Under the pieces are notes generated by a model. The model saw only the letters and a program-made list of their open reading frames with translations. It was not told the origin of the DNA and searched no databases. Below are positions 1-64,000 of a stretch of 64,000 bases of DNA, in pieces. The translations under genes were made by a program, and so were the position numbers. This stretch comes from the human T2T-CHM13v2.0 reference genome, Homo sapiens. The stretch lies in the NCBI RefSeq assembly GCF_009914755.1, contig NC_060936.1; one strand, 5' to 3'. Position 1 is the stretch's first letter, and every line of letters starts with the position of its first letter.

Positions 1-514
1 TAAGATAAAAGTTTAAAATCGAAAAATAATGTTTTGACTCCCAGTAACCTAGCCTGAGCTTTTTCCTAGAGAAGACTTCATCTTTGTTAACTCTTATTAG
101 ACAAAGATATGGAAAAGTTATAGGAGGGATTAAACATTATTAATCCTGTATGTAGAGCGATTTGTCAATTCAGGTTCTGTATGTTTTTTAACAAATGACA
201 AAGATATATTAATTTTTATGTTGTTAAGCTCTGGGCAGATTTAGTGTGAGTTACTGAGGGTTAGAACTCTATCTGAGAGAGGCAAAAGGCTTTAGATGAA
301 GTTCCATAGGCAGAAAGATGGTGTTTTGTTGTTGTTTATTTCCAGAAAAACAAAATTGCCTCATAGAAATTATCTGCTCCAACAAATATCCTCAGCCACA
401 CTGCCTTTTGCTATTGAGGAAACCAAACTGTCATCATTGGCAGGAACAAATTACACAGATCCCCTACCACCATACTGCTATATCATTCTTCTTTTTAAAA
501 AGTAATAAGATTGG

Positions 515-1020
515 CATTCTACTATAAAGATACATGCACACATATGTTTATTGCAGCACTATTTGCAATAGCAAAGACTTGGAACCAACCCAAATGACCA
601 CCAATCATAGACTGGATAAAGAAAATGTGGCACATGTGTACCATGGAATACTATGCAGCCATAAAAAAGAATGAGTTTATGTCCTTTGCAGGGACATGGA
701 TGAAGCTGGAAACCATCATTCTCAGCAAACTAACACAGGAACAGAAAACCAAACACTGCATGTTCCCACTCATAAGTGGGAGTTGAACAATGAGAACACA
801 TGGACACAGGGAGGGGAACATCACACACCGGGGACTGTTGAGGGGTGGGAAGCAAGGGGAGGAAGAACATTAGGACAAATACCTAATGCATTCAGGGGTT
901 AAAACCTAGATGACAGTTTGATAGGTGCAGCAAACCACCATGGCACATGTATATGTATGTAACAAACATGCACATTCTGCACATGTATCCCAGAACTTAA
1001 AGTAAAATTTTAAAAAGAAG
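515..1020 (+). mobile_element. LINE-1 3' end, 5'-truncated (L1PA7/8-like)
   Basis: ORF2 C-terminal and 3' UTR motifs (gacttggaaccaacccaaatg, catggaatactatgcagccataaaaaag, ...cagaacttaaagtaaaa) with A-rich end. Confidence 0.9.
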
Positions 1021-1122
1021 CAATAATATTGAATAAATTTGATTGACATACATTGTGTTTCATCTATAAAGACATATCAGAAAACTCATATATGATTACA
1101 ACTTTTTTTCTTTTTTTTCTAG

Positions 1123-1318
1123 GAGTCATAACCATACCTATTTTTGCAAGTGGAATGTTTTTAGGAGGATATATCATTAAAAAATTCAAACTGAACACCG
1201 TTGGAATTGCCAAATTCTCATGTTTTACTGCTGTGATGTCATTGTCCTTTTACCTATTATATTTTTTCATACTCTGTGAAAACAAATCAGTTGCCGGACT
1301 AACCATGACCTATGATGG
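1123..1318 (+). CDS. SLCO1B1: SLCO1B1 exon 10 (196 bp, c.1136-1331): GVITIPIFASGMFLGG...VAGLTMTYDG, transmembrane region
   Basis: Polypyrimidine tract and AG at 1121-1122, GT at 1319; translation matches OATP1B1; phase 2 end joins exon 11 (GG|A = Gly). Confidence 0.97.
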
Positions 1319-1535
1319 GTTTGTATATATCACTATATCAATTGCATAATATGTTAACCATCAAATTAAGAGTCTCTGTATAAGTAATATAAGGCAGAAA
1401 ACAATTTTAACTAAACTTTCTTTAAGTTAAGAGAAATTTCAATTTTAAAATTTTTAAAATATCTGTTTCTTAAGACCTCAAACACATTCTTTTATTCCTC
1501 CACTAAAGAGAAGCAACATAGGTTGTAATAATAAT

Positions 1536-1710
1536 AACTATTATTTATGTGGTACTTACAATTAGTAGTGGGTACTTTTATCATTATTTTATGAATGGGA
1601 AAAGTAAGGCTTAGAGAAATACATGGATTACACAGCTAGCATTATTAAGATTCTAACTCAAATTTGAGTTTTTTAAGTCCAAAACTCTTAGTCTTAACCA
1701 CCACTGTAAT
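1536..1710 (-). mobile_element. MIR SINE fragment
   Basis: Degenerate MIR core (attttatgaatgggaaaagtaaggcttagaga...cacagctag...cttaaccaccactg). Confidence 0.55.
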
Positions 1711-2794
1711 CTTGGATGGATCATAAGAGTTACATAAATGGCATTAGCCAAAAGTGACTAAACAACTTTTATCTACAGTTCATATCGATGTTCAACAACT
1801 ATCTTAACAAAAGAACACTTTTAATGTTGTACTGAATTTTCTTTTTTGCAAGCTAATATTGTTTTTTTCTGATATTATCTACATTGGAAGTAGCATTAAG
1901 AAATATTCTATATATAATTGCATATTAGACATTGAAGAATCTTTACTTTTCCATGATTACCATGTATAGCAAAGTATTTTTAGTGCAACAGTCTCCACCT
2001 CAAATCAAGGGCAAGAATCCTATGCAGTTTTCTGATAATTTCCTGAATATAGCCAACAATTTAAGCTTAGGAAGGTTCACATTCAAGCAACAAGCAGAGA
2101 TGCTCAGATCACAATTCAGTAACCATGTTCTTTAGTGCTGCTTACTACTGGTGCTGAGCTTTCAAAGTCTGGATCCCATGAGGTGTTGGTTTTAACTTGT
2201 CAAATATTCCCACATTTTCTTCTATAAACATTGTGCTATTCTTGGAGGCTTGCCAAGGTTATCTGAAATTGTTTCCCTGCACACTGCTAATTCTGAACTG
2301 TTATTGGTATCTCCTATCCACCATCAACTACTGTAGTAAATTAAAATACATTGTCCTAGAATACTGAATTTTAGAGGTAAAAGAACCTTAGAGATGATGC
2401 AATCCAACCCTTGTATTATACTTTCCTTTATTATTGAAGAGTCAGAAAAAATGTAACATGTTGAAGTCACACAATGTCTTTAGACTCTAGACTGATCCTA
2501 TGTCACACCCTTAGTTCAAAAGCCTTCTTGGTTGTAAGGACAGGCCAGTTTCTTGACAACAAGGTTAGTCACTGTACAAAGTATACAAAAGATGGCAGCA
2601 GAGTTAAACAGAATTTGTTTCATTTAATAAAATTTTATTAAGCCTTTCCTTAAAGGTAAATATTAAGGATATTTGTAGGATACATCAGTTCCCTCATGGG
2701 ACTCATAATCTAATGATAAATAATATAATTAATGGATTCAACATTCATAAAATCCTGCGACTGGGATAAGTTTTTTTTTAAGTATGAATTATTG

Positions 2795-3140
2795 CAGAGG
2801 TCTCGGAATGTGTTCTGAATATCTCTAAGGATCCCTGAGACTTTATCAAGGGGTGCACAACTTCAAAACTATTTTTATAATAATACTAAGACATTATTTG
2901 CCTTTTTATTCTCATGCTATCCTGACAGTATAGTGATATTTTCTAATGCTCCAAGGTATGTTATTAATTCATTAATCTGACTGCTAAAATATGTGTGCTT
3001 ATGTACTTTTGTGTATTAAAATTTTCTTAGTATTACTTTCTAATATAGTACATGTCAAGAGGTACAACTTAATTTAACAAAATCCCTTTGGAACAAGCCC
3101 TCAATCTTTTATAAGAGTGTGAAGGACTTCTGAGAACCAA
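2795..3140. mobile_element. Probable hAT-type DNA transposon fossil (family uncertain)
   Basis: Motif caaaactatttttataataatactaagacattatttgcc resembles MER-type DNA element consensus from memory. Confidence 0.4.
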
Positions 3141-3281
3141 TTTTTTTTCCAAAAAAAAAAAAAACCCTGTGAGGTTGGCATTATTATCTATGACTTACAA
3201 ATGGCAAAACTGATTTTAGAAAGAAGTGCCAGAATTAATATAAACACAGATGTGACTGATTGCAATATCTGGACTGGGTCA

Positions 3282-3611
3282 TTGTCTTAGTCCATTCAGG
3301 CTGCAAAGTTCTAGGTAGCTTATTAATACACAGAAATTAATTTTTCAAGATTCTAAAGGCTGGAACATGTAAGACCAAGGTGATGGCACTTTTGGTGTCT
3401 AGGAAGGGCCCATTTCTTAATTTATAGACGGTACCTTCTCATTGTGTCCAGGCATGGTGGATGGGGCAGGCAAAGGGTCAGTAATTCCATTCATGAGTAC
3501 TCATCCTCATGACCTTATCACTTTCTAGAGGCCTGACTTCATAAAGTCTTCATATACGAGATTAGTTTTCAATCTATGAATTTGGGGGCCACAAACATTC
3601 TGACTATAGTA
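3282..3611. mobile_element. MaLR solo LTR (MST/MLT1A-like)
   Basis: Begins tgtcttagtccattcaggctgc and ends tttgggggccacaaacattctgactatagta, typical MaLR termini. Confidence 0.8.
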
Positions 3612-4499
3612 GTCATAAACCATTCTACTTAACCACTCCAAGTAGTATTTCCTCAAGCAGAATATGCTTTTTAATAAAATTATTGATAATGTAGTTTCTG
3701 AAGTATGAATCTTAGTTTTTCATTTAAATTATGTGCTCATTCAAAGATAACACATCAATCCTCAATTATTATCAAATTAAACATTTGAAAGAAAATAATT
3801 TTTTAAATGTTTAAGCAGAAATGAATTATACAAAAAATATATTTTATAATTTTAGCTATGTTATAATCATATTTTATAATTTATAACCATTTCATAAAGG
3901 AAATCAGTATAAAGTATACTATAGTTTTATTTCAAAAATATACTGAGCTTTTCTAGCCTTTTTCAACTGATTCTATTCTTGATTTTTCATTTTGTAGAGG
4001 TTCTGCTTTAAGCATGTCTGTTTTTTTCTTACATATTAAAATAGAGATTTTTAAATTCAACCTAGTTAAATAGCATTCGTAGACTCACAAGACTTTACAG
4101 TGAGCTGAAAGGAATGTCAGTCTAATGTCATCACCTTACTGAAGAGAAACTCAGTCTCAGAAAAAAGATGTAACTTATCTAATGTGAAGTTTCTTCATAG
4201 AATTATAACAACTTCTTGTCTAAGTCCTACTTAACATCTTTGGTTTATTTTTACATTTTGCTTTTTCTAGGTCACAAGTCATGTATTGGCAAAGATGGAG
4301 AGCGTAAAATAAATAAGCATTAAAAAAAACTTTGCCATTTCGTCATCATCAAAGCAAATTTCTTCATATAAAGAAAAATTCTTTATCTACTTTTTTTCCC
4401 TCTTTCTCTGCTTTCACTTTACTTCTTCCTTCTCCTCCCCTTCTTTGTCTTTTTCTTCTCTCTCTCTCTTTTTGATATATGTCTATCATATATTTCCAG

Positions 4500-4665
4500 A
4501 AATAATCCAGTGACATCTCATAGAGATGTACCACTTTCTTATTGCAACTCAGACTGCAATTGTGATGAAAGTCAATGGGAACCAGTCTGTGGAAACAATG
4601 GAATAACTTACATCTCACCCTGTCTAGCAGGTTGCAAATCTTCAAGTGGCAATAAAAAGCCTATA
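4500..4665 (+). CDS. SLCO1B1: SLCO1B1 exon 11 (166 bp, c.1332-1497): NNPVTSHRDVPLSYCNSDCNC...CKSSSGNKKPI, Cys-rich Kazal-like extracellular loop 5
   Basis: AG at 4498-4499, donor ATA|gtgagt at 4666; WEPVCGNNGITYISPCLAGC OATP motif; Asp462 and Gly488 codons are the usual alleles. Confidence 0.98.
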
Positions 4666-5764
4666 GTGAGTATTAGTTTTTACTTTCCTCTCCTTATTCA
4701 AAAGCACAGATTAGATTGAACAATTTTTTACCAAATATTTCTGTAACTAAGGACTCCATTAAAAAGATAAAAGAGAAAGTTTCCAGTATTATCTGTTATT
4801 GTGATGGGTGTGATGTATAAACAAAGTTTTATATAAAAGTCTGCTTAGGGCACAATCAGGTTTTTCTGTTACTTGAATTCTAATTGGAGATCACCCCACT
4901 TTTTTCCTTTGAGATTGTAAGACTATGACCTTTTAGAATTTGAATGCATTTAGAATATCTAAGAAGCACCTCATTTGACTAAAGCCTATAATTTTCATTA
5001 AGTTGGAATTACTTTATCCCTCAGAATTCAGGAAAATGAGTTAACCCATTGTCAGCACTTCCTATCTTACTAAGACAACAGTCAATATGCAATGTTATAT
5101 ACAGATTCTGATCTGTTTAGCTCTGGGATCACTACCCTTTTTACTTTTTAAGAAATTAATCAAGGCTTCATGCTCACTTGACTGCCCTATTCTTGATTTT
5201 CTATTTTGATTTTTCCAAAGCTGGCACTTCTACCCAAGATAATGTAGTATCCTGCTCACCTAATGTCAATATGTCCCATAGAAATGTCATTTATTCCGTC
5301 CTGCAAAACCTTTCTTTCCATGTGAACTACAGTTTTTCTCTAATCTCCTGGGTAGCTACCTGTCACTGGGAATGGGTTATGGTGTTTCCCATACCTACAA
5401 TCCACTCAACATCTCACAAAGTTGTGTAATGTTTTCCTAGGAACTTTTACTATTACCAACATTACTAAAACAGTCAACTATAATTATTGCTCTCTGCCAC
5501 ACCCTTCTGTGTTTGATTTTTAAACATTCTCCATCTACTCTTGCCCATGGATCTACCTACCAATTATAATAAGGAATGGCATGTAGAATTTTAAAGAATA
5601 AAGCATCCTGGACTTTTTGAAGAAAGGCCACAACTTTAATAAACTTGCACAAATATGGCCCAAAGACTACTTAAAAGCCCACATCTTAGTCATGGCAACA
5701 ATGAATCTTTTGTGCAGTTGTTTCCTTTTCCTTTGCTGTTTATTTTTATTTTGCTGTTTTTTAA

Positions 5765-7674
5765 AAAAATAATTTAACTCTTATTTTAGGTAAAGGGGAT
5801 ACAAATGAATTTGTGTTAGATGGGTATATTGTGATAAGCTAAAGTTTAGGGTACAATCATTCCCATCCCCCAGGTAGTGAGCATAATACCCAATAAGTGG
5901 CTTTTTAGTACTTGCTGTTTTTTATCTCTCCACTCTAGTAGTCTGTAATATGTATTTTTCCTGTCCTTATATTCGTGTGGACCCAGTGATTAGCTTCCAC
6001 TTATAAGTGAGAACATGTGGCATCTGGTTTTCTGTTCCTATGTTAATTCACTTAAGATAATGACCTCCAGCTGCATCCAGGTTGCTGCAAGGGACATTAT
6101 TTCATCCTTCTTTTGGCCATGTAGTATTCCATTGTCTATATGTACCACATTTCTTTATCTAATTCACTGTTGACGGGCACCCAGGTTGAGACCGTGTCTT
6201 TGCTATTGTGAATAGAGCTGTGATGACCATAGAAGTATATAAGTAGATGTGTTTTTGGTAGAAGAATTTATTTTCCTTTGGGTATATACCCGGTAGTGGG
6301 ATTGCTGAGTTGAATGGTAGTTCTGTTTAAGTTCTTTGGGAAATCTCGAAACTACTTTACACAGTGACTGAACTAATTTACATTCCTACCAACATAGGAT
6401 AAGCATTCCCTTTCTTCTGCAGCCTTGCCAGCGTCTGTTTTTTTAATGTTTTGAACCAGTCAGCCCTTCTGACTGGTGTGAGATGGTATCTCCTTGGGAT
6501 TTTGATTTGCATTTTTTTGATGATTAGTGATGTTAAACATTTTTATGTGTTTGTTAGCTGCTTGTATGTCTTCTTTTGAGAAGTGTCTGTTCATGTCCTT
6601 TGTCTACTTTTTAATATTGTTTTTGTTTTTTGCTTGTTGAATTGTTCAAGTTTCTTATAGATTCTGGATATTAGTCCTGTGTTAGATGCATGGTTTGCAA
6701 AGGTTTTCTCCCATTCCATAGATTGTCTTTTCACTCTGTTGATTATTTTTGTTGTGCAGAAGCTCATTAGTTTAATTATATCCCACTTGTCCATTTTTTT
6801 TGTTGCAATTGCTTTTGAGAACTTAGTCACAAATTTTTTGCCAAGGCCAATATCCAGAATCTTTTCTTGGTTTTCTTCAGTGGTTTTTATAGTTTTAGGT
6901 TTTACATTTCCGTCTGTAATACATTTTGATTAAATTTTTTATATGAAAAGAAGGGGTCCAGTTTCATTTCTCTGCATAGTTAGCCAGTTATTCCAGCACC
7001 ATTTACTGAATAATGAGTACTTTCCCCATTGCATTCTTTTTGCTAACTTCATTGAAGATCAGATGGTTTTAGGTGTGTGGCTTTGCTTCTGGGTTCTCTA
7101 TTCTGTTCCTTTAGTCTAGGTGTCTGTTTTTGAACCAGTACTATGCTGTTTGGTTACTGTGGCCTTGCAGTATAGTTTGATATCAGGTAATGGGATGCCT
7201 CTCACTTTGTTCTTTATGCTTAGGATTGCTTTGACTATTCAGTCTCTTTTTTCCTATTGAATTTTACAATAGTTTTATTCTAATGCAGTGAAAAATCATG
7301 CCGGTTGTTTGATAAGAATACCATTGAATCTGTAGATTGCTTTGGGCAGTATAGACAGTTTAATGATAATTTTTCTACCAATCCATGAGAGTAGAATGTT
7401 TTTCCACTTGTTTGTGTCACCTATAATTTCTTTCATCAGGGTTTGTATTTATCCTAGTAGAGATCTTTCACTTCCTTGGTTTAAATGTATTCCTAGGTAT
7501 TTAATTTATTGTAGTTATTCTAAATGGAATTGCATTATTGATTTGGGTATCAGTTTAACTGTTATCGGTGTATAGAAATGCTACTAATTTTTTTCCATTG
7601 ATTTTGTATTCTGAAACTTTATTAGAGTATGTTGTCAGTTCTAGGAGGCTTTTGGCAGAGTATTTAGGGTTTTT
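5765..7674 (-). mobile_element. Older LINE-1 (L1PA15/16- or L1PB-like), 3' part; host of the young L1
   Basis: Degenerate 3' UTR and ORF2 (ORF 6591-6830 [17 protein letters not shown]); sequence continues after the nested L1 at 13720. Confidence 0.88.
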
Positions 7675-7907
7675 TTTTAATTAATTAATTTATTTATTTT
7701 TAATTATACTTTAAGTTTTAGGGTACATGTGCACATTGTGCAGGTTAGTTACATATGTATACATGTGCCATGCTGGTGCACTGAACCCACTAACTCGTCA
7801 TCTAGCATTAGGTATATCTCCCAATGCTATCCCTCCCCCCTCCTCCCACCCCACAACAGTCCCCAGAGTGTGATATTCCCCTTCCTGTGTCCATGTGATC
7901 TCATTGT

Positions 7908-11749
<3,842 letters not shown>

Positions 11750-11794
11750 TTATTTTGCTCTTTAGTTGATGCAGTTTCTTCCTAGTCTCGATGG

Positions 11795-12811
11795 TCTTTA
11801 CATTTTGCCATGATTTTGCAGTGGCTGGTACCAGTTGTTCCTTTCCATGTTTAGCGCTTCCTTCAGGAGCTCTTGTAGGGCAGGCCTGGTGGTGACAGAA
11901 TCTCTCAGCATTTGCTTGTCTGTAAAGTATTTTATTTCTCCTTCGCTTATGAAGCTTAGTTTGGCTGGATATGAAATTCTGGGTTGAAAATTCTTGTCTT
12001 TAAGAATGTTGAATATTGGCCCCCACTCTCTTCTGGCTTATAGGGTTTCTGCCGAGAGATCCGCTGTTAGTCTGATGGGCTTCCCTTTGAGGGTAACCCG
12101 ACCTTTCTCTCTGGCTGCCCTTAACATTTTTTCCTTCATTTCAACTTTGGTGAATCTGACAATTATGTGTCTTGGAGTTGCTCTTCTCGAGGAGTATCTT
12201 TGTGGCATTCTCTGTATTTCCTGAATCTGAACGTTGGCCTGCCTTGCTAGATTGGGGAAGTTCTCCTGGATAATATCCTGCAGAGTGTTTTCCAACTTGG
12301 TTCCATTCTCCCCATCACTTTCAGGTACACCAATCAGACGTAGATTTGGTCTTTTCACATAGTCCCATATTTCTTGGAGGCTTTGCTCGTTTCTTTTTAT
12401 TCTTTTTTCTCTAAACTTCCCTTCTCACTTCATTTCATTCATTTCATCTTCCATCGCTGATACCCTTTCTTCCAGTTGATCGCATCGGCTCCTGAGGCTT
12501 CTGCATTCTCCACGTAGTTCTCGAGCCTTGGTTTTCAGCTCCATCAGCTCCTTTAAGCACTTCTCTGTATTGGTTATTCTAGTTATACATTCTTCTAAAT
12601 TTTTTTCAAAGTTTTCAACTTCTTTGCCTTTGGTTTGAATGTCCTCCTGTAGCTCAGAGTAATTTGATCGTCTGAAGCCTTCTCTCAGCTCGTCAAAGTC
12701 ATTCTCCATCCAGCTTTGTTCCATTGCTGGTGAGGAACTGCGTTCCTTTGGAGGAGGAGAGGTGCTCTGCTTTCTATAGTTTCCAGTTTTTCTGTTCTGT
12801 TTTTTCCCCAT
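11795..12811 (-). pseudogene. L1 ORF1p, disrupted
   Basis: MGKKQNRKTG...EMNEMK then TGA (CGA>TGA); second stop after ADLSAETL; left end approximate. Confidence 0.93.
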
Positions 12812-13715
12812 CTTTGTGGTTTTATGTACTTTTGGTCTTTGATGATGGTGATGTACAGATGGGTTTTCGGTGTGGATGTCGTTTCTGTTTGTTAGTTTTC
12901 CTTCTAACAGACAGGACCCTCAGCTGCAGGTCTGTTGGAATACCCTGCCGTGTGAGGTGTCAGTGTGCCCCTGCTGGGGCGTGCCTCCCAGTTAGGCTGC
13001 TCAGGGGTCAGGGGTCAGGGACCCACTTGAGGAGGCAGTCTGCCCGTTCTCAGATCTCCAGCTGCGTGCTGGGAGACCCACTGCTCTCTTCAAAGCTGTC
13101 AGACAGGGACATTTAAGTCTGCAGAGGTTACTGCTGTCTTTTTGTTTGTCTGTGCCCTGCCCCCAGAGGTGGAGCCTACAGAGGCAGGCAGGCCTCCTTG
13201 AGCTGTGGTGGGCTCCGCCCACTTCGAGCTTCCAGGCTGCTTTGTTTACCTAATCAAGCCTGGGCAATGGCGGGCGCCCCTCCCCCAGCCTCGCTGCCGC
13301 CTTGCAGTTTGATCTCAGACTGCTGTACTAGCAATCAGCGAGACTCCATGGGCGTAGGACCCTCCAAGACAGGTGCGGGATGTAATCTCGTGGTGCGCCG
13401 TTTTTTAAGCCCCTCGGAAAAGCGCAGTATTCGGGTGGGAGTGACCCGATTTTCCAGGTGCTGTCCGTCACCCCTTTCTTTGACTGGGAAAGGGAACTCC
13501 CTGACCCCTTGCGCTTCCCAAGTGAGGCAATGCCTCGCCCTGCTTCGGCTCACGCACGGTGCGCGCACCCACTGACCTGCGCCCACTGTCTGGCACTCCC
13601 TAGTGAGATGAACCCGGTACCTCAGATGGAAATGCAGAAATCACCCGTCTTCTGCGTCGCTCACGCTGGGAGCTGTAGACCGGAGCTGTTCCTATTCGGC
13701 CATCTTGGTTCCTCC
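12812..13715. promoter_or_regulatory. L1 5' UTR CpG-rich bidirectional promoter (sense promoter on -, antisense promoter on +) with intact YY1 site
   Basis: CpG-rich 13250-13715; cggccatcttg at 13697-13707 is CAAGATGGCCG on the - strand. Confidence 0.85.
13267..13575 (+). CDS. L1 ORF0 (antisense ORF in the 5' UTR), 102-aa extended form; translation hypothetical
   Basis: MAGAPPPASLPPCSLISDCC...RVGVTRFSRC matches primate ORF0; ATG in strong context (gcaATGg); splice donors after nt 106 and 191 retained. Confidence 0.7.
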   Translation: MAGAPPPASLPPCSLISDCCTSNQRDSMGVGPSKTGAGCNLVVRRFLSPSEKRSIRVGVTRFSRCCPSPLSLTGKGNSLTPCASQVRQCLALLRLTHGARTH

Positions 13716-13719
13716 AACC

Positions 13720-14560
13720 AGGGTTTTTGAGATATAGAATCATATCATAGTGCAGAGAGATAATGTGAGTTCATTTCCTATTTGTCAGTGTTTTATTTCT
13801 GTCTCTTTCCTGATTGATCTGTCTAGGATTTCCAGTACTATGTTGAATAGGAGTGGTGAGAGTGGGCATTCATGCTTTGCTCCTGTTCTTAAGAAGAATG
13901 CTTCCAGCTTTTGCACATTATATATGAAGTTGGCTGTGGTTTTATCATAGATGGCTCTTATTATTTTGAGCTATGTTCCTTCAATGCCCAGTTTGTTGAA
14001 GAACTTTATCATAAAAGGATGGTGGATTTTATTGAAAGCTTTTTCTGCATCTGTTGAAATGCTCATATACTGTTTATCCTAAATTCCATTTATGTAGTGA
14101 ATCACATTTATTGATTGTGTATACTGGACCATCCTTACATCTCAAAAATAAAGCCTACTTGGTCATGATGAATTCACTTTTTGATGTGCTGCTGGATTCA
14201 GTTTGCTAGTGTTTTGTTGAGGAATTTTGCACCTATATGCATCTATATTCATCTATATTCACCAGGGATATTGGCCTGTTGGTTTGTTTTTGATGTTGTT
14301 GTTGTTTTTGTGTCTTGCTATATTTTGGTACCAGGATGATTCTGGCTTCAAAAAAATCAGTTAAGAAAGAGTCCTTCTTTCTCAATTTTTCAGAATAATT
14401 TAGTACAGTGGGTACCCACTCTTTTTTGTATTTCCAGTAGAATTTGGCTATGAATGCATTTGGTCTAGGGCTTTTATTGATAGGCAGGTTATTTCAGTAC
14501 TGATTCAAATTTGGAACTCTATATTAGTGTTCAGGGTTTCAATTACTCTTTGTTCGTCTT
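13720..14560 (-). mobile_element. Older LINE-1 ORF2 fragment (continuation of the 5765-7674 host)
   Basis: Joining across the TSD restores gagtatttagggtttttgagatatagaatcatatc, collinear L1 ORF2. Confidence 0.88.
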
Positions 14561-15745
14561 GGATGGTTGTTGGATGGTTCATTTTGGATGGTTGGATAAG
14601 AATGACCCAGTTAATACATGCTCCCTCTTTGCACACTAGCGAAGGCCTGAAAGTGATAGAATATTAGAACCCTAAAAAGAATTCTGTCTACCACAAGACA
14701 TAATCTTCATTATACTGGCAATGACTATGCCATTTGGGGACTATTGCAAAGTTTTTATTATTTATTTATTTGTGTATTTATTTATTTATTACTAAATCCT
14801 CAATAATGAACCATCACTTCTTAAAATAGTGTTCTTTGTACCAAAGCTTAGTTTTATTGACCAATACACTTGTTCCATAAAAAATTCCTCTATATTATTC
14901 CTAGTGAAAAAAAATAGTAAGAACTGTAAGTTTGGCAGAACTGTAGATGTATAGATTTAAATTCTTCTACAATTCTTCCTTCAATAATTGATCTTTAGCA
15001 TTAATAGATTCAACGTGAGCTTCCCTTAAACTTTAGCCTAGATTTAGAACAGAATTTATTAAAGCCACCTGTCTATATAAACTGTTCAACTGATTAAAAA
15101 TCTGAAATCACTTGTTTCTACATTTTCCACTTCTGTGCTCTAAACACTAGTGGGGCATTCTGTTGTGTTTAACCTCTCTGGTAATAATATCATCTGTCAT
15201 TGTATCCTTGGATTTTGTTTATGCCTGCTAAATTAAAATTTTAGCATCTCTACCTGTCTCTATTTTTCCTGGACTCAGTGCCATTTTCATGGGTGACTCC
15301 AGTTAAATTTTGATTACTCCCAAACTGCTAAATTATCTGAATTCTTTGGATAATTCCTCCTCAGGGCATGTCTCTGAAACTTAGAGATTGTCCAAAAGAG
15401 TATGTGCTCTGCAGAGGGTAAAAGGGAATGGAAAATAATTATTAAAGAGAATCTATAGTGATGAGAAAATTGTATACAGAGTTCTAGGCACTAATTTCTT
15501 TGTTTCTTAGTTTTAAAATTAAGAATGAACTAAATGTCAATCATGAATTACATTGTCTTATATAGAAAGAAATCCACAAAACTATTTTACCTTTTATCTC
15601 TTAAGCAACTGTATTTTTAGAATCTTCTTAAACTGTAAATATATTAGTTTGAACAAGTGAGACTTCACTAATATAATGCAATGTATTTGCAGCACTGTTA
15701 GGTCTTGCAAATTTCTTATGTCATATTTTATACACAACGCTTAAG

Positions 15746-15930
15746 GTGTTTTACAACTGCAGTTGTTTGGAAGTAACTGGTCTCCAGAACAGAAATTACT
15801 CAGCCCATTTGGGTGAATGCCCAAGAGATGATGCTTGTACAAGGAAATTTTACTTTTTTGTTGCAATACAAGTCTTGAATTTATTTTTCTCTGCACTTGG
15901 AGGCACCTCACATGTCATGCTGATTGTTAA
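15746..15930 (+). CDS. SLCO1B1: SLCO1B1 exon 12 (185 bp, c.1498-1682): VFYNCSC...NYSAHLGECPR...SHVMLIVK
   Basis: AG at 15744-15745, donor AA|gtaagt at 15931; N-glycosylation sequons NCS (N503) and NYS (N516); phase 0 start. Confidence 0.97.
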
Positions 15931-18384
15931 GTAAGTATGACTTTTAAAAACATTTTCATATGCATGAGACTATAAACACACCTAATGATATGCATATTTT
16001 TACATAATATACTGGGAATTCAAATTCATATTTCATCAAATTTTAATTTTCTGAGAATTCATTTTATTAAAATTACTATGAACTCTCAAGGCTGTAATTA
16101 ATAATTTTGCCTCTAATTCTTCCATTAAAAGTCCAGATTCCATACGTTTCTTCTCTTACTAAGAATCTGAAGACACAGACTGACAATTCTCTCAGTTGTA
16201 AAAGAATCGCCCTAGGATCCTAAAAGAACTTGTTGAATTTTGAGTTGCCTTACATCCTAATGAGAGATGCCTTGCATCTCTCAGGGTAAATCTATTGATT
16301 TCACTAAAATAAAGCATTTGAAAACTAGATATAAAATATGCTCCATTTGATAACATTCCAAAACTTTTAATCGATTAACAGCATGACTTTTATAATACCC
16401 TTGTAGAAAAATAAAAAAATACACAGGAAGAATTAGTTCCTTTCTTGGCTCATTAGAAAAGATACAATGCTTGGTGAATATTACATGGTAAATGAAACCA
16501 ATAAGATACTTGTTGTCATACAGCTTTCAAAATTACAGGAAAGACTGGTGTGAGATAAATAATCTTAAAATCAAAGCACATATTTATAAATTGTTCTGAG
16601 TCCTCATCAGGAAAAAGATTTCCCTAAAAAGAAAGATTCAAAAGGAAAGTTAATTTAGGATTGAGGTGGGGGGCTGTGAAGAAGAGGATTCAGAGTACAT
16701 CTCAAAATAAGTAACATTTATTCTAAAGGTCTAAAGAAAAAGCCAAATGAAAGGGTTTCCAGGAGAGGGTCTTGGTGCTGACGCCTTAATACAGGAAAGA
16801 GCTGGTGTGTTTGAGAAATGAAAAGAAGCTGGCAGACTGAAACATACTGAATGAGAGGTTGTGACACATGATAAGATTGGAGAGTTAGGAAGGGTGCAGG
16901 TAATGCATGCCCTACTGGCCAAGTTGATTCAATCACCTAAAACTTGTAACATGTAAATAATTGCTTTTAGATCTTAAAAATATACATGTGTAAGTATAGT
17001 GACCTGGGTTAACATTCAATTGTACTTTTAAAACTTACATTGTTGATCATAAGTTCACTGTCAGCCAACAGCATGACATGGTAGAGATGAAAAAAAAAAA
17101 GCATTTTTAACATTTGTTAACATTAGTATCAACCTGTAAATTGAATTTACAGTTGTTTAATTTTGACCCTGACTGCAAATCTTATCAAATTATTTATACT
17201 AAATATGCCACAGATATAGCTCCATCTTAATATAAAATGTCTACTCAAAAGGAGAAGTCTTTCATATTTGCCAAATTAAATTCATTAACATATTAAAAAT
17301 AACCTTAAAATTAAATAATAGTCTGCATATCAACAGGTTTTAGCTTTTTATTTTAAACTCATGAGTTTGAAAAAACACTGTTCCATCATCGATGATAACA
17401 ATATCATATCTGTTTCAGAAATTGATTAAATCAGCATTACAACTTGTCAAAAATATTTAACTCTTGCTAGCCTTTGATTTTATTGAAATAAGCATTTTGT
17501 GAATATGACTACAGAATAAAAATATAAATTTCAGTTTGTTAATAGTTTTCTAATGCTTAACACTATGAAGCTATTTTTTAAACTTGATTAAGTAGGCAGA
17601 AGGACATCCATTTATTCAATATGTATTCATTTTTTATGTCAGGCATAGTTGTATGCACTGAGGATGCAACTGTGAACAAAAGTGATAGAACTTTATAAGC
17701 TTTTAGTATGGGTGGGGAATGAAGGAATGAATGTGTGTAGCAGAAAACACAGTAAACAAATAAGTGAGTAAACATCTAAAATAGAGTAAGTGTGAAGCAC
17801 TAGAAAGATAAATAAATCAGAGTTAAGAAAATAGAAAAAAATGAGAAAATAGGCAAGAGATACTAGTTCAGATATGGTGCTTTGGAAGTCCTTTGAGTAA
17901 AGACCTGAATGAAGAGATAGAAAATAAAGGTACAAGCCATGCTAAATGGAGACATAGGAGGAACAATCCAGGCAAGGTAGAAGAAAGGTCAGCGTCCTGG
18001 TGTGAAGTATAGTTGACATGTACAAGGTCCAAAAACGTGTGTAAGGAGGAGAGAGGTGACAAGTGCAGCAAGAGAGCTAGCCTAGTTCAGATCCTATGGG
18101 TCACAGGAAAGACTTTGAAATATATTCTAAATGTGTTGAAAGCCCAAGGGGATTTAAGCATTAGTATTTGCAAAGATGCCTTACATAACTAGAAGATCAC
18201 TCTGGCTGTGGGTAGAAAGTGTGTTTTGTGAAAACAATAGTGAAGTCAGGGAAAACAGAAGGCTTGAATTGTTCTTCTCAAGATGGAAGCTTGATTGAGA
18301 ATGCTGATAATAGGAAAATATGAAGTAAATGAAATGAGTAAATGAAACAAATATGAGTCTCAGTTGTTTTGCTTTATTTTATTA

Positions 18385-18684
18385 TATTTATTTATTTATT
18401 TTTGAGAGACAGTCTTGCTCTGTCACCCAGGCTGGAGTGCAGTAGCACAACCTTGGATTGCTGCAACCTCCGCCTCCCAGGTTCAAACGATGCTCCTGCC
18501 TCAACCTCCTAAGTAGCTGGAATTACAGGTGCACGCCACCGTGCCTGACTAATTTTTGTATTTTTAGTAGGACGTGGTTTTACCACGTTGGCCAGGCTGG
18601 TCTCAAACTCCTGACCTCAAGTGATCTGCTAGCCTCTGCCTCTCAAAGTGCTGGGATTACAGGCCTGAGCCACAGCACCTGGCC
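18385..18684 (-). mobile_element. Alu (AluS/J)
   Basis: Dimeric Alu, T-rich tail on the left, ends ...cacagcacctggcc. Confidence 0.95.
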
Positions 18685-18999
18685 TTTGTTTTATTTTTTA
18701 ATGCAAAGCCAGTAGGGTTTGCTGAGACATTGAATGTGGCATGTGAGAAAGATAATTTAAGGATAATCCCAAAGTTCTGGCTTGAGTTCTGGAAGGATGG
18801 TGGTACTATTGAACAAAATGGGAAAGACTAAGAAAGGGTAGATTGGGAAAGTGAAAAAGCAAGAATTTGTTCTATCTCTATAAAGCTGAGCAGCCTGTTC
18901 AATATCTAGCAATGTCATATATGCAATCCAACAGGAGAAACCTTGATGCCAGAGCCATAAATTTTAGAGTCAGCAACGTACAGATGGTATTTATTTTTA

Positions 19000-19115
19000 T
19001 TTTTACTTATTTATTTATTTAGAGACAAGGTCTCATTTTGTTGTCCAGGCTGAAGTATAATGGCATGATTATAGCTCACTGTAACCTTGAATGCCTGTAT
19101 TCAAGCAATCCCCCA
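19000..19115 (-). mobile_element. Alu monomer fragment (FLAM/AluJ-like)
   Basis: tttagagacaaggtctcattttgttgtccaggctg...tatagctcactgtaaccttgaa. Confidence 0.75.
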
Positions 19116-19354
19116 AGGCGGTATTAAAATCCATGGAACTAATGAGATCTTCTAGGGACTGAGTACAGATAGAAACAAGATCCTAGGATCAGTTCTCAAT
19201 CACTCTAATTTAAAGATCACTAATAGGAGAAACCAATAAAGAAAACTGAGGAGGTTTCATGAGAAAAACTAGGAAAGAGCGTTGTCCTCAAACTAATAAA
19301 GCATATGTCAAAAAGAGCATAAGTAACTGTGTCAAGGGCTGCTGAGAGTTCACA

Positions 19355-19465
19355 GGAGTTGAACCTGGGAGGCGGAGGCTGCAGTGAGCCAAGATCGCTC
19401 CACTGCACTCCAGCCTGGGAGACAGAGCAAGACTGGTCTAAAAAAAAAAAGAAAAGAAAAGAAAA
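19355..19465 (+). mobile_element. Alu right-arm 3' fragment
   Basis: ttgaacctgggaggcggaggctgcagtgagccaagatcg...gacagagcaagact followed by A-rich tail. Confidence 0.9.
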
Positions 19466-20592
19466 CCACAAACCAATATCCCTGATGAACATATGAAAAA
19501 ATTATTAATAAAACACTAGCAAATCAAATCCGATGGCACATAAGAAAAATTTTATAACATGATCAAGTTGTTTTTATTCTAGGGATGAAGGGTTGGTTCA
19601 ACATACATAAATCAATAAATGTGATTTGCCACAAAGAATAAACTAAAAACCAAAACCATTTGATAAGACAAAATTAAAAACAAAAACCATATGATCATCT
19701 CAATAGATGCAGAAAATTATTTGATAAAATTTAACATCTTTCATGACAAAAATCCTCAACAATCTGGGCATCAAAGGAACATACCTCAAAATAATAAAAG
19801 CTATGTATGACAAACCCACTGCCAACTTCATACTGAAAGGAAAAAAGTTGAAAGCATTCTCCTGAGACCTGAAACAAGACAAGTGTGTCTATTTTCACCA
19901 CTCTTACTGCACATAGTATGGGATGTCCTAGCTAGAGCAATCAGGCAATAGAAAGAAAGAAAAGGTATCCAAATTAGAAAAGAGGAACTCAAATAAACTC
20001 TGTTCACTGATGATATGCAACAATAACAACAAAAATAGACTAATGGGACTTAAACTAAAAATTTCCTGCACAGCAATGGAAATAATCAACAGAGTAAACA
20101 GACAACCTACAGGAAGGGAAAAAATATTTACAAACAATACATCTGACAAAGGGCTAATATCCTTAATCTATAAGAAATACAAAAAAACTCATCAAGAAAA
20201 AAATTATTAAAAATAGGGTAAATGATATGACCAGCATGTTTCAAAAGACAAACAGTCAACAAACAACAAACATATGACAAAATGCTCAATATCACTAATC
20301 ATCAGAGAAATGAAAATTAAAGCTACAGTGAGATTCCATTTTATACCAGTCAGAATGGCCATTACTAAAAAGTCAAAAAGCAAGATACTGGTAAGAATGT
20401 TGAGGAAAAGGAATGCTTATATACTGTTGAGAATATAAATTAGTACAACCTTTATGAAAAACAATGTGGAGATTTTTCAAGTATCTGAAAATAGAAGTAC
20501 CATTTGACCCAGCAATCCAACTATTGGGTATCTACCAAAAGGAAAGTAAATCATTTTATGAAAAAGACTCATGCTCTTTCACACTTATTATA
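19466..20592 (+). mobile_element. LINE-1 ORF2 fragments (L1PB/L1M-like) with internal deletion
   Basis: accaatatccctgatgaacat, catatgatcatctcaatagatgcagaaaa; jump of roughly 1 kb of ORF2 near 20015. Confidence 0.85.
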
Positions 20593-20923
20593 ACACTGAC
20601 TAGACCACAAAAAATCAGTATCTTCAGAGGCATAATAAAGTCTGTTCTAACCACTTCCTCATAGGATTTTCATAAGTACCATATGAGAAAATATTTTAAG
20701 CCATCTTGAAATCATGATGCATTGAATAAATAAGGGAATAATTATTATTATTGCTCAAGTGTTTGCCTTTTAAAACAATTAAAATATAATTTTATATAAT
20801 GGGGCCATTCAACTGTGAGCTTAATTCTATCATGGAGAAAAACAACACAGGAGAAGGTTTAATGTTGTTTCGTTTTGATATTTTAATGATATTTAATGTT
20901 TCTTTGCCTTTGTCTTGTTTCAG

Positions 20924-20988
20924 AATTGTTCAACCTGAATTGAAATCACTTGCACTGGGTTTCCACTCAATGGTTATACGAGCACTAG
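20924..20988 (+). CDS. SLCO1B1: SLCO1B1 exon 13 (65 bp, c.1683-1747): IVQPELKSLALGFHSMVIRAL
   Basis: AG at 20922-20923, donor G|gtatga at 20989; Arg580 CGA at 20979-20981 intact. Confidence 0.97.
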
Positions 20989-20996
20989 GTATGATG

Positions 20997-21074
<78 letters not shown>
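20997..21074 (+). repeat. Compound microsatellite A30(TA)19(CA)5 starting at +9 of intron 13
   Basis: Read directly from the sequence. Confidence 0.95.
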
Positions 21075-23358
21075 TACATATATTAAATTTAAGTTATAAA
21101 TATTAATGTCAAGGATTAAAGACTGTAATGAATCTTTAATTATGATAGTAAATAAAATTAGTATCCTTTCTATTTCTGTGATAAATAAAAACAATAAGAG
21201 ACAGAGTAAAATTGAGTGATGGACCTAAAGGAGAATTCGATTGTTAATTATACATAAAGTCAATCTGTTAAGACTAAGGAATTATTGTATTTGTATTACA
21301 CTCTTTCAAACACAAAGATAGATGGTCCTCCAAATTTTTCTTTTTTTTCAGAAAAATAAGAATATTTCCTCCCAGTAGGCAGAGTGAAGGGCCTAACTTC
21401 TAAACTGTGGCATGATTTAGGCAAGGCCTAAAGCTAGCTTGGGAAGCGTGGGAATCTGGTCAGAGAATCTGGCCAGGCTATGGCCAAATTACAATGAAGA
21501 AATTGTCTAAGAAGCGTATTTGATGATAAAGTCACAAATCCTCAAAGTTAAAAAAGAAGAAATATAAAGGGAATAGAAGAGAGGAAATGAGATGCTATAG
21601 TATTCTGTTGGTTTTCTTCCCTCCGTTCCGTTTTGTGTGTCTCTAATCTCCCAGACTCTGTACATTCTGGCAGGTTTCTACCTTCAGTTTCAATGGAGAT
21701 ACCTCTCTGCTAGAACCTGGGTGACAAAAGCTTAAAGTAACATCTGGGTTGTTAGTACTCCTTCTCATATGTAGAAATGAGACTATGAGAATGGAGTAAA
21801 ATTTTTTTTAGCAATAGAAAATAGGAAAAAAAATGAGTTTCACCATTCTAATTCTGAGTATCCTATTTCAATGTATCCAATCTGTGGCACGATGGAACCT
21901 AAATGCACCTATGGAAAAAATACACATTTAGTACAAAACTTTCAATTCATAAACAATTGTCTTGAATACAATAAACGTGTAAATTGTGGAAGGCCTATAT
22001 ATTTACCTGAAAAAGTCATTTAGAAAATAGGTTATGAGTTTTAAAATTGTAGTGATTAGGACAAAGTTTATTACTTAAAACAATCCATTACGTTTGTTCA
22101 AATCAGTGGCATTATGTGGGGAAAATAAACTGTTAGCATATATTTTTCATTTTTCAAAGGGTGGCTGTGATTTTTGAAACCTGAAAATTTCTCACTCATT
22201 TCCTCAGTACTGGGTTTTCTCAGATACATTGGCCTCAGTCCCTTGTCATTTTAATATTTCTCACTCTCAAAAAATTGAGACTGAGGAAAACTAAATGGAA
22301 TTAGTAAAATTGTGATATATCAATCACTATCATTTTATCCATGGCAAAATAAATTCTGAAAATTATTCACCACAATACAAAAAAAAAACAAAGTAAAGTT
22401 ATGAACACTTTAGTTGCACCATCTTAAGGACAGTTCTCTACTGGCGTGTCCCTAAAATTCTTCATCAAATTACCTTTGCCTAGAACCAGGAGTGAATCTC
22501 AGAGTTCATTAAAACAGCAGTGGAAGCAGATGGACACTTATTATATAAACAACATATCTGTCTGTGAAAAGCCTTGCATTCTGCTAAATCATGAGCTACA
22601 AATAAAAATTAACTAAGAAAAAGACCACTGAAAACTTATCATTGTGATCAGAACACTAACACAAACAAAATTCAGTACCACAAGCCCTAACTTAGCCTAA
22701 GCTGCTTCAGGAGGTATTTACAAATGCACAAAATCAATTGTAGAAAATCACTGGACTGTGAGCTCTAATGACATCAATAAGTGGGAAGTAGATGTCTGAG
22801 CCCAGAAAAAAGTACAACCTGCCAAAAGCTAAGCACTCTCTGAAGCTCAGCCTATACTTATCTGGGGAGGGAGTTCTGATGAAGCACTCACTTTTAAATT
22901 CTCTTAAAATAATGTTAAAAAAAAAAAAAGTCTGCCTTTACAGCAATTGAGCCAAGATCTTTTTCCTTTCCCCATAAAATTGTAATTCTACTCCATTTCA
23001 GGTTTCTTTGCCTAAGAAAAATCCCATATTAACCAACATAACTTCCAAGTTTTACTAACAACATTCTCCTTTTTACCATTCAGGCTTAAGTTAATTGTTA
23101 TCATAAGAAGAACAGAGTATATATGCATGTATGTAGGGAGGGTACGAGTAGGTAAAAGGTGTCAATGACATTACTACATGATTTGGGTCTTTGAGATTTC
23201 TAATAATCTTTATTATTGGGTAGATGCAGAACAAAATAATAAACGAATCCTCCAAATTTTTCAACTTTTATTTAATCAAAATATATCAATGTGGAATATC
23301 ATGCAGTTACATTTAAAATATGTTCCCTAAACTGACATCTTCTCTTCTCCTATTACAG

Positions 23359-23476
23359 GAGGAATTCTAGCTCCAATATATTTTGGGGCTCTGATTGATA
23401 CAACGTGTATAAAGTGGTCCACCAACAACTGTGGCACACGTGGGTCATGTAGGACATATAATTCCACATCATTTTC
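23359..23476 (+). CDS. SLCO1B1: SLCO1B1 exon 14 (118 bp, c.1748-1865): GGILAPIYFGALIDTTCIKW...CRTYNSTSFS
   Basis: AG at 23357-23358, donor TC|gtaagt at 23477; conserved OATP APIYFGALID motif; too short for the supplied ORF track. Confidence 0.97.
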
Positions 23477-24089
23477 GTAAGTTGTCATAAATATATTTCA
23501 TTATTTTTTCTTTGACTATATTAATTCCTAAAAAATATCATTTTCATTATATAATAATATTAATAATGATAGCCACCATTTAATGAAAACTGACTTTGCA
23601 TGCAGTATGGTATCAAGCAATCTCGTATCTCATTTTAGTACTCATAGAAACTATAGGAAATGGATATTTTCTTCTATTCTGTTATATACGAAGAAACTGT
23701 GATTCAAGGATAATAACCAACTTATCAAAAATCAGAGATAATAGAAAATGGCTAGGATTTGTATGTGAATCTTTTTTGTTTCCAAAACTCTCCTCATGTC
23801 AGTATATATAAGGATAAATATACACATGTAAATATAGACACAGACATATATATATGCATGTGTGTGTATTCGATTGCCTCTGACTTCTCTAGAAAGAAAC
23901 AGAATGACTAGCTGGGGCTCTGGTCATATGTCAATTAAGAAAAAACGGGAAAATATGTTTCTATATTACTCTATTCGTGGGGAGAGATATTCCGTAAGTG
24001 ACATGAAGATAACTGCATGGGCATCTGGAAAAACAAAAAGCTACAATTATACTTTACCTCTTTAAAAAAAAACTAATTTCAAATTCATA

Positions 24090-25540
24090 TATTGACAAAT
24101 TATACACTTTGAAATGTGAAACTACATGTATTAAAACTCATAGTATAATTTCTTTCAATTATCTACGAAGCAGAAACTAAGTATGACCCAAATGCCCAAA
24201 ACCATAATAGAAAAAAAGACAAAATATTTATAAAATCTGCATCATTAAACTTTGAAAAGGAAATTTCAAAGTGAAAGTATAAATTAGGAGAATAATTTGC
24301 AACTTGTAACACAGACACAGGCAAATATCCCGAATATATACGGAACTCTTAAACATCAGCAAAAAAAACATCCAATGCTGGCAAGGATGCAAAACAACAG
24401 GAATTTCCTTTAATTTTTCTTTCATTGCTGGTGGATATGTAAAAAATAGTACAGCCATGGTAGAAGACAGTCTGGAAGTTTCTTACAAAGAAAAACACAG
24501 GCTTATGATACTGTTAAGTAATCATGCACCTAGGTATTTACCTAAGTTAGATGAAAACATGACCCCACAAAAACCTGCACTTGCATATGAAAAAATGGAA
24601 GCAAACAAGATGTCTTTCAATAGGTGAATGGATAGCCAAACTGGGGTATATTCATACAATAGAAAATTATTCAGCAATAAAAAGAAGTGACCTATCAACT
24701 CACAAAAAGACAAGAAAGAAACTAAATGCATGTAGCTAAGTGAAAGAAGGCAGTCTAAAGAAGCTTCTGGGCCTGGTGCAGTGGCCCATGCCTGTAATCT
24801 AGGCACTTTGGGAGGCCGAGGTGGGAGGATTCATGAGGCCAGGATTTCAAGACCAGCCTGGACAACATGGCAAAACCTTGTCTCTACTAAAAATACAAAA
24901 ATTAGCCAGTCACGGTGGTGCACATCTGTAATTTCAGCTACTTGGGAGGCTAAAGCACAAGAATCCCTTGAACCCAGGAGGCAGAGGTTGCAGTAAGCCA
25001 AGCTCATGGCACTGCTCTCTGGCCTGGCTGACAGAGCGAGACTCTGTCTCAAAAAAAGAAAAAAAAAAGAACATTAAAAAAAATTAAAGAAGCTTCTGAC
25101 TATATTATTCTAACTGTATGACCTTTTGTAAAAGGGCCAAACTATGAAGACAATGAAACATCAGTGGTTGCTAGGAGCTCAGTGGGGAGAAGATAAGGAT
25201 GAGTAGGTGGAGCACAGGGCATTTTAAGGGTGGTGAAATGATTTTATATGATATTATCATGTTGGATACATGATGTTATGTATTTGTCAAACCTATGGAC
25301 CCATACCCATACAACATACAAACCACATAAAAAGCGAACTCTAATCTAAAATATGAATTTAATAATAATGCATTCATATTGGTTCATCAATTGTAACAAA
25401 GTTACCACACTAATACAAACTGTTAATGATAGGGGAAACTGTATGTGTGGGGCGGGGAGTATATGGGACTTCATACTTTCTGTACAGTTTTTCTGTAAAT
25501 CTAAAATTTCTGTAAAAAGTATGTTCTATTAAAAAAAATC
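24090..25540 (+). mobile_element. Old L1M (L1MC/MD-like) 3' region, interrupted by an Alu
   Basis: cattgctggtggatatgtaaaa, gctaagtgaaagaaggcagtct, 3' end gtacagtttttctgtaaatctaaaa. Confidence 0.75.
24770..25084 (+). mobile_element. Alu (AluS/J) with TSD
   Basis: Full dimer; TSD taaagaagcttctg at 24756-24769 and 25085-25098. Confidence 0.96.
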
Positions 25541-27145
25541 AAGTATCTCCCAAAGAAAAAATCACGAATGGCTATTAAATATACAAAAAGATGCTCAAAT
25601 TAATTGATAATGACAGGATTGCAATTAAAACTCACCCAAATTGTCAACCATCAAAAATGTTAAGTAGACATTGTCTTGGCAAAAATACAGAACTTTGAGC
25701 CAGCAGCAAACTTCTAGAAATTTATCCTACAGATAACTATACTCCCAAATAGATAAAATGGCACATATATAAGATTACATACATGTGTATGGCAACATTG
25801 TTTATGATGGCAAAATATTGGAAGCAACTTAAATATCTCTTGATAAGGGAGTAATTAGATAAATAGTTCTACCTGCAGGAAAATGAATAGTCTGATGTCT
25901 TGAAAAAAGAAGAAAAAATTATTTGTTTACTAATATGGAAGCTTCTTCAAGACATATTTTTATATGAAAAAAAAGAACCATGAAGAATGTGTATGGAGCA
26001 TGCTATCATTTATATGAAAGTGGAGGTTTATTAGTTCAGGATACATCTCTGGAGTAAAGACCTAGGATCAAATTTACCAAACAGACTCTCTTCCATTTAA
26101 TGTGTAAATTCACTATCTAAAATCCCCAGCAGATAAAATGATCCAACTTTTTCCAGAATTGTACCCCACAGACATTCTCACAAATTTATTTAAATATTAA
26201 TGACAGAAAATGTCTCACAAAATGGGAGAAAGAAATGAAAAGAAATTACAAATGAAAACTTCATAAATTTATCTTAATGACTTTATTTAAGAATGTGTTC
26301 ATTTTTTATTGAAATCATCATGTATTTCCAGGACTCCTGGCAAGATGCTCCTCAGAATTTCCCCAAAGCAATGACCACAACTTCAAGTATTAATGTAACA
26401 TTTTGAGATGGCTTTATAATGGTTTGAGTATAAAAAGACCCTAAAACTATTTTTTAAGCCATACTAGTTCCTTTTTGTTCAGTGAAGGTTTAGTTAGAAC
26501 TAAAATGGAATTTAAAAATATTTTATGTTAATTGATTTATTAATGCATTCTTCTTGTTGAACAACTGGTATAGTATCCAAATTTTTAATATACTGCAAAG
26601 ACCATTGTGATAACATTATATAGTGTATATGTGTACTATATATATTTAATATGCATATATATGCATATATAAGACAGACATATTATATATATGTTATTCT
26701 TGTGTACTTTAATTTATGCTCATCCCAAGACATTAAGATTTAAAGGGTCGGTCTTTGTACATCCCCACATATTTATCATTTTCTTTTCTCTGATTTCTTC
26801 TTGCATGTCAGATTCTAGCTAGGGTCATTTTCCTTCTGATTAAAGTCGATTTTTAAAAATGTCTTTCAGTGAGCTCTTTAGTGGCAAATTGCCAAGTTAA
26901 ATTTCTCTGGAAGGAACTTTAGTTCAACTGTATACTTAAAAGAAATGTACAAGGTATAGAATTCTAAATTGACAACTATTTTCTCTTGTCAGATTGAAGA
27001 TATTACTCTATTGTCTTCTAAGTTCCATTTTACTCTTGATAAGTAAGCTGTTGTCTGTTTTCTTGTTCCTTTAAGGTAACCTCACTCCTCTGTGGATTCT
27101 TTAAATATCTTGTCTTAATCCCTGGAATCTGTAATTACACTATGT

Positions 27146-27465
27146 TCAGGTTGCAGATGGAATAAGTTTGCTAATTAGCTGAACTCAAGATAAGAAAATT
27201 ATTTGGTTGGGCCCAATATAACCACAAATATCCTAAAAAATAAAAAGAGGAGGTCAGAAGGATGTGATGTGAGAAAGACTCAGTCTATTGTTGCTGGGTT
27301 TGAAGACGGAAGAAAGGGGCCAGGAGCCGAGGAATGTAGGTGGCCTCTAGAAGTGAGAAAAAGCGAAGGAACAGCTTATTTCCTGGAGGTCCCAGAAAGG
27401 AATACAGCCCTGCTGATACCTTGATTTTAGCCAACTAAGACAAGTATTAGGCTTCTAACTGCCAG
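27146..27465 (+). mobile_element. MaLR LTR fragment (MLT1D-like)
   Basis: ttgctgggtttgaagacggaag...gaggaatgtaggtggcctctagaag...cagccctgctgataccttgattttagcc. Confidence 0.75.
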
Positions 27466-28947
27466 GAAATGCTCCGGGCTTAGCTCACACACCCTTTTCT
27501 TTCATAAAGTTCACACCATTCCAACCAGCTGGAAATGACCAACCCTCTTTGGGACTTACCACATTGTAGCTAACTCATGGCCCTTATCACTTTCCTTTTG
27601 GTCACTTGTGTTCTTTGCTTGATTGTGTAAAGTGGAATTTAAAAAAAAAAAAGAGCAGTGCATTTACCAATGAATACATAAAAAGTTAAATTGTTACCTT
27701 AAGAATTTTTTAAATAAACTCAATTTTAGAGAGTTTTAGGATCACAGTAAAATTGAGGAGAAATTACAGAGATTTCCCACATACCACCTGCCCCACACAT
27801 GCATAGCCTATCCTACCATCAATGTCTCCCAACAAAGGGTGATACAGTTGTTACAAATGATGAAACAACATTAACACATCTTTATCTCCCAGAGTCCACA
27901 GTCCACAGTTTACATTAGGTTTCACTCTTGACGTTGTACTTTCTATGGGTTTGGACAAATGCATAATGACATATATCCACCATTACAGTATTATACAAAG
28001 TAGTTTCTCTACCCTAAAAATCCTCTGCTCTGCCTATTCATTCCTTCCTCCTCCAAAACCCCTGGAGACCACTGTGCTTTTTACTGTTTTCATAGTTTTG
28101 CGTTTTCCAGAATCATACAGTATGTAGCATTTTTAGACTAGCTTATTTAACTTAATCACATGCATTTAAATTTCCTCCAGGTGTTTCAATTGCTTGATAG
28201 CTCATTTCTTTTTATTGCTGAATAATATTCCATTGTCTAGATGTATAACAGATTATTTATATATTCACCTACTGAGGGCATCTTGATGGCTTCCAAGTTT
28301 CATGTTTCTTTGATGATATATATGAAGATGCTTGATTCTGTTATATTAACCCTGGATCCTGTGTCCTGAAACCTTGCAATAATTGCTTATTAGTTCCAAG
28401 TGTGTTTTTGTCTGTTATTTTAAACTTTCTACTTAGACAATTATGTCATATTGCAAACAAAGACAATTTCTTTCTTTTCAATCTATATACATTTCATTTT
28501 CTTTTCTTTTTAAAAATTACATTAATTACGACTCCCAGTACCATGTTGAAAAACAGTGGTGAGAGGGGACGTTTTTGACTTGTTCCTGACCTTAGTGGGA
28601 AGACTTTGAGTCTCTCACTATTAAGTATGAAGTTAGATGTAGGGTTTTGGCAGATATTTTTGATCAAGTTGAGGAGGTTCTCCCCTATTCCAAGTTTAAT
28701 GGGAGTTTTTATTATAAATGAGTGTTTGATTTTGCAAATTCACTTTTCTAGATCTATTGATGTGATCATGTCATTTTATTATTCTTCTTTAGCCTGTTAA
28801 TGTAATGAACTGTAAGAATTCATTTTGAATGTTGAACCAGTCTTGGAAACCTGAGGGAAATCCCACTTAGTCATGATGTATACTATATTTATACATTGTT
28901 GGATTCAATCTGATATTTTTTGAGAATTTTTGCGTCTATGTTCATGA

Positions 28948-29310
<363 letters not shown>

Positions 29311-29468
29311 TGATTTTGTTATTAGGATAATGCTAGCCTCACAGAATGAAATAGGAAGTACTTCTGCTGCTGCTATCATCTGAAGAAGATTGTAATGATT
29401 TGGTATAATTTCTTACTTAAGTGTTTGATAGAATTCACCAATGAACCTATCTTAATTTGATGCTTTCT

Positions 29469-29929
29469 TTTTTATTATTATTATTATACTTTAAGTTCTA
29501 GGGTACATGTGCACAATGTGCTGGTTTGTTACATAGGTATACATGTGCCATGTTGGTGTACTGCACCCATTAACTAGTCATTTACATTAGGTATATTTCT
29601 CAGTGCTATCCCTCCCCCCTCCCCCCACCCCACGACAGGCCCCAGTGTGTGATGTTCCCCTTCCTGTGTCCAAGTGTTCTCACTGTTCAATTCCCACCTA
29701 TGAGTGAAAACATGTGGCATTTGGTTTTTTTGTCCTTGTGATAGTTTGCTGAGAATGATGGTTTCCAGCTTCATCCATGTCCCTACAAAGGACATGAACT
29801 CATCCTTTTTTATGGCTGCATAGTATTCCATGGTTTATATGTGCTACATTTTCTTAATCCAGTCTATCACTGATGGACATTTGGGTTGGTTCCAAGTCTT
29901 TGCTATTGTGAATAGTGCAGCAATAAACA
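29469..29929 (-). mobile_element. 5'-truncated L1PA (L1PA5/6-like) 3' end
   Basis: L1 3' UTR and end of ORF2 ([23 protein letters not shown]); T-rich tail from 29469. Confidence 0.93.
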
Positions 29930-29931
29930 AA

Positions 29932-29980
29932 CTTGGCTTTTTGGCTAATATCAAGTATAGTATCTGTTCTTTTCAGTTTA
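29932..29980 (+). pseudogene. U2 snRNA fragment (about nt 8-56), 3'-truncated retrocopy
   Basis: cttggctttttggctaatatcaagtatagtatctgttcttttcagttta matches 44/49 positions of recalled human U2 (CTCGGCCTTTTGGCTAAGATCAAGTGTAGTATCTGTTCTTATCAGTTTA). Confidence 0.9.
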
Positions 29981-30275
29981 GTTTGATGCTTTCTGTTTTA
30001 GAAGGTTATTAAATATGGATTCATTTTTAGAGAGTTCTATCCTCCTTCAATGCCTGGGGTTCCAATGAGGAAATCAGAGCTTTTTCCCAAAAATGGTACC
30101 TCCTATTTTTCCCAAGGACTCCTCGTCTGTTAGAAATGAACTTAGTTCCTTTCATGTGGTCATCAAGAGGGGCAAAAAGACAGACTGAGGAAATAATTCA
30201 CTCAAGTGAGAAAAATAAATAAATAAAAACTTCTCAAAAAAACAAGATCCAAGAAGAGAAAAAGCACAAAGGTCT

Positions 30276-30445
30276 TGTATATAGATATATACACACACAG
30301 ACACACACACATATATATACATATATGTATATATGTGTGTATATATGTATATGCTATATATACATGTATATATGTGTATGTATATATACACACAAACGTA
30401 TATGTGTGTCTGTAAAGAGAGAGGGAGAGCGAGAGAGAGTATGGG
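30276..30445 (+). repeat. Compound (TA)/(CA)/(TG)/(GA) microsatellite
   Basis: Read directly from the sequence. Confidence 0.9.
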
Positions 30446-31327
30446 AGAGCACTTGGATATCCATTTTTAATTAAGCTGACTTTTAGCTATAGTGCCCTTT
30501 AAAAAAAATCCTTTATATCTCTTATTATCTGACTTTAGCAAGGCCAAACAGCCAGTATTTCTGGCTTTTGAACTTCTTTAGAAATAGTAATCTCCTAGGT
30601 GAAATAAATAAGCCTTAACTGAGGTTGTAACTTAACCATGAGTGTATGAGGTATTTTCAAATAGGTGGTAAGCAGTTTTTACAAGATCTAGAATCTTCAA
30701 AGGTAACTCACAGAAACGAAAATTCAAGAAGGGAAGCCAGAAGTTGGTCATGGAGGAGCAGAGAATCAACAAATGGAAAAAGCCACAAGAATATCAAATC
30801 AGAAAGCATTCATTCCCTGGGCCAAGAATTGAGTCCCAGGCCACCATTGTGAAAAGACAAACTCTTAGCTTCTGAGCTATAGCATTGGATAGTCTTCATT
30901 ACCTTTCCCAGAAGGATTCCAGTGCAACCGATTTCAAGCTTGCAAAGGCTTTTAACTGCTCGAGATAATTTTTAGAGCTAACTATGACATTAACTACAAA
31001 ATTCCTGTCCTCTAGATGGCAGAGACCAAGAGTAAGTACTGCCACATGGTTACAAGATCAAGCTCCCAAGGACATAAAACAAGATGAGAGGGAAACCTCA
31101 TCCAGTATAGGTTTCAGGAACACACAGCAAAGTTTGTAACCGACCAGCCCAAGAGGCTGGCTTAAAAAGTAGGCTTATAGGAATCCTAAGCCTACTTTCT
31201 ACATTCTTTCCTATGACACCCCTCTCCATTACAGAACAACACTAAAAGACAAATTCTTAGCACAAAGTACACCAGATTTGCTAAAGCCTAAGACTAGTCT
31301 CAAAAATTCATTTTTCTGTTAATCAGA

Positions 31328-31417
31328 CCACACACACACAGAGAGAGAGAGAGAGAGACAGAAAGACAGAGAGACAGAGAAAGACAGAGACAGAGACAGA
31401 GACAGAGAGACAGAGAC
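31328..31417 (+). repeat. (CA)n(GA)n(GAGACA)n microsatellite
   Basis: Read directly from the sequence. Confidence 0.9.
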
Positions 31418-32577
31418 CAGAAGCTTGGCTGGTAACAAATTCTTACCCCTTTTGCCAGCATACCACGTTTCTGGGTTCCCTTTCTCTGCAGCTTCCAGAA
31501 GAATGAAGTGGCTTTTGATGACCCTGCTCATTGCACCATAGCTTTGGGGGCCAAGCCACTTTACAAAAGAAAATTATCCTTTTCTGTTTTATAAAACTAT
31601 AGGCAAAAGCTTCTCATTTTTGCAAGATGCTGCCCAATGGGCTGCATGAGGAACCAAATTAACATTTTCCACCCCAGCCTAGCAAAATACACATAACAAA
31701 ACAGACATTTGTCACCTCATTCAGCACCCGATATTGACCTGGCGAGGCTCAAACTTTCTTTCATTGGTCCCTATCATCTCTGATCCACTCAAGATGTGGA
31801 GGGCTAAACTCCAACTGAGAATTCAGGTCTCTGGGCAAGATGAAGAAGTGGACAGTCACCCCGACTCAGGCCTTTTGAGCTTCCTTCAGGACTCACTGAA
31901 TGTGACCAGACAAATAATGAGGGTTTTCTGAGTTAGGTGTCCTAGACTTCCATCAGTAGTTCCTTTAGAGGTCTCCTCCACATATACAAATACACACAAC
32001 AAAGACAAGACAGACAGAAGGCCTTCCAAACCACGACTTCTAACCAAGAATTCCGAGTCTTCCTCCCAAACGAACCTTCTATTCTCCACCTGAGAATTCT
32101 CCCTAAAATCTTCTTGATTGAAGAGAAATCTCCTGAACCAAGACTTCCTACTAATTAGAGAGAGCTAACCAACACCTCCAAAGGAGCTGAACTGAGACCT
32201 CAAAAAACAAACAAACAAACAAAAAAAAAAAACAAGAGCCCCAAAGGAGCCAAACCAAGGCCCCTAAAGAAGCCAAATCATGATCCCCAAAGGAGCCAAA
32301 CCAACTGGGAGAAGAAAGGAGGAGTTGGCAGTGCCTAGAATACTCACCAAATTAGTTTGGAGACAGACATCATTTCCAGGAACTATTTCTCCATTGCAAT
32401 TAAATCCATGCACATTGGGTCAGCAGCACCCTGCCAGTAGAGACAGTGCCAGAGTCAGCCCACAGTCCAAGAGAACTAGGCAGCCACTTGGGCTGGCCTC
32501 TGGATCCATCACCAGAGCAGGGCTACTGAACCATGGGCAGGTAGGCACAAAGGCAACCCCAGATGAGACCCCTAGTG

Positions 32578-33314
32578 TGTAACCACCTAACGGGTTCACC
32601 TTGCCCACTGCCTAGACAGAGCTTATTTATCAAGAAAGATCTTACTTATCAAAACAGAGAAATTGCAATAAAGAGTAATTCATGCAGAGCCAGCTGTGCA
32701 GTACACCAGAGTTTTGTTATTATTCAAATCAGTCTCTCTGAGAATTTGAGGACTGGAGTTTTTAAAGATAATTTGGTGGGTAGGGGGGCCAGTGAGTCAA
32801 GAGTTCTGATTGGTCAGGTGAGAGATGAAATCATAGGGAGTTGATACTGTCCTCTCGTGCTGAGTCACTTCCTGGGAGGGGGCCACAGGATGAGATAGGC
32901 CAGTTTATCAATCTGGGTGGTGTGAGCTCATCTGTGAAGTTCAGGATCTGCAAAATATATCAAGTATTGATCTTAGGTTTTACAATAGTGCTGTTATCCT
33001 CAGGAGCAATTTGGTTAGAGTCAGAATCTTGTAGCCTCCAGATGCATTACTCCTAAATCATAATTTCTAATCTTTTGGCTAATTCGTTAGTCCTACAAAG
33101 GTAGTCTGTTTCCCAGGCAAGAAGCTGGTTTGTTTTGGGAAAGGACTGTTACTGTCTTGGTTTTAAACTCGAAGCTATAAACTAAATTTCTCCCAGAATT
33201 AGTTCGGCTTACACCCAGAAATCAACAAGAACAGCTTGGAGGATAGAAGCAAGATGGAGTTGGTTAGGTCAGCTCTCTTTCAGTCTCGGTTATAGTTTTG
33301 CAGTGAAAATTTCA
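32578..33314 (-). mobile_element. ERV1 LTR (LTR8-like), 5' LTR of the adjacent proviral remnant
   Basis: - strand starts TGAAA...GCAAAACTATAACCGAG and ends GGCAGTGGGCAAGGTGAACCCGTTAGGTGGTTACA (TG...CA termini). Confidence 0.82.
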
Positions 33315-35500
33315 TAAGCATTTAGTGCAATAAACTTTCCACTTTATGCTGTTGAAGCTATATCCTAGAGGTTTTAAAATACTTTGTCTCGATTTTCATT
33401 TGTTTAAAACAAAAAAATTGTGTTCTGCTCTAATTTTGTTATTTACCCAAAAGTAATTCAGGACCAAGTTATACAGATTTCTTGTAATTGTGTAGTTTCA
33501 AGAGTTGCTCTTGATACTGATTTCTATTTTTATTCTGCTGTGGTTCATGAAGATGTTTGTTATAACTCTGATTTTTTAAAAAATTTATTGTGACTTATGA
33601 CTTAGAATGTGGTTAGTTTTAGAGAATGTTTTATGAACAGATAAAAAATGCATTTTCTCTGATTTTTGGGTGAAGTATTCTCTAGATATCTATTAGATCC
33701 ACTTGGTAAAGAGTCTACTTCAAGTCGAATTTTTTTTTTTTTTTTTTTAGCTTTTGGCCTTGATGATGTGCCTGCCTAGTGCTGTCAGTCTGGTGTCGAA
33801 GCTTATTACTCATTGTATTACTTTCTATCTCTTTGCTTAGGTCTGGTAGTATTTATTTTATAAATATGATTGCTTCAGTATTGAGTGTGTATATATTTAG
33901 ATTAGTTAAATCTTGTTGAATTAAATGCTTTATCATTATGTAATGCACTTACTTGGTTTTTTTTAAACTGTTGTTTGTTTAAGGTCTGTTTTATTTGATA
34001 CAAAGAGAGGAATTTCAGCTTATTTTTGCTTTCCATTTGAAAGATAGATCTTTCTTCATTCTTTTACTTTAAGTCTATGGGTGTCCTTACATACGAGATG
34101 GATTCCTTAAGGGCAGCAGAAGGTTGCCTTTTTTTTTTTAATCCACTTTGCTACTCTATGTCTTTTATATGAAGCATTTAGGCAATTTACATTCAAAGTT
34201 AATATTGATATGTGAGATTTTGTACCTCTCATACTGTTGTTAGCTAGTTGCTTTATAGTTGCAATTGTGTAGTTACTTAATAGGATCTGTAGGCTTTGTA
34301 ATTATGGGTGCTTTTATAGTAGCAAGTATTGGTCTGTTTTTTCCTGTTTTGAACTCCTTTGAGCATTTTTTCTAAAACTGATCTGGTGGTGACATATTTC
34401 CTTAGTGTTTACTGGTCTGGGAAATATTTTATTTCTACTTTATTCACAAATCTTCATTTGGGAAGTTATGAAGTTCTTGGCTGTCATTATTATTATTTTT
34501 CTTTTGTAAGTCTAACAATAGGCCCCCAGTCTCTTCTAGCTTGTAACGTATCTGCTGGGAAGTTCACCTTTAGTCTAATGGTATTTCCTTCATAAATAAT
34601 TTGGCCCTTTTCTCTAGCTGCCTTTAGGATTTGTTTTTTCATGTTGAACTTAGGCAATCTGATGACTATATTCATATAGTATCTGAATGGTTGTTTTGTA
34701 TAGTATCTCATACTATAGTATGTTTTGTATAGTATCTCATACACTGTTGCACCCTCAACAGTGTACAGTGGAGAGAGTGGGAAATTACCCTCTATCCAGA
34801 TTCATTCCTGAGTGTTGGTACTGCCTCCTTCAGTAATTGGTGCTGTGCCCATGTTCTCTTTGTCCCAGGGGAAGCTATAGTGGGCTACAGTCCCCACTCT
34901 TTTAGGGGAAGAACACATTGAGGGTTAGATCTCCAGAGGTCCTGCTGTTTCCCCAAAGTCCACTGACCCCTGTGCCTACCAAAGTCAGAGCAGTTTGTTG
35001 GACATGTTTGCCAGGAATTGGGTGGCATGGTGACTCAAAGATGGAGAATCCTCAGGCAGGGCGGTGGCATACCATAGATGCACCAACAGTATGGCACATC
35101 TTTCCTTTAGATAGAAAGGTGGTGCAGCTGTACCTGTGCAGGCTGGCCACCTAGTTGTCTATCCCTGGGGAGTTCCCAAATTGCCACCAATAGCATTACC
35201 CTGCATCAAGAGGGCAGAGGAAATTCCTAACAATTTGGTGGTCAGCAGATTATCAGAGATGTGAGGGGAGCAGAGAAGCACTTTCAGCTAAATTTTCACA
35301 GGGTTCTCTGGGGGTTGATTATTACCAGGCTTTTACCGCTTTTCTTTACTACACCACAGCTGCTTCTTATGGGCACTATAACAGTTCCTGGCTCTCTTTC
35401 TCAGTTTTTTATTTGGTACTTCTTTGTTCACCAGTAACTTTGATCTTCTTTCTGAGGAGAACTGTAATTTGATGTCCCTGGTCAGCCATCTTGAAAAGAA
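33315..35500 (-). mobile_element. Old LINE-1 5' portion (ORF2 start, ORF1 piece, 5' UTR) with internal deletion
   Basis: ORF 34493-34744 KQILKAAREKGQIIYEGNTIRL is ORF1-like; cagccatcttg (CAAGATGGC) near 35483-35493 marks an L1 5' end. Confidence 0.78.
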
Positions 35501-35509
35501 CTTGACTTA

Positions 35510-37400
35510 TTTTTTTATCAGTGGCAGCATGATATATCTTCCTCCATCTAATTACTTTTAATCTATACATCTTTAAAGTAGATCTCTTAGAGACTACATA
35601 TAGTTTGTTTCTTCTTTTTAATCCTTTAACAAACTCAGTCTTTTAATTGGTGGATTTAGATCATTGACATTAAAAGTGACTACTGATGCTGTGAGACCAA
35701 TGTTGATTATAATTTTACTATTGTCTATTTGTTATACTTGTTCTTTGATCCTATTTTTGTCTTCTATTCTTTTTTCTTCTGTTGTGTTCTTAACTAAATA
35801 GTCTATATGACTCTGATTTTATATGACTATATAATCATAACTTTTTATGTTACCTTTCTTTATATATATCAAGTTTCTGACCTATATGAGTCTCTCTAAA
35901 AAGCTTCTCTTAACATTTCTTACAAGGAAGATGTACTGGAAAAACATTTCTTCAATTGTTGTTTGTCTGAGAATGTGTTTATTTCTACTTTACTTTTAAA
36001 AGAATTTCACAGAGTACAGAATTTTAAGTTGGTGATTTTTTTCTCTTAAGACTTTAAATATTTCACTCCACTCTCTTCTTGCTTGCATGGTTTCTGAAGA
36101 GAAGTCTATTTTCTCCCCTATAGATAAAATTTGTTTTTCCTTCTGGTTAGTTTCAGGATAAAGTTTTCTTTATCTTTGACTTTCTGTAATTTGAAAATAA
36201 CACACCTACACGTAGTTTTTCTGGTCAATAATAACTTATTTGTATATTTAAAAATAACTTAGGAAGTGTAGTTGAATTGTTTGTAACTCAAAGGACAAAT
36301 CCTTAGCATTTTCTGAGTTTCCTGAATCTGTGATATAGTGTCTGACATTAATTTAAGAGAAATTCTTAGTAATTTTTTTTTTTTTTTGAGATGGAGTCTC
36401 ACTCTGTTGCCCAGGCTGGAGTGCAATGGCATGATCTTGGCTCACTGCAACCCCCGCCTCCCGAGTTCAAGTGATTCTCCTGCCTCAGCCTCCTGAGTAG
36501 CTGGGATAACAGGCACCCGCCACCACGCCCAGCTAGTTTTTGTATTTTTGGTATAGACGGGGTTTCACCATGTTGGTCAGGCTGGTCTCTAACTCCTGAC
36601 CTCGTGATCTGCCTGCCTCAGTCTCCCAAAGTGCTGGGATTACAGGCATGATCCACTGCACCTGGCCAGTAATTATTTTTTAAAAATGTTTCTTTTGCTC
36701 CTTTTCTCTTTGTTTTCCTTCTAACCTTTCCATTACACCCACTTATATAATTGTCTCAAAATTTTTATATGATTTCAATTGATTTACTTTTTAGTCTTGT
36801 TTCTCTTTGCTTTTCAGTTTTGGAGGTTTTCATTGATATATCCTCAAATTAGAGAGTCTTCATCAGTTGTGTTCTATCTACTAATAAGCCCATCAAAGGC
36901 ATTCTTTATTTCTGCTACAGAATTTTTTATTTTTAGCATTTTCTTGGGTTCTTAAAATTTTTATTTTTATACTTACATTGTCCATCTGTTATTGAATGCT
37001 GTCTACCTTATTGATTAGAACACTTAACATATTAATCATAGTTGTTTTAAATTCCACTTTGAAAATTTCCACATCCCGGACATATCTAGGTCTGGTTTAA
37101 AGCTTACTTATTCCTTTCAATCTATGTTTTTTTTTTCACTTTTGGTATGACTGGCAATTTTTTTCATTACAGTTAAGCATAATGCATTAGGTAAAAGGAA
37201 CTGCTTTGATAAGCCTTTATTAATATGGTGTAAGGTGCTGGAGAAGGGGTAGCATTCTACAGGCCTACATTTAGGTTTTATTATTTTAGTTATAATCCAG
37301 TAACCTCTGGATTATAAATTTCAAACATGCTTCTCAGTTTCTCCTCCCAGCTGTAGGTGGGGCAGGATGGCTTAACAGGGCTTGAGTTGTATATTTTTCT
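35510..37400 (-). mobile_element. Old L1M (L1MC/M4-like) ORF1 region
   Basis: tttcactccactctcttcttgcttgcatggtttctga; ctactaataagcccatcaaaggcattct. Confidence 0.7.
36375..36667 (-). mobile_element. Alu (AluSg/Sc-like)
   Basis: Full dimer; TSD agtaatt at 36368-36374 and 36668-36674. Confidence 0.95.
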
Positions 37401-37633
37401 CGTTTTATGAAGAAGGCCAGAGGCAACTAGAGTATAGTTTCTATGGCTTCATAACCCTATTACAATAATAAAATATCTATCGTTATGCCCCAATAAAAAG
37501 AATTATTAGAATTATTGTCTTAATATTTTATTTATAATTTTTTTTCTTTAGGATCTGGATACTGGAGAAAATGTTTTAAGTTATTACACACAATTTAAAC
37601 TGATTTATTGTTTTATTTTCTCTATTTCTACAG

Positions 37634-37844
37634 AAGGGTCTACTTGGGCTTGTCTTCAATGTTAAGAGTCTCATCACTTGTTTTATATATTATATTAATT
37701 TATGCCATGAAGAAAAAATATCAAGAGAAAGATATCAATGCATCAGAAAATGGAAGTGTCATGGATGAAGCAAACTTAGAATCCTTAAATAAAAATAAAC
37801 ATTTTGTCCCTTCTGCTGGGGCAGATAGTGAAACACATTGTTAA
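37634..37844 (+). CDS. SLCO1B1: SLCO1B1 exon 15 coding part (c.1866-2076): RVYLGLSSMLR...GADSETHC-stop
   Basis: AG at 37632-37633; last transmembrane helix and C-terminus characteristic of OATP1B1 (691 aa); TAA at 37842-37844. Confidence 0.98.
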
Positions 37845-38451
37845 GGGGAGAAAAAAAGCCACTTCTGCTTCTGTGTTTCCAAACAGCATTGCATTGATTC
37901 AGTAAGATGTTATTTTTGAGGAGTTCCTGGTCCTTTCACTAAGAATTTCCACATCTTTTATGGTGGAAGTATAAATAAGCCTATGAACTTATAATAAAAC
38001 AAACTGTAGGTAGAAAAAATGAGAGTACTCATTGTTACATTATAGCTACATATTTGTGGTTAAGGTTAGACTATATGATCCATACAAATTAAAGTGAGAG
38101 ACATGGTTACTGTGTAATAAAAGAAAAAATACTTGTTCAGGTAATTCTAATTCTTAATAAAACAAATGAGTATCATACAGGTAGAGGTTAAAAAGGAGGA
38201 GCTAGATTCATATCCTAAGTAAAGAGAAATGCCTAGTGTCTATTTTATTAAACAAACAAACACAGAGTTTGAACTATAATACGAAGGCCTGAAGTCTAGC
38301 TTGGATGTATGCTACAATAATATCTGTTACTCACATAAAATTATATATTTCACAGACTTTATCAATGTATAATTAACAATTATCTTGTTTAAGTAAATTT
38401 AGAATACATTTAAGTATTGTGGAAGAAATAAAGACATTCCAATATTTGCAA
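37845..38451 (+). other. SLCO1B1: SLCO1B1 3' UTR
   Basis: Follows the stop codon; distal AATAAA at 38427-38432; further AATAAA near 37993, 38116 and 38156. Confidence 0.8.
38427..38432 (+). terminator. SLCO1B1: Polyadenylation signal of SLCO1B1
   Basis: AATAAA with a CA about 18 nt downstream and GT-rich sequence after it. Confidence 0.75.
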
Positions 38452-38519
38452 GCTGTGATTGTCAAACAACATATTACATTATGTGTTAAGTTTCCAGTGG
38501 GCCCACGGTAATGTATTAG

Positions 38520-39505
38520 GAAAAATTGACTTTGACTAATGTAGCCACTCTCATACTTATCTTAGCTAGATTTCCTAGATCATTTGCCGCACCTTCTACG
38601 TCAGCACTTGCTTCTTCACTTTGTACTTAGATAATGAAACCAGCTTCTTTTTTTAAACCCCGTGAAACAAATTCTACAGCTTTTTTTCTTTTGCAGCTTT
38701 CCCACGTCTCTTAGTCATCATAGAATGACAGAGAGTTAGGTCCTTGCTCTAGATTAGATTTGGCCTAAGGGAACATTGTGGCTGCTTTGTTCTTCAATCC
38801 AGGCTACTGAAGTTTTCTCCATGTTAGCCATAAGTCTGTTTCACTTTGTTATTATTTGTGTGTTCACTGAAGTAGGACTCTTAATTATCTTCAAGTACTT
38901 TATTTTTGCATTCACAACTTGGCTAACTGCTGAATGCAAGATGCTTAGTTTTGACTTACCTTGGCTCTTGATATGCCTTCCTCACTAAACTTAATCATTT
39001 CTAAAATTTGACTTAAAATGAGAGATATGTGACTCTTTCTTTCACTCAAACACCTAGAGGTCATTGTAAGGTTATTATTTGGCTTAATTTCTATGTTGTT
39101 CTGTCTCAGGACATAGGAAGGCCCAAGGGGATGGAGAGAGATGTAGCAATAGCTGGTTGGTGGAGCATTCAGAACACACACAACTTTATTGATTAAGTTC
39201 CACGTATTATATGGGTATGGATAGTGGCAAGTCAAATCAATTACAATAGTAACATCAAAGATCACTAACCACAGGTCACTATCACAGATACAATAACAAT
39301 GAATAAGTCTGAAATATTGTGAGAATTAGTAAAATGTGACACAGAGACATAAAGTGAGCACATATTTTTGACAAAATGATGTCAATAGACTTGTTTGATG
39401 CAGGATTGCCACAAACTTCCAATTTGAAAACAAAAAACAAACAAAAAAAACACCAAAATATGTGAAGTGCAATAAAGTGAAGTTCAATAAAATGAAGTAT
39501 GCCAG
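38520..39505 (-). mobile_element. Tigger1 DNA transposon, 5' portion
   Basis: Terminal ...caataaaatgaagtatgcc; ORF 38945-39265 contains MTSRCLSERKSHISLILSQILEMIKFSEEG, like the Tigger1 transposase N-terminus. Confidence 0.87.
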
Positions 39506-39769
39506 GAATAAAAACTAGCAGGATCACAGGATCAACCTCTACTTAAAAGTATTAGAAATATGGAGGTAAATAGAAGAAATAGCTAAAAAGAGTTGTAAAT
39601 GCTTGCCTCTGGAAAGCAGTAATAATAAGCAGAGAAAAACTCATTTTCAATATGAGATTTTTGATATAATCTTATTTTTACAACTTTGTGCATAAATGGC
39701 TTTGGTAAAAATTAAAAATCAATCATCAGACTGGTATGTCTCTTATTAATCAACAATAAACAATAATAT

Positions 39770-42700
39770 TGATACCCAGGTACTACACTGAGAGCCTTGG
39801 GTGAGCCTCCAAGTCTTGCTGGCTTCAGATACCAGAAAGATCACAGGGGTTAATGCACTAAGCAGACTCTTGAGGTCCCTGATTCCAGGACTTGACTCTG
39901 GGATAGCATTTCTGAACCTGCCCTCGGCCAGAGGGGAGCCCATTGTTCTGAAGTTTGAATCCCACCTCAGGCAGAATTCAATAGAAGCTGATTAAAGTGC
40001 CCTTGGGCCTTAAGGAAACATTGGCAGTAGTCTAGCAGTACTCCCTGTGGGCCTGAAGTGTTGTGGCTATGGGTTGAGGCTCCTTTGTATTTGGAAATGC
40101 GAGGGAAGAGTGGGAAAGACGGTCTTGTGGTTTGCGTGCCACCTCAGCCACAATATGATAGAACACCAGGTAGACTTTACGAGTTTTGGCTCTAGTCTCT
40201 GACTCCTGGATGGCATCTCTGGACCCACATGGGACCTGGGGGACCTCGCCACCCTGAAAGGAAGGACACAGGCCTTGCTGGCTTTTCTGCCTGCTGATTG
40301 TAGAGCCCCATGGCCTTGAGCAAACATTGGCAGTAGTCAGGGAGTAATTACAGCAGACCTTGGGCAAGACTCATAAATGTGCTGGCTTCAGGTGTAACCC
40401 AATGTAGTCATAGTTCTGGATGCCACAGAGGTGCTTACGCCACTCCAAACCTAGATTTAGTTGGCTCAGAATAGAGAGAGAGACTGTATGTTTGGGAGAA
40501 ATTAAGCAAGAGAACAAGAATCTCTGCCTGGAAATCCATAGAATTCTCCTGGATGTTGTTCAAGACCATCAAGACGGTACCTCTACGAGTCTGCAAAAAC
40601 CTCAGCATTACTGGGCTTGGGATGCTCCCTAAAGCAGACACAGCTTATTTCACAATAATCAAGTTATTTCAAATGCCTGGAAACCCTTCCCAAGAAGGAT
40701 GGCTGCAAATAAGCCCAAACAGCCAAGGCTACAATAAGTATTTTGCTCTTCAATGCCCAGACAGACAAATATCTACTAGCATCAACACCATCCTGGAAAA
40801 CATGACCTCACCAAATGAACTAAATAAGGCACCAGGAACCATTCCTGGAGAAACAGAGATATGTGACCTTTCAGAGAGAGAATTCAAAATAGCTATTTTG
40901 AGGAAACTCATAGAAATTCAAGATAACACAAAGAAGGAATTCAGAATTTTATCAGATAAATTTAACAAGGACATTGAAATAATTGAAAAGAATGAAGCAG
41001 AAATTCTGTAGCTGAGAAATACAATTGGTATACTGAAGAATGAATAAGAATCCTTTAATAGCAGAATTTATCAAGCAAAACAAAGAATTAATGAACTTGA
41101 AGACAGGTTTTTTGAAAATACACAGTCAGAGGAGATGAAAAAAAGAATATAAAACAATAAAACAAGCCTACAGAAAGTGGAAAATAGACCCAAAAGAGCA
41201 TATCTGTTATGGGCCCTAAAGAGGAGGTAGAGAAAGAGATGGGGTAGAAAGTGTATTCAAAGGGATAATACCAGAGAACTTCTCAAACTTAGAGAGAGAT
41301 ATATCCAAGTACAAGAAGGTTATAGAACACCAAGCAGATTTAATCCAAAGAAGACTACCTCAAAGCATTTAATAATCAAACTCTCAAAGGTCAAAATTTA
41401 AAAAATGATCCAAAAAGCAGCAAGATAATAGAAACAATTAAGATAGAGTGGTGCTCCAAAATTCTGGCAACAGAATTTTTACTGGAAACCTTACAGGCAC
41501 GAATGGCATGACATATTTAAAGTGCTGAAGTAAAAAAACAAAACAAAACAAAACATACAAACAAACAAAAACGCTTTTACCCTAGAATAGTACATCCAAG
41601 AAAAATATCCTTCAAACATGAAGAAGAAATGGAGACTCAGTGAGACAAACAAAAGCTAAGGAATTTCATCAATACCAGACCCATCCTACAAGACATGCTA
41701 AAGGAAGTGCTTCAAATGGAAAGAAAAGAACATTATTGAACAATAAATAATCACCTAAAGGTACAAGACTCACTGGTAATAGTAAGCATGCAGCATAACA
41801 CAATGTCATAACCCCTTAACTGTGGTATGTGAACTATTATTCTAAGTAGAAACACTAAATGATGAACCAATCAAAAATAATAACTTCAACAACTTTTCAA
41901 GACATGGTACAGTAAGCTATAAATGGAAACAACAAAAAGTGAAAAAGCATGGAGATAAAGTTAAGGCATAGATTATTTATTACTTTGATTTTTGCTTGTT
42001 TGTTCATGTAAGTAGTGTTAAATTATTAGGTTAAAAATAATGAGCTATAAGATAGTATTTGCAAGCCTCATGGTAACCTCAAACCAAAAAGCATACAATA
42101 GATACACAAAAAATAAAAAGCAAAAAATAAGTTACATCACCAGAGAAAATCACCTTCACTTGAGAAGACCGGAAGAAAGAAAGAAGGATGAAAAGACCAC
42201 AGAACAACCAGAAAACAAATAACAAAATGGTGGGAGTATGTCTCTACTAATCAATAATAGCACTAAATGTAAATGGATTAAATTGTCTTTTTTATTCAGT
42301 TATCTCACTGCTATAAAAAAGAACCAAAGATGGGGTAATTTATAAAGAAAAGAGGTTTAATTGGTTCATGGTTTCACGGGCTGTATAGGATGATCTATTG
42401 TCTTTAAGAAACACACTTCACTTATAAAGACACACATAGACTAAAAATAAAGGGATGGGAAAACATATTCCATGCAAAGGGAAACTAAAAAAGAGCAGGA
42501 GTCACTATAATTATATCAGACAAAATAGATTGTAAGACAAACACTGTAAGAAGACAAAAACAAGGTCATTGCATAATGACAAAGCGGCCAACTCAGCAAG
42601 AAGATATAAGAATTTTGAAAACATACGCACCCAACACTGGAGCACTCCAATATATAAAGGAACTATTATTAGAGCTAAAGAGAGATATAGGCCCTAATAC

Positions 42701-45700
42701 AATAATAGTTCGAGACTTCAACACCTCACTTTCATTATGGACAAATCTTCCAGACAAAAAATCAACATCAGACTTAATCTCTACTATAGTCCAAATGAAT
42801 CTAATAGATATTCACAGAAAATTTCATCCCAGAGCTGCAGGATACATTATTTTTCTCAACACATGAATTATTCTCAAGGGTAGACCATATGTTAAGTCAT
42901 AAAACAAATCTTAAAACATTGAAAGAACATGAAATAATGTCAAGCATCTTCTCTGGACAAAATAAAATAACTAGAAATCAATAACAATGGAAATTTTGGA
43001 AACAATACAAATTACATGGAAATTAAACAATATGCTCCTGTATGACCAGTGGGCTTTGAAGGAATTAAAAATAATCTTGAAAAAACTCTTAAACAAATGG
43101 TAATGGAAACACAGCATACCAAAATCTATGGGATAGAGGAAAAGCAGTACTAACAGGGAAGTTTATAGTTATAAGTGCCTACGCCACAGGAGAAAAAACT
43201 TCAAAGAAACTATCTAACAATGCATCTTAAACAACTAGAAAAACAAGAGTAAACTACACCCAAAATTAGTAGAAGAAAAAAGATAATAAAGGTCAGAGCA
43301 GAAATTAATAAAATTGAAATTATAAAAAACTATACAAAAGATAAAAAGTTAATTTTTTGAAAAGTTAAAATTGACAGATGTTCAGACAGACTAAGAGTAA
43401 AAAAGAATATCTAAATAAATATAATCAGAAATGAAAAAATATATTAAAACTGATACTGCAGGAATTCCAAGGATCATTATTTGCTACTATGAGCAACTAT
43501 ATGCCAATAAATTGGAAAATTTAGAAGAAATGGACAAATTCCTAGATACATACAAACTACCAAGACTGAACCAAGAAGAAATCCAAAAACTGAACAGGGC
43601 AAAAACAAGTAACAAGATCAAAGCCATAACAAAAAGGCTCCCAGTAAAGAAAAGTGCAGGATCCAATGGTTTAACGGCTGAATTCTACCAAATGTTTAAA
43701 GAAGAATTAATAGCAATCGTATTCAAATTATTTCATATAATAGAAGAGAAGAAAATACTTCCAAGCTCACTCTACAAAGCTAGTATTACTGATGTCAAAA
43801 ATGAGACAAAGACATATCAAAAACAAAAACTGCAGGCCAATATCTCTGATAAATATCAATGCAAAAATTCTCAATTAAATACTAGAACACCAAATTCAAC
43901 AATAGATTTGAAATAGCCATTTATTATGACCAAGTAGAATGTATCCCTGGGATGTAAGGATGTTTAAACATACACAAATCAATCAATGTATTACATCATA
44001 TCAACAGAATAAAGGATAAAAAGCATATGATTATTTCACTTGATAATTAAAAAGCATTTGGTAATATTAAACATTTCTTTTATGATTAAAAGCTCTGAAA
44101 AAAAGCTTGTTATAGAAGGAACATACTTCAACATAATAAAAGGCATATACAACAGACCCACAGCTAGTATCATACTGAATGGGGAAAACCTGAAAGTCTC
44201 TTTTCCTGAGATCTGGAACACAACAAGAACACCCACTTTCCCTTACTGTTGTTCAACATAATAATGGAAGTCCTAGCTAGAGCAATTAAACAAAAGAAAG
44301 ATATAAAGAACATCCAAATTGGAAAGAAAAAAAGTCAAATTTTACTTGTTTGCAGATAACAAAATCCTATATTTTAAAAAACTTAAAGACTCCACAAGAA
44401 AATTGTTAAAAGTGATAAACAAATTCAGTAAAGTTATAGGATAACAAATCAACATATAAAAAATCACTAACATTTCCATATGTCAACAGTAAACAATGTG
44501 AAAAAAATTTAAAAAGTAATACCACTTAAAATAGCCACACATATATATAAATAAAATACTAGGAATAACTTAACCATAACAGTAAAAGATCTGTGTACCG
44601 AAAAATATAAAATACTGATGAAAGAAATTGAAGTGGATACCAGATAAAGATATTCCATGTTAATGGATTAAAAGAATCAATATTGTTAAATATTTATGCT
44701 GCTCAAAGCAATATACACATCCAATGCAATCTCTGTCAAAATCTCAACAATGTTCTTCACAGACATAGAAAAAACAACCCTATAATTTATCTGAAACCAC
44801 AAAAGACTCAGAAGAGCCAAAGCCATCCTGAGCAAAAAGAACAAACTGGAGAAATCACATTACTTGACTTCAAATTATATTATAGAATGTAGCAGGCAAA
44901 ACAGCAGGGCACTGGCATAACAATAGGCACATACACAAATGGAACATAAAACAGAATTCAAAAACAAATCTGCACACCTACAGTGAATTGATTTTGACAA
45001 AGATGCCAAGAACATACACTGCGGAAAAGACAGTCTCTTCAGGAATTAGGAAAACTAGATATCTATATGCAGAAGAATGAAACTAGATCCCTATTTCTCA
45101 CAATATCAACTAACTAAAATCAAATCAAAATGAATTAAAGACTTAAATCTATGACATCAAACTATGAAACTTTTTATTTCATGACATGTCATGCAACTTT
45201 TTGTAGTTTCATAGTTTGAGGTTCGTAATTTCATAGTTTTGTAGATTCGTAGATTTAAAGTTTCCAGAACATTTGTCTGGGCAAAAATTTCTTGAGAAAC
45301 ACCACACAAGCACAGGTAACCAAAGTAATAGGGGACAAATGAGATCACATCAAGTTAAAAAGCTTCTGCACAGCAAAGGATATAATCAACAAAGCAAAAA
45401 GACAATCCACAGAATGGCAGAAAAATATTTGCAAACTACCCACTGACAAAAGATTAATAATCAGAATATATAAAGAGCTCAAACAACTATAAGAAAAAGT
45501 GTAATAATCCAATCCAAAAATGGGCAAAATTTCTGAATAGACATTTCTCAAAAGAAGACATGAAAATGGAAAAGAGACATATGAAAAGGTGTTCAACATC
45601 ATTGATCATCAGAGAAATGCAAATCAGAATTACAATATTATCTCACCCCAGTTAAAATGGCTTAAATCCAAAAGACAGACAATAGCAAATGCAGGTGACG

Positions 45701-46490
45701 ATGTGGAGTAAAGGGAACACTTGTACACTATTGGTGAGAAAGTAAATTAGTACCATCACTATGGAGAACAGTTTAGAGGTTCCTCAAAAAATTAAAAATT
45801 GAGCTACCATATGATCCAGCAATCTCACTGCTAGGTGTATACCCAAAAGAGTGGAAATCAGTACATCTAAGAGATATCTCCACTTTTATGTTTGTTGTGG
45901 CACTGTTTACAATAGCTAAGATTTGAAAGCAAACTAAGTATCCATCAACAGATAATGAATAAAGAAAATGTGGTACATGTACACAATGGATTACTATTTA
46001 GCCATAAATAAATGAGATTCAGTAATATGCAACAACATGGATGGAACTGGAGATTATTGTGTTATGTGAAATAGGCCAAGCATAGAAAGAGATATATCAC
46101 ATGTTCTTATTTATTTGTGGTATCTAAAAATCAAAACAGTCGGACACAGACAGTAGACGAATGTTTACCAGAGGCTGGGAAAGGTAGTGGGAGTAGGGGG
46201 TGGATGGGGATGGTTAATGAATACAAACAAAAACAGAAAGAATAAATAAGAACTAATATTTTATAGCACAACAGGATGATTATAGTCAATAATAACTTAA
46301 TTTTACATTTTAAAACAATCGAAAGAGTGTAATTGGATTATTTATAAACCAAAGGACAAACGTTTGAGGGAATAAATAAAACATTCTCCATGATGTGCTT
46401 ATTTTACATTGCATGCCTGTATCAAAATATTTCATATACCCCATTAATATATATGTCTACTATGTAACCACGAATAAAATAAAATAAAAA
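39770..46490 (+). mobile_element. Near-full-length old LINE-1 (L1MA1-3-like): partial 5' UTR, ORF1, ORF2, 3' UTR
   Basis: ORF1-like DLSEREFKIAILRKLIEIQDNT; ORF2 [22 protein letters not shown]; L1MA-type 3' end cattgcatgcctgtatcaaaa...tactatgtaaccac with A tail. Confidence 0.9.
42284..42390. mobile_element. MST/THE1 LTR fragment inside the L1
   Basis: gggtaatttataaagaaaagaggtttaattggttcatggtt. Confidence 0.75.
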
Positions 46491-46751
46491 CAACACAATC
46501 TCATTGATTAAAAGTGTCTAAATAATCCTAAGAAGGAAATAATCTCAAATTTTGCCTGGTCCTGAGAATATTTACATGAGACTCAACTCCTTGGAAAGAA
46601 TGTCCAAAATTCCTATTGAAAAAAATTGACAATAATGACTCTGTGAGTGGAAGTGAGAGAGCCACAAGCACAAAACAGACTGATGAAATAGAACTTGCAT
46701 CTTCCCATTCCCATTACAGTTGAAATTATTCATTGAAATAACATACTTCAA

Positions 46752-47128
46752 GTATTAGTGTAATTGCTTTTCTATGAATAAATATCTGACACTACGTAAT
46801 TTATGAAGAAAAGAGGTTTAATCGGCTCATGGTTCTGCAGACTTTACAGAAAGCATGATAGTGGCATCTGCTCCTAATGAGGCCTCAGGAAGCTTACAAT
46901 CATGGTGGAAGGTGACAGAAGAAGCCTGCATGTCACACGGTGAGAGCAGGTGCAAAAGGGAGAGAAGAGGGGAAATCCCATTCTTTTAAGCAACCAGATC
47001 TGATGTAAACTAACTGTGTGAGAATTCACTGATTACTAAGTGATGGTGCTAATCTATTTATGACGGATCAAATTCCATGATCTAATCACCTCCAACCAGT
47101 CCCTACCTGCAACATTGAAAATCACATT
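46752..47128. mobile_element. MaLR LTR (MSTA/B-like)
   Basis: taatttatgaagaaaagaggtttaatcggctcatggttctgcag...gaggcctcaggaagcttacaatcatggtggaagg. Confidence 0.85.
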
Positions 47129-47460
47129 GTTACAGTCTCGCCAATGCACCACAATGTAGCAGTCTCTTGTTGCCTAAGGTAGTACCCAGGAGTTCTTTGT
47201 CTCACGACCAGGAAAGTTAAGGAGTGCAGACACCAAGGGTGATGTTGGAGTGAAAGCTTAATAAGCTAAAGCAGAAGGCCCTCCACTGTGGAGAGGGGGC
47301 CTGGAAGAGTGTTGCCATTTTTACAGTTGAATGCAAAGGCTTTTATTAAAAAAACAAATGAGGGGTGGGCATCTTATTTGCATAAGGCATAACTTTATGG
47401 TAGCTCCACTCCATCCTTTTAGCGTGTATGTGGGCCCTTAGCTTGAGTTGCTCCATCCCA
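47129..47460 (-). mobile_element. ERV1-class LTR fragment (MER4 group, family uncertain)
   Basis: ggagttctttgtctcacgaccaggaaagttaaggagtgcagacac; interrupts the MST LTR. Confidence 0.55.
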
Positions 47461-48585
47461 AATCTTGGGATCTTGCTGTTCACAGAGATGTGGGTATCAT
47501 GTAAGCTTATGACTAACAAAATGTTAATCTTAAATAGTCCTAAAGAGGGCAGTGTTTTAAAACTTTTAAAAATTTACATTTCAATGATCTGGGTCAGCTG
47601 TGAAATGACTTAGAGTTTTTGTCCATCTTTTGCAAACAGTAAGACAAGCATTCCCTATCTATACTGCCTATTGATAGGTTTTTATTAGATCTAACTGAAA
47701 ATCATCTCAAGAAACAGCAGGTCCTGATGGCTTATTGTCATTAATGAGAACAACAGAGTATCAATTTAAATTACATCTGTTGTATTAAGAATATATCCTT
47801 TAGTAATTAAATGAAATAGCACATTTAGCTTCACAGGGTGCTTTAGTGATGAATTCATCCTGTGAGAGTTCTATCAAAATACAGAGCTGCTCAATATCAC
47901 ATGTAAAGCAGGAGTCACATTACAATGATAAACATCTTACATGATAACGATGCATGGGTGTGTGCATGTGAGTGGGCATTTGAGTATTAGCATGAGGAGA
48001 ATAGTGTGAGTGTACATCCATGTGAATGTAGAAGTGAGTGTGTGATTGTTATTGTATATGTATGTTACTATATCACACACATCCATCATTTCCACTGAAT
48101 TGTTGAAGATTTTAAGCCAACTTTTAGGAAAATACTATCCCTACCTGCAAGTCCCCCAATTCTCCTGCATGCTAACCTTTTCCCTGGGTAAAAATAGAAG
48201 TTGATAACAAATGTGAGCTTGCCTCTTGTGTGTGTAGTTTGCAGACAGGGTACAACCACCACTGAAAATCAATTACAATGACAAATACGTGTCAGGCACT
48301 TATCAGAGAACACAACCAGGAATGAACTGCAACCTCTCCCTTCCCAAAATCTCCCTTAGATAAGTTAACTTCCCCTTCCTGATGATTTCCTCTTGACAAT
48401 CTCCTTATGAAAGAATCTTCTTCCTTAAATAGCAGACATGGCTTCACTGTCCTCAGTGCCCTCTACCGGGCTAACAAATTGTTACTGTCCTTTGCAAAAG
48501 CACAGCTAAAAGAGTTTCCTTTTTTTTTTTTTTTTGGTCTTCTAAAAAATAACTATATGTTTAACTTTTATTATATTAAGGTTAA

Positions 48586-48922
<337 letters not shown>

Positions 48923-49408
48923 ACCCCTTTTAATCTTATAAGTGTTCTTGAATACTTTTGAGAACCTTAATAAATGGTAACTCTCCTACAATCTTTAAGG
49001 GGAAACTACGTGTAAATAAAATTGAGGTTTACAGTGCTAGTTCATTGTGTTGAAGATTTTCATAACATATGAGATGAATATTATTATCCTCACTTAGCAA
49101 ACAAGGAAACTGAGGCTAAGAAAGGTTAAATGACTTACTTCTTCTAGTCACTCAGTTGAGAGGAAGCATCATTTATCTCTTTACGCTGAAGAACATGACT
49201 AGAATAGCATCTCCTGGAAGGTGCTTAGTAACTGTTGAATGATGCCAGCTACTTAGCTCTGAAAAAAATACAGTCATCAAACAGTTCAAGGGGAAAAACA
49301 CCTTTTCATCAGTTACTTCAATATTTCAGTAAAAATGGAATTTTAAATCTTGGTCATCTCCCCTACCCCAAACCATCTCCTCCACTACTGCACTATAATT
49401 TCATTTCA

Positions 49409-49873
<465 letters not shown>

Positions 49874-50374
49874 CTAGAATACAGAAAACGTTTTTGACTC
49901 CTCTGGATATATTGTGTAATTTATGAATCATATTAGTAAGCTTTTACATTAACATTGATAACAGAAATAAGGTGGCAAAAAGAGGTCTGCTGAGATCTAC
50001 CCTGAGAACAAATATCTGGTCTTTTCATATGAGCTATTGGGACTGAATAGACCATACAAAATCAGTGTTTTTAATGGACATAAGAAAGTCTGTTCTAAAC
50101 TTACAGATAAGATTTTCATAAGGAAATGTGAAAATATTCATTCAACTGTCTTGAAATCATAATGCGTTCAATAAAGAAAGAAGTAATAATTGTTATTATT
50201 ATCATTCTAGTGTTTGCCTTTTAAAACAACTGATAATATAACTTTATGTAATGTGGGCCATTCACTTGAAGGATTGTATTCTATCATGAAGATTAAGGAT
50301 ACTGAGAAATGTTTTGATGCTTAGTTTAATATTTTAATGATGTTTAATGTTTCTTTGACTTTGTATTATTTCAG

Positions 50375-50439
50375 GATTGTTCAACCTTAATTGAAATCAC
50401 TTGCAGTGGGTTTCCATTCAATGGTAATACGATCACTAG
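50375..50439 (+). pseudogene. SLCO1B exon-13 pseudo-exon: IVQP*LKSLAVGFHSMVIRSL
   Basis: 59/65 nt identical to exon 13 at 20924-20988; same length; AG and GT intact; GAA>TAA stop at 50388-50390. Confidence 0.95.
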
Positions 50440-52158
50440 GTATGATGAATACATAGAATATAAATTTAAGATATAAATATTCATATCAAAGAATAAAGAC
50501 CAAATGTAATTAATTTTCAATTATGGGAAAGTTAAAAAAGGAATAAGTAAGGTCCATTATTTTTTGCAATCAATGAAAATAAGAAGAGACAGCGGAAAAG
50601 TGTTACCTAAAAGAGCATTTTAATTGTTATTTCTAGTTCAAATCTATCTGTTAAGAATAAGGAATTATCATATTTTTATTACAGTCTCACTAACCGAGTC
50701 TCTCTCTCTCCTATTCTATGTTAAGAATAAGGAATTATCGTATTTTGGTTACAGTCTAAACCACCGAAAGACAGGTGGTTCTCAAAGTTTCCTTCTTTCA
50801 GAAAGTTAAGAATATTTACCCCAGGTAGGCAGAGTGGAGGACCTTCCTTCTAAACTGAAACATTATTTAGGGAAGGCCTAAAGCAGCTTGGGAGGCCTGG
50901 GAATCTGGCCAGGCTAAGGTTGTGCAAAACGACAGGAGCTAACATTAACTGTGCCACTTCCCACTGCCTGGTCCTGTAAGGCTGGGCAGCTAAGCTTTAG
51001 CAGCAGTTAATGCAAAAAGGAATGAGAACTCAGACTCTAGAACTGGGGATTTTTGATTAAGAGAGGGTTCTGAATAAAGGAAAGCTAAGGAATCGTGTTT
51101 CGCTTGGCAAAGAGTAAGAATGTAGACTCCAGAGGCTAAAGGCTTGTTTATAAATATTTAAAGGTGATGAGAAAAATATTTAGGATATTACTATTTTTCT
51201 TGTTGCCATTTACCATTTTTAGCACACTGGTGCCTGTTATTGTTAAGTAATATCTAGTCTAATCTTTGTGATTGCACCTTTGTAAGAACGGTAAATGTTA
51301 TGTGCTTATTCCTGGGAAGTAGAAAAAGGGCATCATTCATCTAGGGATTGGTGCAGAGGACTGATCCTGGCAACCTTTGATAGCAGAAGGAAAAGAAAAT
51401 GGGAGGGGTTGATTTCTGGAACCTTTGCAAGTAAAGGAAAAAAGTATAACTCTGTGATGGCCAAATTACAAAGGATAAGTTGTCCGAGAAGTATATTTGA
51501 TGAGAAGGTCACAAATCCTCAAAGGTTAGAAACAAAAAAAAGAAAGAAAGAAACATAAAGGGAATAGGAGGGAGGAGATGGAGATGCTGCAGTGTTCCAT
51601 TGGTTCTCTTCCTTGTATTCTCTTTTCTGTGTCTCTAATCTAATCTAATCCAGCTTCTGTGTATCCTGGCAGTTCTCTACCTCCATATTCAATGGAAATA
51701 CCTCACTCCTAGCAGCTGGGCCACAGAAGCTGAATATAGAATCTGGGTAGTTAGCACTCTTTCTGATATGTGGAAATAATAGTAGGAGCAATATTTTTAG
51801 CAATATAAAATAGAAAAAAATGAATTTTACCATTCTAATTATGAGCATCCTATTTTGATGTGCTCAGTATATGGCAGAACGGACTCTAAATGCTTCTACG
51901 GGAAAAATACACAGAGCACCAAACTTCCAATTCACAAATAATTGTCTTGAATACAATATATGTGTAAATTGTGGAAGGCCTATAGTGTATTAAACTGAAA
52001 AAGTTATTTATAAAATGGGTTATGAGAAGTTTTTAAATTGAAGTAATAAATTGTTGGCATATATTTTTCAGTTTTTAAGGATGGCTGTGATTTTTTGATA
52101 ACTGCAAATTTCTCACCCATTTTCTTAGTACCAGTTTTCTTTATATTCACTGGCCTCA

Positions 52159-53781
<1,623 letters not shown>

Positions 53782-54045
53782 TCTCTACTAGTTGGAAGAG
53801 TTTAAATACCTTGAATAATCTGTTGTATTTGTATTTCTAAAGAAAAAAGAATCTTATGCTTAATTTAATAACAATAACAATTTAATAAACAATATAATAC
53901 AAGTCATTCCCAGAAACAAAATTTATTTTTAACATTAACATAAAATGATATGTTAATTCTGAGAAATTAGTAATATAACCTTTAAAATATAGGAGCCTAG
54001 AGTGAATTCCTAGAATTAGCTAAATATTCTGTTTTCTGTTTACCT

Positions 54046-54108
54046 AGTACAACGACCTAATTGGGTAATCATCATTGGACTCAAAAAAAAATGCTAACTC
54101 TTTAAAAA
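54046..54108 (+). promoter_or_regulatory. Relic SLCO1B-type proximal promoter: IR-1-like (54046-54058), HNF1-like (54064-54076), TATA-like (54101-54108)
   Basis: AGTACA-A-CGACCT, GGTAATCATCATT and TTTAAAAA in the order recalled for SLCO1B3/SLCO1B1 promoters. Confidence 0.65.
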
Positions 54109-54168
54109 GAGACTTTAACAACAGAAAATGGATAGACTTGCTGCAGTTGCTGTAGGTTCTAAATCCAG
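54109..54168 (+). pseudogene. Copy of SLCO1B1/SLCO1B3 non-coding exon 1 with splice donor
   Basis: gagactttaacaacagaaaatggatagacttgctgcagttgctgtaggttctaaatccag|gt vs recalled SLCO1B1 mRNA start AAAGGGTGGACTTGTTGCAGTTGCTGTAGGATTCTAAATCCAG. Confidence 0.8.
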
Positions 54169-54719
54169 GTAGGAACTATGGAGATTGTCTAATGTCAGCA
54201 TGTCTAAATCCAGGTAAGAACCACTGAGATTCTGTAGTATCAATATTTCTTTTATATACAAAATATTTACAAATTTCAGGGAGAAATGTTTTGATGGTCA
54301 TGATAAATATATATTTTATGTTCTGTGTTTTCTATACACTTGTGTTCTGAGTCCTTAGTATTTTATCCTAAGATCTAGAAGAGAGGTGTGGAATAGTTAT
54401 CTAGAAGACTAGGGGAAATATAGGGAAGAGTTATCAGTTATCACTATACACATATATTCTCCAGTGGTACAGCAGGGTGGGAGAAATTATTTAAAGTGGG
54501 GGTATCTGAGAAAATATCAAAATGATATTATTTGGAATAAACCAACTCTTATGACCTAGAGATGAGAGAGAACATTCCAGCTTGAGAAAAATCATAGAGC
54601 AGGGCAGAGAGCTTTTTTCTTGGAACACTGGTTCCATAAGTCTGCAGGTACTTATGGGTGAATTGAGAAATTGACTAAAAATAAGGGCTGGGTTTGGCTT
54701 GTGAAGACCCTCAAACAGG

Positions 54720-54749
54720 AAGTTTTTTTTAAGGCTGAATAATATTTTA

Positions 54750-54787
<38 letters not shown>

Positions 54788-55806
54788 TGTCTCTATATAT
54801 ATATACACACACCATGTATATTAAAATATATATATACATACATATATATATATAATGTTTTCTTTATTCATTCATCACTAGCCATTTGGGTTTCTTCTAC
54901 ATCTTGCCTATTGTAAATAGTGCTGCAATGAACATGAATGTGCAAATAAATATCTCTTCAAGATCTCATTTTGAATTATTTTGAATATACACTCAGAAGA
55001 AGGATTAATGGTGCATATAATAATTCTATTTTTTACATTTTGTTGTTTTGGGATTTTTAAGTTTTATGTAGCCCCATTTGTGTATTTTTTATTTCACTGC
55101 CTGTGTTTTTGGTATCATATTTTAAAAGTTATTGCCAAATTCAATGCCCTAAAACTTTCTCCTTCATTTTATTCTGAAGTTTAAGGTCTTACATTTAGGA
55201 ATTTAATACATTTTGAGTTAATTTTTGCATATAGGATAAGGTAAGGGCCCAACTTCATTGCTTTGCATGTGGGTATTCCATTTTCCTAACACCATTTGTT
55301 GAAGAGACTCTCCTTTCCCTATTGTGTAATCTTGGCACCCTTGTTGAAAATCGTTTGTATATTCAAAAGATTGTATCTGAGCTCTCTATTCTGTTTCATT
55401 GGTTTATATAAATATATATTCATGCCAGTACAACACCATCTTAATTACAGTTACTTTGCAGTATGTTTTGAAATCAGGGATGTGAAGCATCCAATTGTGT
55501 TCTTCAAGATTTTTTTTTTTTTTTTAGCCATTCAGGATGTATTAGGATTTTATATAAATTTTAAATGGGGTTTTCCTATCTTTATATAAAATGTCATTGA
55601 AATTTTCATAGAAATTGTGTTAAATCTACACATGACTTTGGATAGCATGGATTTTTTTTAACAATATTAAGTCTTTCAATCCATGAACACAGAATGTTTT
55701 CCCACTTACTAATGTTTTATTTCTTTTATTAGTGTTTTAAATTTTTAATTTTTATGGATACATAGTAGGTATATATATTTATGCAGTACATGACATATTT
55801 TGATAC
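54720..55806 (-). mobile_element. Old L1M fragments with a (TG)n(TA)n microsatellite at about 54752-54855
   Basis: ctattgtaaatagtgctgcaatgaacat; caccatttgttgaagagact. Confidence 0.75.
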
Positions 55807-55809
55807 GTT

Positions 55810-58095
55810 CGTTATTCTTCCTGATGTTCTCACTCCTCCCACCCACAACCCTCCGACAGGCCCCAGTGTGTGTTGTTTCTCCCCATGTGTCCATGTGCTC
55901 TCATCATTTAGCTCCCACTTATAAGTGAGGACACGTGGTATTGGTTTTCTGTTCCTGCATTAGTTTGCTGAGAATAATGGGTTGCAACTCCATCCATGTC
56001 CCTGCAAAGGATATGATATCATTCCTTTTCCTGGCTGCATAGTATTCCACAGTGTATATGTACCACATTTACTTTATCCAGTCTATCACTGATGGGCATT
56101 TAGGTTGATCCCATGTCTTTGCTATTACGAATAGTGCTGCAGTAAACATACACATCTATGTATTTTACAATAGAATGATTTATATTTCTTTGGGTATTTT
56201 CCCAATAATGGGATTGCTGGGTCAAATGGTATTTCTGCCTCTAAGTCTTTGAGGAATCACCACAGTGGAACTAATTTACACTTCTGCCAACAGTGTAAAA
56301 GTCTCCCTTGTTCTGTACAACCTCACCAGCATTTGTTAGTTTTTGACTTTTTGATAATAGTTATTCTGATGGATGTGAGATGGTATCTCATTGTGGTTTT
56401 CATTTGCATTTCTCTAATGATCAGTGATGTTGGGCTTTTTTCGTATCCTTTGTTGGTTGCATGTATATATGCTTTTAAGGAGTGTCTGCTCATGTCTTTT
56501 GCTCACTTTTTAATGGTTTCTTTTTTCTTGTAAATTTAAGTTCCTTATAGATGTGGGATATTAGAACATTGTCAGATGGATAGATTGCAAATATTTTCTC
56601 CCATTCTGCAGGTTGTGTGTTTACTCTGTTGATAGTTTCTTTTGCTGTGCAGAAGCTCTTTAGTTTAATTAGATCCCATTTGTCAATTTTTGCTTTTGTT
56701 GCAATCACTTTTGGCATCTTCATTACGAAATCTTCCCCTGTGCCTATGTCTTGAATGGTATTGCCCAGGTTTTTGTTGAGGGTTTCTATGGTTTTGGGTT
56801 TTATATTTAAATATTTAATCCATCTTGACTTAATTTTTGTATAAGGTGTAAGAAAAGATCCAGGTTCAATTTTCTGCATATGGCTAGCCAGTTCTCCCAG
56901 CACCATTTATTAAATAGGAAAGCGTTTCCCCATTGCTTATTTTTGTCAGGTTTGTCAAAGATCAGATGGGTGTAGGTGTGCAGTCTTATTTCTTGGTTCT
57001 CTATTCTGTTCTGCTGTTCTATGTGCCTATTTTTGTACCAGTATTATTCTATTTTGGTTACTATAGCCTCGTAGTATAATTTGAAGTTGGGAAATGTGAT
57101 GCCTCTAGCTTTGTTCTTTTTGCTTAGGATGGCCTTGGCTATTTTGGCTCCTTTTGGTTCCATATGAATTTTCCAATTTTTTTTTCTAATTCTGTAAAGA
57201 GTGTCAATGGCAGTTTAATGTGAATAGCATTGAATCTATAAATTGCTTTGGGCAGTATGGCCATTTTAACAATATTGATTCTTTCTATCTATGAGCATGG
57301 AATAGCTTTTCATTAGTTTGTGTCCTCTCTGATTTCTTTGAGCAGTGGTTTGTAGTTCTCCTTGAAGACGTCCTTCACTTCCCTTGTTAGCTGTATTCTT
57401 AGGTATTTTATTGTTTTTTGTGGCAATTGTGAATGGGGAGTTCATTCGTGATTTGACTCTCAGCTTGCCTGTCATTCGTATGTAGGAATGCTAGTGATTT
57501 TTGCACATTGATTTTGTATCCTGAGCCTTTGCTGAAGTTGCTTATCAGTTTAAGAAGCTTTTTGGCCTAGACAATGGGGTTTTCTAGATAAAGAACCATG
57601 TCACCTGCAAGCGAAGATTATTTGACGTCCTCTCTTCCTATTTGAATACCCTTTATTTCTTTCTCTTGCTTGATTGCCCTGGCCAGAACTTCTAATACTA
57701 TGTTCAATAGGAGTGGTGAGAGAGGGCATCCTTGTCTTGTGCTGGCTTTCAAGGAGAATGCTTCCAGCTTTTCCCCATTCAATATGATATTGGCTGTATG
57801 TTTGTCATAGATGGCTCTTATTATTTTGAGGTATGTTCCTTCAACACCTAGTTTATTGAGAGTTCTTAACATGAAGAGATGTTGAATTTTATCAAAGACC
57901 TTTTCTGCATCTATTGAGATAATCATGTGGTTTTTGTCTTTAGTTCTGTTTATATGATGAATCACCTTTGTTGATTTGCATATGTTGAACCAACCTTGCA
58001 TCCCATGGATGAAGCCAGCTTGATTGTGGTAGATACACTTTTTGATGTGCTGCTGGATTCCGTTTGCAAGTATTTTGTTGAAGATTTTTGCATCC
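55810..58095 (-). mobile_element. L1PA (L1PA8-10-like) 3' UTR and ORF2 fragment
   Basis: ORFs 56490-56906 and 57618-58001 are ORF2p pieces; 3' UTR motifs near 55810-56050. Confidence 0.9.
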
Positions 58096-62755
<4,660 letters not shown>

Positions 62756-63254
62756 ACAAATTATTTTTACATAGATAATTGTTTTTGGAAGCTTCATCTG
62801 AGTTACAATAAAAAAGAGAAACAAAACCTTGCATTTTTATAATCTTCAAAGTAGTTTATATCTTATTTTATTTTCTCCTCTCCTTTCTTTCTTCCTATAT
62901 TCTCTCACTCCTCCCTTCTGTTCTTCCTTCAAAACTAATTTAGTGCTTTTCCAGTTTGGGGGCATTTTACATTTGGTGAATTAACCATTTAATTCCTCCA
63001 ATTCTTTCTTCTTGTCAACCTTTGACCATTTTCCTGTTAACCCTTGCATTGGAAGAAACTGGATGATGAGATTAATTGCTGACTGAGGTTATTATCACTG
63101 GATTCATGTTTCCCATGTTCTCTCCAGCCTTTCTCCCCTTTGAAGGAGGGGAGACAACTTAGATAACTGAAAGTGGAGTATATTTTTGTGACCTCTAGGG
63201 AAGAGGAGAAAGGAAGGGACATGGAAGAGAGAAGATATGATTAAGCCAATGTAA

Positions 63255-64000
63255 ACATTGTTAAAAAATTTATTTGCAATTTTTTTTGTTCATTTGTTAA
63301 GTAACATCATTCCTTAAATATAAAAGCAATCTTACAGGATTATGCAATAGTGTCTCACACAGAAATGACTCCAAAGCTCTCCTGGAAAGGTTGCCCCTTC
63401 TGGATTTCATGACCTTTCTTAAGGGTAAGAAGACACTGCCAAAGAGGCCTCTGACCACAGGATCATTTGATCATTACTAACTGTGCAGGAATATTTACAA
63501 CAGTAAGACTGTGAAGTTGTGGCGTCTAGAGGGGAAGGGGCAGAAGTGTGCAGAGGTGTGGGGAATGGTGACAATGGAGGCACTGCCCATCTTCCCATGA
63601 CTCTCTGAAACAGGCATGATGCAGATTGGTTTAGGGGCATGAAGGTGGGTCTGAGCAGGAGGACATGAGGAGAGGAGGGATGGCAGAATTTTATCTGGAG
63701 CCTTTCACATGGAAGGAAGTTTTGTGTGGTAGCTCTGGTGTATTAAAATAAAACATCAATTGTATGAGTGTAATAGACATTCTAGTTCTTCAGCAGCTGG
63801 GGATCTGTCACCTTATTTCCTAATGAATTCATGTGTTTTTCCATAAGTTGTTTTCACCTGCTACCATTACAGACTGGTCCAGACCTGCTTATCCTTTTGT
63901 TTCCCACAGCCTATTTCAGTGCAAGGCCTTATTTCCATGAGACTCTGGGAGAACAGCATGCATTCTGGGCAGGGTGGGACACAGTGAAGGGATGGAAGGT
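63255..64000 (-). other. SLCO1A2: Probable distal 3' UTR of SLCO1A2 (convergent neighbour)
   Basis: TTTATT at 63269-63274 is AATAAA on the - strand in unique sequence, about 25 kb from the SLCO1B1 end, matching recalled locus geometry; no coding sequence visible. Confidence 0.55.

What the first reader, a model, noticed from the sequence alone, without database searches (positions are those of the whole stretch)
29452..29994. U2 snRNA fragment joined head-to-head with a truncated L1 inside a single target-site duplication
Seen: TSD ttaatttgatgctttct (29452-29468) and ttagtttgatgctttct (29978-29994) encloses an L1PA 3' end on the - strand (to 29929), two extra nt, and a U2 fragment on the + strand (29932-29980, 44/49 match). 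Removing the insert restores the host L1M. The U2 break point (UUAAU, nt 54-58) matches the first TSD bases (ttaat). Known: most snRNA/L1 chimeras are same-orientation U6/L1, and twin priming normally inverts one L1 RNA. Inference: one nick primed the L1 poly(A) while the second nick primed internally on a U2 RNA, i.e. twin priming on two different templates.
Basis: partly seen in the sequence, partly recalled or inferred. Interest (0 to 1): 0.8.

Follow-up and report, generated by a model that had tools for sequence, protein, structure and literature searches.

The report
Known inverted U2/L1 chimeric insertion
A piece of U2 spliceosomal RNA and the tail end of an L1 retrotransposon were copied into the same chromosome break in opposite directions; the structure is real, but this kind of event, and this very locus, are already published.

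Summary
A 17-bp target-site duplication (16/17 identical; 0 of 2000 shuffles reach 16) encloses a 5'-truncated L1 3' end on the - strand (poly-T 29469-29473, L1 to 29929) and U2 snRNA nt 8-56 on the + strand (29932-29980, 44/49). Removing the insert and one duplication copy restores an old L1 ORF2 fragment. The first five bases of the duplication (TTAAT) equal U2 nt 54-58, which lie in the loop of a U2 hairpin.

The twin-priming reading, with L1 RNA copied at one nick and U2 RNA at the other, is well supported. It is not new. Doucet et al. 2015 proposed this model for inverted U1/U2/U5/U6-L1 chimeras. A 2026 Cell Genomics catalogue lists what is almost certainly this locus (hg38 chr12:21230823-21231385, L1PA5 with antisense U2).

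Four other antisense U2/L1 chimeras that I examined have the same layout, and their U2 pieces end at nt 55-63. One correction to annotation: the RefSeq/Rfam U2 pseudogene span 29928-30104 is too long. Sequence beyond about 29980 is host L1, not U2.

Interest is low.

The parts
29452..29468 (.). Left copy of the 17-bp target-site duplication. Its first 5 nt, TTAAT, equal U2 nt 54-58.
29469..29473 (-). Short poly-T, the remnant of the L1 poly(A) tail. It abuts the left TSD copy.
29474..29929 (-). 5'-truncated L1 3' end. RepeatMasker calls it L1PA5 in the published table.
   Evidence: Table S2 of PMC13174262.
29930..29931 (.). Junction bases. They are either 2 nt of filler or L1 sequence with one substitution. 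L1 homology could run to 29935 and overlap the start of U2.
29932..29980 (+). U2 snRNA nt 8-56, 44/49 identical. Mismatches fall at U2 nt 10, 14, 25, 33 and 48.
29978..29994 (.). Right copy of the TSD. It overlaps the last 3 aligned U2 bases.
29322..29451 (-). Host: an old L1 ORF2 fragment, left flank.
29995..30150 (-). Host: an old L1 ORF2 fragment, right flank. RefSeq LOC124903123, Rfam and RepeatMasker wrongly include it in the U2 span.

Best explanation
This is a single L1-mediated insertion made by twin priming on two different RNAs.

1. The L1 endonuclease nicked the window + strand after ...GCTTTCT. That T-rich 3' end primed reverse transcription on the poly(A) tail of an L1PA5 RNA.
2. 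The second nick, 17 bp away on the other strand, left a 3' end reading ...AAATTAA.
3. That end annealed to the UUAAU in the 8-nt loop (nt 53-60) of a U2 snRNA hairpin and primed cDNA synthesis towards the U2 5' end.
4. The two cDNAs were joined at L1 5'-truncation point 29929-29935 and U2 nt 8, with 0-2 filler nt or 1-4 nt of overlap.

The product is a non-functional 49-nt U2 fragment lying head-to-head with a 460-bp L1 tail in the last intron of SLCO1B1.

Shown here: the anatomy, the TSD, the microhomology and the restoration of the host repeat. Inferred: the order of the nicks, and annealing as the cause of priming.
For: - **One event.** One 16/17 TSD encloses both pieces, and the reconstructed empty site is colinear with 5 of 5 same-strand host-family copies.
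- **Nick sites.** Poly-T directly follows the left TSD copy. The nick context in the L1 orientation is CTTTCT/G. In the U2 orientation it is CTATC/TTAAT, which is not endonuclease-like.
- **Microhomology.** TSD bases 1-5 equal U2 nt 54-58. Chance of 5 or more matching bases is about 0.0035 at this base composition.
- **Loop location.** The Rfam consensus structure places nt 53-60 in a hairpin loop.
- **Same layout elsewhere.** Four of four other antisense U2/L1 chimeras (L077, L078, L091, L092) have an enclosing TSD of 14-16 nt, U2 3' ends at nt 55-63, 2-6 nt of overlap with the TSD, and T-rich nicks on the L1 side: TTCTT/AC, TTTT/AA, TTCTT/AT, TTTT/AA.
- **Similar age of the two pieces.** The U2 piece differs at 5/49 positions. 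The L1 piece differs at 14/266 positions in the part not used to select the comparison copies. Fisher p = 0.19.
[quoted passage not shown] In that U2 sheet 9 of 13 chimeras are antisense, and 2 of 2 in Table S3 are antisense.
Against: - The nick site CTTTCT/G departs from the TTTT/A consensus. It would fail the catalogue's '1T/3A' motif test when read as AC/AGAA.
- The catalogue's automatic MSA predictor did not call this locus (found_by_msa_prediction = 0).
- Over the whole L1 piece, the U2 piece looks more diverged: 5/49 against 15/433, Fisher p = 0.042. That comparison is biased, because the L1 copies were chosen for similarity to part of the fragment.
- I could not inspect any primate orthologue.
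- In L092 a 14-nt spacer separates the left TSD candidate from the poly-T, so not every comparison locus is clean.
Confidence: 0.9

Rival explanations
1. Two independent insertions: a solo 3'-truncated U2 retropseudogene and an L1 that later (or earlier) landed exactly beside it.
For: Solo U2 fragments ending at nt 52-60 with their own TSDs are common. Seventeen of 36 distinct U2 loci end there, and 7 of those show an exact 9-20-nt direct repeat right at the U2 ends. The U2 piece is nominally more diverged than the L1 piece.
Against: No direct repeat flanks U2 alone or L1 alone. The only repeat, 16/17, encloses both. The L1 5' end abuts U2 nt 8 and its poly-T abuts the TSD, so a second event would have needed to insert at the exact junction and leave no TSD. 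The divergence difference is not significant once selection bias is removed (p = 0.19).
Confidence: 0.04
2. The U2 piece is filler DNA. A U2 cDNA fragment made elsewhere was captured by end-joining at the L1 5' junction, rather than being primed from the second nick.
For: The L1/U2 join has little or no homology. Extra sequences at L1 5' junctions are a known outcome (general knowledge, not tested here).
Against: Random capture predicts no orientation bias, no fixed U2 end and no homology to the TSD. Instead, the U2 3' end sits in the nt 53-60 loop and overlaps the TSD by 2-6 nt in 5 of 5 loci. Antisense orientation dominates the catalogue, 11 of 15.
Confidence: 0.05
3. An old, full-length U2 pseudogene spanning 29928-30104, as annotated by RefSeq/Rfam, with an unrelated L1 next to it.
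For: cmscan aligns the whole 192-position model at 51 bits, above the gathering score of 46. RepeatMasker in the catalogue extends the match to U2 nt 107.
Against: Sequence 29995-30104 is no more U2-like than shuffled sequence: 401 of 500 shuffles score at least as high. It is colinear with other copies of the host L1. That host family encodes LINE-1 ORF2p residues 459-545 on its antisense strand, E = 1.7e-28.
Confidence: 0.01

Closest known systems
Inverted snRNA/L1 chimeras formed by twin priming (Doucet et al. 2015, Mol Biol Evol, PMC4476161; 'Group IV, twin')
   Same: A 3'-truncated snRNA lies opposite to a 5'-truncated L1 inside one TSD. The endonuclease-like site appears only in the L1 orientation. 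The snRNA truncation point is complementary to the target and sits in a single-stranded loop. One U2/L1 case is reported (sections 6 and 8 read).
   Different: Nothing in kind. I could not tell whether their U2/L1 example is this locus, because their Table S1 is a PDF that could not be read. Their cut-off of at least 90% identity may exclude this 44/49 fragment.
Catalogue of RNA/LINE-1 chimeras (Cell Genomics 2026, PMC13174262, Table S2, U2 sheet)
   Same: It lists hg38 chr12:21230823-21231288(-) L1PA5 joined to chr12:21231289-21231385(+) U2. It attributes antisense chimeras to twin priming.
   Different: The table gives no TSD for U2 rows and extends U2 to nt 107. Here the U2 part ends at nt 56-58 and the TSD and microhomology are defined. 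Identity with the window locus is inferred, not lifted over. The grounds are: same chromosome, same strands, same adjacency, L1 length 466 versus 463 bp, and the fact that this is the only U2 nt 26-52 pattern hit on chr12 between 18.76 and 84.87 Mb.
[quoted passage not shown]
   Same: The second-nick 3' end primes internally on an RNA through short complementarity, which inverts the 5' segment.
   Different: The inverted segment comes from U2 snRNA, not from the same L1 RNA.
U6/L1 chimeras formed by template switching or RtcB ligation
   Same: An snRNA plus a 5'-truncated L1 inside one TSD.
   Different: In those chimeras U6 is full-length and in the same orientation as the L1 (98.3% sense in PMC13174262, section 10). 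Here U2 is inverted and 3'-truncated.

Membership tests
Inverted snRNA/L1 twin-priming chimera (Doucet 2015) | 3'-truncated snRNA in the opposite orientation to a 5'-truncated L1 | tested here: met
   U2 nt 8-56 on the + strand and the L1 3' end on the - strand.
Inverted snRNA/L1 twin-priming chimera (Doucet 2015) | A single TSD enclosing both pieces, with the L1 poly(A) against one copy | tested here: met
   16/17 TSD, reached by 0 of 2000 shuffles. Poly-T at 29469-29473 abuts the left copy.
Inverted snRNA/L1 twin-priming chimera (Doucet 2015) | Endonuclease-like cleavage site in the L1 orientation, not in the snRNA orientation | tested here: inconclusive
   The L1 side is CTTTCT/G: T-rich, but not TTTT/A. 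The U2 side is CTATC/TTAAT. The four comparison loci are clearer.
Inverted snRNA/L1 twin-priming chimera (Doucet 2015) | Complementarity between the snRNA truncation point and the insertion site | tested here: met
   TTAAT equals U2 nt 54-58 and TSD bases 1-5; chance about 0.0035.
Inverted snRNA/L1 twin-priming chimera (Doucet 2015) | Truncation in a single-stranded segment of the snRNA | tested here: met
   The Rfam consensus structure has a hairpin loop at nt 53-60. Seventeen of 36 distinct U2 loci end at nt 52-60.
Inverted snRNA/L1 twin-priming chimera (Doucet 2015) | Both pieces present or absent together in other species | not testable with these tools
   No primate genomes are held. The published table says 'supported by a clear MSA', but its automatic predictor gave 0.
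U6/L1-type template-switch chimera | snRNA in the same orientation as the L1 | tested here: not met
   The orientations are opposite.
U2 snRNA gene or full-length pseudogene (RF00004; RefSeq LOC124903123) | U2 sequence across the whole model, including the Sm site and the 3' stem-loops | tested here: not met
   Only nt 8-56 match. Sequence 29995-30104 is indistinguishable from shuffled sequence and belongs to the host L1.
Solo 3'-truncated ('tailless') U2 retropseudogene | TSD directly flanking the U2 piece | tested here: not met
   The sequence upstream of the U2 piece is L1, not a TSD copy. Compare the solo loci.

The most novel reading that the evidence does not exclude
The 8-nt loop at U2 nt 53-60 may be a general entry point for the L1 reverse transcriptase in three contexts:
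- first-nick priming, which gives solo fragments;
- second-nick priming, which gives inverted chimeras such as this one;
- template switching, which gives the sense chimeras ending at nt 53-60 in the catalogue.

Which abundant nuclear RNA is copied at the second nick would then be set by a few bases of complementarity to the target overhang. Here that complementarity may extend to 11 of 15 positions with two 1-nt gaps, as aligned by eye. Doucet 2015 states the general idea, so only the U2-specific, three-context quantification would be new.
Probability: 0.5. Interest if true: 0.2.

Novelty: already known. Interest (0 to 1): 0.1.

Why it matters
The locus is a clean worked example showing that the second nick of an L1 integration can be extended on an RNA other than L1. 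That is relevant to how L1 scatters fragments of cellular RNAs through the genome. It adds no new principle. The practical yield is an annotation correction: the RefSeq U2 pseudogene model LOC124903123 (window 29928-30104) and the RepeatMasker call U2:11-107 are too long by more than 100 bp and run into host L1 sequence.

Tried and rejected
**Searches and requests that failed or were blocked**
- The PDB search with the window's own host translation, stops read as X, found nothing. A better-preserved family copy then gave the ORF2p match.
- I planned to fetch all 88 non-array U2 pattern hits. Only 28 hits, plus two small later regions, were examined. About 58 hits remain unseen, so my counts are not genome-wide.
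- The readable Doucet supplement (xlsx) holds no locus list.

**Ideas tested and dropped**
- L010 (chr12:20.79 Mb), the best host-family match at 81%, might have served as a paralogous empty site. It is colinear over about 1.2 kb, but I could not separate paralogy from membership of the same repeat family, so it is used only as one of the 5 family copies.
- An L1-only TSD: the weak GCTTT similarity between 29463-29467 and the U2 start is U2's own sequence, and the left flank is host L1. Rejected by eye.

Full report
**1. What is in the sequence**

On the + strand the window reads as follows:
- host sequence up to 29451;
- a 17-nt repeat at 29452-29468;
- five T at 29469-29473;
- the reverse complement of an L1 3' end up to about 29929;
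- two bases at 29930-29931;
- a U2-like stretch at 29932-29980;
- the 17-nt repeat again at 29978-29994;
- host sequence.

The two repeat copies agree at 16 of 17 positions. None of 2000 shuffles of the two 60-nt flanks reached 16/17; the highest was 15.

A whole-genome search with Rfam U2 gave me the RNU2-1 array copies on chr17. A local alignment of one copy (L001:1501-1691) to the window gives U2 nt 8-56 = 29932-29980, 44/49 identical, on the + strand only. None of 500 shuffles reached that score. The five mismatches are at U2 nt 10, 14, 25, 33 and 48.

The L1 part is 95-97% identical over about 170-176 nt to each of 39 other genomic copies. It is 89.6% identical to an older, near full-length L1 elsewhere in the window at 7693-8149. 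Back-extension against 11 copies places the secure end of L1 homology at 29929. It could reach 29935 with one or two mismatches. The join is ambiguous by a few bases.

**2. The host**

The left flank is an interspersed repeat: 40 of 40 scored matches, from 429 candidates, are 76-81% identical. In a script I joined the left flank, including one repeat copy, to the right flank and aligned the result to family copies. All 5 copies fetched on the same strand align straight across the join without a gap. Three copies fetched on the other strand did not align in that script and are not counted.

The antisense strand of one family copy (L019:1353-1670) matches LINE-1 ORF2p residues 459-545 with E = 1.7e-28. 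The window's own translation has four stops and found nothing in the PDB.

It follows that the RefSeq pseudogene model and the Rfam hit at 29928-30104 are over-extended, as is the RepeatMasker call U2:11-107 in the published table. Sequence 29995-30104 scores no better against U2 nt 71-191 than shuffled sequence does: 401 of 500 shuffles score at least as high.

**3. Mechanism**

In the L1 orientation the first nick lies on the window + strand at CTTTCT/GTTTT. It is T-rich, though not the canonical TTTT/A. The L1 poly(A) abuts that side.

The other end of the duplication, read on the - strand, ends ...AAATTAA-3'. Its last five bases are complementary to UUAAU, U2 nt 54-58, and the inverted U2 cDNA starts exactly there. 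At the local base composition, chance gives five or more shared bases about 0.35% of the time.

The Rfam consensus structure printed places U2 nt 53-60 (UUUAAUAU) in the loop of a 6-bp hairpin, where it is exposed for annealing. These features are what twin priming with a second, non-L1 template predicts.

The age check is compatible with a single event. The U2 piece differs from the gene at 5/49 positions. The L1 piece differs from what at least 8 of 11 other copies share at 14/266 positions, in the part not used to pick those copies (Fisher p = 0.19). Over the whole fragment the comparison is 15/433 and p = 0.042. That figure is biased by how the copies were chosen.

**4. Other loci in the same genome**

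A pattern of U2 nt 26-52 with up to 3 mismatches has 99 hits in the genome, against 0 for the reversed control. Among the 36:
- 17 end at U2 nt 52-60;
- 2 end at nt 72 and nt 82;
- 17 are near full length.

Seven of the 17 show an exact direct repeat of 9-20 nt right at the U2 ends, overlapping the U2 3' end by 1-5 nt. These are solo internally primed fragments.

Two of the 17 (L077 on chr13, L078 on chr15) have an antisense L1 3' end immediately upstream, as do two small regions fetched afterwards (L091 on chr6, L092 on chrX). In all four:
- a 14-16-nt repeat with 0-1 mismatch encloses L1 plus U2;
- U2 ends at nt 55-63 and overlaps the repeat by 2-6 nt;
- the L1-side nick is T-rich (TTCTT/AC, TTTT/AA, TTCTT/AT, TTTT/AA).

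In L092 a 14-nt spacer separates the left repeat from the poly-T.

**5. What is already known**

Doucet et al. 2015 (PMC4476161; sections 6 and 8 read) describe snRNA/L1 chimeras in inverse orientation, namely four U5, one U1, one U2 and one U6. These are 3'-truncated in single-stranded loops, complementary to the insertion site, and show the endonuclease consensus only in the L1 orientation. The authors explain them by twin priming with the snRNA as the top-strand template. They also describe solo 3'-truncated snRNA pseudogenes primed internally.

The 2026 Cell Genomics paper (PMC13174262; sections 10 and 17, further passages, and parts of supplements 1 and 2 read) assigns antisense chimeras to twin priming. 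Its Table S2 U2 sheet has 13 rows, of which 9 are antisense. One is chr12:21230823-21231288(-) L1PA5 with chr12:21231289-21231385(+) U2:11-107. That row is flagged as found by proximity, which the legend defines as 'supported by a clear MSA', but it was not called by the automatic MSA predictor. Seven of the 9 antisense rows list U2 3' limits of 55-63. The chr12 row lists 107, which my alignment corrects to 56-58. Table S3 adds 2 more, both antisense.

I could not lift coordinates between assemblies. I equate that row with the window locus on these grounds: same chromosome, same strands, immediate adjacency, L1 length 466 versus 463 bp, an offset of about 121 kb, and the fact that it is the only U2 pattern hit on chr12 between 18.76 and 84.87 Mb. 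In the parts I read, neither paper gives the TSD or the U2 break point for this locus. The supplementary PDFs of both papers could not be read and may contain more.

**6. Verdict**

The rivals fit the single enclosing TSD, the fixed U2 end and the junction homology poorly. Those rivals are two independent insertions, capture of a ready-made U2 cDNA, and a full-length old U2 pseudogene.

The event is an ordinary, already catalogued member of a published class, so novelty is 'already known' and interest is low. The only additions here are the exact anatomy of this locus, four matching comparison loci, and the note that current U2 annotations of the site are too long.

Noticed in passing
window 29928-30104: RefSeq LOC124903123 (a cmsearch U2 pseudogene) and RepeatMasker's U2:11-107 extend more than 100 bp past the real U2 fragment into host L1 ORF2 antisense sequence. 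Forced global model alignment probably explains the span.
   Followed up: yes
genome-wide pattern hits: The G-to-A change at U2 nt 33 seen in the window copy recurs in about 10 of the 99 U2 nt 26-52 pattern hits. It is not at a CpG. It could reflect an older U2 gene variant or a reverse-transcription error hotspot.
   Followed up: no
L063 (G000:C1:52634059-52637686): A U2 nt 6-56 fragment lies 13 nt from the 5' end of an antisense Alu-like sequence, with another Alu-like 3' end just downstream. It may be an inverted U2/Alu chimera or a nested insertion. The Alu identification is by eye only.
   Followed up: no
L010 (G000:C12:20788536-20791672) versus window 28306-29484: The best host-family match (81%) lies 320 kb upstream on the same chromosome. 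It is colinear over about 1.2 kb, apart from the window's Alu at 28959-29321. This may be a paralogous intron segment from the SLCO1B gene-cluster duplication rather than an independent L1 copy.
   Followed up: partly
window 7658-13710: A near full-length older L1 lies on the - strand; its 3' end at 7693-8149 is 89.6% identical to the L1PA5 fragment. I used it as the L1 reference for finding L1 sequence next to U2 fragments.
   Followed up: partly
window 30270-30416: An AT/TG-rich simple-repeat region gives many sub-threshold microRNA-family hits on both strands (mir-297, mir-3149, mir-466 and others). All are below their gathering scores, so these are low-complexity artefacts.
   Followed up: no
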